A stretch of 43,235 nucleotides of DNA, taken from a virus. Taxonomy: Duplodnaviria > Heunggongvirae > Uroviricota > Caudoviricetes. The position numbers were made by a program, and so were the translations under genes. Below the pieces are notes generated by a model. The model was not told the origin of the DNA. It did no database searches and saw only the letters and a list, made by a program, of their open reading frames with translations. Numbering within the stretch: position 1 is the stretch's first letter; each line of letters begins with the position of its first letter. Positions 1 through 43,235 of the stretch are shown piece after piece. Location of the stretch: the IMG/VR virus record IMGVR_UViG_2645727669_000018. The stretch is one strand, 5' to 3'.

Positions 1-1209
1 ATGTCGGTTTTTCATAACTGGCTGCTTGATATCGCAAGCGGGAATTACTTTATCTACATCAAACGCCTTTCTGCAAACGACACAGGCGCAACAGGTGGCC
101 ATCAGGTCGGACTTTATATCCCCTCAAATATCGTTGAAAAGCTTTTTCCATCTATCAATCATACTCGCGAACTGAACCCTTCAGTCTTCCTTACTGCGCA
201 TGTATCATCCCATGATTGCCCTGATACCCAAGCACGCGCAATTTATTACAACAACCGTTATTTTGGTAAGACCCGAAACGAAAAAAGAATTACGCGCTGG
301 GGGAGAGGAAGTCCATTACAGAACCCTGAAAATACAGGAGCCCTCACAATTCTTGCTTTCAGGTTAAACGAACAGAACACTGACTGTTCCGAGGTAGATA
401 TATGGGTCTGCGTCAATCCCGATGAAGAGGATATCATCGAGTCTGCTATTGGCGAAATCATACCTGGAACCCTAATTTCCGGCCCTGCCGGACAAATTTT
501 GGGCGGATTGTCTCTTCAGCAAACTCCAGTAAATCATAAATATGTTATTCCTGAAGACTGGAAGAAGCGTTTTCCTTCTGGAAACGAAATTATTCAATAT
601 GCTGCTGGCCATTATGCTAAAAACTCCAAGGATCCAGATGAGCAACTGATTGACCGTCGGCGTGTCGAGTATGATATTTTTCTACTCGTCGAGGAATTAC
701 ATGTTCTTGATATTATTAAGAAAGGATTCGATTCTGTAGATGAGTTTATTGCATTAGCCAACTCTGTCAGTAATCGACGTAAATCAAGGGCAGGTAAATC
801 ACTTGAACTTCACCTAGAGAAGCTTTTTATCGAGCACGGACTACGGCATTTCTCCACTCAGGCAGTTACTGAAGGTAATAAAAAACCAGATTTCCTGTTT
901 CCTTCAGCAGAGGCATATCATAACGTTGAATTTCCTGTAGAAAACTTACGTATGCTGGCAGTAAAGACCACCTGCAAAGATCGCTGGCGTCAGATACTGA
1001 ATGAAGCAGATAAAATCCATCAGGTACATTTATTTACGCTGCAAGAAGGTGTTTCTTCAGCACAATACCGGGAAATGAAAGATGCGGGTGTCAGACTCGT
1101 TGTACCATCAACTTTACATAAAAAATACCCAGAAGCAGTTAGAGAAGAATTAATAACGCTCGGAGCATTCATTACTGAGCTGATAGAACTTTACGCTGAA
1201 CTATCATAG
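1..1209 (+). CDS. ecoRIIR: Type IIE restriction endonuclease, EcoRII-like (CCWGG-type)
   Basis: 402-aa ORF beginning at window base 1; sequence recognised from memory as very close to EcoRII along its whole length (N-terminal effector domain plus C-terminal catalytic domain); convergent with a Dcm-type cytosine methyltransferase as in the EcoRII system. Not searched. Confidence 0.8.
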   Translation: MSVFHNWLLDIASGNYFIYIKRLSANDTGATGGHQVGLYIPSNIVEKLFPSINHTRELNPSVFLTAHVSSHDCPDTQARAIYYNNRYFGKTRNEKRITRWGRGSPLQNPENTGALTILAFRLNEQNTDCSEVDIWVCVNPDEEDIIESAIGEIIPGTLISGPAGQILGGLSLQQTPVNHKYVIPEDWKKRFPSGNEIIQYAAGHYAKNSKDPDEQLIDRRRVEYDIFLLVEELHVLDIIKKGFDSVDEFIALANSVSNRRKSRAGKSLELHLEKLFIEHGLRHFSTQAVTEGNKKPDFLFPSAEAYHNVEFPVENLRMLAVKTTCKDRWRQILNEADKIHQVHLFTLQEGVSSAQYREMKDAGVRLVVPSTLHKKYPEAVREELITLGAFITELIELYAELS

Positions 1210-1214
1210 GCTGA

Positions 1215-1237
1215 CTCCCGGCTTAAAAGGCCGGGAG
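1215..1237. terminator. Stem-loop between convergent R and M genes (possible bidirectional terminator)
   Basis: 8-bp inverted repeat ctcccggc/gccgggag with 7-nt loop in the 34-bp gap between the two stop codons; no clear T-tract. Confidence 0.35.
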
Positions 1238-1243
1238 GTGTTC

Positions 1244-2677
1244 TCAAGGCTGCCCAGTCTTACCAGCATCAGCAGAAACAGCTTTGAGGATATAGGGTTC
1301 CAGAAGTCTGGCAACGGCTTCAAATACTGGCACCACAACGGAGTTACCGAACTGCCGATATGACTGAGTATCTGAAACCGGAATACGGAATGGTTTCCCT
1401 CCAGGTTTTTCAAACCCCATAAGGCGTGCGCACTCTCGGGGAGTCAGCCTGCGTGGTCGACGAGCCTGGTTACTCTCATTCATAAAGTCAGCCTCTCCCG
1501 TTGCCATATCCCAACCACGATCAATAAGAATTTCTGATCCGTCTTTGTGATATCTGGCAGAAAGTGTGCGTGCAATGCTTTCCTTATTCTCAGGATTGAC
1601 CAACCCAAAGCCAAAACCATTCCCCTTGGCTGCATGCTTTTTGGCGTAGTTATAAAGGTACTCCCATAGTTTTGGCGTAAGTATATATTTACTGTCGACT
1701 ACAGGCTCCAGCAATTCACCAAATGATGGGCGGTGTTCCGGATAAAAACGACTGATATCACGCAAGGTAAACCCCTTGTGAATATTCAGATCTCGTCTAA
1801 ATCCGACCAGAACAATGCGTTCACGATGCTGAGGCAAAAAATGCTTCCCATCGATAATCTTTGGATCGTTTTTTCCCATTTCTGCAGCATCGGCAACTTC
1901 GTAGCCCAGCTCGTCAAGGGTCTCCATAATGACTTTGAAAGTTTTACCCTTATCATGGCTCTTCAGATTTTTGACATTTTCCAGCACAAAAATTGCCGGT
2001 TTTTTTGCTCGTATAATACGTGCCACGTCAAAAAAAAGTGTTCCTTGTGCTTCACATTCAAAACCATGCGCACGACCAAGTGAGTTTTTCTTACTAACAC
2101 CAGCAAGGCTAAATGGCTGGCACGGGAACCCCGCAAGAAGCACATCATGATCCGGCACATGCTCATCAATATATGCATAAGCATCCGTTTCCAATACATC
2201 GGTTTTATCACTCAGCGTGACTTCCCGAATATCGAGATTGAATTTATGCACCTGTTCATCGTTAAACCAGTTGGCCTTGTATGTACGCACAGCATCTTTA
2301 TTCCATTCACTGGTAAAAACACACTGGCCTCCAATGGCCTCAAAACCTTTCCGTATCCCTCCAATTCCAGCAAATAAGTCAATGAAGCGGAAAGCATATT
2401 CCGGATGGTTTGCAGGTGGTTCTGGTAGCATCTTACGCAGAAGAGACTCTTCTACTGAAGTCAACGATTTTGGTAAACACTTGCCATTAATCCAGCGGTT
2501 GATGGTTTCACGGCTCCACTCATTTTTTCCGACTTTTCTCAGTAATTCAGCCACATACTTCTGATCATAGATTTCCAGCACTTTCTCGATAAGCTTTTTA
2601 TCATTTTCCTGTCGCAGCTTTTCTTCCGCCTCGGCTTCCTTCAGCAGATGCTGTGCCAACACTTCAAATTCAGACAT
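1244..2677 (-). CDS. ecoRIIM: DNA (cytosine-5)-methyltransferase, M.EcoRII/Dcm-like
   Basis: C5-MTase motifs in translation: [10 protein letters not shown] (motif I), GFPCQPFS (catalytic Cys, motif IV), FVLENV (motif VI), QFGNSV (motif X). Start moved from ORF-track 2719 to ATG 2677, which has GGAGG 5 nt upstream and gives 477 aa. Confidence 0.9.
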
Positions 2678-2984
2678 AATTCCTCCAAGGGGTCTAATGG
2701 GTGAAACTCTATCACTCATTCAACCCAGAAGGAAATGTTTTATCTGGATATTTAAACAGTGACTACAACGTAATCTAGCACTGGTGATGCTTTGTTAGGC
2801 ATAGAGAATCATTCTATATACGACTAATGACAGAAAAACAGCAGACAAGTAGTTTGTTCATAAATTAACGCATACTACGTGCCTACGGTTTTCGAGACCG
2901 GTCCAATCATCAAACGAAACATAAAATTAGCTCACATTATGAGGAAAAGTATCTTTTTTGTACTATGTAAATTCAAAGGCTTAG

Positions 2985-3854
<870 letters not shown>

Positions 3855-3911
3855 GTCTTTAAGTGATAAGCATAAACCGCAGCACGATCTTGCATACGAC
3901 GTGCTACGGTT

Positions 3912-4466
3912 TCATTTATCTCCGACCGGAAACTTCTTATACAGTGTCGATATACCAACATCATAGATGATCGCCACCTTCTGGCGAGGAACGCCTGATG
4001 CAATTAATCGCCCGGCCTGCGCCCATTGTTCTGGTGTAAGTTTGGGACGACGTCCACCAATTCGTCCCTGTGCGCGAGCAGCTTCCAGTCCAGCTTTTGT
4101 TCGTTCAACAATCAGTTCTCGTTCCATTTCAGCCAGGGCACCCATCACATGAAAGAAAAAACGCCCCATCGGTGTGCTGGTATCAATAGCATCCGTCAGG
4201 CTGCGAAAATTAACGCCACGTTCGCGCAACTCCTCAACCAGAATGACCAGATGCCGCATACTACGCCCTAGCCGATCCAGCTTCCAGACAACCAGAGTGT
4301 CACCTGCCGATAATGTCCTGAGCAGTTTTTTCAATCCCGGCCTTTCGGACTTTGTACCGCTTATCTTGTCTTCAAAAATCAGCTCGCATCCTGCACAGTT
4401 CAGCGCATTACGTTGTAGATCTGTGTTCTGGTCATTTGTTGACACACGTACATAGCCAATAAGCAT
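3912..4466 (-). CDS. pin: Serine DNA invertase, Pin/Gin/Hin/Cin family
   Basis: MLIGYVRVSTNDQ...WKLDRLGRS serine-recombinase catalytic motifs and C-terminal HTH; 184 aa from ATG 4466 with GGGAG-type SD upstream; adjacent to an invertible tail-fibre segment. Confidence 0.9.
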   Translation of the reverse strand: MLIGYVRVSTNDQNTDLQRNALNCAGCELIFEDKISGTKSERPGLKKLLRTLSAGDTLVVWKLDRLGRSMRHLVILVEELRERGVNFRSLTDAIDTSTPMGRFFFHVMGALAEMERELIVERTKAGLEAARAQGRIGGRRPKLTPEQWAQAGRLIASGVPRQKVAIIYDVGISTLYKKFPVGDK

Positions 4467-4520
4467 GGTAGATCTCCCTGACAAAAGCAGGAATGATGCC
4501 ATTTGCTCGTTATTTCTGCA

Positions 4521-4546
4521 TTTTCATAAACGTTGGTTTGGGAGAA
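4521..4546. repeat. hix/gix-like 26-bp recombination site (invertase-proximal boundary)
   Basis: Reverse complement reads ttctcccaaaccaacgtttatgaaaa, resembling hixL TTCTTGAAAACCAAGGTTTTTGATAA (from memory); central AA dinucleotide; lies in a 31-bp perfect inverted repeat (4533-4563 vs 6035-6065). Confidence 0.65.
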
Positions 4547-4900
4547 GCGGCAAAACGGAATGTAGGTAACGAGCAAAACCAAATTCCGGATATGGCGGCG
4601 TTTGCCAGTTCACTTTCATCAACGGGGTTTCAAAAACTCCCTTCAGGTCTGATTATTCAGTGGGGTATTGTCAGTGGAGCATCAAACTATACGGTGACTT
4701 ACCCGGTAACATTCCCAAATCGTTCACTTGCGCTGTTGGCTGTGCCACATACAACGTCGGTGGCTGGTATATCTGCAATGGGCATAGCGAACTGTTCTGA
4801 TATCAGCAAATCACAGTTCTATATAATTGTTGGCGGTATATCTCAGGGAGAAATTGTCAAATATGAAAGGTCCTGTTTTTGGGTAGCAATCGGTGTATAG
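4534..4900 (+). other. Alternative tail-fibre C-terminal coding segment (currently unlinked orientation)
   Basis: Plus-strand ORF encodes [23 protein letters not shown]..., sharing the first 10 residues with the expressed fibre ([23 protein letters not shown]) and then diverging; lacks its own N-terminus. Confidence 0.65.
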
Positions 4901-4908
4901 GTATATCT

Positions 4909-5304
4909 ATGATTTATTTCTCAAAATCGACTAATGGTTTTTTCTTTGATGGTATAAACAGCGACATGCCTGCTGACATTGTTGAGATAAGTACAGACTT
5001 ATACAATGAATTAATTGCCGGACAGCAGGAAGGGGGGGAATTAATCACGTCAGATGAAAATGGTTTACCGGTACTGAAATCTCCGGCGATTGATTATGTC
5101 GCACGTGCTGAAAATCAGCGAATGCAGTTACTTGCTCATGCCGATAATGTCACAGCTGACTGGCGGGTGGAATTAATGCTTGGTGATATCAGCAGTACAG
5201 ATAAAGAAAAACTATCTGCCTGGATGGACTACAAAAAAGAAGTAAAAGCCGTCGACACTTCGACGGCTCCTGAGATTAGCTGGCCTGAGTTACCGGAGGT
5301 GTAG
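4909..5304 (+). CDS. Tail-fibre assembly protein (alternate orientation)
   Basis: 131 aa from ATG 4909; C-terminus ...[16 protein letters not shown] parallels the minus-strand Tfa C-terminus (...[14 protein letters not shown]); follows the alternative fibre segment. Confidence 0.7.
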   Translation: MIYFSKSTNGFFFDGINSDMPADIVEISTDLYNELIAGQQEGGELITSDENGLPVLKSPAIDYVARAENQRMQLLAHADNVTADWRVELMLGDISSTDKEKLSAWMDYKKEVKAVDTSTAPEISWPELPEV

Positions 5305-5695
5305 GCCATTCAATATCTGGCGCACCGGAAGTATCGACCAGTTCCAGTGCGTCCAGGTAATCCAGCCACAAATTATATTGTGCCAGTTCCTCACCTTTCA
5401 GCCGGCCAATAGCCGCTTTACCAGGCCATTGTTTACTGTTCATATAATCGTTGGCCTGTTCAATAAGTATATTTTTCATTCCCTCCGCTTCAGCTATTTC
5501 CTGTTCCTGTGTCTTCGCTGGATATTCAGTAAGTATAGGGTAGTTATCCGGGCTATTGATAATAATTTTCCCCGTACTCTGACCATTCATAAGTTCATAA
5601 TAAAGAGCATCTTCAATATCGAAAGCATCATCGGGAATATCGCTGTTGTTTTCAGAGAAAAATCCCTGAACAGATGGGGACCATTTCATTTTCAT
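5276..5695 (-). CDS. Tail-fibre assembly protein (expressed orientation)
   Basis: 139 aa; start overlaps the fibre stop (ATGA); Tfa-like conserved C-terminus; convergent with and overlapping the alternate tfa gene. Confidence 0.75.
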
Positions 5696-6354
5696 AATTT
5701 CCCAATTCCTAAAATATGGACATCATCAGCCTTACGGGCATTCCAGGTGACAATTACATCGGTAGAGTGACGATTAACTGAGATTGCGTATGCTTCGTTA
5801 GTCGAGCCAGAAACTTTTGTGGCAAACACAGCAAACAGGACACCAAATGACTGGGGCCATTTATAGCCTGACAGCTGATAATTACCATTATTCAGTGTTA
5901 CAGCTTTGGCTGCTGCACTTGATGGAATCGTCAGCCACTGGAGTATCAACCCTCCTGGCAAAAGTTGTTTTCCGTAATAATCCCTCACCCCACTAAATGA
6001 AACCATGTCCGGTATCTGATTTTCCCCTGTGCCCACATTCCGTTTTGCCGCTTCTCCCAAACCAAGGTTTTCGAGAGCCGTTTTCACCGTGCCATCCGAT
6101 TTGATATCGCTAAACGGATTCTTGCGGCTTAACAGCAGCGCACGAAGCGCGGTAAGCAGCTGGTCATGCCGCCCCTTCTCCAGGCTGGCACCGGATGCCT
6201 CCACCACGCTGCAGAGTTCTTCCTGCAACATATCAAAGTAGTCATCATCAAGATCGGTGGCAGGTGTGCCGGTCTGGGGGTTACCACGGGTAAAACCGTT
6301 TTTACCCGCGCCGAACTTATCCTTCTGCGCGGTTTTCGTGTCTATACGATGCAT
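5692..6354 (-). CDS. Side tail-fibre protein (constant N-terminus plus invertible C-terminus)
   Basis: 220-aa ORF spanning the recombination site at 6064/6065; N-terminal about 100 aa outside the segment, C-terminal about 120 aa inside; resembles e14/Mu-type short fibres (from memory). Confidence 0.75.
6052..6077. repeat. hix/gix-like 26-bp recombination site (fibre-proximal boundary)
   Basis: ttctcccaaaccaaggttttcgagag; core AAACCAAGGTTTT matches the hix consensus core (from memory); inverted relative to the site at 4521-4546. Confidence 0.65.
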
Positions 6355-6357
6355 GGA

Positions 6358-6942
6358 TTACTCCGGATATTTAAAAATTACGTAGGTATGCGACGGGCAG
6401 AGTTTGTTAAGCACACACTCGACAACGGTGTCGCCCCATATACGCAGCGCGGAATCACAGGGATCGCCACATGTCATCCAGGTGGTGTTGGTGGCGGCTG
6501 GCATGTTGATCTGCCAGTAATACCGCCATTCCGGCGCATTCACCTCGTCAGTACAGGCCGATGAGCAGGTGAAGGTGCTTTTGTCGTATCGCGTGATGGT
6601 GGCATCTGGCCTGCCCAGGGCAGCAAGCTGTGCAAGATAAAAATCCTCGTTGATGCCGCCCGCCAGGTTAACCTTCGCATCCAGCCGTTGCTGACGCTGG
6701 CGAAGGGTCTGCGCTCCCGCCGGAATACATTCATCCGGCAGACCGCACAGACGCTCCCAGCGGTTTATCAGTTCAGTGGTGGTGCGCGGATCCAGCTCCC
6801 GCATCAGGGCATCCGCACGCTGATGAACGCGGGTTAATGACGGTGCCGCACCGGCAATCGCCGGATCTCTGGCTGACCACGCCGGACCGGGTGGCAACAG
6901 TGCCGACAACAGACGGATGTAATCATCGTTTGTCACGTCCAT
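6358..6942 (-). CDS. Tail protein, YmfQ/DUF2313-like (Mu gp48 family)
   Basis: 194-aa ORF immediately upstream of the fibre gene; recalled similarity to e14 YmfQ; position matches Mu-like baseplate/fibre connector. Confidence 0.6.
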
Positions 6943-7991
6943 GAAATCGTCCCCAGAACCGCCAGTTCATTTTTCGCAATGGAGATATTGTCTGCCGGTG
7001 CAAGCAACTGATGGCTATATTCCCCGTTCGCACCGGAAATCGCCTCACTGATACGCGATACCTTCAGTTCTCCCTGCGGATAACCATCACGCAGAAGAAA
7101 CGAACGCAACTCCGCGGTGATGGCGGCTCGTATTTCTGGTGTGTCCGGCGTCACGCGGATATGAAAATCCACCGTATGTGCCACCGGCCTGAATACATAC
7201 AAATCAGAGCCTGCCACCGGGGCCAGTGGCACGATATGTTGTCTTGCTGCCGTTTCCGTTGATTCTTCCGGAATGGGATTAATCAGGTCACTGCTGGCAA
7301 TCATCACACCGACAGTTCCCGTTCCCATCCAGTGACGGTATGTCCATGCGCGGGTAATGCCGGGCACTTCTTTAGCCCAGACGACATAGTCCCCGTCAGC
7401 CCCGCCCTGAGGCGTCCAGTAATACCGCTCAATGACGCGGGCGCGCCACGTTTCCAGCTCTTCAGTATCAAATCCGCCTGTAAGGGTGTCAGCCACACCG
7501 GAAGACGGCAGACCATTCACCGGCGTGACCAGGATTAATGCCGTACCGTCGTCAGCGTTACCGACCGCACCTGCACTTGAGCAGGCGATCGGCACGCGCA
7601 GGACACCACCGGAGCTGGTTGCATCGGCAGTTGCCGTGTACTGAACCAGGTCATCGCGCTGAATAACACTCCCGGCGGTCACCTTCAGGCCATCGCTGAC
7701 ACCTTCCCAGCGCATATACCCGCTGGCAGCCGTGGCCCCCTTGCGCGGACACCGTTTCATCGCAGCATGTCGCGCCAGCCAGGACTCATCGCACAGGTCA
7801 GGCAGCATGTTCATTGCCAGATAATCGATGTAACCGTAAACCGTATGCAGCGCCGCCGCATACACCTTTGCCCGCACGTCTTCATCCATGCGCCGGAGCG
7901 TGTCGCTGACGTCCAGCCTGGCGAATAAATCGTTACGGAGCATACTGATATTTTCTGCCAGCGTCGGGCGCTGAAATTCACTGTCCGCCAT
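6933..7991 (-). CDS. Baseplate J-like protein (Mu gp47 family)
   Basis: 352 aa; size, position and family pattern typical of baseplate J proteins in Mu-like tail clusters; overlaps neighbours by a few nt (operon packing). Confidence 0.7.
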
Positions 7992-8406
7992 GCGTTATCG
8001 CACTCCACAGATCATCAAAAGAAATCATTACCGGTCCGTCACGACGCCAGAGAGTGATACTGTTACCCAGTTCATTAATCCCGGTGCGGCGGATATCCAG
8101 ATCAATACGGGACACCACGCCGTCATCAATCATCCATTGCAGGCATTCGCGGATATACCCCCTTACCGTCTGCACCAGCTGATTGGTCAGTTTGCTGCGC
8201 TGAAGCAGCCACAGTCGGGAGCCGTAACGGTCATTCTGTACCGCAGGCCAGGTATCCCCCCACCATCCCATCGGGACGTCGGCGTTGTCATCAGGCTCCG
8301 CCCGCCGCCAGGTAAACAGGGAAATCACCACGGCGCGGGTCAGCGGATCCAGTTGTGCGCTGGCGCAGGTGCGTTTACCGTTCACCGTCAGCCACAGTTC
8401 CATCAT
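7978..8406 (-). CDS. Baseplate protein, GP46 family
   Basis: 142 aa, between baseplate spike and baseplate J genes as in Mu-like clusters. Confidence 0.55.
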   Translation of the reverse strand: MMELWLTVNGKRTCASAQLDPLTRAVVISLFTWRRAEPDDNADVPMGWWGDTWPAVQNDRYGSRLWLLQRSKLTNQLVQTVRGYIRECLQWMIDDGVVSRIDLDIRRTGINELGNSITLWRRDGPVMISFDDLWSAITHGGQ

Positions 8407-8951
8407 GCCTCCATCGCTTTATCAGGTTTGTCGGTGTTACTGCCCTGACCGTTCTCTCTGTGACGATGCCCGTTATAGGCAAGCCGCATCGCTGACATGG
8501 TGGTGCCGGTGGAGTCGCACAGGTCTTTCACCTGTCCGGTCACTTCTAGGTCCATTTCAAAACGTGCCTTAGGCGCATTGCGAAACGTGATCGTTTTACC
8601 TGCACCGTCCACCACGATCCCCTCCCGGGCCAGCGTCACGGACTGCCCCTGATCGTCATAGACAGCCACCTCACCCGTCTGCAGCCCTTTCAGGCGGTAG
8701 CGCCGGTCCGACACCGTAACAACCACCGCATGAGAACGGTCGCCATCCGGAAACAACACCACCGCTTCCGCACCGCTGTTTGCCCTTGCGGTAAAACCGT
8801 AGGGTTCAAGATGTTCAACCCCGGCTTTGGGTTCACCGGCAATCAGGGACACATCCACGGTCTGACATTTCGTGGCGGCACTGATGCTTTTCACCACTGC
8901 CCGCCCAATCAGGCCGAGGAGTTGTCGCTGCATGGCTTCAATCGTCCTCAT
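8403..8951 (-). CDS. Baseplate assembly/spike protein (gpV-like, Mu gp45 family)
   Basis: 182 aa; conserved position; translation consistent with gpV-type OB-fold spike proteins. Confidence 0.6.
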   Translation of the reverse strand: MRTIEAMQRQLLGLIGRAVVKSISAATKCQTVDVSLIAGEPKAGVEHLEPYGFTARANSGAEAVVLFPDGDRSHAVVVTVSDRRYRLKGLQTGEVAVYDDQGQSVTLAREGIVVDGAGKTITFRNAPKARFEMDLEVTGQVKDLCDSTGTTMSAMRLAYNGHRHRENGQGSNTDKPDKAMEA

Positions 8952-10030
8952 CAGAACGGGTCCTCCTGTACTCTGGCTTTTTTCTTTTTCCGCGCGCCGG
9001 GGGCTTCGGGTTCAGGCAGATAAGCATCAGGTGGGCCGACACGGATTTCCGTCATGGTGCCGTTCTGGTCCTGAGTGAACGTGACTTCCGAGACAAGCAG
9101 TTCGGTATTGTCGAAACCACAGACCGGATCGAAGACAATCACCCGCTGGTTGGGCTGCCACAGCGTACCGTTACCCTGTCGCCAGCCCTGCACCAAATAG
9201 GTGGTTTCATCCGTCCGCGCCGCCCGTTGTCGGGCTTCAAAGTCAGCACGCGCAATACAGCCTGCCCCCGTGGCCTGCCCTGTCTGCCTGATATACATCG
9301 GACGGTAACGGGCAATAAATGCGTCCTCTGTGCGGGCCCGCAGCGCGGTGGTGGTGGCCTCACCGAAATCATCGTCGTTCCCGGCACGCTGCCCCGCCAC
9401 CTGGTAAACAGAAAATCGCTCCCGGATACTCTTCTCCGTATCGCAGGAAAGGATGTTTTCCCCGAGTACCAGCGCAGTATGTGCCCGCGTTGAGCCAATA
9501 CCGCCAATCACCAGCCTGCCGTGCGGGTCGTCGTAAGCCAGTGCCTGCTGCTGACCGAGTATTTTGTTGATTACCTCAATCACCGTTTCACCGTGATCAG
9601 GCTGAACATCAGGAATAACACCCGACGGCGCACCGCTGTTCACCACCTCAATGCCGAAAGGCGCAGCAAGCGCCTGCGCAATCTGCACCAGCGAGCGTCC
9701 GTTAAACTGTGTCGGTTCGGCTGCACAGTCAATCAGGTCAGCCGTCAGACTACGTCCGGCAATACCGGTGCTGACCGAACGGGCATCGTAACGAACGGGA
9801 GTCGCCTCCACCCAGCCGGTGATCACCAGCTCATCACCAATCAGCACTTCCACTTTTGAACCGTTTTTAATGCGCGGCTGAAGCGTGGTGATACCCTCAT
9901 CTCCCGGCCACTGGCGAGTGATCTCCACACTGAAATCCCGCGCCAGCCGTTCAATACCGGCACCGATGCGCACCGATGTCCAGCCATTCCACTCCCGGCC
10001 ATTTACCCGTAGCGTGACATTGTCGTTCAT
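8951..10030 (-). CDS. Tail/baseplate hub protein (Mu gpP / P2 gpD-like)
   Basis: 359 aa directly downstream of the DNA-circulation gene, the position of Mu P; ends in a Lys-rich tail. Confidence 0.55.
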   Translation of the reverse strand: MNDNVTLRVNGREWNGWTSVRIGAGIERLARDFSVEITRQWPGDEGITTLQPRIKNGSKVEVLIGDELVITGWVEATPVRYDARSVSTGIAGRSLTADLIDCAAEPTQFNGRSLVQIAQALAAPFGIEVVNSGAPSGVIPDVQPDHGETVIEVINKILGQQQALAYDDPHGRLVIGGIGSTRAHTALVLGENILSCDTEKSIRERFSVYQVAGQRAGNDDDFGEATTTALRARTEDAFIARYRPMYIRQTGQATGAGCIARADFEARQRAARTDETTYLVQGWRQGNGTLWQPNQRVIVFDPVCGFDNTELLVSEVTFTQDQNGTMTEIRVGPPDAYLPEPEAPGARKKKKARVQEDPF

Positions 10031-11355
10031 TGCACTGGCACCTTCAGAGGGATCACCGGCACAAAGCCGGGATGCGTAATGGCATTACGCCGGATAATGT
10101 CCGCGTCACGCGCCGCGTTATCAAACCAGGTCGCCGCCAGCACCAGCGCGGGTAAAACCTCATCCGGTGTGCGCTGAATGATCCGTGCAGACTGTTCAAG
10201 GCGCGTGTTGATATCCGCATTCAGATCTGCTTTCACCCGGCGCAGCGCCAGAAACAGCGCATCACTGGTTGTACGGGACAACTCCTTATCAATTGCCGTA
10301 TTCAGTGTGTCGCGAATGTCAGTCAGTTCTTCCCACGTCGGCAGGTCAACCGTGTTTTTCACCGCCGGTGCATTGTTCAGTGCCGGATGCGTGACGGAAG
10401 GCCAGCCAGTGCTCTGCGCAGGTGTTGTTGCCTGCCCCACTGCGGAATTCTGCATCACCGCGGAAGTTGTTGGCGCAGGCAATCGGGTGACGGCATACGC
10501 CGCTTCACTGATTGCGGTCGTACGAAGGGTGCTGGCAACCACATTACGCTGCTGCGTAGCCGTGGCGGTGGTTTTACTGTCCGTTTTCCAGACACCGCGC
10601 GGTTGCAGATCGCTGCCGAGGCTGACACCGGAAAGCGTTTTGATCATGGTGACCAGGTCGCTGGCGTTACCATAAAGGCGTTTCCCGGTACGCCACATTT
10701 TCTGCACCTGCTCAACGAGATTTTTGCCTGACGATGGTGGCGGCAGAAGTACCGAGATATCCCCCTGCAACAGCCTGGCAGCATCCGATACGGCAGAATC
10801 CACCACTTTCATCGCATCAGAAACATACCCAAGCATTGTGCTGACATTACCAACGACGTCGTTCTGCACGAAATCCGCCACGCCATCGATACTGAAACCT
10901 CTGAAGCTGTCACTGATGCAGTCATCCAGTGCAGAACAGGATGACATCAGCGTCTGCGCCGTCGCCGCACCTGAAGTGGGGTAAGAGAGTTCTCCCGCTT
11001 CGACAAACTTCAGGTCAAAGCGGACAATACGCCCTTCACTCTTCGATGTGCTGACCCGAACTTCCCCGTCAACACAGACTTTCAGCTCACCATATGTCGG
11101 GTGGACAAGCGTGCCGGGACCGGGTTTATTCAGCGCTTCAATCAGGCGATCTCGCTGGTCAAAGCAGTCATCTCCCACCACATAAGCTGTGATGGACGGG
11201 CGGAAAGTGACTTTTCCCAGATCTTCGGTATAGGGTTTGTCGCGGTTCGGGTATTCATGTGTTTCCACACGGCGACCGGTTCCCGCACTTTCTTCTTCAA
11301 CCTTAAACGGCACACCTCGAAATGACGCATCCTGAAGCCTGTCTTTCCACGTCAT
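10027..11355 (-). CDS. DNA circulation protein (Mu gp43/N-like)
   Basis: 442 aa from ATG 11355 (GGAG 5 nt upstream) rather than the GTG at 11361; between tape-measure and baseplate genes. Confidence 0.65.
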   Translation of the reverse strand: MTWKDRLQDASFRGVPFKVEEESAGTGRRVETHEYPNRDKPYTEDLGKVTFRPSITAYVVGDDCFDQRDRLIEALNKPGPGTLVHPTYGELKVCVDGEVRVSTSKSEGRIVRFDLKFVEAGELSYPTSGAATAQTLMSSCSALDDCISDSFRGFSIDGVADFVQNDVVGNVSTMLGYVSDAMKVVDSAVSDAARLLQGDISVLLPPPSSGKNLVEQVQKMWRTGKRLYGNASDLVTMIKTLSGVSLGSDLQPRGVWKTDSKTTATATQQRNVVASTLRTTAISEAAYAVTRLPAPTTSAVMQNSAVGQATTPAQSTGWPSVTHPALNNAPAVKNTVDLPTWEELTDIRDTLNTAIDKELSRTTSDALFLALRRVKADLNADINTRLEQSARIIQRTPDEVLPALVLAATWFDNAARDADIIRRNAITHPGFVPVIPLKVPVQ

Positions 11356-11365
11356 ATACACTCCG

Positions 11366-11397
11366 AAAATAAAAAAGCCACCTATTAGAAGGTGGCC
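11366..11397 (-). terminator. Rho-independent terminator downstream of the tail-cluster moron
   Basis: Minus-strand RNA ggccaccuu-cuaau-aggugg followed by UUUUUUAUUUU; 7-bp GC-rich stem; abuts the SD of the next late gene. Confidence 0.7.
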
Positions 11398-11416
11398 TTG
11401 TAATGAATTTTATTAA

Positions 11417-11947
11417 TTAGCGAGTCAGAAACAACGAATCTTTATACTTTTGCTGTTGTTCATTTAAATACTTAGCTGTTTCATCGCTGGCAAATGGAAA
11501 TATTACCGTATTTTTAGGCATGGTAATTTCTTTTTTGTCCAGCGTCAGAGTAAACATAGGAACATACTGAGCAGAGTAACGCACCGCAGAAACGAGCTCT
11601 AGTTTAGACTCTTCAATAACACTTAAATTATCCAGGCTAACTTTCTCTTCATCTTTTTTCTTTGACGCATTTAAAGTTTTTATTACTTTATTTAATTTCT
11701 CCTGAAAATCCTCCTTAAAGTTTTCAGGATTGCCGTCGACAACAAGAATCTGTTCACCCTGATTATCTGGAAAAATAATCTTTGCACTTATCAATTTATT
11801 TTCTTTATAAACATCACCAAGTTTTATGGCTCCTCCAGATAACTGAATAATATGTTCATCTTTAAAGGAGATGTTGCCAGAGATTATGAGAGATGAAAAA
11901 ATAGCCGCTGCTCCAAGAATTACACTTGCTGTGATATAGCCTTTCAT
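11417..11947 (-). CDS. Hypothetical exported/membrane-anchored protein (moron inside tail operon)
   Basis: 176 aa, visibly AT-rich, Lys/Asn-rich; N-terminal hydrophobic segment (VILGAAAIFSSLIISG) suggests signal peptide or anchor; own candidate promoter and terminator. Confidence 0.6.
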   Translation of the reverse strand: MKGYITASVILGAAAIFSSLIISGNISFKDEHIIQLSGGAIKLGDVYKENKLISAKIIFPDNQGEQILVVDGNPENFKEDFQEKLNKVIKTLNASKKKDEEKVSLDNLSVIEESKLELVSAVRYSAQYVPMFTLTLDKKEITMPKNTVIFPFASDETAKYLNEQQQKYKDSLFLTR

Positions 11948-11982
11948 TTTTCGCCTATTAACATTTTTCTAAATGTGCATTA

Positions 11983-12010
11983 ATTCTATCACTCTATTTA
12001 TGACTTACAA
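11983..12010 (-). promoter_or_regulatory. Candidate sigma70 promoter for the tail-cluster moron
   Basis: Minus strand: TTGTAA - 16 nt - TAGAAT, about 30 nt upstream of the moron ATG, in the gap after the tape-measure gene. Confidence 0.4.
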
Positions 12011-12038
12011 CCAGCAATACATGTGAGGGGAATCCTGG

Positions 12039-13871
12039 CTACCAAAATCGGGTATAGCCAACATCGTGATTTATATCAATGCCACTGGAGCGTGTTTCCG
12101 TAACCCGCATACCTGATGGCATATTTATAAATGATACCTTGATCTCACCATCAACTTTTGGCGCGGTAGCTTTATTAATCATGAAGGGATTCGAGCCTGT
12201 GGCATCGGAGGCGTTGTTTGCCTGAGCCGGATCCACCGCCGGATAAGGAGTGTATCCCCGTGCCGGTATTCCCGTCCCATAAGCATCATAAGCACCCGCG
12301 CCCCACTGCGCAGAGTTAATGGCATCGACCGTGTCACCGGAACTGTCGGTAAACCACTCAATAATTGGCTTCAGCTTGTCCCACATATCCTGAAACCACT
12401 TAACAACCGGCCCCCAGTTATTGATCACCATCCCCAGCGGCGACCAGGCAAAAACTTTCTTAAGGAGTTCCCAGCCAGCCTCAAAATAAGGACCAATGGT
12501 TTCCCAGAGTTTCTTAAAATAAGGTCCGACAACATCCCAGTTAGTGATAATTAATCCCGCAGCCAGGGCTATCGCCGTCGCAATCATGCCAATCGGCGTC
12601 ATCGACATGATCCTGCTGACAATACTGATGGCACCGCCAACGCCCATCAATCCCAGTTTCAGAATCGCAAGACCGGCAGCAAGCCCGACGACGCCGCGAA
12701 TAACCCGGGGATTTTCATCCGCAAACTTCGTGAATTTTTCCCCCAACTCCCCCAGCCATTGCGTGATATTTTTAGCGTCACCAGAAAATGCGCCGCCAAT
12801 AGCTGCAAGACCGTTAGTTGCGGTCCCCGTCATTGCCTCCCACAGGTTGGACAGCGTACCAAGCTGAGCCTGAACACGTTTATTCAGGCTGGCCTGTTTA
12901 TTCATCTTCTGCTGGATCTGATCGTAGCCATCCTTTCCTTTATCGATCAGGGCATTGACCACCTGAAGGGTTTCGGCATCATCACCAAATATTGCCTTAA
13001 GTACGCCTGTTCGCTTAACGTCGGTCAGTTTTCGCAACTTTGCCAGTTGCCTGAACATGTTATCAAGACCGCCAAAACTTCCTTTGCCGTCAGTAAAATC
13101 GAGCTGTACCCCGAGTTTCTGGCGGGCCATGACTTTATTGACGTCCCTGATTTTCTTAACACTTAATCCGGACTGGATAACTTTTCGCAGGGCATTACCT
13201 GCCGACTCCCCGTTCATCCCCATCTGATCCATCATGACGCTGATGGGGGCAAGGCTCTGTGCAGCCTGAAGACCGTCCTTGTTCACCATCTTCAGAACAG
13301 AACTGGTTTTAGTGAAGAAGGACAACATGTTGGTATCGTCAACGCCCAGATAAAACGCCTTCTGGATAGTGTCGAACAGCCCCATCATGTCTTCTGACGC
13401 CGTTCCGGTAGCATCCTGCATCTTTGCAGCAAACTCAGCAGCCGCTTCCGGTGTTTTTTTCAGTTGTACCGCAAGATAAGCTGTCGCTTTACCCACACCA
13501 CCCAGAATGTTTTCTGCCGGGATCCCCTGCCGCACCAGCATCTGCATCATGTTCTGGAAATCAGCCGTTGTACCGGGTAGCTGGTTACCCAGGCCAATAG
13601 CCAGTTTATTGATGTCCTGAAAGCTCTTTCCAACCTCGCCGTTCGCATCCATCATGGCGACTTTCAGCCCGGTAGCGGCGTTTTCCTGATCGGCATAAGA
13701 TTTCAGGGAAAGCGTCAGCCCCGCTGCCAGTCCTCCACCAAGCGCCAGCCCACCCTGTGACGCTTCTTCCGCCTGGCGTTTAAATCCCCGGATTTTCTTT
13801 TGCATTTTCGACAGCGCGGGAGAAAGCCTGTCGACACCGGTGATCAACGCCTTAAGCTCAAATTCAGCCAT
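12039..13871 (-). CDS. Tail tape-measure protein
   Basis: 610 aa, Ala/Gly/Leu-rich with central hydrophobic segment; follows the chaperone frameshift pair. Confidence 0.85.
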   Translation of the reverse strand: MAEFELKALITGVDRLSPALSKMQKKIRGFKRQAEEASQGGLALGGGLAAGLTLSLKSYADQENAATGLKVAMMDANGEVGKSFQDINKLAIGLGNQLPGTTADFQNMMQMLVRQGIPAENILGGVGKATAYLAVQLKKTPEAAAEFAAKMQDATGTASEDMMGLFDTIQKAFYLGVDDTNMLSFFTKTSSVLKMVNKDGLQAAQSLAPISVMMDQMGMNGESAGNALRKVIQSGLSVKKIRDVNKVMARQKLGVQLDFTDGKGSFGGLDNMFRQLAKLRKLTDVKRTGVLKAIFGDDAETLQVVNALIDKGKDGYDQIQQKMNKQASLNKRVQAQLGTLSNLWEAMTGTATNGLAAIGGAFSGDAKNITQWLGELGEKFTKFADENPRVIRGVVGLAAGLAILKLGLMGVGGAISIVSRIMSMTPIGMIATAIALAAGLIITNWDVVGPYFKKLWETIGPYFEAGWELLKKVFAWSPLGMVINNWGPVVKWFQDMWDKLKPIIEWFTDSSGDTVDAINSAQWGAGAYDAYGTGIPARGYTPYPAVDPAQANNASDATGSNPFMINKATAPKVDGEIKVSFINMPSGMRVTETRSSGIDINHDVGYTRFW

Positions 13872-14046
13872 GTGTGCGTTTCTCCTGCTCTATCCTGTTT
13901 GCCTGACTGACCAGCAAGGGAATTTCACTGATCGGCATATTCAGCAATTCGAAGGGATTAATGCGCCAGTAGCTGGCGCAGTCAAAGAAGCGATCAGTGA
14001 GGTATTCAGCCGTCAGGCCTGGAGGAAAAAACCAGCCACAAGCCAC
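13864..14046 (-). CDS. Tail assembly chaperone -1 frameshift extension (gpGT-like C-terminal part)
   Basis: ORF in the -1 frame relative to the chaperone, entered at slippery heptamer T TTT TTC; its translation continues ...FFPPGLTAEYL; overlaps the tape-measure start. Confidence 0.6.
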   Translation of the reverse strand: MACGWFFPPGLTAEYLTDRFFDCASYWRINPFELLNMPISEIPLLVSQANRIEQEKRTHG

Positions 14047-14282
14047 GCCGCTGCATTCAGGTCTGCCGGAGACATCTGGTCGACAGAGCTTTGCGGCACT
14101 TTCGCCAGCCGCACAATGTATTTCGACACCACATGCGCCAGAAGTCTGACGGACTCATCCTGATTCATCTGGTAGGGATACCCCAGCTCGCGGACATCTT
14201 TCCCGGTGGGCTCATCAAACTCCAGTACGGAGAGTGTCTCGCCATGAGCGGTAATCGGTTTCTTTAACTCAAGCTCTTTCAT
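14013..14282 (-). CDS. Tail assembly chaperone (gpG-like, Mu gp41 family)
   Basis: 89 aa between tail tube and tape-measure genes; ends ...AAAWLVAGFFLQA with the slippery site in its last codons. Confidence 0.75.
   Translation of the reverse strand: MKELELKKPITAHGETLSVLEFDEPTGKDVRELGYPYQMNQDESVRLLAHVVSKYIVRLAKVPQSSVDQMSPADLNAAAWLVAGFFLQA
14025..14031 (-). promoter_or_regulatory. Programmed -1 ribosomal frameshift slippery heptamer (T TTT TTC)
   Basis: Minus-strand codons GGT TTT TTC, 4 codons before the chaperone stop; -1 frame opens into ORF 13864-14046. Confidence 0.6.
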
Positions 14283-14638
14283 TACTGGTAATCCCCTTCT
14301 TCACCGTGGAACTCAAGATCGACCGTGCCTTCTTCGGCATTATGGTTCGCTTCGCCGTGCAGCCAGGCAGACGACAGTACATAGACCTGACCGTTCGCCA
14401 GCTCGGCAGTGATGGTCATCTCATCAGACGAGGTGATTTTGCTCACCGGAAAATTCTTCGGCACCTTGAAGGTCCCTTTGACATAAGGCGCACGGTGAGT
14501 TTCCTTGCGGTCCACTGAACCGTCCAGGCCGATGATGTCATCATTGACCGTCCTGTTCATGGGCACCTCAATGCCGCCGGTCAGCGATAGCTGCTGACCG
14601 TCAATTTTGAAATAACAGGTTCCCCCGATACGGGCCAT
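14282..14638 (-). CDS. Tail tube protein (Mu gp40/M-like)
   Basis: 118 aa directly after the sheath gene (stop/start overlap). Confidence 0.75.
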   Translation of the reverse strand: MARIGGTCYFKIDGQQLSLTGGIEVPMNRTVNDDIIGLDGSVDRKETHRAPYVKGTFKVPKNFPVSKITSSDEMTITAELANGQVYVLSSAWLHGEANHNAEEGTVDLEFHGEEGDYQ

Positions 14639-16134
14639 TATGCGGACTCCTCTGAATACTGAAGACGGAACTGGTTAACCACGGCAAAGACACGCAACTG
14701 GTTAACATAGTCAGGCGGGAACAGCGTGTTCAGGCGGTTCGGATCGCTGGCATCACGCTCCACAACTAGGTACTGCTTAAACAGTGCGTAGTTTTCCACG
14801 ATCCCCGCACGCTCAAGCTGACGGTAGGTTGCCAGCAGTTCCCCTTTGATCACCGCCGGGGTGACAATCGCCTGACCGGGACCAAAGCGGGTACCGTCAC
14901 TGGCAAGCTTGTGACGCCCGTACTTACTGGTAATGACGGATTTCAGTTTGCGCAGTACATACGCGCTGGTATGCAGAGTCTCACTGTCTAGGTAGCTGTT
15001 ATCCGCAACCCCGTAAGCGTTTTTCCTGTACGTGGTGACATCACGCTGAATGCGCAGTACCCCGCTTTCGACATACGCCGTTGCCACGCCATGAGACAGC
15101 AGGGTCTGTTGTTCGGTCATCGTGAACCGTTTCCCCTTCGGCGCAGGCAGCATACCCACCAGCTCACCGGTCTGCGTGGGACGTGCCGGATCGTTGCGAA
15201 TAAACACCGCTGCGCGGGCGGTACGGCTTGCCGCCAGTTCGTCGGCAGGCGTCTGGGTCTCTTTTTCGTACCCCGCCAGGGTAATGTGCTGCTGGTTAAA
15301 CTGGTCACCTGCGGTCACCAGTTCTGACAGCGTGCCGATCTTTGCCGTATACACATGACCATACAGCTGACGCGCATAGCTCCAGCGACCGCTGGTATCG
15401 TTCATCTCGGTCACCAGCGTGTTAACGGAGGCCGTGTCGTTGAACGGCAGGCCGATATAATCAAACGGCTCATCCGCCATTGCAGCCACCGCGCCGGTGA
15501 GAACCGGAGCGCCCGTTCCGGCGGTCCCCGTCGCCACGGCAATCTGTACGCCCGCTGGCAGCACTTCGCCCCCACCAAAGCCGTAGTAATTGAGGCTGAC
15601 AGGAATTTCATTCCCGCAAAGCCCCTTATGACGCGCGGTCAGCGTGACCACGCCTGCCGAAGATGAGGCCGTAAACGGCAGGGCCGGAACGGCATTAATG
15701 GCATCTTTGATACTGCCGGCAATCGTCGTGACGTTATCGCCGTTGGTCACCGGTGCCTGCACGCGGGTACGTCCCACATAAACATTCACCGTGCCGGTTT
15801 CGGTTGCCGCCCCGGTCACCGTCAGCGTAACCGTTGCCGCCGCGCCTGTGGCTTCCGGAACGGCAATCACATACAGCTCGCCAAACGGGTCAGTCTGGCG
15901 ATAAGCCTCGACCATACGCGCCAGCTGACTTCCCGCACCACAAATCTGGCGTGCATAGTCTGCCGACGGCATCAGCACCAGACTGTTGGCAACAATCTCT
16001 GCACCGTTATTGGCATGACCAATCAGCAGCGATGCTCCGCTGTCCTGTGCAGTATTCGCCGCCGAGTTATCCATTTCCGCATAAAACAGCGGAACCAGCG
16101 TATTCGACGGAATGGTGTTAAAGCTTATCGTCAT
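14638..16134 (-). CDS. Tail sheath protein (contractile tail)
   Basis: 498 aa; size, Gly/Ala/Thr-rich composition and position upstream of tube gene. Confidence 0.85.
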   Translation of the reverse strand: MTISFNTIPSNTLVPLFYAEMDNSAANTAQDSGASLLIGHANNGAEIVANSLVLMPSADYARQICGAGSQLARMVEAYRQTDPFGELYVIAVPEATGAAATVTLTVTGAATETGTVNVYVGRTRVQAPVTNGDNVTTIAGSIKDAINAVPALPFTASSSAGVVTLTARHKGLCGNEIPVSLNYYGFGGGEVLPAGVQIAVATGTAGTGAPVLTGAVAAMADEPFDYIGLPFNDTASVNTLVTEMNDTSGRWSYARQLYGHVYTAKIGTLSELVTAGDQFNQQHITLAGYEKETQTPADELAASRTARAAVFIRNDPARPTQTGELVGMLPAPKGKRFTMTEQQTLLSHGVATAYVESGVLRIQRDVTTYRKNAYGVADNSYLDSETLHTSAYVLRKLKSVITSKYGRHKLASDGTRFGPGQAIVTPAVIKGELLATYRQLERAGIVENYALFKQYLVVERDASDPNRLNTLFPPDYVNQLRVFAVVNQFRLQYSEESA

Positions 16135-16288
16135 CGGTGTTCACCTTTTTATTCACGCGCCGGATATCACCCGCGGCTTCACGGCGCAGCCAGTAGTTGT
16201 TCTCGTCAACATTTCGCCCTTCGGCGGGCAAAAGGTCGCCGCGGGCAGGGTCAGGCACTGACCGCCCTTTAACAGGTTTCACAAACAT
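16118..16288 (-). CDS. Small hypothetical protein upstream of sheath gene
   Basis: 56-aa ORF found manually (below ORF-track cutoff): MFVKPVKGRSVPDPARGDLLPAEGRNVDENNYWLRREAAGDIRRVNKKVNTDDDKL; stop overlaps sheath start; fills an otherwise empty gap. Confidence 0.4.
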   Translation of the reverse strand: MFVKPVKGRSVPDPARGDLLPAEGRNVDENNYWLRREAAGDIRRVNKKVNTDDDKL

Positions 16289-16296
16289 GAGGATCC

Positions 16297-16857
16297 TCAG
16301 GAAGGAAGGGTTATTTCGGTGTGATGTTCGATATCGCCGTCAGGCCCGTTACCGGGCTCGAGATAATCAACATCAATCGCCAGCGTTTGCAGTTCATCCA
16401 GACTGTTCAGATCATCCTGCTGGCGGGTATCGTCTTCAGTCAGCTCGCTGATGACCGAAAAATCGAACTGATAAATCAGCTCATGACGATTCAGATCCAG
16501 CAGCGTGCCGCCGTCATAGGTAATCGGGTTACCGCACGCTTCCGGGTTCCAGCCCAGCAGGGCCTTAAAGAGCATCTGCCGGACATCGTCCACCACATCA
16601 TATGAGGCAAACTGACCGCGCTCATCACGCCCGTTACTCAGTATGACAACCACGGAGAAGCCCTCTTTCAGCTCCTGCCAGTAGTCGGTCTGGCTTTTGT
16701 TTTCTCCCGGAGAGTCATCACCCGGTACCACATACGCCGCCGGGAGTCTCAGCTTTCCGACCTCCGGCAGATTTTTGAACTGTGCCGCGCCTGCCACCCG
16801 GTTTTCAAAATACGGGCAGCGGGCACGCAGCGCAGCAATAACAGGCGTCAGTTTCAT
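16297..16857 (-). CDS. Putative tail terminator/neck protein (Mu gp37-like)
   Basis: 186-aa acidic protein between head-completion genes and sheath. Confidence 0.45.
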   Translation of the reverse strand: MKLTPVIAALRARCPYFENRVAGAAQFKNLPEVGKLRLPAAYVVPGDDSPGENKSQTDYWQELKEGFSVVVILSNGRDERGQFASYDVVDDVRQMLFKALLGWNPEACGNPITYDGGTLLDLNRHELIYQFDFSVISELTEDDTRQQDDLNSLDELQTLAIDVDYLEPGNGPDGDIEHHTEITLPS

Positions 16858-17360
16858 CTGTGTCGTCGCTCCGGCTTCAGTGATTTACGCAATTCCCGCG
16901 CCAGAAAATAGCGTGTCCAGCTGCGGTTCTTTTCAAGAGTTTCCACCATGAAGTTATTACGTGGAGCCAGTCGCCAGCCGCTGCCACCGGATGCGCCACG
17001 ATGATGACTACGACGACGTTTTGCTCCTCCCCGGACACCAAAAAACAGAAACGCCGGATAGAAGTCACCAGAGATCATCCGGTTCCCCTTCCCGTTGCGC
17101 TGGTTAGGGGCAATGCGTGTCATAAAACCGGCTCGCTTTTTACTGGCTCTCGGCACCATATAACCAATCGAACGAGCCAGGCGTCCGGTCTGATAACCGG
17201 GGTTTTCACCCGGTGCCGACCGCGCACGGCGCATCACCAGCCGACGGGCATCACGCATATGACGCTGCCCAATCGTGACAAACGCCCGCCGGACACGGGC
17301 GCGGTTAAAGCGCATCTCGGCGGGCTGCTGAACATCAACGTGAAAAAAGGGAGTCGCCAT
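16854..17360 (-). CDS. Putative virion morphogenesis / head-tail joining protein
   Basis: 168 aa, Arg-rich; in the head-tail junction block. Confidence 0.45.
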   Translation of the reverse strand: MATPFFHVDVQQPAEMRFNRARVRRAFVTIGQRHMRDARRLVMRRARSAPGENPGYQTGRLARSIGYMVPRASKKRAGFMTRIAPNQRNGKGNRMISGDFYPAFLFFGVRGGAKRRRSHHRGASGGSGWRLAPRNNFMVETLEKNRSWTRYFLARELRKSLKPERRHR

Positions 17361-17745
17361 TGCTGCCTCCGTGACTCTGCCTACATTCGCCCAGCTCCGT
17401 ACACTCCAGCAGCAGAAAGCGCCGCGCCCCGTTCAGATCACGCTGACGTTTCACCCGGTACACACTGTCATCACAGACCACCTCATAATCAGCGGTGATC
17501 CCCCGGCGGTAACGAATGGTGATGTAATGGGTGATGGCGTCCCCGGTCTGCGCGGTTTCCTGCCAGGTGGTGGCACTGGTCTGGATAACCTTCGCCCATG
17601 TCCGGAACGTAACCGGGTATTGAGGCTCCACGCCAAAGTTATCCGCGGGCATATCCACCCGCTGGCGGATCAGGACGCGTTTATTCAGTTCACCGGGGTC
17701 CGGCAGAATGTAGGTTGCGCTGGTCTGCGCCTGACGAATTTTCAT
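17335..17745 (-). CDS. Head-tail adaptor (head closure) protein
   Basis: 136 aa; pattern typical of SPP1 gp16-type head closure proteins; downstream of connector protein. Confidence 0.6.
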   Translation of the reverse strand: MKIRQAQTSATYILPDPGELNKRVLIRQRVDMPADNFGVEPQYPVTFRTWAKVIQTSATTWQETAQTGDAITHYITIRYRRGITADYEVVCDDSVYRVKRQRDLNGARRFLLLECTELGECRQSHGGSNGDSLFSR

Positions 17746-18065
17746 TGCGGAAAGTACCTGTACGGGCCGACAAGCCAGCCAAAACTCTGCGGCATGTCGA
17801 GTTTCTCCACTTCCGTAACCGACGAGCGGTTTTCGTAAAAATGGCTGATAAGCATCAGCATCCCCAGACGAATATCATCCGGCAGGTGCAGCCCGTCCGG
17901 ATCGCTGTCCGGAATGGTTTCATCCGGTGCATAGAGCTTCCGGTTCAGATACGTTTCCGTCCGCTTTTGTGCCGCACAGGCCAGCAGTTGCAGATGGCGG
18001 TCATCAGCATCGAAATCCTCATCCAGCCGGAGTTGGGCTTTAATCTCTTCCATTGTCAGAAGCAT
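17742..18065 (-). CDS. Head-tail connector protein (gp6-like)
   Basis: 107 aa; conserved position after capsid gene in HK97-type modules. Confidence 0.6.
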   Translation of the reverse strand: MLLTMEEIKAQLRLDEDFDADDRHLQLLACAAQKRTETYLNRKLYAPDETIPDSDPDGLHLPDDIRLGMLMLISHFYENRSSVTEVEKLDMPQSFGWLVGPYRYFPQ

Positions 18066-18067
18066 AC

Positions 18068-18268
18068 TCAGCCCTCTTTACTGGTCGTGGCTTTTTTCTC
18101 TTTTGTCGCTTTACTGCTTTTTGCACTGGTTCCGCGCTCTGCTAACCCGGCCTGAAGTGCAATCTCCTGCACCCGGGCAGGAAGCGCCCCGTCGTCATAC
18201 TCACCGGCCCGAATGACCTCAACACGCATACCGTCCGGTGACCATTTCAGATCTTGTTTCAGGATCAT
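18068..18268 (-). CDS. Small hypothetical protein (head module)
   Basis: 66 aa with Lys-rich C-terminus; tightly packed between capsid and connector genes. Confidence 0.4.
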   Translation of the reverse strand: MILKQDLKWSPDGMRVEVIRAGEYDDGALPARVQEIALQAGLAERGTSAKSSKATKEKKATTSKEG

Positions 18269-18288
18269 GATTCTTCACCCGTCAGAAC

Positions 18289-18310
18289 AGGGGCGCGGTT
18301 CCGCGCCCCT
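18289..18310 (-). terminator. GC-rich hairpin immediately after major capsid gene
   Basis: aggggcgcgg / ccgcgcccct 9-10 bp stem 7 nt after the capsid stop; no T-tract, so more likely partial terminator or stability element. Confidence 0.35.
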
Positions 18311-18316
18311 GAGTGA

Positions 18317-19522
18317 TTACGCCACTGCAATCTTCAGCAGTTTGATGGCCTGCGAATCGACCAGCATGCCGCCGGTGCGTTTGGTGGTATAAAAACCGAC
18401 AAACGGTTTATTGGTGTACGGGTCACGCAGAATGCGGGTGCCGATACGGTCAACGATGGTGTAACCCCGTTTGAAGTTACCAAATGCAATGGCTTTCGCA
18501 TCAGCGGCGATATCCGGCATCTGTTCGTTTTCAGCGATACCGTAACCCGCCAGAGAGGACGGCTGCCCCAGCTCCAGCCCCGGACGCCACAGATAGTTAC
18601 CCTCGCTGTCTTTCAGCAGACGGATGGCAAACAGGCTATTGTTGTTCATCATGAACTTCGCGCCTGTGCGGTGTGCCTTACGCAGCGTGTAAATCAGTTT
18701 GATAATGGCGTCTGCGGTCACCGCCGTCGCGTCGCCGGATACAATATGCTGAAGTTTGCCGAACGCCCGGACCTTATCGGTTTCATCCGTGGATTCATAC
18801 GCCAGGAACCCTTTCGGCTTCTTGGTACCATCGCCGGTGGTAAAGGCAATTTCTTCCTGTTCGGCAAATTCGGTTGCCAGCTCGCTGTTGATCCATGCTT
18901 CCACGTTGAAAAAGGCATCATCCAGCATTTTCTGGGTGGCCTGCGGGTTACCGTAGATTTCCCCCATGAAAGGTTCAATCAGGCCCAGTTTTGAGGTGGC
19001 AGTCTGGGAGCGCGCGTCAGTCTCACCAACCCATCCGGAAGCCGTGCCGCCCAGATTCACCAGTTTTTTGTAGTCGGAACCACCAACGGTGATCACCGTG
19101 GCTTCCTGGCGCATCACCACTTCATCTTTCAGCAGGGTGAGAATGTTGCGATCCAGTGCTTCCGGCATGGCATAGCCGCCGTCTTCATCGGTGCCCACCT
19201 GTAATGCCTTGCGCTCCAGATCGCGCAGACCATCTTCACGGCCTTTACGCAGGAAGCCCACAAACGCTTCTTTATGCTCGGTGGCCAGTTTATTTTGCGC
19301 ACCACCTGCCGGACGTTTCAGCTCAAGCAGCTCTTTTTCAAGATCGCTTTTGAGGTTTTCCAGCTCGCTGAGTTTCCCGTTCAGGGTTTCCACCTGCCCG
19401 GCAAGCTTGCCTTTTTCCTGCTCAATCGCATCCACGCGCTTGTCGTTCTTTGCTTTGAAGTCGTCAAACTTCTGCTGCAGCTCCTGCGCGACCTGTTCGA
19501 CATCTTTAATATCAACCGCCAT
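18317..19522 (-). CDS. Major capsid protein, HK97 family
   Basis: 401 aa; N-terminal coiled-coil delta/scaffold-like region followed by HK97-fold-like body; follows prohead protease. Confidence 0.85.
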   Translation of the reverse strand: MAVDIKDVEQVAQELQQKFDDFKAKNDKRVDAIEQEKGKLAGQVETLNGKLSELENLKSDLEKELLELKRPAGGAQNKLATEHKEAFVGFLRKGREDGLRDLERKALQVGTDEDGGYAMPEALDRNILTLLKDEVVMRQEATVITVGGSDYKKLVNLGGTASGWVGETDARSQTATSKLGLIEPFMGEIYGNPQATQKMLDDAFFNVEAWINSELATEFAEQEEIAFTTGDGTKKPKGFLAYESTDETDKVRAFGKLQHIVSGDATAVTADAIIKLIYTLRKAHRTGAKFMMNNNSLFAIRLLKDSEGNYLWRPGLELGQPSSLAGYGIAENEQMPDIAADAKAIAFGNFKRGYTIVDRIGTRILRDPYTNKPFVGFYTTKRTGGMLVDSQAIKLLKIAVA

Positions 19523-19536
19523 CGTATTTCTCCTGA

Positions 19537-20187
19537 TTAGAAGTTCAGATTTTTCAGTGCATTCAGTGCAGAGCCCACATCCTCAGCGTCGCGCAGGGAC
19601 AGTGCGCCATAGCCCCCGGCCATGAATGCTTTGGCCTGGGTACGGGAGAGTCCGACATCACGCAGGACTCTTTCGATTTTTTTCTGTTCGGGGATTTCCC
19701 CGCGGGCCAGTGCGTTCTTGACGTCGCTGATCCGCGCCTCGTCGTTAGACGGGAACGTCACCAGGCTGACTTCCCAGAGGTCAATTTCTTTCAGCAGAAA
19801 GGCTTCTTTGCTCCGGTCGTATTCCCAGTCTTTCAGGACGTACCCAATAGAAAGGCCGGTTAACGAACCGGCCTTCATGTGTGCATGTGCGCGTTTTGCG
19901 AGGGGATCATCATCAATAAGCAACCGTCCCCTGACGTAAAGCCCGACATCGTCTTCCTTCATTTCAGTGTAAACACCGATGGGTTCATCCATGCGGTGCT
20001 GCCAGAGCAGCGCAGGTAACGCTTTTCTGTCACTCCACGCCCGCAGGGAAGCAGCAAATGCCCCGGACATCACCACATCATCGTGGCTGTCCTTTACACC
20101 AAAGACGGAGCCATACCCTTCAAACTCACCGGAGTCACTGACAGATTTCAGACTCAGCGGTACATCAAGACGTTGTTTCGTCTGCAT
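19537..20187 (-). CDS. Prohead protease, HK97 family
   Basis: Between portal and capsid; start moved to ATG 20187 (AAGGA SD about 8 nt upstream), removing the overlap with the portal gene given by the ORF-track start 20223. Confidence 0.8.
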   Translation of the reverse strand: MQTKQRLDVPLSLKSVSDSGEFEGYGSVFGVKDSHDDVVMSGAFAASLRAWSDRKALPALLWQHRMDEPIGVYTEMKEDDVGLYVRGRLLIDDDPLAKRAHAHMKAGSLTGLSIGYVLKDWEYDRSKEAFLLKEIDLWEVSLVTFPSNDEARISDVKNALARGEIPEQKKIERVLRDVGLSRTQAKAFMAGGYGALSLRDAEDVGSALNALKNLNF

Positions 20188-21406
20188 TGGCGTTATCCTT
20201 CTGCTTACCGGCTTTACTGCCATCGGAGGGTTCCGTGGTCATGTTCATCGGTGTGAGATAGACATCACCACCGGGTCGTGGATTCATATCTTCCAGGTCG
20301 CGGCAGTCATTGGGAGAGTAAATTCCCCAGTTGATCCCGGTGGCGTAGGCTTCAAAACGGGACTTCATATCCCCGCGCAGTAACGCCCCGGCGTTAAATT
20401 TGGCGTAATAAACGCCCTGCTTACTTTTTCGTACCAGTCCGGTGTTGATCCGCTGTTCGATGCGGGTCAGATACGGCACCAGTGAATAGTTGATAAATCC
20501 CAGCCCCAGCTCTTCGATATTGTTGAAGGTGGCGCGATCGGTGTTCTGCACCATGTGCAACGGCACCCGGAACAGACGACAGATTTCTTCAAGCTGAAAC
20601 TTGCGGGTTTCCAGGAACTGGCTGTCCTCGGCGTTCAGCGCCATCGACTTCCAGTCCAGCCCCATCTCAAGGATCATCGGGCGGTGAGCATTGCCAAGCC
20701 CGGTGTGACGCTCCTCAAAATCTTTCTTCAGGCGCTCATAAGCCTGATCTGACAGCGTCTGCTCTGTACGCAACACACCCGACGTCACCGCGCCATTGCT
20801 GAACAGTCTGGCCCCGTGCTCTTCGGTCGCTGCCGCCAGCGATATTGCCTCGCGGGCATAGGCGATGGGATTCAGCCCCACCAGTCCGTCCAGCGTCAGC
20901 GTGCGCACATGCCAGATATCCTCCTGGCTCAGTACATCCGTGGAGCCATCCGGGAATGTGACCTGATAGACCGGCTCCCAGCTACTGTTAAGCTTCGGTA
21001 CCACACAGCCGGGATCGACGGGCAGCAGTTCAGCCACTTCGCCAAATGCTTTCACTTTGTAGGCGTAAAAGTTTCCCCGCAGGCACAGACAGGTGACCAC
21101 CAGCTCCCAGAACTCCTGCGGCGTCATATAGCCATTGGGATGCGTGGAGATCAGCTTATGCAGACGTTCGCCAGCGGCTCTCTGCTTCAGACTGCCGTTC
21201 AGGTGATACAGGTTGCAGGGCAACATCCCGACCGACTCCGCCAGCACCCTGACACAGGAAAAAACCGCCGTCAGTCGCATGGCCCGCTGGCTGCTGATCT
21301 GCTTTCCGGTATAGGTGTCGTAGGACAACCCGATAGCATCCGCCAGCTCTGCTGGCGTGGTCATCGGTGCGTCACTTTTTCGTTGAAATAATCCCGAAAA
21401 GAACAC
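20165..21406 (-). CDS. Portal protein, HK97 family
   Basis: 413 aa following terminase large subunit; acidic C-terminus. Confidence 0.85.
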   Translation of the reverse strand: MFFSGLFQRKSDAPMTTPAELADAIGLSYDTYTGKQISSQRAMRLTAVFSCVRVLAESVGMLPCNLYHLNGSLKQRAAGERLHKLISTHPNGYMTPQEFWELVVTCLCLRGNFYAYKVKAFGEVAELLPVDPGCVVPKLNSSWEPVYQVTFPDGSTDVLSQEDIWHVRTLTLDGLVGLNPIAYAREAISLAAATEEHGARLFSNGAVTSGVLRTEQTLSDQAYERLKKDFEERHTGLGNAHRPMILEMGLDWKSMALNAEDSQFLETRKFQLEEICRLFRVPLHMVQNTDRATFNNIEELGLGFINYSLVPYLTRIEQRINTGLVRKSKQGVYYAKFNAGALLRGDMKSRFEAYATGINWGIYSPNDCRDLEDMNPRPGGDVYLTPMNMTTEPSDGSKAGKQKDNANADETTS

Positions 21407-21588
21407 TATTTACCTCCGCCGACAGACGACTGTGTACGGTCAAGATATCGCGCCACCAGCCACGACCAGAACAGGCACAACGCCCCGGCAACAACAAACC
21501 CCGCCGGGGGATAAATCAGCCAGGCACCATACGCCAGCAAAAGCGCCCCCAGCACGCCCACCAGAGGCGCGAGAATCAGCATGATCAT
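21406..21588 (-). CDS. Small membrane protein
   Basis: 60 aa with two hydrophobic helices; ATG 21588 has GAGGT SD; wedged between TerL and portal genes. Confidence 0.45.
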
Positions 21589-21599
21589 AATTACCTCAG

Positions 21600-23333
21600 T
21601 TAAAGCGAGCGGATCCCATAGGACTCAATGTGGTCAGACAACGTGTCTTCTTTCTCGTACAGCATGGCTCTGCCAACCGCCATAATCAGCGCAACTGCAC
21701 CATCGATTTTGTTTTCCGCCTGCTCTTTGACGGGCTTCACCACATCATCGTTACCCGGAATGGTTTTGCCGACCACGTTGCCGATACACCAGGTCATGAT
21801 GGGATTGCCATCATGATGAAAGCGCCCCGATTCAATTGCCGCTTCCAGCTCTTTCATCGGGTCGGACATGTTGGTGTAGTTCTGAATGATAGTGATGGGG
21901 TTCAGGTCTTCATCAGCAAGGTCATGTGACAACCCGGTCGCCCCGAAGGGGTCGATGGGTGACTCACTGACCGGGCTGATTTTGTTCGCCGCTTTGGCCT
22001 CCTCGAGGATGTAGCGATAATCCACCTCCGCACCATCGGTAACGGTCAGAACGCCCATTTCCACCCATTTCTGAAAGCGTTCGGCTGTCCGGCGATCTTC
22101 ATTTTTCTCGACGCTGTACACCGTGTCATACGGTACCCAGAAACGCGGGGCCACACTGTAGTAATGCGTTTTACCATCAATCTCGCGGGTATAAAGTCGC
22201 GCCATGCTGTTCATATCCAGCTTACGCGCCAGGTCAAAGGCCAGAATGCACGGCTGCCCCTCGAACTGCTCAAGGGTCAGTGATTTATCCTCGCAGCTCT
22301 GCCAGCTCACCAGGTTGAAATACGCCGAACGCGCCGACACCCAGATATTGAGGTGTTTTGTTTTAAAGACGTTTGCCAGACGGGCGTTATTTTTCGCACG
22401 CTGCTGCTGACTTAACAAAAATTCGCGATAAACCGACACGCCAATATTTGGATTGGCTTTTTCCAGCACCTGCGGGTCGGTCCAGTCGTCACCTTCATCA
22501 ACGGTATAGATGATCCCGAACAGTTCATCGTTAGGCACCGAGCCGTTGAGCATCTCGATGACTTCCCGCCGTTTGTCGTAGCACGGCCCCTCAATGTTGT
22601 ACCCGGCGGTAGTGATAGCCCACATCAGTGGCTGACGTCGCGCCCCCATCCCGGTAAGCATCGTGGTGTAAAGCGCATCTGTGGCGTGCTCGTGATATTC
22701 ATCCACCACCGCACAGTGGGGTGATGAACCATCACCGGGGTTACCGATCAGCGGTTCAAAACGCGCACCATCCTCCGGACGGTTCATGTTTGAGGCGTTA
22801 ACCTCAATCCCGAACGCTTCCGTCAGCATGGGTGTGCGTTTACACATCAGTCTTGCCGGACGAAAGACTTCCCATGCCTGTTTCTCCGTCGTGGCACCGG
22901 AATACACTTCCGCGCCGAACTCGTTATCACAGGCAAAACAATACAGGGCGACACCGGCAGAGATTGCCGATTTGCCGTTCTTACGGGGGATTTCGGTATA
23001 CACCTCACGGAAGCGGCGCAGCCGGGAGCCTTTATTGACCCAGCCAAACGCGCAGCAGATCACAAAGAGCTGCCACGGCTCCAGCGTGATGGGCATCCTC
23101 TTAAATGCCCACTCACCCTTGGTGTGCGGCAACAGCTGAATAAATTTCGCGGCCCGTTCAGCCAGGTCCTTGTCGAAGCGGTAACGAAACGACTTACTTT
23201 TTTCCTCCATCAGGTCATCAAGATGGCGCTGGCAGGCCTGAATCACAAACTGGCAGGCCACAATCTTTCCGCGCACGACATCACGGGCATACTGATTGGC
23301 AGCATTTACGTTGGGGTAAGATTTCCGGCTCAT
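21600..23333 (-). CDS. Terminase large subunit
   Basis: 577 aa; Walker-A-like IPRKNGKS and C-terminal nuclease region; overlaps TerS stop. Confidence 0.9.
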
Positions 23334-23833
23334 GATTCGATGATTTTCAGAAACGGGTTAGTGGCTTTCTTCTGCCCCGCCAGGCCAATCAGACGCTGGC
23401 GGCTGCTGGGGTCGAGTCCGAGCATTGCCCCCGTACTGCTCATCTCGGACTCCTGTTCTTTTTTGGCGGTCAGCTCCGGATTTTTGACCATACCGCCCAT
23501 TGCACCGGTGATGGTGTTGCCCTGTCTGGCAATATTTTTCACGGCACGTCGCCAGAACTCGTAGGCCACGCACCACCGCTCAAGCACCGCGAGGTCAGTC
23601 ACGCACAGCAGGCCCTGACCGCAGAGTTCTTTAGTTGTCAGTTGCCACATGATCGTAGCGAGAGGGAGATCTTCTTCAGCGAACCACTCCGGTGGCTCAA
23701 CACCTTTGATGGGCGTAAAAACAGGTTCATCTTTATTCAGGGCTCGCTTGCCGGGGTTTCCGGCCTGCGCCTTGCGCGCCGTTGGCTTGGGGCGACGCCC
23801 GGAACGCCCCGCCGTTCCAGCCATATGCGGCAC
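23330..23833 (-). CDS. Terminase small subunit (P27 family)
   Basis: 167 aa with basic N-terminus; immediately upstream of TerL and downstream of HNH gene. Confidence 0.8.
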
Positions 23834-23949
23834 TCCTGGTTAAATTTCATTTTTCGCGGGTATAAAAAAACGATGGGGCGGGCAGTCCGGAAGACGTCAG
23901 GTCACAGGGATGTGACCCGCCCCTCCCCTCAGACAGTTGAGAGTTATTA
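23834..23949. other. Candidate cos site region
   Basis: 116-bp GC-rich gap between HNH and TerS genes containing nested inverted repeats ggggcggg...cccgcccc and gtcaca-ggga-tgtgac. Confidence 0.35.
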
Positions 23950-24300
23950 TCACTTTAACCGTTCACGGGCCGTCTTCGCCTTATGACACGGCCAACACAG
24001 ACTCTGCAGATTACAGTCGGCATCAGTGCCGCCATGCGCTTTAGGGATGATGTGGTCAACGGTTTTCGCCTCACGCACCACACCGGCACGCAGACATAAC
24101 TGACATAAACCTTTGTCACGCTTCAGCACACGCGCGCGGATAGCGTCCCACTTCGAACCATAACCGCGCTGATGACGGGACTGACCTGGCTTGTATTGCT
24201 TCCAGCCTTCGCTTTTGTGGCTTTCGCAGTAGCCTGACGGGTCTGTGGTTGTAGAGCGGCAGCCGCGAACACGGCAGGCTTTTGGGGTTCGTGGTGGCAT
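23950..24300 (-). CDS. HNH endonuclease (packaging-associated)
   Basis: 116 aa with Cys-rich zinc-finger pairs and HNH core (VDHIIPKAHGG...N...H); GGAG SD; positioned before TerS. Confidence 0.85.
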   Translation of the reverse strand: MPPRTPKACRVRGCRSTTTDPSGYCESHKSEGWKQYKPGQSRHQRGYGSKWDAIRARVLKRDKGLCQLCLRAGVVREAKTVDHIIPKAHGGTDADCNLQSLCWPCHKAKTARERLK

Positions 24301-24311
24301 TGGTAAGCTCC

Positions 24312-24343
24312 AATAAAAAAGCCACCATCGATTGCTAGTGGCT
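24312..24343 (-). terminator. Rho-independent terminator downstream of lysis-packaging moron
   Basis: Minus-strand RNA agccac-(12-nt loop)-guggcu followed by UUUUUUAUU, ending 4 nt before the HNH SD. Confidence 0.55.
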
Positions 24344-24379
24344 TAGCATCTACTAATGTTACTAATGTGAAGAGTAGGT

Positions 24380-25162
24380 TTATTTTTTCTTCTTATTTAA
24401 CTTATCTAAATTGACGGGATCTTTCCCTGTGGCAGCTAAACACCAAAAAGAATAACTCTTTTGCATGACATAGGTTCTAATTCTCTCTAATGTTTCATTA
24501 TATTTTTTCTCAACAACCTGTATCGCATGTTCAAATAAATTAATCATATCAACATGCTCGTCCTCGACACCAATCATGCTCAGTTGTTTTCTATCTGTCA
24601 CTGCTTGATAAAATGTTTTCCCATTTTTCCTTATTAGTAACAATGAAGTTTCTGCTGACTCATAGTCTTGGTTGCCGCTATGTGCTGCAAAATTATGCCT
24701 GTAGTTAATAATACAGTCATGCAACCCAAAATATTCAGAATCAAGCCAATCACGCTCCATCTTTAACTTTCTCCCTTTAGCTTCAGAGAAAGCTTTACCA
24801 TAAAACGTTAGGCTTGCCACAAATAACGCTCTAATTTCACTTGATAAATCTAGATCAAGTATATTCCCGTATAACTTGCCATCTGTCCTTAATTCGTTTC
24901 TCCCTGCCAGTTCATTAGCTATTTGGTACCACTCTTTAGCACTTTTTAAGTCCCTATGAATTAGGGACAGTGAAGATGCTCTATCGGCAATACGCCCACT
25001 CAATTTTATGCGATCTACAATTTCATTATTGAATGTATAAACCGCTTTAAATTCCCCCGTTTCGGAATCAATATAATATTCAACATCTAACCCTTCATAT
25101 GATTCACACCCGGGACCTTCTAATTTTTTTCTTTTCATATAGAATATCCATATACGTTTCAA
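24380..25162 (-). CDS. Hypothetical protein (AT-rich moron between Rz and HNH)
   Basis: 260-aa ORF (TTG at 25162; first ATG at 25138 gives 252 aa); Lys/Asn/Tyr-rich, visibly AT-rich; no recognisable motifs; own terminator. Confidence 0.6.
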   Translation of the reverse strand: MKRIWIFYMKRKKLEGPGCESYEGLDVEYYIDSETGEFKAVYTFNNEIVDRIKLSGRIADRASSLSLIHRDLKSAKEWYQIANELAGRNELRTDGKLYGNILDLDLSSEIRALFVASLTFYGKAFSEAKGRKLKMERDWLDSEYFGLHDCIINYRHNFAAHSGNQDYESAETSLLLIRKNGKTFYQAVTDRKQLSMIGVEDEHVDMINLFEHAIQVVEKKYNETLERIRTYVMQKSYSFWCLAATGKDPVNLDKLNKKKK

Positions 25163-25219
25163 TTCTCAGTCAGCATAGTAGAAAAAAAAGATGTCCAGAT
25201 CCATACATCGAAAGCAATT

Positions 25220-25684
25220 TTATTTTTCACACTGACTAGAGATATAGTCCTGCAATGCTCTTATCTGTTTATAACTGATTTCAATTCTCTCTCTGAGGGT
25301 GAAATAATCCCGTTGAGCGGTGTCAGTAAGTCGGGGGGCGGTAGCATCATCCAGGCTGGTGGTAATGGTCGTTGATTGCACTCTCGGGCAACTAGCGGCG
25401 AGGAACAGCCGCTTAGTGCCAACAGCAACATCACGCTGAAGCTGTTCAATAGTTGCTTTAGCATTTGCAAGTTCTCCGGTGTATTTCGCATCGAGCGCAG
25501 AAACATCACGCTGGCGCTGCTGCATCTCAGTAATGGTGGCGTTCGCCTGGCTGAGTTTTTCCTTCGCTTTATCGCGCTGTTCTTTGTAGGCGATGGCGTT
25601 ATCACGATAATGATTAACAGCCCATGATAGGCAGACGATGGTGCAGATAACCAGAGAGGACAGAATCGCAGTTACTCTACTCAT
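25220..25684 (-). CDS. Rz: i-spanin Rz
   Basis: From internal ATG: [30 protein letters not shown]..., close to lambda Rz (from memory); contains embedded Rz1 in +1 frame. Confidence 0.9.
25261..25464 (-). CDS. Rz1: o-spanin Rz1 (embedded in Rz)
   Basis: 67 aa: MLKQLL...LLALSGCSS (lipobox LSGC) then Pro-rich [22 protein letters not shown], as lambda Rz1. Confidence 0.8.
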
Positions 25685-26159
25685 ATAGCTGAATTTCTCT
25701 GACCGCTCCGCCCGATTCTTTGAATTTTTCAATCAGGCTGTCAACCTTATGTTCGAACTGACCATAACCAGCGCCCGGCAATGACGCCCAGATATTGCTG
25801 CAACGATCAATAGCCTGACGGATATCGCCGCGATCAATCATCGGTAAAGCACCACGCTCTTTAATCTGCTGCAATGCCACAGCATCCTGGCTTTTTGGAG
25901 AGAAGTCTTTCAGCCCAAGCTGCTTACGGTAAGCATCCCACCAGCGTGAAAGAAGCTGATAACGTCCTGCGGCTGTTGATTTAAGTTTCGGGTTTAGCGT
26001 GACAAGTTTGCGAGGGTGATCGGAGTAATCAGTGAACAGTTCACCTCCGACAATAACGTCATAACCGTGGTTACGTGTCGGTTGTCGCCCGTTATCCGTT
26101 CCTTCTGACCATGCCACCATATCGAGGAAAGCTTTACGCTGGGAATTTAGTACCTGCAT
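25677..26159 (-). CDS. R: Endolysin, lambda R-like lytic transglycosylase
   Basis: 160 aa nearly identical over long stretches to lambda R as recalled ([43 protein letters not shown]...). Confidence 0.9.
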
Positions 26160-26162
26160 AAA

Positions 26163-26489
26163 TTACTCCTTAGAGCCACCAAACTTATTACCGATTACTC
26201 TCATTGCAGCCCCACGAATAGCATCGACCCCGATCAGCCCAACGCCGCCACCAATGGCAACAGAAAGAGATTTAGGCCATCCGACATACTCAAGAGCGGA
26301 TGCAAAAGTCAGCGTCAGAGCACCACAGAGCAAAATCTCGAGCGTTTTTCGTTTCCAGCCACCACCACCGCCAAAATAGGCAATGCGCAAGCCAGCCATA
26401 ACGATCGACATAATCACTGCGCCCAGCGGTGTGTCTCCACGCCACCAGCTCTGGACCAACTCCAGCCAGGTATTTGGGTTATGAGGCAT
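26163..26489 (-). CDS. Holin
   Basis: 108 aa with three hydrophobic helices and charged C-terminus, immediately upstream of endolysin. Confidence 0.7.
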   Translation of the reverse strand: MPHNPNTWLELVQSWWRGDTPLGAVIMSIVMAGLRIAYFGGGGGWKRKTLEILLCGALTLTFASALEYVGWPKSLSVAIGGGVGLIGVDAIRGAAMRVIGNKFGGSKE

Positions 26490-26627
26490 TTGTAGTTATC
26501 TCTCACCTCGCTGATACAGCAGGTGCAAATTGAGGGAACATCATGTACCGCAAATCAGAAGCGGAAACATCAAAGAAGCCGAACCGATGGAGAACTGCGG
26601 AATAGGCCAGGACCAACGAATCCCCAG

Positions 26628-26665
26628 CCACAGAAACGACAAAACCCGCTCGACGGCGGGTTTAA
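26628..26665 (-). terminator. tR'-like intrinsic terminator upstream of the lysis genes
   Basis: Minus-strand RNA aaacccgc-cgucga-gcggguuu followed by UGUCGUUUCUG; 8-bp GC stem; about 140 nt upstream of holin start. Confidence 0.55.
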
Positions 26666-26695
26666 GCTGTGTGGCGAAGTAACCACTCTTAACAG

Positions 26696-26724
26696 ATTAC
26701 AATGTTTTTTGCGGACCGCGCTAA
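26696..26724 (-). promoter_or_regulatory. Candidate late promoter (PR'-like)
   Basis: Minus strand TTAGCG - 17 nt - TGTAAT just upstream of the tR'-like hairpin; weak -35. Confidence 0.25.
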
Positions 26725-26785
26725 TGATTTCCTCTTTTTTTTGTTGTATTTTTCACACGGTTGCTAAAATTATTTCGGATCGATA

Positions 26786-27727
26786 ATGAGTACAGAAAAT
26801 AAGAATAAAACCAGGCGAGTGAGAGTTGGTTTTTTCACTGGTAATGGAAGCAAAAAAGATGGCACATCTGCTGCAAAACTAGCCTTTGAGCAAATGACCA
26901 CAGCAGATACTGTAACTTTTCCAATAACTTACACAACAGACACCCCAAGTCGAGGGTTAAAGTTAGTTATTCTTCAAAAAGATACCACACTGCAATGTTA
27001 CTTTGGTTACGTATCGTGGAGAAGGGAATGCCTACTACCGTTCATCGAGGATGCTACAGGTAGTGAGAGAACAATTCCTTTAAATGATAAAGATTCTGTA
27101 GTTGAAAGAACATATTTTATCTATTACTACGAAACGGACTTATTAGCTATGACCCTCAACCATATAGGGCCCAAAGTAAATGATCTGGCATTCATTTTGT
27201 ATAACAAAACTGATTTAAAAAGCGTCACTTTTGAAGCCATTTGGAAACAAGAGAGCATGAAGGAACTGCTTGAGGACGGAAATATCCTACGTAGTTTCGA
27301 TCTTATAGTTGCTGCTCCAAGAAACTTTAACAAAGCTAATTATAAGATTAAAAACCCTTTAGCTAATGAAATTATTGACATGGTTGTTGGTATGGGCGGG
27401 TCGCATCTAAGATTAAATATGCGAGGTCGGATTCGCCCGAAAAAACAAGGGTTTAACTATCTAAAAACTTCTGTCACCGATGCTATTAAGGAACTACTTG
27501 AACTTTTTCCAAAAGGTTCTGGAGGTCTAAAAATTAAAAAAATTGATGTAACAGAGCCATCCAATAGAACGCCCAAAAGTCTACTTGACCAAGTATTGGT
27601 CAGTACAAAGACAATCATTGTCAAAAGCGGTTATCCATCCGATTCTGATATCAGAACGGCGATGATATCTGCTAAAATTGATAACGCGAACTATCTTGCA
27701 CAGTATGAGCTCGCTAGCAGAGACTAA
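26786..27727 (+). CDS. Hypothetical protein, first gene of a two-gene Q-S cassette
   Basis: 313 aa, AT-rich, on the strand opposite to the late genes; no recognisable motifs; stop 21 nt before the partner gene start. Confidence 0.7.
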   Translation: MSTENKNKTRRVRVGFFTGNGSKKDGTSAAKLAFEQMTTADTVTFPITYTTDTPSRGLKLVILQKDTTLQCYFGYVSWRRECLLPFIEDATGSERTIPLNDKDSVVERTYFIYYYETDLLAMTLNHIGPKVNDLAFILYNKTDLKSVTFEAIWKQESMKELLEDGNILRSFDLIVAAPRNFNKANYKIKNPLANEIIDMVVGMGGSHLRLNMRGRIRPKKQGFNYLKTSVTDAIKELLELFPKGSGGLKIKKIDVTEPSNRTPKSLLDQVLVSTKTIIVKSGYPSDSDIRTAMISAKIDNANYLAQYELASRD

Positions 27728-27748
27728 TAACCAAGCATGGAGGACACA

Positions 27749-28198
27749 ATGAGAGAATTAGCCACTTTTCTCTGGAAATGCGTCCTCTGGATTCTGTTGA
27801 CCTATGCAGCGACAAAACTGTTTAAACCGATGAAGCATGCTGACGTACTCACAACAGCGGGGGTGCTCTCGACTATATCAGGCATCCTGTTTGGTTTTGT
27901 TCTGGCTGCAATATCTATATTTAGTAGTGCAAACAGCGATAAGGAAGGAGCAATTAATGCCCTTAAGCAAAACAACGTGTTACCAACTCTGGTAAATAGA
28001 TTACTTTCAACAGGGTTAACTCTCATCGTCGCATGTATATTTCCATTGATAGCGATGTTTCTACCTGATGATGTTATTGTTGCGGGCAAACCTATTGATT
28101 TCCTGTTCATACTGTTAGGCTTATCCTCCCTTATAATTTCGCTATATACCTTCGGAAGGTGTTGGTTAGTGTTACGAAAAATCTTCCCCCACTTGTGA
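27749..28198 (+). CDS. Small polytopic membrane protein, second gene of Q-S cassette
   Basis: 149 aa from ATG 27749 (GGAGG 5 nt upstream; ORF track starts at 27737); about four hydrophobic helices. Confidence 0.7.
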   Translation: MRELATFLWKCVLWILLTYAATKLFKPMKHADVLTTAGVLSTISGILFGFVLAAISIFSSANSDKEGAINALKQNNVLPTLVNRLLSTGLTLIVACIFPLIAMFLPDDVIVAGKPIDFLFILLGLSSLIISLYTFGRCWLVLRKIFPHL

Positions 28199-28226
28199 CA
28201 GGTTGGCCTCATATGGGGCCAACCTG
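28199..28226. terminator. Stem-loop between cassette and convergent Q gene
   Basis: 10-bp perfect inverted repeat caggttggcc/ggccaacctg with 8-nt loop, right after the cassette stop. Confidence 0.45.
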
Positions 28227-28233
28227 TGCAACC

Positions 28234-28602
28234 CTAAGCGTCCATTTCAAGGTTAAAATCCAACATTGAAAGGCAACCATCAATAAATCCTTCGGCTAGT
28301 TGTATTTCTATGCGTACCAATTTTTCATCCTTTCCACGCACCTTTGCAATCTTACGCTTGGATATTCTGTATAAATAATGTGCCACAAGCAGCGAGTGCT
28401 CATCTGGCTTTTTTTGCTTTAGACGAGCAAGACAACCTTCAATAATTAATGCATCACTATCTGAACAAGCCTGACGTGTTTTGCTTGTGTAGGGAAGAAG
28501 CCCCTTAAACCCAGCAGCTATAGGCGAATAGTCTACTCCAGAACTATCACTCGCCGCCCATGCTCCCCAACGCTCCAGAACCATCTGAATATCACGCATC
28601 AA
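28234..28602 (-). CDS. Late-gene antiterminator Q (small Q family)
   Basis: 122 aa, MMRDIQMVLERWGAWAA... recalled as the N-terminus of lambdoid prophage Q proteins; sits upstream of the lysis cassette. Confidence 0.7.
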   Translation of the reverse strand: MMRDIQMVLERWGAWAASDSSGVDYSPIAAGFKGLLPYTSKTRQACSDSDALIIEGCLARLKQKKPDEHSLLVAHYLYRISKRKIAKVRGKDEKLVRIEIQLAEGFIDGCLSMLDFNLEMDA

Positions 28603-28616
28603 CTTTCTCCACCAAA

Positions 28617-29612
28617 TCAGGCCAACACCCCAATCGCCAGCGCGCGATCGATAAAACGAAATATCAGCTCCAGTTGGGAGCCATACTTCTCTTCAAATGC
28701 CACGGTATCCGCATGCAGCTCGTCGTGATGCTTTCTGCACAAAGGCAACACAAAGAGGTCATGCGCTTTTGTACCCATTCCACCCTGACCGTGACCTATC
28801 AGGTGGTGGGGATCATCAGCAGGCTTTCCACAACATGCACACGGCTGTGTCTTAACCCAGCGCGTGTACTTTTCATTAACCCAGCGGCGGCGTTTTGGGC
28901 GTAACATAAAAGACTCCAGCGACTCCGGATCCACTTTCAGCGCCAGCACCTTTTTCGCTTTATCCTGGATAATGCTGGTGGCAGGAACCGAAGGCACAAG
29001 GTCACTTTCCCGGGTGACCGCCTGCACAACAGGCTTCGGTAATCTCAGTGCCTTACGGGCTGCACTTTCCGGTAAGGCATCCGCCAGGTCATTACGAATC
29101 AGCCACCAGCACAGTTCCGGTATTGTCACAACGTGACTATCATCAAAACCGAGATCCCGACGCACAACAGACAACACCCAGCGGGCACAGTTATCCGTTG
29201 CCATTGATTCCAGCCGTTCCGTGAACTGATCGCGCAGCTGGTTATCGCAGTGCCAGCACAAACGGATTGCGCCCGGAGCGTGTCGCATTGTTGTCATGTT
29301 CTCGCTGTGCCAGTCGGAATGAGGCCACTGGCAGCCTTTTTCACGAAGTAACCAGCTTTCAAGACATTCCACGCCACCAGCACGACGGATCACTGCCTCA
29401 TTGCGGAACACGGCCCGAACGGCAGGATCATCCGCCAGCGGTTGTGATGCCGCCGGAACGGCACCACTGGCGAAAGATGAATAACGTTCCGGCTCAGGCT
29501 CCAGCAGGACACGCCCCTGCATAAACAGGGGCATCAACTCTGAACCTGGCCTGAACAATACGATCCCCATACGCGGGGCAATTTCAGGGGTCAGTAGTGC
29601 TCTCACGGTCAC
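28617..29612 (-). CDS. DUF968-family phage protein (YdfU-like)
   Basis: 331 aa with C-terminal Cys/His cluster (CACCGKP...HHLIGHG...CRKHHDELH); found in nin-like regions of lambdoid prophages. Confidence 0.6.
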   Translation of the reverse strand: MTVRALLTPEIAPRMGIVLFRPGSELMPLFMQGRVLLEPEPERYSSFASGAVPAASQPLADDPAVRAVFRNEAVIRRAGGVECLESWLLREKGCQWPHSDWHSENMTTMRHAPGAIRLCWHCDNQLRDQFTERLESMATDNCARWVLSVVRRDLGFDDSHVVTIPELCWWLIRNDLADALPESAARKALRLPKPVVQAVTRESDLVPSVPATSIIQDKAKKVLALKVDPESLESFMLRPKRRRWVNEKYTRWVKTQPCACCGKPADDPHHLIGHGQGGMGTKAHDLFVLPLCRKHHDELHADTVAFEEKYGSQLELIFRFIDRALAIGVLA

Positions 29613-29613
29613 C

Positions 29614-30411
29614 TCAATGAACGGTATCGAGCAGCTTTAACAGCTCAGAGAATCGGGATTCGAAGAAATGCGGCTGCGTCTCGCGCGGATTTGCGGGACT
29701 GGTGATGTTCTTGCCGAACATGCAGCCTTTCGCTGTCAGCGACCAGAATTTTTTGATGTTGTTAATCGCGGTACGGCTGTATCGTTCGCGCTGCTCGACG
29801 ATCCCCAGCTTCACCATCTGGTGATATGCCTGATTAGCCGTCAGGCGGATACCATACTGTTTCAGCAGTGCACTCAGTGACAGCGTAGGGCGACTTGAGC
29901 CATCGTGTGCATCAGCAGGAGCATCAATGGCATAGCGCGGTGCCAGATTCGGTAAGCCAACAGCCTCCTGAAGTTTCTGACAGGCTCCAAGCACTGAAGA
30001 GTTAGACAGATTTAACTCCCGGCGCATAAAGTCCAGCAGAATCACGCCAGCCTGCATCTTGTCAGCAGCCTGTCCGGATAATTTTTCAGGTGCGCTGGTT
30101 ACCATGTCGAAAGTACGGATCACCTTCAGATGGAATGACGGGCTGATCCACATTGCATAGGCATACACCAGTTCTTTGCAGACATACGTCCCCTGGTTAT
30201 TTCCACCACGAATAACGTTAACTGGCTCTATATTGACCGAGTTGCAAATCTGCAACTCGCTTATTAAACGTTCAGTTTGCTCATTGCGGAGCCAGAATGC
30301 AGGCTTATGCTTATCCAGAGAACCGGCAGCCCTGTGCAGATCGTTCAGGCTGTAACGCCCATAAGCATCACGACGAACTTCAATACCATCAATGACCATC
30401 AGATTATTCAT
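29614..30411 (-). CDS. KilA-N domain protein
   Basis: N-terminal MVIDGIEVRRDAYGRYSLNDLHRAAG...FWLRNEQT pattern typical of KilA-N domains. Confidence 0.65.
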   Translation of the reverse strand: MNNLMVIDGIEVRRDAYGRYSLNDLHRAAGSLDKHKPAFWLRNEQTERLISELQICNSVNIEPVNVIRGGNNQGTYVCKELVYAYAMWISPSFHLKVIRTFDMVTSAPEKLSGQAADKMQAGVILLDFMRRELNLSNSSVLGACQKLQEAVGLPNLAPRYAIDAPADAHDGSSRPTLSLSALLKQYGIRLTANQAYHQMVKLGIVEQRERYSRTAINNIKKFWSLTAKGCMFGKNITSPANPRETQPHFFESRFSELLKLLDTVH

Positions 30412-30430
30412 ACTTCGTTTCTCCTCTTAA

Positions 30431-30820
30431 TCAGGCGGCTGCACCCGCCGGTTTCTCGTACTTACTGATAGCGATCTCGACCTTCCCTTCCGGGATAACC
30501 GGTCCCCACTCCACCAGCATTCTTTTCACCTGACTGTCGTCTTCCCACACACCCGCGTGGGTCAGGGCGTCAAACAGCGCCTTGTTATAGTTGTCCAGAT
30601 CGCGGATCCGGTTATCCGGAGGAAACAACACGATCTCCACTGAAGCAGGTGCCGACGTTGGTTTCGGCAGACGACGTAACTGCTCAACTATTGCTGCGCA
30701 CGCCGCGCTCTGGAATTTTCGCCCCGCCGCGCTTATCAGGCTCTTACCAGCAAACGCCCCTTTGTTGGGGTGTCGCCAGTACGTGTTCACGCTGGGCGGA
30801 AAAGGCAGGATCAGCTTCAT
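30431..30820 (-). CDS. rusA: Holliday junction resolvase RusA
   Basis: 129 aa; LPFPPSVN..YWR N-terminus and DLDNY.KA.FDALT acidic catalytic motif. Confidence 0.8.
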   Translation of the reverse strand: MKLILPFPPSVNTYWRHPNKGAFAGKSLISAAGRKFQSAACAAIVEQLRRLPKPTSAPASVEIVLFPPDNRIRDLDNYNKALFDALTHAGVWEDDSQVKRMLVEWGPVIPEGKVEIAISKYEKPAGAAA

Positions 30821-31143
30821 GCTTTCAGGCCTCTCTCATGTAACCAGTGGGTTGCACGCAGCCTTGCGTTTTCCTCACCGGCAAGCAGTGAGCGGATAAT
30901 CCCGACCGCCTCGCTGTCGTCGTCCTTCACCGCGGTATGAAGCGTTATCCCCCGGGCCACGCCACGCTTTATCGTGATGACGCCTTTTTTCTCCAGTGCG
31001 CGAAGATGCTCCACCGCTGCATTCACTGAACGGTATCCCAGCATGGTTGCCACCTCCTGATTGGTTGGCGGGAAGCCACGTTCTTTCTGGTAAGAAATCA
31101 GCATATCCAGCACCTGCTGCTGGCATTGAGTTAATGTCGTCAT
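30817..31143 (-). CDS. LexA-like winged-helix DNA-binding protein
   Basis: 108 aa; N-terminal LTQCQQQVLDMLISYQKERGFPPTNQEVATMLGYRSVNAAVEHLRALEKKGVI resembles the LexA DNA-binding domain; no peptidase domain. Confidence 0.55.
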   Translation of the reverse strand: MTTLTQCQQQVLDMLISYQKERGFPPTNQEVATMLGYRSVNAAVEHLRALEKKGVITIKRGVARGITLHTAVKDDDSEAVGIIRSLLAGEENARLRATHWLHERGLKA

Positions 31144-31793
31144 GCCGCCATCTCCCTGACCAGTTTTTCTGCCTGCTGGCGAACCTGCGCCAGAAACGCC
31201 TCACCACATGCCTCAAGTTCATCGCGCCCGATGTAGCTGATTGCCGGTCCCTTCCAGGTCTTGTCGAAAACAGCAATAGCACCAGCGAAGAAAGCGCCTG
31301 TCGGCACCTGCTTCTCATCTTTCGGGATAAACCAGGCAGGCAGTTCAAAACCAATACGCCCGCGAATAAAAGCAATATGATCTGCATCTTCCGGCCACCA
31401 CACTTCGCTGGTGGCAGCTTTGATCAGGAAAACATAGCGCCCGCCTTTATCACGCATGGCACTGGCATGTTTCATGATGTAACGCATGCCGGTGATGTAT
31501 TGCCCCTCATGCTGACTGGCGCGGCTGTATGGGGGATTACCAAAGGCAGCACCTTTAAGCTCCGCAAGACGTTCTGACCAGTCATGCGCCAGCGCATTGT
31601 CTTCCGCCGTGTAATACGCGGTACATTTGGCGTTATCACCGTCAGTAAACAGATCCAGAACAAACGGGCCAAACAGAGTGTTAATTCCCCAGAAAATGTT
31701 ATCCGGCGTGCGCCACTGATCGCCCACTTCCTTCAGTTCATGGGCTGGTTTGTTCCGTAGTTCCACCAGCGCCTGGCAATATTTATTACTCAT
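31140..31793 (-). CDS. Phage-type DNA N6-adenine methyltransferase (orphan)
   Basis: NPPY catalytic motif (FGNPPYSR); 217 aa from ATG 31793, which overlaps the upstream stop (TAATG). Confidence 0.8.
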   Translation of the reverse strand: MSNKYCQALVELRNKPAHELKEVGDQWRTPDNIFWGINTLFGPFVLDLFTDGDNAKCTAYYTAEDNALAHDWSERLAELKGAAFGNPPYSRASQHEGQYITGMRYIMKHASAMRDKGGRYVFLIKAATSEVWWPEDADHIAFIRGRIGFELPAWFIPKDEKQVPTGAFFAGAIAVFDKTWKGPAISYIGRDELEACGEAFLAQVRQQAEKLVREMAA

Positions 31794-32287
31794 TAAGCCC
31801 CCACGTAATTCCCTGACAGATACCACTCATCACTCGATACAGCGCGCTTGCTGCTTTTCCGTAAACACTGCTCACGACGCGCCAGAAAATTGTTTCGTTC
31901 TGGCTGGGAGTGGCTTTCACGGAATGCCGCCATCCACACCGTTGCAGCACGACGGTATAAGCCCCTGGACTCCAGTTCTTCCGCCTGGCGGGTCAGGCAC
32001 AAAATCTCCCGCGGGTCGTTAGTGCCGACATAGAAATTGCGCACAGGTCTGGTTTCACGAACTGGTTGCGGTTCCGCCTCCTGCGCTCTCTCAGTCAGGC
32101 GCGGGAAATGTCTGCGTGTATCCCCTTCACAACGGTGAGCCACACGACCACTCTGACGTAACTTGCTTGCTGACTGCAGAACGCGCTGCCGTGAGTAACC
32201 TGCAAAAGCATCCGCAATGTCTCCGGAAGTACACCCCGGATGGGCTTCAATGTATTTCTGAACTTCATTCAAAAGACTCATGATCAC
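31793..32287 (-). CDS. Hypothetical protein (possible small regulator)
   Basis: 164 aa, Arg-rich; ATGA overlap with O-like gene stop; weak recollection of PerC/ANR-like regulators. Confidence 0.45.
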   Translation of the reverse strand: MIMSLLNEVQKYIEAHPGCTSGDIADAFAGYSRQRVLQSASKLRQSGRVAHRCEGDTRRHFPRLTERAQEAEPQPVRETRPVRNFYVGTNDPREILCLTRQAEELESRGLYRRAATVWMAAFRESHSQPERNNFLARREQCLRKSSKRAVSSDEWYLSGNYVGA

Positions 32288-33225
32288 CCCCTGAATCCTG
32301 CCGGGATCTGGCTGTAGTCCACGTTGTCGTAACTGGCTTTGAAGTACGGGTCTTCGCGTTTTTCGGTGTACGTGCTGACGGACGGCGATAAGCGCAGGGA
32401 AAGCTCATCCCATTTTTCCCGCAGCTTCGACGGGCTGAGCACGTTACGGCACCAGAACGGATCGCGGCTGACGCGGCTGTACATCTCGCAGATTTGTTTG
32501 TGAGTACGACCATCCTGCACACACATCAGGCGAATTTCGTTTGCCCAGGCTGTCCAGTTCGGTTCTTTGGGACGAACCACCTCGCCGTCACATTCGGCGG
32601 CCTGCTCGTACAGGGCGATGATTTTTTTCCAGAGCCACTGTGCGCAGGTCAAATCATCCTGCGTTCCCCACTGGCGCTTTTTAGGGCTGAATACAACCGC
32701 ATCAGGATGGCGAGTTAAAAACTCCTGTTCAGCCGTCTGCGTGTCCGGTTGCGAAGCGTCCGGACGAGAAGTTTTTTTATCTGACGGATCATGTTTTGAT
32801 TTTACTGACGGATCCCCGCCAGATTCTGACGGGTGAAAACCCGCTTTTTTGCCAGATTTCGACGCATCAAATTTTGACGGGTCAGATTTTGATGCGTCAG
32901 ATTTTGACGGGTCAGAATCTGACAATTGAGAAAATGCCGCTGCCTGAAGCTTCGCAACGTTAAGCTGATAAACATTCGACGCATTGCGGTTACCCTGGCG
33001 ACGCGCCTTACGCGTTAACCAGCCTTCTGCTTCCAGCCGTGCGATAGCCGTTCTGACGGTACTCATCCCCGCGCCAATCTGACGGGCAATGGTTTCAATT
33101 GATGGCCAGCACACACCTTCGTCATTACTGAAATCAGCCAGGCGGGCCATAATTGCCACGCTGGATAATTTCATGCCTGACGCAGCGCAACCATCCCATA
33201 CATAGCCGGTTAATTTAGTGCTCAT
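32284..33225 (-). CDS. Replication initiator (lambda O-like, N-terminal HTH)
   Basis: 313 aa; N-terminal winged-helix region, central repetitive linker (DPSKSDASKSDPSKFDASKS) encoded by tandem DNA repeats, distinct C-terminal domain; position after cro/CII-like genes. Confidence 0.7.
   Translation of the reverse strand: MSTKLTGYVWDGCAASGMKLSSVAIMARLADFSNDEGVCWPSIETIARQIGAGMSTVRTAIARLEAEGWLTRKARRQGNRNASNVYQLNVAKLQAAAFSQLSDSDPSKSDASKSDPSKFDASKSGKKAGFHPSESGGDPSVKSKHDPSDKKTSRPDASQPDTQTAEQEFLTRHPDAVVFSPKKRQWGTQDDLTCAQWLWKKIIALYEQAAECDGEVVRPKEPNWTAWANEIRLMCVQDGRTHKQICEMYSRVSRDPFWCRNVLSPSKLREKWDELSLRLSPSVSTYTEKREDPYFKASYDNVDYSQIPAGFRG
32780..32930. repeat. Iteron-like tandem repeats (candidate replication origin) inside the initiator gene
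   Basis: About 8 copies of (a)tttTGACGG(g/a)TC-like units spaced 16-18 bp, read directly from the sequence; analogous to ori-lambda iterons within O. Confidence 0.6.
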
Positions 33226-33573
33226 GACCGACCTCTATTTCCCTGAATTTACGACGAAACTGTTCGAGCGGACTGAAGCATTCATGCTCATAGCCTTCGC
33301 GGAGGTAGATAACCCGTTGTGTTTCCGGCTCCCAACGAATGACTCTGACGGGCACTCCGTAGTGATCTTTGAACCAGCGGTTAACTTGTCGCAAAGGACT
33401 GTCTCCTTCTGCCGGTTGAAATCACCCACAGCCCACTCTGCAAAGCTGTGGGTTACAATTTCCCTGTCACCTGGTACATTTACTGCATAGCAATACTCCA
33501 CCTTCGCTTTTCCACCCGGTACAGGAAGCGCAATCAGTTGCGAGCGACGGTAGTGTGTTGTTAAACTGTTCAT
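33215..33573 (-). pseudogene. Hypothetical gene with apparent frameshift
   Basis: Frame A starts ATG 33573 (ATGA-coupled to upstream gene); a second frame, open from 33421, reads ...[44 protein letters not shown]... and ends TAA 33215-33217, coupled to the O-like start; span 359 nt is not a multiple of 3. Confidence 0.4.
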
Positions 33574-34121
33574 GCGTTAGTTTCTCCACAGTCACGACAC
33601 GCCACGGCGCCCGGAGCTGCACACTCGCGGGCGTCATTACTTTCTGAAATGCAAAAAATTTTGTAGACCAGTGCTGCATGCTCCTGCAGCTTCGAAATTG
33701 AGAGGTACAGCTCGTCGTTAATTGCTGTCTTCTCATGCGGTTCCACTACACCGTCTTCAATTGCTGAACGAATCTGTTTTGAATAACTGCCGATCTGTTC
33801 AATGACCTCCAGCAGGCGTTGGTTGATATCGGCGTTGTCCACATCCTCGACATCAGGAAGAGACACAAAGACGCCATTTGCAGACTGCGCCACAGCGTCA
33901 GCAATGAAGTGAGTTCCACCAGCACGTTGCAAAATCATTGCCCATCCCAGCGGGAAAATCTGATCGCCATCTACACGAAGGCGGTTAAATAATGCGTTCT
34001 CTGTTACATCCAGCCAGTCAGCAGCTTCAGCGTACCCCCCCGGCAACGCTGCGATAGTTTTTCTGACAGCTTTCACGTACCACTCAGGCTGTTTTTCTAC
34101 TTTCCAGTGATGCTTACCCAC
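33570..34121 (-). CDS. Putative CII-like early regulatory protein
   Basis: 183 aa directly downstream of cro, overlapping it by 8 nt; weak recollection of phage CII (CP76-type) family. Confidence 0.45.
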
Positions 34122-34374
34122 GGTTCACCTCCTGTTCCTGTGGTTTAAACCCATTCTGGTTTTGGCTAGATTGAAAACGTGCCGGATAAAGAATCTGCAT
34201 TTCGCTGACTTCACCCTTAAAAAAATTGGCTAAACGTTCTGCAAGCTCGATAGATGGAATCTGCTCCAGCCTCTCAATACGACTCAACGTCGCTGGATTG
34301 ACTTGAACACCCGCAGCAACATGCTGCAAAGTGAAACCATGCGCCTTACGCACATTTCGTAATGGTGATTGCAT
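34114..34374 (-). CDS. cro: Cro-like HTH repressor
   Basis: 86 aa HTH protein (HGFTLQHVAAGVQVNPATLSRIE) divergent from cI; GGAGG SD 5 nt upstream. Confidence 0.8.
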   Translation of the reverse strand: MQSPLRNVRKAHGFTLQHVAAGVQVNPATLSRIERLEQIPSIELAERLANFFKGEVSEMQILYPARFQSSQNQNGFKPQEQEVNRG

Positions 34375-34471
34375 ATGCCCTCCAAATATTGCGCGTTATG
34401 CATGTTATTTCACGCAATTATTTTGCGCAAGTTGATTTGCTTATCACGCAATAAAGAAATGTAATAAACGC
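34375..34471. promoter_or_regulatory. Immunity control region (divergent promoters and operators)
   Basis: 97-bp cI-cro gap with at least three TTGCGC/GCGCAA-type dyad motifs (attgcgcgtta, cacgcaattattttgcgcaa, tcacgcaataaa); candidate PR TTGCGC-17-TAACAT on minus strand. Confidence 0.6.
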
Positions 34472-35164
34472 ATGAACATAGGAAACCGAGTCAGACAACT
34501 TCGCCAAGCGAAGAACATGAAAATCGCCGATCTCGCTGAAGCGATAGGAGTAGATGCGGCGAACATCTCGCGCTTAGAAACGGGTAAGCAAAAACAATTT
34601 ACCGAACAAACACTGAGTAATATTGCCAAGAGCTTAGGTGTTGATATTGCTGATCTCTTTACCTCTGCCCACAAAAGTAATACTGTATATAAAAACAGTA
34701 ATAATGAGGATGTTGCGCAGGTGAAGGATGTGTTCCGTATTGAAATGCTGGATATCAGTGCCAGTGCGGGAAATGGCCTTATCCAGGGCGGTGATGTCAT
34801 TGATGTGATTCATGCCATCGAATACAGAACTGATAATGCTGTATCAATGTTCGGCGGACGACCAGCCAATCACATCAAAGTTATCAACGTTCGTGGGGAC
34901 AGTATGTGTCCAACCATTGAGCCAGGAGATCTCATCTTCGTTGATGTCAGCATCAATCAGTTTGATGGTGATGGTATATATGTCTTTGGTTTTGATGATA
35001 AAATATACGTTAAAAGACTTCAAATGATTCCTGACAAACTGCTGGTGATTTCTGATAACCAGATTTACCGTGAATGGGGAATTACTAGCGAAAACGAACA
35101 CCGATTCATGGTCTTTGGAAAGGTCTTAATCAGTCAGTCGCAAACCCTTAAGAGACATAATTAA
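34472..35164 (+). CDS. cI: cI-type repressor (HTH plus S24 LexA-like peptidase domain)
   Basis: N-terminal HTH; C-terminal GDSMCPTIEPGDLIFVD with catalytic Ser and downstream VKRL Lys (Ser-Lys dyad). Confidence 0.9.
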   Translation: MNIGNRVRQLRQAKNMKIADLAEAIGVDAANISRLETGKQKQFTEQTLSNIAKSLGVDIADLFTSAHKSNTVYKNSNNEDVAQVKDVFRIEMLDISASAGNGLIQGGDVIDVIHAIEYRTDNAVSMFGGRPANHIKVINVRGDSMCPTIEPGDLIFVDVSINQFDGDGIYVFGFDDKIYVKRLQMIPDKLLVISDNQIYREWGITSENEHRFMVFGKVLISQSQTLKRHN

Positions 35165-35183
35165 CCTCAATATCCCATCCATC

Positions 35184-35208
35184 GGCCACCGAAAGGTGGC
35201 TTTTTATT
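35184..35208 (+). terminator. Rho-independent terminator after cI
   Basis: ggccacc-gaaa-ggtggc followed by ttttt, 20 nt after the cI stop. Confidence 0.65.
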
Positions 35209-35218
35209 ACCTATAAAT

Positions 35219-35255
35219 TTGCATATCTCGCAAATATCACTTGCATATCTCGCAA
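35219..35255. repeat. Two 15-bp direct repeats TTGCATATCTCGCAA (candidate operator/PL-type sites)
   Basis: Identical copies at 35219-35233 and 35241-35255; each an imperfect dyad TTGC-N7-GCAA; at the start of the leftward operon. Confidence 0.45.
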
Positions 35256-35462
35256 TTTAATTTTATCTTTTGTTCCAGACCAACTACAGGATTACAACAA
35301 AATCTGGTTGCAACACGGTGCATGTGTCGTAAGCAGTCAGTAAATGTCAAAAACGAACAGGCAGGACGCCCACGAAGTAGCCGCCTGGGGCATATGAAGT
35401 CCAGGATGATTCGTTGAGTCATGTTGTGCCACTAGGCACTCATGTTAAAGCAGGTGTATGAA

Positions 35463-35738
35463 ATGAAAGTCCAGATTTTAAACAATAACTGTGAAGTCGT
35501 TTGGTCATACGACATAGCCGCCCCTGTAGATCAGAGCGGCGATAGCTGGACCAATGGGAAACATCAGATTATGGCTGGAGTTGTGTTCTCTTTACGCCGT
35601 GCTTTGGAACAGGCTGAAGTATTTCCATCAGACCCTGAATGGAAATGGCCTTTTTCTATTTGTCCAAATTCGGAGAGCACATTTCAGAAAATTGGTCAGA
35701 AAGTCGCACTCGAAGAGCATCAGCCAACTGTTTCCTGA
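35463..35738 (+). CDS. Hypothetical protein (first gene of leftward operon)
   Basis: 91 aa from ATG 35463 with AGGTG SD; overlaps a convergent minus-strand ORF. Confidence 0.4.
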   Translation: MKVQILNNNCEVVWSYDIAAPVDQSGDSWTNGKHQIMAGVVFSLRRALEQAEVFPSDPEWKWPFSICPNSESTFQKIGQKVALEEHQPTVS

Positions 35739-35901
35739 TTTTTTCAGGTAACTCGTCGGCATCGCAGAAACAACAACGCTCGATCATGTTGAAAGCCGAT
35801 TCGTAGAACTGTTTCTGCTGAGTGTCGCTGAGACAGGAAAAGAGCGACGTTACGATGATTTTATTAATTGCATTATCAAGTTCTTTTTCATCAAAAGTCA
35901 T
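35656..35901 (-). CDS. Hypothetical protein (antisense to leftward operon)
   Basis: 81 aa; AGGAA SD 5 nt upstream; contains CCFC motif; convergent overlap of 83 nt with 35463-35738. Confidence 0.3.
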   Translation of the reverse strand: MTFDEKELDNAINKIIVTSLFSCLSDTQQKQFYESAFNMIERCCFCDADELPEKIRKQLADALRVRLSDQFSEMCSPNLDK

Positions 35902-36156
35902 TTGATTTTCCTTTTATGTATACGGGCTTAAAAGGATACCACCGAGCCTGAAGTGGTGAAAAGACAGGCACATAACAGCTAAGTATTTTCAACCAGAGAG
36001 AATCCTTAGCGTTGTGGTGAATGCGGCTCAGCGCACGCGGGTTAAGGTTGAGGCTGACAGTCGACCTTCTGTGGATACCCACCCGTCTGGTGTGCAACCT
36101 TCGCCAGGCACCGGGAGGCACCCGGCACCACAACTTTATGCTGTGTGTAGTCCTGG

Positions 36157-36289
36157 CGGTACCAGTTTGTACCCTTGCTTCCGGCTGGTACCGTCCTTTT
36201 TACAAAACAGAGAAGAGCATCACCGGACGACGGGCTCATAACCCAATCCATCCGGGCGGCTGCCACCGCAGGTGTTCTTCTCTGTTTTG
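36157..36289. other. Highly structured GC-rich non-coding region (two long inverted repeats)
   Basis: 9-bp IR cggtaccag/ctggtaccg (36157-36193) and 14-bp perfect IR caaaacagagaaga/tcttctctgttttg (36203-36216 / 36276-36289); local ORFs are Arg/Pro/Cys-rich and look non-coding. Confidence 0.45.
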
Positions 36290-36338
36290 TGGAGAAACTA
36301 ATCGGCCTTGCAGGGTCGATATGATGAGGAGCAGCAAA

Positions 36339-36701
36339 ATGGCTAGCGAACGCAGTACTGATGTGCAGGCATTTATCGGGGAGCTGGACGGCGGCGTATT
36401 TGAAACCAAAATCGGCGCAGTTCTCAGTGAAGTCGCTTCCGGTGTGATGAACACGAAAACCAAAGGTAAGGTCTCACTCAACCTAGAAATCGAACCATTT
36501 GATGAGAACCGTGTGAAAATCAAACACAAACTCTCATATGTTCGCCCGACTAACCGCGGGAAAATTTCCGAAGAAGACACCACCGAAACGCCGATGTATG
36601 TCAATCGCGGTGGTCGCCTGACTATTCTGCAGGAAGACCAGGGACAATTACTGACTCTTGCCGGTGAACCTGACGGAAAACTCCGCGCAGCAGGTCATTA
36701 A
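36339..36701 (+). CDS. Hypothetical protein
   Basis: 120 aa from ATG 36339 (GAGGAG SD); the longer ORF-track version 36021-36701 is rejected because its N-terminal 106 codons lie in the structured GC-rich region. Confidence 0.55.
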   Translation: MASERSTDVQAFIGELDGGVFETKIGAVLSEVASGVMNTKTKGKVSLNLEIEPFDENRVKIKHKLSYVRPTNRGKISEEDTTETPMYVNRGGRLTILQEDQGQLLTLAGEPDGKLRAAGH

Positions 36702-36766
36702 TATCGTTATTAATTAACTGATTATTTATCTCATCACTGAATATCTTTATATAGTGAGGACTTATT

Positions 36767-37591
36767 ATGTCTCAGAACTTAGACGCAACCGCAATTAATC
36801 AAATCCATGCCCTTATTTCTGCTCAGGGTGTTAATGAAATTATCAGTAAGATTGGTGCCGATGCTGTGGCATTGCCTGAGAATTTCCGCATTCATGATCT
36901 GGAAAAATTTAATTTAAATCGTTTCCGTTTCCGTGGTGCGCTTTCCACTGCCAGCATCGATGACTTTACCCGTTATTCTAAAGATCTTGCAGATGAAGGC
37001 ACCCGCTGCTTTATCGATGCCGATAATATGCGTGCCGTCAGTGTGCTTAACCTGGGTACTATTGATGAACCAGGTCACGCAGATAACACCGCCACTCTCA
37101 AACTGAAAAAGACAGCACCGTTCTCTGCTCTGTTGTCTGTTAATGGCGAGCGTAACTCCCAGAAATCACTGGCAGAATGGATTGAAGACTGGGCCGACTA
37201 CCTTGTGGGCTTTGATGCTAATGGTGACACCATTCAGGCAACAAAAGCGGCTGCGGCGGTCCGTAAAATCACGATTGAAGCAAACCAGACTGCTGATTTT
37301 GAAGATAATGACTTCAGCGGCAAACGCTCCCTGATGGAGTCTGTCGAAGCGAAGACCAAAGACATTATGCCAGTGGCATTTGAGTTTAAATGCGTTCCGT
37401 TTGAAGGTCTGAAAGAACGTCCGTTTAAATTACGCCTCAGCATTATCACTGGCGATCGTCCGGTACTGGTTCTGCGCATTATTCAGCTGGAAGCGGTGCA
37501 GGAAGATATGGCTAACGAATTTCGTGATCTGCTTGTTGAGAAATTCAAGGACAGCAAAGTAGAAACCTTTATTGGGACTTTCACCGCCTGA
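36767..37591 (+). CDS. YfdQ-like protein (DUF2303)
   Basis: 274 aa; recalled similarity to CPS-53 prophage YfdQ; followed by a hairpin terminator. Confidence 0.6.
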
Positions 37592-37603
37592 TTTCATTAC
37601 TGC

Positions 37604-37625
37604 AAATGCCCCTGCGGGGGCATTT
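37604..37625 (+). terminator. Stem-loop after YfdQ-like gene
   Basis: aaatgcccc-tgcg-ggggcattt 9-bp stem; weak T-tract. Confidence 0.4.
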
Positions 37626-37719
37626 ATGGAAACGTAATTGACTCAATAATCGCCTGAAGGCGAGGGTTTTCTTTAACCAAAATTCAGCGCGGTGCAGCGC
37701 ATATAACGTGGAGAACAAA

Positions 37720-38256
37720 ATGTCATTTATTAAAACTTTTTCCGGGAAGCATTTTTATTATGACAGGATAAATAAAGACAACATCGATATTAACGATATC
37801 GCGGTTTCCCTTTCAAATATCTGTCGCTTTGCCGGCCATCTTTCACACTTCTACAGCGTCGCCCAACATGCGGTGCTTTGCAGCCAGCTGGTACCGCAGG
37901 AATTTGCTTTTGAAGCGTTAATGCATGATGCAACAGAAGCGTATTGCCAGGACATCCCGGCTCCACTGAAACGCCTTCTTCCTGACTATAAACGGATGGA
38001 AGAAAAAATAGACGCCGTAATCCGTGAGAAATACGGGTTACCCCCGGTTATGAGTACACCCGTGAAATATGCCGATCTCATCATGCTGGCAACCGAACGC
38101 CGCGATCTCGGGCTTGATGATGGCTCTTTCTGGCCTGTGCTGGAAGGTATCCCGGCAACAGAGATGTTCAACGTGATTCCACTGGCTCCAGGCCATGCCT
38201 ACGGGATGTTTATGGAACGCTTTAACGAATTATCGGAGTTACGCAAATGCGCATAA
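37720..38256 (+). CDS. HD-domain 5'-deoxynucleotidase (YfdR-like)
   Basis: 178 aa from ATG 37720 (GGAG SD); HD motif region ...HLSHFYSVAQHAVL...ALMHDATEAY; same size as CPS-53 YfdR as recalled. Confidence 0.7.
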   Translation: MSFIKTFSGKHFYYDRINKDNIDINDIAVSLSNICRFAGHLSHFYSVAQHAVLCSQLVPQEFAFEALMHDATEAYCQDIPAPLKRLLPDYKRMEEKIDAVIREKYGLPPVMSTPVKYADLIMLATERRDLGLDDGSFWPVLEGIPATEMFNVIPLAPGHAYGMFMERFNELSELRKCA

Positions 38257-38609
38257 ATGTTTTCGAAATGGAAGGGTTTCTTCGCGGGAAATGTGTACCG
38301 CAAGATCTGAAAGTGAACGAAACAAATGCTGAGTACCTGGTACGTAAATTCGACGCGCTTGAAGCTAAATGTGCGGCACTGGAAAGCAAAATAATACCAG
38401 TGTCAGCTGAACTGCCACCAGCAAATGAAAGTGTTCTGTTATTTGATGCTAACGGAGAAGGCTGGCTGATTGGCTGGCGTTCTCTCTGGTACACCTGGGG
38501 ACAAAAAGAAACCGGAGAATGGCAGTGGACATTTCAGGTCGGGGACCTTGAAAACGTCAATATCACTCACTGGGCAGTAATGCCGAAAGCACCAGAGACT
38601 AAGAAATGA
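38247..38609 (+). CDS. YfdS-like protein (DUF551)
   Basis: 120 aa, Trp-rich C-terminal half; overlaps neighbours at both ends. Confidence 0.55.
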   Translation: MRINVFEMEGFLRGKCVPQDLKVNETNAEYLVRKFDALEAKCAALESKIIPVSAELPPANESVLLFDANGEGWLIGWRSLWYTWGQKETGEWQWTFQVGDLENVNITHWAVMPKAPETKK

Positions 38610-38821
38610 GCGTGATAAAAACTCATACAGGAATTGTTATCACCCGAGACGGTGAAAAGCGGATGAAATTACATTCCACTGAAACGTCCTGGGTTGCCGG
38701 ACGTTGTGAATCCTACGACAAAAAGACTGGTTACCGTTGGGGGGCACCTAACATGCGTCGCCGTCTGCTACTGGACAGCATCAGGCCAATAAAACAGGTA
38801 GCAACCAGGGAACAAAATTAA
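38606..38821 (+). CDS. Small hypothetical protein
   Basis: 71 aa; ATGA overlap with upstream gene. Confidence 0.45.
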   Translation: MSVIKTHTGIVITRDGEKRMKLHSTETSWVAGRCESYDKKTGYRWGAPNMRRRLLLDSIRPIKQVATREQN

Positions 38822-38880
38822 TTATCAGGACTGGAATTTGATATTACTGCCCGTGTGCAGCGGGCTAAGTGGAGAAACAT

Positions 38881-39087
38881 ATGCTGAACCTCGATTGTGT
38901 TCCAATCTCAACTTATTGCAAAGAAACTGGCGAAACTCCTGAAGCAATAAACAAACGTGTACAGCGCGGTGTTTGGCGTGAAGGTGTTCAGGTTTTAAAG
39001 GTTGAAGGCGTTAAGGAGAGGTGGATTGATCTTAGTGAGGTTGCAAAATGGGCCAGACAAAACTGCTCAAACTACCGCGCGGCGTAA
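38881..39087 (+). CDS. xis: Excisionase-like protein
   Basis: 68 aa from ATG 38881 (GGAG SD); small basic protein overlapping the integrase start as in lambda xis-int. Confidence 0.55.
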   Translation: MLNLDCVPISTYCKETGETPEAINKRVQRGVWREGVQVLKVEGVKERWIDLSEVAKWARQNCSNYRAA

Positions 39088-40220
39088 CAATCAGGAAACA
39101 CCGCCTGGGCGAAACGATCAATATAACTTTCACCTATAAAGGAGTTAAATGTCGTGAGCCTCTTTCCAATCTGGAAGTAATACCAAAGAACATAAAATAC
39201 GCCGAGCGCACACTCGGCGAAATTCATAATAAGATCGAAAGGGGAACATTCATTTATGCGGAATATTTTCCCCGTTCTGCTCGTTTGAAAATTTTTGGTA
39301 ATGCTGCTGCAGGCAAAACGGTAAAAATGTACCTGGACGAATACCTTGAAATCTGCGAAACGAGAAAACTTTCACCCTCTACGATTGGTGGTTATAAAAA
39401 ATGCCGTAGTGCGTTAGCCTCACTCCACATTTGCCCTGCAAGTGAATTAACACCAGCAATCCTGAAAGCGTGGATTCAAAGCCAGAAAACGACCTTAAAA
39501 ACAATTCGCAACCAGTTATCTTTCCTGCGGTCAGCACTTGATGAAGCCGTAACCGATGGGGTACTTCAAATTAACCCCGTATCGTTGGTAACTGCTTCGC
39601 GCTACCAAAGTGATAAGTCAGAAGCAGAAAGCAGCTACGTGGTTGATCCGCTATCACCAGCAGAAGTTGATGCATTACTAGCAGCAGCCGGAAACAAACA
39701 ATGGGAAAATCTGTTCCGGTTCGCTATACATACAGGCCTGCGTAGTTCTGAATTATGTGCCCTTCGATGGCGTGATATCGACTTTGTTGGAAAAACTGCC
39801 CATGTCCAGAGCGCAAGTGTTGTCGGTGTTATCAAAGGGACAAAGACAAAAGCAGGTACTCGGAAAGTTGAACTGACAGAAGAGGCAATGTTGGCGCTGA
39901 TAAATCAGAAGCCATTTACATTCATGAAGGATGCTACTGTCTTTGAAGATCCAAAGACCAATAAGCCTTGGGCAAGTGCTGATGCAATTAGGAAAAAAGC
40001 ATGGGTGCCAACATTGCGAAAAGCAGGTATTCGTTACAGAAACCCATATCAAACCAGGCATACATTCGCCACCAGCCATATCAGCCGAGGAGCAAACCTG
40101 TTTTGGCTTGCAGCTCAAATGGGGCATAAAGGGCCGGAGATGCTTTTCAGGCACTATGGTTCGTATCTTAAAGAGTATGATAACTTTACATCGATAAATC
40201 ATTTGCATAATCATAATTAA
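39048..40220 (+). CDS. int: Tyrosine integrase (lambda Int family)
   Basis: 390 aa; C-terminal catalytic region with conserved Arg, HxxR-like and terminal Tyr context (RHTFATSH...LFRHYGSY). Confidence 0.9.
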   Translation: MGQTKLLKLPRGVTIRKHRLGETINITFTYKGVKCREPLSNLEVIPKNIKYAERTLGEIHNKIERGTFIYAEYFPRSARLKIFGNAAAGKTVKMYLDEYLEICETRKLSPSTIGGYKKCRSALASLHICPASELTPAILKAWIQSQKTTLKTIRNQLSFLRSALDEAVTDGVLQINPVSLVTASRYQSDKSEAESSYVVDPLSPAEVDALLAAAGNKQWENLFRFAIHTGLRSSELCALRWRDIDFVGKTAHVQSASVVGVIKGTKTKAGTRKVELTEEAMLALINQKPFTFMKDATVFEDPKTNKPWASADAIRKKAWVPTLRKAGIRYRNPYQTRHTFATSHISRGANLFWLAAQMGHKGPEMLFRHYGSYLKEYDNFTSINHLHNHN

Positions 40221-40229
40221 TATTTAATA

Positions 40230-40258
40230 ATCCCCGCATTTTTAAAATCGGGGATTTA
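40230..40258 (+). terminator. Stem-loop after integrase
   Basis: atccccg-(12-nt AT loop)-cggggat, 10 nt after the int stop; T-rich loop but no 3' T-tract. Confidence 0.35.
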
Positions 40259-40261
40259 AAG

Positions 40262-41041
40262 TTGATTACAATTACATTCGACAAACTAATCACCTACATA
40301 TCTTCAGTTGGTACTTTCATTTCAGCAATTGCTGCATTATATGCAATATGGTTAACGATATTTCAAAGAAGGCTCTCTTATAAACCCAATTTAGTGATAG
40401 ACACTTTAAATGTCAAGATGAATGTTAACGATTTCAACGGTTTTCATGTTGATATCTTACAAGCCCCTACGCTTCCACAAACAAAATTTTCAAACATAGG
40501 ATTGGGGGCGGCAATTTCACTTAGATATCATTGGGATTTTAATTATAAAAAAAACATAAATCTATACTTAGAGTTGTTTTCGAAAAAATTCAAAAAAGAA
40601 GATAAATCTTTTACAACCGACTCCCAGTATGGAATGTTCAAAATAATAAAAGAAAGAAAAGTATATATGTACAATACTTTATCGACACCTTACGATATTG
40701 ATTTTTCGTTACCATATAGTATAGATAAGAAGTCAAAAAACATTTTTGTACCAACCGCGGCAATTGATATTCTATTGAATATAGCATATCTTTCACATAG
40801 ACTTAAATTAGTCGGTTCTTCATCATTCACTGGTCCAAAATTAATTATTGAATATCAAGATATAGAGGGTAAAACTAAAAAAGTCACTTGGCAAACAAAA
40901 TTGGAACGTGGAGTGGCACGTTTCAGTGGTGATAATATGGAGGCAGATTTTGCACTACGGTTTACACCTGTACCAGAGAAATGGACTACAAAAGGTCTAG
41001 AGAAGATACGCAAAAGCGCCGCAAACGCCATGTTCAGATAA
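40262..41041 (+). CDS. Hypothetical membrane-anchored protein (AT-rich cargo between int and att)
   Basis: 259-aa ORF from TTG 40262 with N-terminal hydrophobic helix (ITYISSVGTFISAIAALYAIWLTIF); Lys/Asn/Ile-rich; no recognisable motifs. Confidence 0.55.
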   Translation: MITITFDKLITYISSVGTFISAIAALYAIWLTIFQRRLSYKPNLVIDTLNVKMNVNDFNGFHVDILQAPTLPQTKFSNIGLGAAISLRYHWDFNYKKNINLYLELFSKKFKKEDKSFTTDSQYGMFKIIKERKVYMYNTLSTPYDIDFSLPYSIDKKSKNIFVPTAAIDILLNIAYLSHRLKLVGSSSFTGPKLIIEYQDIEGKTKKVTWQTKLERGVARFSGDNMEADFALRFTPVPEKWTTKGLEKIRKSAANAMFR

Positions 41042-41071
41042 ATATATAATTAAAACAACAGGTTAATATTT

Positions 41072-41106
41072 TTCAGACACGGGTTCAACTCCCGCCAGCT
41101 CCACCA
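41072..41106 (+). other. ssrA: ssrA (tmRNA) 3'-terminal fragment / prophage attachment-site core
   Basis: 41081-41106 GGGTTCAACTCCCGCCAGCTCCACCA matches the tmRNA 3' acceptor/T-arm end as recalled; upstream similarity decays within about 10 nt into AT-rich phage DNA. Confidence 0.8.
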
Positions 41107-41152
41107 AAATTCTCCATCGGTGATTACCAGAGTCATCCGATGAAGTCCTAAG

Positions 41153-41186
41153 AGCCCGCACGGCGCAAGCCCTGCGGGCTTTTTTG
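41153..41186 (+). terminator. Rho-independent terminator (native ssrA terminator)
   Basis: agcccgca-(12 nt)-tgcgggct followed by tttttt, about 47 nt after the CCA end. Confidence 0.75.
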
Positions 41187-41310
41187 TGCCTTGAATTTGT
41201 CCCGCGAAGTCTGATGCCAACTAATTAAATCCGAACCTTTTAGGCACCTTGTTAGGCACCTCATAAAGCTTTATTGTTTTTGAGGTGCCTAAAACTATGG
41301 AAACCCGGCA

Positions 41311-41367
41311 ATGGCAAGACAAACCAAACCTCTATCCGTTAAAGAAATCGAATCTGCTAAACCCAAG
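41311..41367 (+). pseudogene. 5' remnant of a P4/CP4-57-type integrase gene, cut by IS insertion
   Basis: ATG 41311 encodes MARQTKPLSVKEIESAKPK, a typical P4-family integrase N-terminus; the frame then runs into IS sequence and stops after 18 unrelated codons. Confidence 0.6.

Positions 41368-43235
<1,868 letters not shown>

Follow-up and report, generated by a model that had tools for sequence, protein, structure and literature searches.

Composition, repeats and coding potential of the block

Phage SfV has an annotation blank ahead of yfdP in its early operon. The window, by which we mean the whole stretch of 43,235 nucleotides of viral DNA that was analysed, is 99.8% identical to phage SfV, and the block itself is present in 2785 of 5426 complete E. 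coli genomes, that is, in about half of them. An earlier note, made from the sequence alone, had described a GC-rich block from 35940 onwards in a leftward operon. In window coordinates the operon runs rightward, on the + strand, and all the RNA elements of the block were assigned to this strand. The GC content in 200-nt windows is 0.54-0.585 over 36000-36399 and 0.38-0.46 in the flanks; the description as GC-rich holds for 36000-36300. The first ~33 nt (35940-35972) belong to a separate element on the minus strand. Both inverted repeats that had been pointed out were found. The first, a perfect 9-bp repeat with a 19-nt loop at 36157-36165/36185-36193, can be extended to 11 bp (36155-36165/36185-36195) and is then followed by TTTTT at 36197-36201. 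The second, given as 14 bp with a spacing of about 60 nt, has arms of 25 nt each (36202-36226/36266-36290) that are 84% complementary; their outer 15 bp are perfect, and the two perfect stretches are ~59 nt apart. One more repeat had escaped notice: it is 9 bp long and perfect, lies at 36011-36019/36126-36134, and is the closing helix, P1, of an RNA domain.

A program lists a 75-aa ORF at 36014-36241 and an upstream extension of the yfdP frame from 36021, neither of which is conserved. If the block encoded a small protein, it would be this 75-aa ORF as the counterpart of E. coli K-12 YmfH, because RefSeq annotates ymfH across the homologous e14 region and overexpressed ymfH scored as a retron toxin trigger in a retron-Sen2 assay (bioRxiv 10.1101/2020.06.22.160242). 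However, homologues of the block differ by indels of 1, 1, 2, and 22 nt, and the K-12 and SfV ORFs are in different frames owing to a 1-nt deletion. The homologous region of ST64B has stops in all three frames, substitutions are distributed over the codon positions as 9/14/15, that is, without third-position bias, and the 75-aa ORF matched neither a Pfam nor a PHROG family. Moreover, RNA covariation is found in those very columns. No reading frame is kept among the homologues, as the description of the block as ORF-poor had implied, and the coding reading of the ymfH-like ORF was dropped on account of the indels, the stops, the lack of codon bias and the lack of a family. It is contradicted by these data and we regard it as extremely improbable. 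By comparison with SfV, E. coli K-12 "ymfH" is a decayed copy of the SfV-type RNA locus.

A pseudoknotted STnc100-type domain

When the whole window was searched with Rfam at gathering thresholds there was no match, and the two families that concern us here, STnc100 and DicF, were seen only in E-value mode. The matches of the block to both are below the Rfam cut-offs. STnc100 (RF02076) aligned over its full length (model positions 1-206), starting at 35981, with 41.2 bits and E=2e-7 in a search of 801 nt, the cut-off being 47 bits. The score is plausibly below the threshold because P2 has G-C in place of C-G at three of its pairs. A covariance model built here, R1, gave 84.3 bits (E=1.3e-18) at 36011-36134, its sole match in the window, and gave 80 bits in bacteriophage P1, which was outside the training set. 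This domain of 124 nt on the + strand is made up of P1 (36011-36019/36126-36134), P2 (36023-36027/36033-36038, with A36035 bulged), P4 (36085-36092/36102-36109), P5 (36111-36115/36121-36125, with the loop AGGCA) and a pseudoknot between 36044-36050 (AAGGUUG) and 36095-36101 (CAACCUU). In P1, P2, P4, and P5, 92% of the cells are paired against 38-49% in slid controls, and there are 108 two-sided changes. The structured RNA that had been suggested for the block is thus upheld by the R1 score and by covarying helices.

The pseudoknot was tested free of alignment because the MAFFT alignment lost the register of its strands. It was seen with more than 12 different complementary sequence pairs, the complementarity being 7.67 nt for cognate and 6.05 nt for non-cognate strands, a value reached by none of 5000 permutations. 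A local hairpin of 36044-36051 with 36061-36068 is an alternative to it. This pseudoknot is missing from the Rfam STnc100 model. The domain is conserved across prophages of Enterobacteriaceae and Erwiniaceae. More than 120 viral contigs contain the 22-mer CACCGGGAGGCACCCGGCACCA without a mismatch, and for the 22-mer at 36109-36130 shuffles give an expectation of 0 matches. Among the loci that were checked, most score at or above the STnc100 cut-off, and 9 of 12 loci with this 22-mer have STnc100 matches at 54-165 bits. Relatives of the domain are known as RNAs: STnc100_4 has been detected on a Northern blot (PMC5331693), EcOnc27/sRNA103 is an Hfq-bound RNA (PMC12711010), and the stability of PasD depends on Hfq (PMC8550237).

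A DicF-like module that ends in a terminator

The domain is followed by a module at 36135-36203 (+ strand) that consists of a single-stranded linker with a conserved UGCUGUGUGUAG at 36139-36150 and, in the MFE fold, an intrinsic terminator with the stem 36155-36165/36185-36195 and the U-tract 36197-36201. A termination element had been among the suggestions for the block, and the 9-bp repeat is indeed an intrinsic terminator with an 11-bp stem and U5; its position is kept in other phages, which have different stems and a U-run there. A simple terminator scan missed it because of the 19-nt loop. A classical attenuator, another suggestion for the block, would pair alternatively with the terminator; this is unlikely from the sequences compared, as the terminator stem varies freely between homologues while the upstream domain is constant, and no segment complementary to a terminator arm was found.

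The Rfam DicF model (RF00039) matches 36142-36196 weakly, with 15.7 bits and E=1.5 against a 48-bit cut-off. Copies of the Qin type score 72-77 bits and three loci score in between, namely, L142 with 41.1 and L189 and L145 with 38.1 bits. These intermediates share GCUGUGUGUAGUC-UGGCGG with the SfV window, and an invariant UGGCGG.A.CAGUU is common to the SfV module and Qin DicF, so that homology of the module to DicF can be traced through them. The seed is another matter. The 5' 14 nt of the SfV module differ from the DicF seed, whose targets are ftsZ, xylR, pykA, and manX, and hence the DicF targets cannot be assumed for SfV. The UGCUGUGUGUAG seed type is found in SfV, in e14 and in two Rac/Qin-like IMG/VR viral contigs (L142 and L189); within the window, neither a further copy nor a complement of it was matched above chance level. 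Of the readings that had been put forward, a small RNA is the best. The block matches the STnc100 and DicF families, though below the cut-offs, and is thus a divergent representative of prophage small-RNA families already known, not an element of a new kind.

The second inverted repeat is part of a long hairpin with a 24-bp outer stem at 36198-36294 (+ strand). This 97-nt hairpin lies within a 148-nt fold of 36198-36345 that has an MFE of -61.9 kcal/mol (z = -5.3) and is equalled by none of 200 shuffles. In 10 homologues 94% of its cells are paired, 4 pairs being changed on both sides, and it accompanies the module ahead of different genes (yfdP, xisE, and others). The corresponding position in Qin is held by the 21-bp closing stem of a second domain. 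The long hairpin would exist in read-through RNA only, where it may serve as an RNase III site or as a structure in the 5' UTR of yfdP. After it come, on the + strand, a small hairpin (36301-36320), the Shine-Dalgarno sequence GAGGAG (36327-36332) and the start codon (36339-36341) of yfdP, the product of which matches phrog_204 with E=1e-49.

Helix P0 and the origin of the transcript

Inverted-repeat searches and covariation also revealed a helix, P0, at 35970-36016 on the + strand, with the 5' strand 35970-35984 (CACAUAACAGCUAAG) and the 3' strand 36005-36016 (CUUAGCGUUGUG). An equivalent helix of ~20 bp with differing sequences is present in ~20 lineages, bacteriophage P1 included, with z = -5 to -8 against shuffles; the window's own P0 is shorter and has two bulges. 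The search across relatives used a loose pattern, and many false sites in GC-rich contigs were disregarded. The last 6 nt of P0 double as the first 6 nt of the P1 5' strand. The overlapping P0/P1 columns pair both ways, in 96% and 97%, and changes in them are compensated in both partners. An (A/G)UGCUCUC motif that precedes the domain in many relatives, considered as a boxA/NusB-type site, was rejected as such: the motif was recognized as the 3' strand of the covarying P0, and the boxA-like GUGCUCUC of relatives is absent from the window.

P0 is a predicted RNase III processing helix. E. coli MG1655 has DicF species of 190 nt and 53 nt, the 5' end of the former being made by RNase III, with the site mapped at positions 813/814 in the numbering of that study, and that of the latter by RNase E (bioRxiv 10.1101/2023.04.14.536235). 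The Qin-like locus on which we mapped the 190-nt form (L237) is from E. ruysiae; over 221 nt it shows 100% identity with a dicB-annotated locus of E. coli. There, P0 is at 638-657/700-718, a related domain at 714-828 and DicF at 844-899; a stretch of 190 nt that finishes at the 3' end of DicF would begin at 710-712, inside the 3' strand of P0. Thus, in L237, the 5' end of the 190-nt form (same preprint) maps onto the P0 helix.

Since P0 covaries widely, the RNA must start upstream of 35970, and this favours an operon transcript. A putative early-left promoter, pL, was read from the sequence at 35219-35269 (+ strand), beyond the limits of the reported block; the cI terminator (35184-35201) immediately precedes it. 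This promoter has two copies of an operator-like repeat, TTGCATATCTCGCAA (35219-35233 and 35241-35255), with a -35 element TTGCAT at 35241-35246 and a -10 element TATCTT at 35264-35269. The layout of cI, terminator, promoter with operators, and leader is the same in cdtI and ST64B. The block transcript would likely originate at this presumed pL.

The element that overlaps the beginning of the block faces the other way. At 35936-35972 on the minus strand lies a conserved lambdoid element, a hairpin plus AAAAGACAGGC, of which 33 nt are 94% identical to lambda 34394-34426 (an unannotated gap upstream of the ral/orf28 ORF) and which also matches P22 and many other phages. A terminator-like hairpin was called within it on the minus strand at 35957-35938. 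In relatives it is always directly upstream of a minus-strand gene, here the 81-aa gene (phrog_3311) at 35901-35659. Judged by this position, it probably serves that gene as promoter or 5' leader and lies outside the RNA element.

The alternative to an operon transcript is a stand-alone STnc100-type small-RNA gene, expressed from the prophage by its own promoter at ~35961-35989 and not processed from the pL transcript. Many canonical STnc100 copies do have a consensus promoter with its transcription start at P1 (for example, TTGACA-N18-TAAATT), the Rfam alignment begins at 35981, and SfV has a weak promoter-like site, aaGACA-17-TATtTT, at 35961-35989. However, a consensus promoter scan called none on the + strand and so did not call this site, no promoter was found between pL and the domain in cdtI, ST64B, and L012, and the conserved covarying P0, whose 5' strand is at 35970-35984, puts the functional start further upstream. 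In Qin, an operon transcript is cut into the DicF forms, and primer extension gave no internal promoter (bioRxiv 10.1101/2023.04.14.536235). We therefore consider a separate gene unlikely for SfV, and our preferred reading, which we hold to be probable, is that the block is a non-coding part of the repressor-controlled early operon that specifies two linked parts, a pseudoknotted domain of the STnc100 family and a DicF-like small RNA that has a terminator of its own.

Antitermination and sensing

A strong terminator ahead of xis and int raises the question how lambdoid phages that have no N pass it. The domain could be a cis-acting processivity or antitermination RNA, like HK022 put, that lets polymerase pass 36155-36201 and later terminators to yfdPQR, xis, and int. 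It lies in the leader of repressor-controlled early-left operons before one or two strong terminators (for example, in cdtI, ST64B, L012, and L149) and, like nut and put sites, precedes unrelated first genes. Among 63 distinct SfV-type copies 19 have no terminator within 320 nt, and in the terminator-less copies that were inspected the domain is directly before an ORF. The e14 genes ymfJ, ymfH, xisE, and intE are listed as one co-regulated set, which would need read-through (PMC12132413). An N-like protein was absent from the SfV early genes: when 15 early ORFs were compared with Pfam and PHROG, three of them matched nothing at all and none was N-like. Nor was a boxB-type hairpin found, so that the earlier suggestion of a nut-like element is not upheld. 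An Arg-rich ORF in the pL leader (35322-35417) was tried as an N-like peptide and rejected, since it matches no family and ST64B has no start codon there.

On the other hand, a terminator follows within 320 nt in 92 of the 96 canonical family members, at a median distance of 54 nt, many of the members lie behind a promoter of their own, and relatives are seen as discrete RNAs that end at the terminator (PMC5331693). With efficient antitermination these terminators and discrete RNAs are hard to reconcile. In Qin, transcripts longer than ydfABC-dicF were not detected (bioRxiv 10.1101/2023.04.14.536235). Neither sequence nor structure resembles the put RNAs of HK022 and HK639: no motif of the domain is in the HK022 genome, the putL-like RNA of HK639 (34187-34312) is unrelated, and R1 does not match. 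Thus, a put-like function is improbable, about as much so as a separate promoter.

A further reading is a sensor of the riboswitch kind: the domain would respond to a ligand or host factor, and the choice of P0 or P1 would set processing, termination or downstream translation. The fold resembles an aptamer in that it is closed by a helix, has a pseudoknot, and keeps junction and loop nucleotides invariant; P0 and P1 cannot form at the same time, and changes in the strand they share are compensated in both partners; and a motif like the P1 5' strand (GUGUGUGGAG) recurs beside the Shine-Dalgarno sequence in Pantoea and Buttiauxella loci. However, the class of the downstream gene is inconsistent, many copies are terminated small RNAs, the three-way covariation comes from two or three events only, and the P0/P1 overlap is explained more simply by RNase III cleavage. 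We therefore think a sensor very unlikely. A broader proposal, which we put forward as a speculation with a small chance of being correct, is that the pseudoknotted domain does more than support a small RNA and is an active module that, for example, binds RNA polymerase or a host factor or senses a signal, the P0/P1 switch setting a DicF-like stop against read-through to the recombination and excision genes. Lambdoid phages that lack N would then have a replacement for it made of RNA only, and a single class of RNA would comprise STnc100, PasD, the 190-nt DicF precursor, and K-12 ymfH (perhaps ydfC too).

Proposed pathway for the SfV RNA

Based on the operon reading, we propose that transcription would start from pL near 35276 and proceed through orf33 into the block. 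RNase III would cut in P0 (35970-35984/36005-36016), freeing the P1 5' strand so that the 124-nt domain can close. Most polymerases would halt at the terminator (36155-36201), giving an RNA of ~192 nt with an STnc100-type domain and a DicF-like tail, from which a cut by RNase E in the AU-rich linker (~36135-36140) would give a DicF-like RNA of ~65 nt. The presence of P0 and the match in size of the long form (~192 nt) to the 190-nt DicF suggest this processing, and the cleavage sites and RNA sizes given here are predictions by analogy with Qin. The ~65-nt RNA would have a single-stranded seed, UGCUGUGUGUAG, followed by a terminator hairpin and a U-tail, as is typical of small RNAs that base-pair in dependence on Hfq; by analogy with Qin, dependence on Hfq and a function in trans would be expected. 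Transcripts that read through would carry the 24-bp stem (36198-36294) ahead of yfdP-yfdQ-yfdR...xis-int; the terminator would therefore also insulate yfdP...int from the immunity region.

A defined RNA locus takes the place of the blank in the SfV annotation and of the doubtful protein gene ymfH of E. coli K-12. The STnc100 and DicF families, which are separate in Rfam, are now linked, and the 190-nt form of DicF and STnc100 have a common domain architecture with a pseudoknot and an RNase III-type entry helix that are not in the Rfam model. DicF-type RNAs act on cell division, metabolism, and virulence, and the second seed type, UGCUGUGUGUAG, points to an uncharted set of targets.

Comparison with known systems

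Lambda has nutL and an RNase III-sensitive hairpin in its N leader. The SfV block is like this leader in that it closely follows pL, precedes the first early-left genes, and has a long RNase III-type stem, and differs in having no boxA, boxB or N protein. With the put sites of HK022 and HK639 it shares being a cis-encoded structured RNA upstream of terminators in the pL operon of a lambdoid phage without N; however, put RNA, whose suppression of termination depends on the zinc-binding domain of the RNA polymerase beta' subunit, is ~70 nt with two stem-loops, whereas the SfV domain extends over 124 nt, is closed by a helix and contains a pseudoknot, and members of its family end at their own terminators.

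STnc100 (RF02076), which has also been detected as EcOnc27/sRNA103 and is apparently related in structure to PasD1/PasD2, has the same core GGUGAAU, P2 hairpin with GCG, P4, P1 closing helix, and invariant CCGGG-AGGCA-CCCGG hairpin as the SfV domain, and is likewise prophage-borne with a terminator downstream. The SfV copy differs by its score below the gathering threshold (41.2 against 47 bits), by the three G-C instead of C-G pairs in P2, by its DicF-like tail, and by its place ~735 nt into an operon transcript behind P0, whereas many canonical copies come directly after their own promoter.

The closest system is dicBF of the Qin cryptic prophage, reported by Faubladier et al. 1990 according to the citation in bioRxiv 10.1101/2023.04.14.536235. 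The SfV seed is UGCUGUGUGUAGUC and that of DicF is UUUCUGGUGACGUU, the hairpin loop and 3' arm are unlike, and SfV scores 15.7 bits against the 48-bit cut-off. Furthermore, the invariant P5 hairpin is kept in the SfV domain and missing from the upstream domain of Qin, the next gene is yfdP in SfV and dicB in Qin, and the downstream stem is a plain hairpin in SfV and a second domain in Qin. On the other hand, both lie in a repressor-controlled, pL-like early operon and have UGGCGG.A.CAGUU in the 5' arm of the hairpin, and the predicted long form of ~192 nt in SfV corresponds to the 190 nt observed for DicF. The order is also the same: the Qin-like locus has the minus-strand gene with the conserved element, P0, the domain, DicF, terminator, long stem, and dicB, and in both a long helix, a ~120-nt domain, a linker, a small RNA with an intrinsic terminator, and a long stem precede the gene. 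From this match in architecture, it is probable that the block corresponds in SfV to the region of dicF in the dicBF operon of Qin, within a cI-repressed early-left operon.

Gene order of the locus

The GC-rich block (35940-36338, plus strand) lies in a segment, 35900-36345, that is 99.8% identical to Shigella phage SfV in reversed orientation; SfV positions below are window coordinates. Upstream are cI (34472-35164, plus), its terminator (35184-35201, plus), orf33 (35442-35738, plus) and a convergent 81-aa gene on the minus strand (35901-35659), and downstream are yfdP (36339-36701) and then yfdQ, yfdR and further genes to xis and int, all plus. Immediately 3' of the cI terminator, at 35219-35269, are two copies of TTGCATATCTCGCAA and a promoter-like TTGCAT-17-TATCTT, which is probably pL of the early-left operon. 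The order cI, terminator, promoter with operators and leader is common to the window and phages cdtI and ST64B. Conservation with ST64B and with a Pantoea-like contig extends over about 60 nt of the pL leader (35355-35414, GAACAGGCAGGACGCCCACGAAGUAGCCGCC...GGAUGAUUCG), and an Arg-rich 31-codon ORF over this segment showed no conservation as an ORF. The convergent orf33 and 81-aa gene overlap by 83 nt (35656-35738), as ymfJ and ymfI do in E. coli K-12 e14, and therefore pL transcription is antisense to the minus-strand gene. A 33-nt element at 35940-35972 (a hairpin and AAAAGACAGGC) is 94% identical in lambda (34394-34426), P22 and many lambdoid phages, always just 5' of a gene oriented opposite to pL, and in some relatives it has a promoter-like TTTACC-16-TATACT.

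The block is non-coding

The earlier note described the block as GC-rich and ORF-poor with two inverted repeats, and this holds. The GC content is 0.54-0.585 over 36000-36399 against 0.38-0.46 in the flanks, and a repeat search found both repeats and a third, perfect one (36011-19 / 36126-34). A conserved coding frame was looked for and is absent, because SfV, e14 and ST64B have indel differences of 1, 1, 2 and 22 nt across the block, ST64B has stop codons in all three frames, substitutions at codon positions 1, 2 and 3 number 9, 14 and 15, and the 75-aa ORF of the block has no family match in Pfam or PHROG. As the same note suggested, the block operates at the RNA level: although diverged, it belongs to two prophage RNA families already described, STnc100 and DicF, which are probably joined here as one processing unit. 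The suggestion that it is nut-like did not hold. What is new here is the link between the two families, a pseudoknot, an entry helix, P0, and the reading of ymfH as an RNA locus in place of a protein gene.

An STnc100-type domain with a pseudoknot and an entry helix

At gathering thresholds, Rfam gave no match anywhere in the window. In E-value mode the full STnc100 model (RF02076) aligned to 35981-36203 with 41.2 bits (E=2e-7), which is below the Rfam cut-off of 47 bits. The 22-mer CACCGGGAGGCACCCGGCACCA (36109-30) has exact copies in more than 120 IMG/VR contigs; nine of the 12 loci with it that were scanned have STnc100 matches at 54-165 bits, often in tandem and adjoining tRNA genes, and among these loci the SfV-like subtype falls under the cut-off. 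Helices P1, P2 (with a bulged A), P4 and P5 of the domain at 36011-36134 are supported by RNAalifold and pair counting on an alignment of 37 diverse copies. Pairing in this alignment covers 92% of cells, compared with 38-49% once the partners are slid, 108 cells have two-sided changes, and none of 500 shuffles matched the observed pairing values. Three C-G pairs of P2 are G-C in the SfV subtype, which plausibly accounts for its low Rfam score. Our own covariance model of the domain, trained on this alignment, detects it just once in the window (84.3 bits, E=1.3e-18) and also detects copies outside its training set in phage P1 (80 bits, ban operon), HK639 (late region), ST64B and e14.

A pseudoknot joins the P4 loop to the segment directly 3' of P2; in the window it consists of AAGGUUG (36044-50) paired with CAACCUU (36095-101). 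This pseudoknot is kept in more than 12 unrelated sequence pairs across the family, and complementarity is 7.67 nt for cognate against 6.05 nt for non-cognate partners, a value reached by none of 5000 permutations. The pairing is absent from the STnc100 Rfam consensus line as displayed for the model. In the SfV MFE fold a local hairpin (36044-51 / 36061-68) competes with it; in ST64B this hairpin is weaker and the pseudoknot still perfect.

Directly 5' of the domain is the long helix P0 (35970-84 / 36005-16 in the repeat search), the 3' strand of which extends into the first six nt of helix P1. The shared GUUGUG has two pairing partners, an upstream CACAAC (96% of cells) and the 3' strand of helix P1 (97%), and both compensate the few changes in it (G to A, U to C). 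P0 is found in about 20 lineages including phage P1, with differing sequences and z = -5 to -8; its 5' strand is 37-137 nt upstream in the lineages tabulated, and directly 3' of a conserved AGACAGGC element in several loci. The conservation of P0 implies that the functional RNA starts upstream of 35970, which favours transcription as part of the operon rather than from a local promoter.

Expression has been reported for STnc100 copies (PMC5331693) and Hfq binding for EcOnc27/sRNA103 (PMC12711010), and PasD, a structural relative of STnc100, is Hfq-dependent (PMC8550237; bioRxiv 10.64898/2026.05.13.724894).

DicF-like tail, terminator and long hairpin

Downstream of the domain is a DicF-like tail. 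The sequence of a related locus, used as query, matched E. coli regions annotated as dicB, and in Qin-like loci a DicF match of 72-77 bits is followed directly by an SfV-type domain and then by dicB. Three intermediates, among them the Rac/Qin-like viral contigs L142 and L189, and also L145, score 38-41 bits and the window has a weak match of 15.7 bits at 36142-36196 (all Rfam); UGGCGG.A.CAGUU is common to all three groups. A distinct 5' segment, UGCUGUGUGUAGUC, is common to SfV, e14, L142 and L189, and in other phages it is 4-8 nt upstream of terminators with quite different sequences. The 9-bp repeat of the earlier note is the terminator of this tail, an 11-bp stem with U5. In five Pantoea/Mixta loci (L286, L253, L268, L243, L278) a 10-nt GUGUGUGGAG, similar to the 5' strand of helix P1, immediately follows the domain and recurs where the first gene has its Shine-Dalgarno; in SfV, the linker UGUGUGUAG and UUUUGUGGAG 3' of the long hairpin each resemble one half of it.

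The second repeat folds as a long hairpin (36198-36294), a 24-bp stem around two small hairpins. The 148-nt fold 36198-36345 has an MFE of -61.9 kcal/mol (z = -5.3), and the hairpin is 94% paired across 10 homologues, with two-sided changes at 4 pairs. Because its 5' arm begins inside the terminator U-tract, it forms in read-through RNA only; by analogy, we propose it as a candidate RNase III site. Domain, terminator and hairpin form a module that extends to about 36300 and precedes yfdP, xisE and other genes, and in Buttiauxella the domain is directly 5' of yfdP without terminator or hairpin.

SfV has no recognisable N protein, yet this strong terminator precedes yfdPQR, xis and int, and therefore we considered that the domain itself has a put-like role. 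This is unlikely, as no similarity was found between put RNAs and the domain, family members terminate at their own terminators, and no long dicBF transcript was detected in Qin (bioRxiv 10.1101/2023.04.14.536235).

Distribution and other copies

The block is present in 2785 of 5426 complete E. coli genomes, and the SfV-type domain in Escherichia, Shigella, Citrobacter, Klebsiella, Raoultella, Enterobacter, Lelliottia, Buttiauxella, Pantoea and Mixta. A terminator follows within 320 nt in 92 of 96 canonical STnc100 copies (median 54 nt) against 44 of 63 SfV-type copies; the other 19 have none within that distance, and the examples inspected directly precede an ORF. Canonical STnc100 often forms tandem arrays of two or three units that each have a terminator of their own (loci L018 342-1038, L007, L024, L034 and L227 44363-44985), adjoining phage tRNA genes between Q and the lysis genes. 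The unannotated copy in the phage P1 ban operon (L125 2502-2625 = AF234172 ~70078-70201) has its own P0 and is flanked by upl and tciA; the same operon contains an annotated dicF-like region and three tRNA genes. A third variant in phage cdtI (L228 1376-1488), missed by both Rfam STnc100 and our model, keeps P1, P2, P4 and the pseudoknot and is without the invariant P5 hairpin.

The K-12 e14 gene ymfH (L002 4076-4390), annotated as protein-coding, lies on a decayed copy of the RNA locus and is reassigned here as such. In this copy the invariant hairpin has lost 1 nt and carries a G-to-A change, and the ORF is not in frame with that of SfV. Triggering of a retron toxin by an overexpressed ymfH clone has been reported (bioRxiv 10.1101/2020.06.22.160242) and might be an RNA effect.

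Comparison with Qin dicBF

The order of elements in L237, a Qin-like locus of E. ruysiae, matches that of SfV: a minus-strand gene and conserved element, P0 (638-657 / 700-718), a related domain (714-828) that differs in being without P5, a linker, DicF with its terminator (844-899), and 3' of DicF a 21-bp stem closing a second domain, followed by dicB. The domain without P5 may underlie the ydfC ORF call. The second domain, of SfV type, fills the gap of about 170 nt between dicF and dicB (L237 894-1060); it is found in 4645 of 5426 E. coli genomes, and its closing stem ends about 15 nt before the dicB Shine-Dalgarno. In MG1655, DicF species of 190 and 53 nt are cut from a transcript starting at the pL-like dicBp, with RNase III producing the 5' end of the former and RNase E that of the latter, and an internal promoter was not found (bioRxiv 10.1101/2023.04.14.536235). 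In L237, 190 nt upstream of the DicF 3' end is 710-712, inside the 3' strand of P0 at the domain edge. By the same arithmetic, the putative cleavage sites in SfV would yield a long RNA of about 192 nt (~36010-36201) and a short RNA of about 65 nt.

Follow-up and report, generated by a model that had tools for sequence, protein, structure and literature searches.

The stretch of DNA analysed here (the window, 43,235 nt) comes from a virus of the Caudoviricetes (IMG/VR record IMGVR_UViG_2645727669_000018) and carries on its plus strand an integration module followed by a single gene of low GC content. The tyrosine integrase gene (int, 39048..40220) was recognised by its Pfam domains Arm-DNA-bind_2 (3.6e-21) and Phage_integrase (3.7e-16). 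Its start is overlapped by a small ORF of 68 aa (38881..39087, plus strand), which is probably an excisionase gene: a CDS is located at the same position in sibling genomes, and the counterpart in phage LLS is annotated as 'putative excisionase'. A Pfam search of this ORF gave no match. The CDS of a 259-aa protein (40262..41041, plus strand, TTG start, TAA stop), supported by its PHROG 7259 match, homologues and dN/dS, occupies the entire interval from the integrase to the ssrA 3' end forming the attR core of an E. coli prophage. In sibling genomes, RefSeq/PGAP calls the identical CDS span a "hypothetical protein".

The attR core is a duplicated ssrA 3' end (GGTTCAACTCCCGCCAGCTCCACCA, 41082..41106, plus strand) located by pattern match and from the ssrA annotation of a sibling. 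Positions 41084-41106 match, uniquely in the window, a 23-nt pattern that we take to be the ssrA 3' end, and they are identical to the last 23 nt of the annotated ssrA in a sibling genome. No complete tmRNA gene was found within the window; in the sibling genome, ssrA lies about 235 nt to the left of the position equivalent to window base 1. Just 3' of the attR core, the terminator scan detected a terminator-like hairpin with a T-run (41167..41190, plus strand). Judged by its position, it is probably the native ssrA terminator, and in the lysogen it would terminate transcription of the cargo gene.

The initial annotation started the gene at 40230, but this position belongs to a hairpin and the CDS begins at 40262. 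Its choice of the TTG codon was correct by several lines of evidence. TTG is the sole start codon 5' of the hydrophobic segment, the later in-frame starts being GTG at 40394 and ATG at 40418. The transmembrane helix encoded in this way is the best-conserved part of the family (87% top-residue frequency vs about 50-56% elsewhere), and TTG or GTG is also used at most of the homologous loci checked. The alternative, in which translation would begin at a later ATG and yield a soluble member of a known family, was looked at and did not hold. The gene has a GC content of 32.7% (GC3 28%) vs 44% in int and 49.8% in the whole window. The protein, described earlier as rich in Lys, Asn and Ile, is indeed rich in Lys (10.4%) and Ile (9.7%), but 'Asn-rich' is an overstatement because Asn accounts for 5.4%; Leu makes up 9.7%, the pI is 9.7 and Cys is absent. 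Among sibling integrases with differing cargo, similarity ends about 40 nt 5' of the stop codon, and the final 13 or so int codons are part of the exchangeable cargo cassette.

Promoter-like hexamers were found by the consensus scan at 40203..40231 on the plus strand (TTGCAT at 40203-40208, a 17-nt spacer and AATAAT at 40226-40231); they make up a 9/12 consensus match in AT-rich DNA. AATAAT is invariant across nine homologous loci, with the -35-like hexamer at a fixed 17-18 nt and the spacer sequence variable, and the scan recovered the pair in eight of the nine. Part of the conservation of the -35 hexamer is possibly explained by its overlap with int codons. The hexamers at the int 3' end are proposed to be the cargo gene's own promoter. 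On the minus strand, a further promoter-like site with a perfect TTGACA (40416-40388) is directed back over the start codon, and five of the nine homologous loci have one at a comparable position. In AT-rich DNA of this kind, 4.8 promoter-like matches per 1.6 kb are expected by chance.

The hairpin AATCCCCG...CGGGGATT (40229..40256, plus strand) overlaps the -10 hexamer and the discriminator with its 5' arm and holds in its 3' arm a Shine-Dalgarno sequence, GGGGA (40250..40254, plus strand), read 7 nt 5' of the TTG. Over 43 nt, its minimum free energy amounts to -12.3 kcal/mol (z -3.2), and a 61-nt stretch has a z of -3.75. LLS, E. hormaechei, Klebsiella, one metagenome locus and three IMG/VR loci have equivalent hairpins built from other stem sequences. 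The previously noted Shine-Dalgarno sequence within a post-int hairpin is a recurrent arrangement: at seven homologous loci, a stable hairpin with compensatory stem changes carries GGAG, GAGG or GGGG in its 3' arm, and Cedecea has a weak, mismatched version. A canonical intrinsic terminator after int was rejected because no U-tract follows the stem. The elements could work together as follows. A sigma-70-like promoter in the int 3' end would give low, lysogen-specific expression of the cargo gene. With the -10 hexamer and the discriminator forming the 5' arm of the hairpin, transcripts from this promoter would be without that arm and would expose the Shine-Dalgarno sequence. Read-through transcripts from int would fold the hairpin and hide it, and the TTG start would keep initiation weak.

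The other end of the gene seems to be shared with the recombination site. Tandem 11-bp repeats (AGAAGATACGC / AAAAGCGCCGC, 41001..41022, plus strand) lie inside codons 247-254 (EKIRKSAA). The repeat block is found about 60-85 nt 5' of the core irrespective of the cargo, the pair being kept at eight loci with four unrelated cargo types, and a sibling prophage has a comparable repeat pair in its P' arm (L035 4857-4880). Within the window, the pattern occurs only once (vs 0.13 matches expected by chance), although 12 of 100 shuffles contained a match as well. Synonymous divergence is low in the coding tail (dN/dS 0.8-1.8), and the tail is missing in 56% of the wider family. These are short direct repeats in both arms, away from the core and conserved independently of the neighbouring genes, as is characteristic of arm-type sites, and the integrase possesses the N-terminal arm-binding domain, Arm-DNA-bind_2. 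The pair at 41001..41022 probably represents integrase arm-type binding sites of the P arm. The conserved promoter-like hexamer pair, the covarying hairpin sequestering the Shine-Dalgarno sequence and the coding tail overlapping the probable arm-type sites are newly described here.

The 259-aa protein matches the profile of PHROG 7259 over its full length (E 1.4e-86; residues 7-259 on positions 6-270 of 277). This match names the family but explains nothing because the PHROG has no assigned function. Three further PHROG matches are weak (E 0.009-2.2) and belong to families of unknown function; none of the PHROGs matched has an annotated function, be it exclusion or another. The search of Pfam-A and NCBIfam with the protein returned 0 families, as did that of PADLOC-DB v2.0.0 at E <= 10, and a divergent E. 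coli paralogue matched 0 PADLOC families at E <= 1e-5. When 64 diverse family members were searched against Pfam, two of them had one weak match each, taken as chance. The profile search of PDB sequences gave chance-level matches only (E ~1), and no informative fold match appeared in BFVD or PDB. The lack of known defence proteins among the PADLOC results and the uninformative fold search count against a defence role. The earlier statement that the protein has no recognisable motifs is right for Pfam, NCBIfam and PADLOC, but it misses the membership in PHROG 7259 and the motifs of the family: SAxAA, QRxxSYKP, NIGLGxA, LPxS and GPxLxIxYxDIxG. The literature search by accessions and PHROG number found no mention in main texts, and gene 31 is not discussed in the phage LLS paper.

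A single strong hydrophobic segment covers residues 9-34, with a 19-residue Kyte-Doolittle mean of up to 1.99, and the AlphaFold2 model has a helix at residues 6-39. Together with the juxtamembrane motif, it occupies codons 9-42 (40286..40387, plus strand). Conserved residues are S21-A22-x-A24-A25 in the helix and Q35-R-x-x-S-Y-K-P42 after it. The one N-terminal transmembrane helix described initially coincides with the region of highest conservation in the family. Of 161 family members of at least 200 aa, 94% have a strong hydrophobic segment at the N-terminus. In this set, the N-flank of the helix has a mean K+R of 0.45 (net -0.73) and the C-flank 3.65 (net +2.76), K/R being commoner after the helix than before it in 96% of the members. 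Under the positive-inside rule, this charge bias predicts an N-out/C-in topology, and the globular domain is therefore predicted to be cytoplasmic, with only about 8 residues in the periplasm. The domain is of mixed alpha/beta type (codons 43-238, 40388..40975, plus strand) and carries the motifs NIGLGAA, LPYS and GPxLxIEYQDIEG; the predicted soluble region after the helix comprises about 200-215 residues. A signal peptide or lipoprotein was dropped, with Cys absent and the N-region not positive, and so was a periplasmic domain, the charge bias being in the opposite direction. A second transmembrane helix at residues 160-180 was also rejected: its hydropathy reaches only 1.43, and in the model the segment lies packed on the sheet (pLDDT ~93).

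Close homologues form 21 clusters, and homologue identities range from 27 to 95%. The profile search collected 703 representatives, about 240-280 aa long and nearly all aligned from their own N-terminus. A second, word-indexed search with a wide alignment gave almost no additional members, and a contig scan with the close-family alignment found nothing. Comparison of homologues yielded dN/dS of 0.13-0.22 for the gene, with 0.04-0.07 in the transmembrane helix region and about 0.2 in the globular domain. The ORF is a real conserved gene under purifying selection. The atypically low GC, the start codon other than ATG and the absence of a database annotation might point to a decaying or spurious ORF without function. 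This is contradicted outright by the profile-search homologues, hundreds of which are full-length with conserved motifs, and by the dN/dS values; the confident core of the predicted fold in the AlphaFold2 model and the 259 codons staying open in stop-rich 33% GC DNA speak against it as well, which makes it hardly credible.

The gene is carried by 50 of 5426 complete E. coli genomes, and the integrase by 412; the carriers include clinical lineages such as O25b:H4-ST131. The functional phage LLS has a homologue (27% identity) in the same int-att slot and was the only match of tblastn among phage records; no plasmid copy was found by tblastn. The slot also holds homologues in a Klebsiella prophage and in a second E. 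coli subfamily (28% identity). In E. hormaechei, a 2.2-kb remnant flanked by two ssrA cores retains only the homologue and one other ORF. The homologue of this species is located on eight contigs, all four loci read have a common three-ORF core around it, and in two of the four the bare remnant is directly 3' of smpB. The Cedecea homologue adjoins AbiTii and SymE genes. Both the E. hormaechei and the Cedecea homologues persist without phage genes. The family spreads over distant Proteobacteria, including non-prophage contexts, where distant members are solitary genes amid ordinary metabolic genes without defence neighbours. This solitary placement is a point against defence.

The proposal that this is a cargo gene in the int-att interval agrees with the sampled same-integrase siblings, which hold other gene sets there, three of them known defence systems. 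The occupants in sibling prophages are PD-Lambda-5 (subunit B, 5.8e-124), AbiL (AbiLi 4e-101, AbiLii 5e-29), DarTG (DarT 2.5e-13, together with PGAP names), a second family member, or other cargo of no ascribed function. The 259-aa gene is absent from the sampled siblings bearing other cargo. The slot is not purely defensive because the occupants in S88, CFT073 and EC20017429 have no function ascribed to them. PD-lambda-5 has been validated and described as a compacted RM+Abi system of prophages (Vassallo et al. 2022, PMC9519451). The opposite prophage end (1..3854), which lies next to ssrA as judged from the sibling genome, carries an EcoRII-type endonuclease (1-1209, plus strand; Pfam EcoRII-N and EcoRII-C, PADLOC REase_II 1.5e-233), a C5 cytosine methyltransferase (1244-2719, minus strand; Pfam DNA_methylase, PADLOC MTase_II 4e-230) and PD-T4-3 (3030-3854, plus strand; GIY-YIG domain, PADLOC PD-T4-3 3.4e-139). 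In the circular phage, attP separates this EcoRII-type RM system and PD-T4-3 from the 259-aa gene. The latter is an accessory ('moron') cargo of an ssrA-integrating temperate phage, in a slot bounded by the last int codons and the attP core, and its low frequency relative to the integrase and its absence from siblings with other cargo mark it as accessory rather than a core phage function.

The 259-aa protein is most likely a defence gene product because related prophages carry known anti-phage systems in the same gap; the RM system and PD-T4-3 across attP add to this support. A variant of the protein has been listed independently of this work. WP_127490476.1 (L011:4215-4994), identical to the window protein save for V51I, is given as a 'Predicted novel defence gene' in Table S10 of DefensePredictor (DeWeirdt, Mahoney and Laub, Science 2026, PMC13092281), with a mean log-odds of 8.59 vs a cutoff of 4. 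The list contains 1,041 clusters of machine-learning calls, and the overall validation rate was 45%. This score is not independent of the context argument because the model uses neighbouring genes such as integrases. In the available tables of that study, WP_127490476 occurs in Table S10 only, WP_001407079 and WP_136752589 (the same protein or near-identical variants) do not occur, and Tables S6 and S7 have no 259- or 258-aa entry. Because the protein is found in Table S10 only, the source as available gives no phenotype, mechanism or anatomy.

The reality of the gene, the purifying selection on it, its family, the covariation of the hairpin and the slot with its alternative cargo are established here; we infer the topology, promoter use, defence function and mechanism of the protein. 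The favoured reading, to which we give an even chance, is that the lysogen expresses it as a single-gene anti-phage protein, a membrane-anchored sensor-effector. The protein would span the inner membrane once, with its very short N-terminus in the periplasm, a small-residue-rich conserved helix, a basic juxtamembrane motif and a cytoplasmic globular domain of about 200 residues. Its role would be to shield the lysogen, and hence the prophage, from other phages. In the sensor-effector mechanism favoured by analogy, the faster-evolving cytoplasmic domain may recognise some component of an infecting phage. In response, the conserved helix would act in the membrane: it would either self-associate and so damage the membrane (abortive infection) or engage a membrane complex of the host. 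A broader proposal is more tentative, and we consider it doubtful as a whole: that the family is a new group, widespread in Proteobacteria, of single-protein inner-membrane anti-phage effectors, in which the SAxAA helix and QRxxSYKP collar form the effector and the diverging cytoplasmic domain the sensor, and which in ssrA-integrating phages would be translated only from its own promoter by means of the hairpin, with its last codons serving as arm-type sites.

Small prophage membrane proteins that block DNA entry, such as lactococcal Sie2009 and HK97 gp15, suggest a different kind of protection. In superinfection exclusion, the helix would bind a host channel or the incoming tape-measure/ejection proteins in the inner membrane, keeping the DNA out and the cell alive. 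Sie2009 adjoins the lysogeny module, and the present gene likewise belongs to a prophage, adjoins int and att and encodes a single predicted membrane anchor; the strongest constraint on the helix and juxtamembrane motif is expected if the membrane-embedded part does the work. However, merely the 8 or so N-terminal residues are predicted to be periplasmic, and the large conserved domain would be left without an obvious role. A block at one particular entry route sits uneasily with a family that occurs in distant Proteobacteria and outside prophages, and the PHROG matches lend this mechanism nothing; we regard it as unlikely. The slot is also of a type known for lysogenic conversion, since in P22, SfV and Sf6 the O-antigen genes gtr and oac adjoin int and attP. 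A membrane-tethered cytoplasmic protein might alter the host envelope, transport, stress tolerance or colonisation apart from any defence, which would suit the carriage by clinical lineages including O25b:H4-ST131, the retention in the decayed E. hormaechei remnant and the metabolic neighbours of some distant homologues. Conversion is nevertheless quite improbable, given that all identifiable occupants of the slot are defence systems, that known defence systems flank attP opposite, that the DefensePredictor score is well above threshold in the table available and that Pfam and NCBIfam reveal no enzyme or transporter signature.

A role in the phage cycle or in maintenance (lysis timing, DNA exit, integration control, or an addiction toxin restrained by the hairpin, the weak start or an antisense RNA) would account for the weak-looking translation signals, with TTG and a sequestered Shine-Dalgarno sequence, for the minus-strand TTGACA site recurring in five of nine loci and for the overlap of the coding tail with the probable arm-type sites. 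The gene is dispensable for the phage cycle because siblings with near-identical integrase modules replace it with unrelated cargo. It also survives without phage genes in E. hormaechei and Cedecea, no partner ORF is present, and promoter-like matches are common in such AT-rich DNA. The protein, which at 259 aa combines one predicted transmembrane helix with some 215 residues of soluble region, is unlike the small, mostly hydrophobic holins or type I toxins and was not assigned to either class. Such a role is accordingly very unlikely, and anti-phage defence stays the favoured reading.

If the protein is anti-phage, it adds a defence family unrelated to known systems, with about 700 representatives, present in clinical E. 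coli (including ST131), Klebsiella and Enterobacter. The int-attP slot of ssrA-integrating phages would then be a hotspot for mining, three other occupants being gene sets with no ascribed function. The packing is compact: a putative promoter in the last int codons, a hairpin that could discriminate own-promoter from read-through transcripts and a coding tail shared with probable recombination sites. It offers a testable case of phages fitting cargo into attP without harm to integration. If no phage phenotype is found, the gene will be of value as a false positive of defence prediction from context.

Among known systems, Sie2009, P22 SieA, HK97 gp15 and T4 Imm are phage or prophage membrane proteins that protect the cell against other phages, and the 259-aa protein would resemble them in this. 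As in the Sie type, the protein is encoded near the integration module (directly between int and the attR core, likewise in phage LLS). By hydropathy, the strong helix is typical of its family and predicts a membrane protein. Sie-type proteins are mostly smaller and act at DNA entry, whereas the cytoplasmic domain predicted for the 259-aa protein comprises about 215 residues; no sequence or fold kinship to a characterised exclusion protein was found in PHROG, BFVD or PDB. PHROG 7259 is alike over the full length of the protein but has no assigned function, and the DefensePredictor cluster WP_127490476.1 (in the table available), the same protein apart from V51I, is a machine-learning call only.

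PD-Lambda-5, AbiL and DarTG have the integrase and the slot in common with the 259-aa gene, and presumably the same selective reason for carriage, but no sequence or domain relationship to it. They are two-gene enzymatic systems (ATPase/nuclease and methylase; ATPase and RloB; ADP-ribosyltransferase and antitoxin, respectively), whereas the 259-aa protein is one predicted membrane protein without a catalytic signature. No description of the int-attP slot was found in the literature covered by a non-exhaustive search. Defence hotspots of phages and satellites have been described in P2 and P4 (PMC9519451; a 2026 NAR study, PMC13586616, in the part available). Their common trait is a fixed backbone position with interchangeable, mostly low-GC cargo, and both they and the present slot hold validated defence systems along with many hypothetical genes. 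In distinction to the P2 and P4 hotspots, the slot described here belongs to ssrA-integrating phages, in which it extends from the int 3' end to the attP core; its left border falls within int, and the probable arm-type sites mark the right one.

The tyrosine integrase gene (int, 39048-40220; Arm-DNA-bind_2 and Phage_integrase domains) lies upstream of the 259-aa gene (40262-41041, plus strand), and the 3' end of ssrA, the tmRNA gene used as integration target, is found downstream at 41082-41106. In a sibling prophage, ssrA is located about 235 nt left of where base 1 of the window would fall, and the window contains no complete tmRNA gene. The copy at 41082-41106 is therefore the attR core, which places the 259-aa gene entirely on the P-arm side of the core. 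Among 5426 complete E. coli genomes, 50 carry the 259-aa gene, always as a single chromosomal copy at least 99% identical, and 412 carry the integrase. The gene was not found on plasmids in PLSDB.

The initial annotation regarded the interval between int and the attachment site as a frequent place for accessory genes, which agrees with the gene sets of sampled sibling prophages sharing the integrase. The slot, from the int 3' end to the attP core, is occupied by PD-Lambda-5 in strain A2 (subunit B at 5.8e-124, with an AAA ATPase ahead of it), AbiL in O121 WL1277 (AbiLi 4e-101, AbiLii 5e-29), DarT with a NADAR antitoxin in AR_0369, and a second, 28% identical member of the 259-aa protein family in GN4741. 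PD-lambda-5 was discovered through functional selection and termed a compacted prophage RM+Abi system (PMC9519451). The slot is clearly a defence-rich hotspot. Strain S88 (L009, 4165-6035) holds a DUF4325 (STAS-like) protein, a 199-aa protein and a weak match, below the Pfam cut-off, to histidine-kinase-like ATPases; CFT073 (L010, 4187-5375) and WP2-S18 hold 127-aa and 271-aa proteins; EC20017429 holds a ParA-family protein and two small proteins (L040, 4927-6849). In the S88, CFT073 and EC20017429 sets, PADLOC matched the ParA-family protein only, weakly and to a candidate model (2e-7); by position, all three are candidate new defence systems.

Homologues of the 259-aa gene fill the same slot in the functional phage LLS (27% identity), a Klebsiella prophage and a metagenomic prophage. 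The paper on phage LLS deduced attP in ssrA and left gene 31, the slot homologue, undiscussed. In Enterobacter hormaechei, a 2.2-kb remnant between two ssrA cores (L012, 4599-6850) has kept no genes other than a 272-aa ORF without a Pfam match and the homologue, the latter still accompanied by an int 3'-end stub, promoter-like hexamers and hairpin. This homologue occurs on eight contigs, with the same three-ORF core in all four loci read, two of which carry the bare remnant directly after smpB. This looks like cargo retained after prophage loss. The Cedecea homologue is flanked by AbiTii and SymE genes.

When integrase genes with different cargo are compared, similarity stops about 40 nt short of the int stop codon; therefore, the last int codons travel with the cargo. 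This exchangeable end includes promoter-like hexamers, TTGCAT (40203-40208) and AATAAT (40226-40231), separated by a 17-nt spacer. In nine homologous loci AATAAT is invariant, and the spacing to the -35-like hexamer is held while the spacer sequence drifts; a scan recovered the pair in eight of the nine. The int-end remnant and hexamers persist 5' of the homologue after int loss in E. hormaechei and Cedecea. Directly after the hexamers comes a hairpin (40229-40256), the 5' arm of which is formed by the end of the -10 hexamer and the discriminator. The Shine-Dalgarno sequence lies in the 3' arm, as the initial annotation had placed it. Equivalent hairpins with other stem sequences occur in all loci checked (CCCCG/CGGGG, TCCTGCC/GGCAGGA, TCTCGTCC/GGGCGAGG and CCCCCGGCA/TGCCGGGGG), with z-scores from -2.6 to -6.4 and a weaker, mismatched stem in Cedecea (-2.3). 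Conservation therefore extends to the hairpin and the ribosome-binding site within it. A standard terminator was ruled out for 40229-40256, the stem having no trailing U-tract. Judged from the sequence, transcripts from the gene's own putative promoter would begin in the hairpin loop, near 40237-40240, leaving the Shine-Dalgarno sequence free, and read-through transcripts from int would fold the hairpin and conceal it.

On the minus strand, a promoter-like site at 40388-40416 (TTGACA, with no mismatch, and TAAATT, 17 nt apart) is directed back over the transmembrane-coding region, the start codon and the hairpin. A counterpart is present at about the same place in five of nine homologous loci. 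The site could give an antisense RNA, but such matches are frequent in AT-rich DNA.

The 259-aa gene is real. The dN/dS values are 0.22, 0.20 and 0.13 against homologues at 89%, 78% and 57% identity, respectively. Between the in-frame stop upstream and the hydrophobic segment, TTG is the only start codon; later in-frame candidates are GTG at 40394 and ATG at 40418. The TTG start originally proposed is borne out by residues 9-42, encoded ahead of the first ATG, being the best conserved stretch of the protein. The top-residue frequency is 0.87-0.88 there vs. 0.49-0.56 elsewhere in the close family and 0.49-0.68 vs. about 0.3 in the wide family; dN/dS over residues 1-42 is 0.04-0.07. Most homologous loci checked also start with TTG or GTG. 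The GC content of the gene is 32.7%, compared with 44% for int and 49.8% for the window. The protein had been described as rich in Lys, Asn and Ile, which is correct for Lys (10.4%) and Ile (9.7%, as for Leu) and overstated for Asn (5.4%). It lacks Cys and has a pI of 9.7.

In sibling genomes, the NCBI pipeline calls the identical coding sequence a hypothetical protein. A word-indexed search with the protein returned 21 clusters, all unnamed and all from Enterobacteriaceae; in the full profile search, 703 representatives passed E ≤ 1e-3, of which 213 also passed E ≤ 1e-10. Among the 150 profile matches listed, most are 230-290 aa long and nearly all align from their own N-terminus. The named members, from Klebsiella aerogenes, Pseudomonas, Candidatus Thiodiazotropha and an alphaproteobacterial MAG, are all labelled "hypothetical protein". 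The earlier statement that recognisable motifs are absent holds for Pfam, NCBIfam and PADLOC, none of which places the family; it does not hold for PHROG 7259, a phage protein family with no assigned function (1.4e-86), nor for the motifs shared within the family. The latter are S21-A22-x-A24-A25 in the helix, Q35-R-x-x-S-Y-K-P42 directly after it, N78-I-G-L-G-x-A84, L150-P-x-S and G191-P-x-L-x-I-x-Y-x-D-I-x-G. The family is uncharacterised. More distant members stand alone, either in variable regions or on an integrative element, and no conserved partner gene was seen in the neighbourhoods read. One of them (275 aa; L031, 7001-7828) is on an integrative element with a large serine recombinase and an ArdC-like gene, and adjoins an HxsD/radical-SAM cluster.

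Charge bias was calculated for 161 family members over 15 residues on either side of the hydrophobic segment. The preceding residues have a mean of 0.45 Lys+Arg and a net charge of -0.73; those following have 3.65 and +2.76, and the Lys/Arg excess is on the C-terminal side in 96% of members. Positively charged residues flanking membrane helices favour the cytoplasmic side (the positive-inside rule). Because of this bias, the short N-terminus is predicted to be periplasmic and the globular domain cytoplasmic. The protein has neither a lipobox nor a signal-peptide n-region. The helix, being strongly conserved and having a small-residue face, probably makes specific membrane contacts and is more than an anchor.

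At the right border, two 11-bp direct repeats, AGAAGATACGC and AAAAGCGCCGC (41001-41022), fall within codons 247-254 (EKIRKSAA). The same block is found, non-coding, 60-85 nt ahead of the core in loci with unrelated cargo, and the P' arm of a sibling prophage (L035) has a similar pair, AAAAGGATACGC and AAAGGAGCCGTG. The gene's tail shows low synonymous divergence with dN/dS of 0.8-1.8, a noisy value from only 21 codons, and is missing in 56% of the wider family. The repeats are probably integrase arm-type sites crossed by the reading frame. Just past the attR core, a terminator-like site (41167-41190), the next one for lysogen transcripts, is taken to be the native ssrA terminator. Beyond attR (41311-43235) comes the beginning, at about 41311, of a second integrase gene. 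Some 19 codons in, near 41368, it is interrupted by an IS21-family element (IstB_IS21, 3e-109; rve plus HTH) with istB (41434-42168, minus strand) and istA (42213-43235, minus strand), which runs off the window. Its counterpart in strain T43 is an intact 413-aa integrase of the Arm-DNA-bind_3 type. In several genomes, ATCATGATTGGACGG stands just after the attR core (L002, about 6307-6325, strain R12; L008; L010); at attL of the sibling prophage (L035, 4766-4785), the phage P' arm begins with this sequence. The sequence after the core in this window differs from it. Such P'-arm sequence may have been left behind by earlier integrations into this site.

The opposite prophage end carries a complete restriction-modification system, consisting of an EcoRII-type endonuclease (1-1209, plus strand) and a C5 methyltransferase (1244-2719, minus strand), followed by PD-T4-3 (3030-3854, plus strand; 3.4e-139). 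A Pin-type invertase gene (3912-4502, minus strand) adjoins these defence genes. Since ssrA is about 235 nt to the left in the sibling, the genes of 1-3854 and the 259-aa gene would flank attP in the circular phage as one cargo cluster. Inside the prophage, low-GC patches (GC 0.39-0.47) at 24380-25162 (minus), 26786-28198 (plus) and 11417-11947 (minus) contain ORFs of 260, 313, 153 and 176 aa without Pfam or PADLOC matches, which may be additional accessory genes.

The best explanation is that the 259-aa protein is a lysogen-expressed, single-gene anti-phage protein, a prediction with about an even chance of being correct. DefensePredictor (Science 2026, PMC13092281) lists WP_127490476.1, the window protein with V51I, in Table S10 as a "Predicted novel defence gene", with a mean log-odds of 8.59 (range 8.0-9.85; cutoff 4). 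The sole resemblance to any known defence protein is negligible, at a query coverage of 0.06 and a probability of 69. In the 12 files searched, five of them truncated, this accession was not found outside Table S10, neither of two further accessions of the protein was present, and Tables S6 and S7 had no 259- or 258-aa entry. The overall validation rate of that study is 45%, rising with score. The model leans partly on neighbours such as integrases, so its call overlaps with the genomic-context argument.

A role in the phage's own cycle is argued against by the unrelated cargo that siblings carry in place of the gene, its persistence without any phage genes in two species, and its having no partner gene. 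It is improbable that the gene serves lysogenic conversion unconnected with phages. Within the anti-phage reading, a sensor-effector mechanism is tentatively favoured, in which phage sensing would fall to the diverging cytoplasmic domain and action in the membrane to the conserved helix. Blocking of DNA entry alone ranks second to it and is rather unlikely. Hotspot prophage cargo of a probably defensive kind is already well known, and a computational prediction had singled out the protein itself. New here are the family anatomy with its predicted topology, the delimitation of an int-to-attP slot in ssrA-integrating phages, the arrangement of promoter-like hexamers, hairpin and Shine-Dalgarno sequence, and a coding tail that overlaps probable arm-type sites.

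Follow-up and report, generated by a model that had tools for sequence, protein, structure and literature searches.

The window, by which we mean the whole stretch of 43,235 nt analysed here, begins exactly at the ATG of a restriction endonuclease gene and ends exactly at the start codon of the transposase gene istA. From left to right it contains the following features (coordinates, strand, description).

1–1209, +: EcoRII-type restriction endonuclease, the first gene at the attL-proximal end (Pfam EcoRII-N and EcoRII-C; PADLOC REase_II).
1244–2719, −: C5 DNA cytosine methyltransferase, the EcoRII-type partner (Pfam DNA_methylase and DNA_meth_N; PADLOC MTase_II).
3030–3854, +: GIY-YIG protein matching the PD-T4-3 anti-phage defence model (Pfam LEM-3_GIY-YIG; PADLOC PDLC04031, E = 3e-139).
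3912–38821, no single strand: prophage body (colinear with the annotated T43 prophage; structural genes akin to those of Sf phages).
38869–39087, +: small ORF overlapping the start of the integrase gene, a candidate excisionase judging from its position.
39048–40220, +: tyrosine integrase of the prophage, 390 aa, read toward attR (Pfam Arm-DNA-bind_2, Phage_integrase and Phage_int_SAM_5; PHROG 1).
40262–41041, +: orphan cargo (moron) gene between int and attR, 32.7% G+C.
41042–41079, +: core-proximal P arm of the phage att site, 38 nt, 18% G+C.
41080–41106, +: displaced 3′ fragment of ssrA, the likely attR core, 27 nt, CGGGTTCAACTCCCGCCAGCTCCACCA.
41107–41310, +: left arm of a second, CP4-57-type island with an island-supplied terminator, recognized by comparison with K-12 and A25.
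41311–41367, +: first 19 codons of the presumed P4-type integrase of that island, MARQTKPLSVKEIESAKPK, starting with the ATG at 41311 and cut by an insertion sequence.
41368–43235, −: IS100, IS21 family (Pfam IstB_IS21 and rve; annotated in A25 as IS100/IS100kyp).

The left end of the window (1–3854) is a defence cluster made up of the endonuclease, the methyltransferase, which is annotated as a 477-aa protein in comparator genomes (window 1244–2677), and the PD-T4-3 protein. Of 5426 complete E. coli genomes, 244 carry most of this module, and in the assembly collection >10,000 blocks are indexed as containing an identical EcoRII protein. The prophage body encodes a Pin invertase and tail-fibre module, a Mu-like baseplate, tail and sheath, an HK97-type head and a terminase, as well as lysis genes, an antiterminator, replication genes, cI/cro and early-left genes. 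The annotated prophage of T43 is colinear with it over 32.1 kb (91–98.5% identity). Its structural genes are ~97% identical to those of the Shigella phages SfII, SfI, SfIV and SfV, which match 57–74% of the query taken from this region (window 4500–28000, 23.5 kb). Judged by its sequence, the prophage looks complete. The gene for the Pin-type invertase (3912–4502, − strand) adjoins tail-fibre and tail-fibre-assembly genes that point in opposite directions, a layout suggestive of an invertible segment for host range. The tail-fibre region is the part that differs most, both between the window and T43 and among contigs sharing the EcoRII module.

The prophage ends on the right with its integrase module. 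The candidate excisionase assignment of the ORF at 38869–39087 is consistent with Citrobacter phage phiNP, in which the matching region underlies an annotated xis. Searches of Pfam, NCBIfam and PADLOC gave no family for the cargo gene; in the predicted model of its product, a long helix at the N-terminus, which probably serves as a membrane anchor, precedes an alpha/beta domain. When the DNA of int and cargo was used as a query, matches were obtained in 1071 complete E. coli genomes, 50 of which have most of int, cargo and core. No close match to the int–cargo–att module was found among sequenced phages, the best hit being phiNP with 83% identity confined to the integrase. Since no sequenced virion genome carries the integrase at >83% identity, the attP site of this exact phage is reconstructed rather than observed.

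The 27 nt at 41080–41106 are identical, without a mismatch, to the last 27 nt of E. coli ssrA in annotated genomes. According to the Rfam structure line for the full gene, the T-stem is GCGGG/CCCGC and the T-loop UUCAACU, and the identical block opens at the second stem base. It covers T-stem bases 2–5, the 7-nt T-loop, the 3′ strand of the T-stem, the 3′ strand of the acceptor and ACCA; the block thus extends from the 5′ strand of the T-stem through the 3′ end of the gene, a recognized T-stem/T-loop sublocation. The fragment has the same orientation as the target gene, in agreement with T43 and with KB732762.1 (see below). No second copy of the core is present in the window, allowing up to 3 mismatches for the 27-mer and up to 2 for its terminal 15-mer, and none of 100 shuffled controls contained a core match. 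A full tmRNA or tRNA gene was detected in the window neither by ARAGORN nor by Rfam at the gathering score; a permissive Rfam scan returned a partial tmRNA (RF00023) match at 41031–41106 with 18 bits against a gathering score of 47 bits. Immediately upstream of the core, 7 of the 9 bases at 41071–41079 (TTTCAGACA) agree with ssrA (TTTCGGACG), and the similarity is gone further upstream. The two diagnostic P-arm bases, 41075 and 41079, are A in the window and G in ssrA. The original prediction, made from the sequence of the window, had described a perfect 26-nt tmRNA 3′ end 30 nt after the cargo gene. Perfect identity holds, and 30 nt separate the stop codon of the cargo gene, which ends at 41041, from 41072; the block itself measures 27 nt and lies at 41080–41106. 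The described fading of tmRNA similarity into AT-rich DNA agrees with the 7/9 identity followed by DNA of 18% G+C, and no full tmRNA gene lies just upstream of 41072 by either program. That prediction was silent on the prophage integrase at 39048–40220 and on the interruption of the P4-type integrase by IS100.

The P arm and the core are unchanged across ten genomic contexts of the cargo gene, and the sequence after CCACCA varies among them, being the native chromosomal arm, a CP4-57-type arm or the arm of another P4-type island. The junction of P arm, core and CP4-57-type arm is also present in public assemblies (L026, L027). Constant arms next to switching neighbours are what integrase-mediated recombination within the core would produce. 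In two contigs (L021 and L024, ~3781–3900) the attR core of the same prophage is shortened (...CCCGCCAGCCAATCATG...) by ~5 nt of the acceptor strand/CCA region, which may reflect decay of the displaced fragment.

The flank to the left of the prophage lies outside the window, which seems to have been cut at gene boundaries and therefore misses the attL core expected 234 nt upstream. The presence of ssrA there was deduced from relatives, for which 12 contexts were inspected: VTB96816v, A29 and ten contigs encoding the identical EcoRII protein. Full-length ssrA ends exactly 234 nt before the EcoRII ATG (window position 1) in 10 of the 12; this 363-nt tmRNA gene is found at that spacing in VTB96816v and A29, the left modules of which are 99.6–99.7% identical to that of the window, and in 8 of the 10 contigs. 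Two further genomes display both ends of the element. T43 has, in this order, smpB, full ssrA, the prophage, int, cargo, the 27-nt fragment and an intact P4-type integrase, with 41,395 nt from core to core. GCA_000351625.1 (KB732762.1) encodes EcoRII and cargo proteins both identical to those of the window and carries the full tmRNA gene on the left and the fragment on the right, the cores being 41,117 nt apart. Among the ten contigs that encode the exact EcoRII protein, there is no identical match to the window, and the ten that encode the exact cargo protein all lack IS100 on their right side. The exact cargo–core–island–IS100 junction was found in no complete E. coli genome, T43 being closest, without the IS. 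By analogy with the relatives, the left flank of the window would read ...GGAATTTCGGACGCGGGTTCAACTCCCGCCAGCTCCACCA followed by ATCATGATTGGACGG..., ~234 nt before the EcoRII ATG.

Taken together, the unique core, the adjoining integrase and the comparisons with A25, T43 and KB732762.1 bear out the predicted integration of a prophage into the 3′ end of ssrA with its right junction here. We estimate at roughly 93% the probability that window 41080–41106 is the attR core of a ~41.3-kb SfII/SfV-type temperate myovirus that entered ssrA at its 3′ end and has the full gene on its left side. The locus would then be a tandem array at the E. coli tmRNA site, in the order ssrA (inferred to lie just left of the window), prophage and older CP4-57-type island.

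The array might be longer, with a third element, such as a P4-like satellite, between full ssrA and the prophage, and a short fragment immediately left of the window. This is the arrangement in L012 and L017 (each ~5740–6000), two of the ten contigs that encode the identical EcoRII protein: they have a shorter 3′ fragment of ssrA at the usual spot, because a further element sits between the full gene and the prophage. The L012 element, which encodes AlpA, Ash and a primase, is a P4-like satellite, and L017 has another element. Both contigs represent arrays of three members, whose integrases differ in the length of the block that they use. As these 2 of the 10 contigs have a fragment instead of the full gene, the full gene could lie further left here as well, beyond a third element. 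With the gene directly adjacent to the prophage in 10 of the 12 contexts, we regard such an arrangement in the window as rather unlikely, and it is a variant of the preferred explanation, not a contradiction of it.

The DNA to the right of the core begins with AAATTCTCCATCGG..., continues with a hairpin and then with the P4-type integrase. The hairpin and its T-run (~41150–41185) have a folding energy of −25.1 kcal/mol (z = −3.5). The first ~85 nt from 41107, hairpin included, are identical to the DNA that follows ssrA in K-12, so that, with K-12 as the only reference, this side looks native and could be taken for the chromosome joined to a single prophage, with the ssrA terminator and a backbone integrase and without any array. 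That reading, which we consider highly improbable, was already refuted by the empty-site count and the layout of CP4-57 in K-12. Among 5426 complete E. coli genomes, 775 have a different trailer and terminator, ATCATGATTGG...GCCCGCTGATGCGGGCTTTTTT, joined directly to ssrA and followed by glaH; as these are empty sites with the arm right next to ssrA, this arm represents the native trailer and terminator. R12 and the ST131 strain THO-003 have the same int–cargo–core joined to that other arm (ATCATGATTGGACGG...AAAGCCCGCTGATGCGGGCTTTTTT), followed by glaH-lhgO-gabDTP. The annotation of K-12 assigns the window-type arm to CP4-57, which starts 15 nt inside ssrA, and the native arm is located at the far end of CP4-57, after a 14-nt ‘psaA’ fragment. 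The two arms are unrelated (82 of 172 aligned positions identical), and a P4-type integrase is in itself a gene of mobile elements. Since the right-hand arm is of the K-12 CP4-57 type and the native arm is elsewhere, the DNA downstream of the core belongs to a second integrated island. The predicted terminator and P4-type integrase start are therefore real, as a hairpin with a T-run and as 19 codons, respectively, but the former is not the native ssrA terminator, given the other sequence at the 775 empty sites, and the latter appears to be CP4-57-type island DNA, not backbone.

The island is represented in the window by little more than its left arm, which is ~99.5% identical to that of A25. 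The DNA of the 19 surviving integrase codons is near-identical to the start of the T43 integrase, an intact homologue of 413 aa with Arm-DNA-bind_3, Phage_int_M and Phage_integrase domains that scores 931 bits against NCBIfam NF007246. The element interrupting the integrase belongs to the IS21 family, with istA (rve and HTH domains; 42213–43235, where the window ends at its start codon) and the helper ATPase gene istB (41434–42216) in tandem. The istB of the window has an in-frame TAG at codon 16 (42169–42171), so this copy of IS100 may be defective. In A25, which is free of the prophage, ssrA is followed by the same arm with the same IS100 insertion point. Alignment to this prophage-free ssrA locus, proposed in the original prediction as a check, gave 12 differences over window 41071–43235, two of which are the phage-specific bases 41075 and 41079. 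EPEC E2348/69 matches query positions 172–521, spanning the IS boundary, and this genome and others appear to share the insertion point of A25 and the window. The phage probably arrived after the island had been established and interrupted by IS100. The window contains two integrases, one full (39048–40220) and one truncated (41311–41367), and the prophage fragment doubles as the attL block of the island, its last 15 nt (41092–41106) being also the island's identity block.

This double use invites the proposal that the fragment is only the attL of the island and that the phage DNA arrived by an unrelated rearrangement or by an insertion that destroyed ssrA, with which the lack of a second core copy inside the window would also agree; it is barely credible, as the fragment reaches 12 nt past the 15-nt block, exactly to the start of the phage P arm, the same P arm and core adjoin native backbone in genomes without such an island, relatives keep full ssrA at the other end of the phage, and phage LMessi has the same core beside its integrase.

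The other arm of the reconstructed attP, P′, was read from the attL sites of relatives (L005, 3767–3925; L004, L003 and L009–L018), where an unvarying phage P′ arm comes after the host portion of ssrA and the core. This arm is a ~155-nt copy of the native trailer, with 144 of 161 aligned positions identical, and includes the terminator hairpin. Because the P′ arm brings its own terminator, lysogeny would regenerate both the tmRNA sequence and a terminator behind it. Lysogens at island-free sites have attL and attR sharing an imperfect direct repeat of ~180 nt that extends beyond the 27-nt core. In the window, the right arm is unrelated to the P′ arm, and the segment shared by attL and attR would thus be limited to 41080–41107 (28 nt), a limit that is blurred at island-free sites, where the P′ arm mimics the native arm. 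Strains carry mixed alleles of the P′ arm, suggesting that phage and host copies have recombined. Single-base differences were considered as fixed markers of phage versus native arms and dropped, since the far-end arm of K-12 and several attR arms carry mixed alleles.

A mechanism consistent with these comparisons can be proposed for the preferred reading, i.e. a prophage in ssrA followed by an older island. The attP of the phage would have the order int, cargo, P arm, core and P′ arm, and would carry the 27-nt tmRNA 3′ end, from the second T-stem base to CCA, plus the ~155-nt P′ arm. Recombination by the tyrosine integrase within the core would generate two junctions: attL, presumably just left of the window, in which the 5′ portion of the host ssrA would run through the core into the phage P′ arm, and attR, composed of the phage P arm, the displaced core and whatever had followed ssrA before. 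Here the latter would have been the arm of the older CP4-57-type island, the integrase of which had already been cut by IS100. Excision would restore an attB consisting of ssrA, the core and AAATTCTCC... (island arm). From the position of the block and the published sublocation classes (PMC4383910), we infer that strand exchange takes place in the T-loop.

Islands and prophages in the 3′ part of tRNA and tmRNA genes, with regeneration of the gene, displaced fragments and tandem arrays, are well established (PMC4383910), and the E. coli tmRNA locus is a documented hotspot for prophages of several groups, P4-like satellites and other elements (PMC10121019). The locus shares with the Islander tDNA elements (Hudson, Lau and Williams 2015, PMC4383910) the regenerated gene at one end (here in relatives), the displaced 3′ fragment in gene orientation, a tyrosine integrase inside the element near its end (39048–40220) and a block starting in the T-stem region. 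As in Islander tandem arrays, a second integrase, cut by IS100 here, adjoins the fragment, part of which would belong to its island; the far-end fragment of that island, for which ‘psaA’ is the K-12 equivalent, would lie outside the window, as does the full gene. There is no essential difference from these elements. The closest counterpart of the right-hand element is K-12 CP4-57 (intA, ssrA site), which has a P4-type integrase at the same distance and shares the 15-nt identity block. However, only 214 of 257 positions are identical over 41107–41362, the integrase variant of the window being nearer to those of T43 and A25, and in the window the integrase is cut after codon 19 by IS100, with the rest of the island outside.

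Relationships of the prophage itself depend on the module considered. The Sf phages use tRNA-Thr as their integration site, and their gtr genes lie between int and attP. The prophage shares with SfII, SfI, SfIV and SfV the terminase, the HK97-type head and the Mu-like tail and baseplate, whereas no match to any of the four was found for its int–cargo–att module. In place of the gtr genes there is the single gene at 40262–41041, which, having no Pfam family, is not a Gtr glucosylation gene. Conversely, Escherichia phage LMessi, which served as the unintegrated analogue, and the PhiR12_5 record have an integrase, an AT-rich P arm (...GGTTAA...TTCGGA(C/T)A), the identical 27-nt core and a terminator hairpin, but their integrase DNA has no detectable similarity to that of the window, they lack a cargo gene between int and core, and the P′ arm of LMessi is only loosely similar to the native arm. 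No literature on a named ST131 ssrA prophage was found.

The junction might also have a role at the RNA level. We saw no terminator between the cargo stop codon (41041) and the island hairpin (~41150–41185), so the 3′ UTR of the cargo mRNA would consist of the T-arm and acceptor fragment of tmRNA together with whatever terminator the neighbour supplies. That the fragment is not inert, giving rise to a small RNA derived from the att junction or to a 3′ UTR that depends on the neighbour, strikes us as improbable, as does, separately, the notion that the orphan cargo protein, with its probable membrane anchor, acts as a new factor in lysogenic conversion or exclusion. The Salmonella small RNA IsrM (RF02763) gave a match at 41097–41185 (+) with 32 bits against a gathering score of 376 bits; the alignment involves just the two ends of the 329-nt model, with ~250 positions missing, and covers the tail of the ssrA core and the terminator of the island arm. 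With such a score, identity with IsrM was rejected. By eye, the arms behind the core of L028 and of the PhiR12_5 record seem nearer to the IsrM 3′ end, a hint that in Salmonella IsrM may be located in a corresponding island arm; a literature search on the genomic context of IsrM yielded nothing useful.

The arrangement is ordinary and already understood, two-member tandem arrays being a known pattern; little here is new, and a textbook mechanism is confirmed. The right boundary of the prophage can be set at 41106/41107, and the left one is predicted ~234–260 nt before the window. What the analysis offers is a correct annotation of the window, in which the DNA right of 41106 is a second, disabled island and not the chromosome. 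For E. coli more generally, it indicates that the “ssrA terminator” of K-12 is supplied by an island, which makes K-12 misleading as a model of the native locus.
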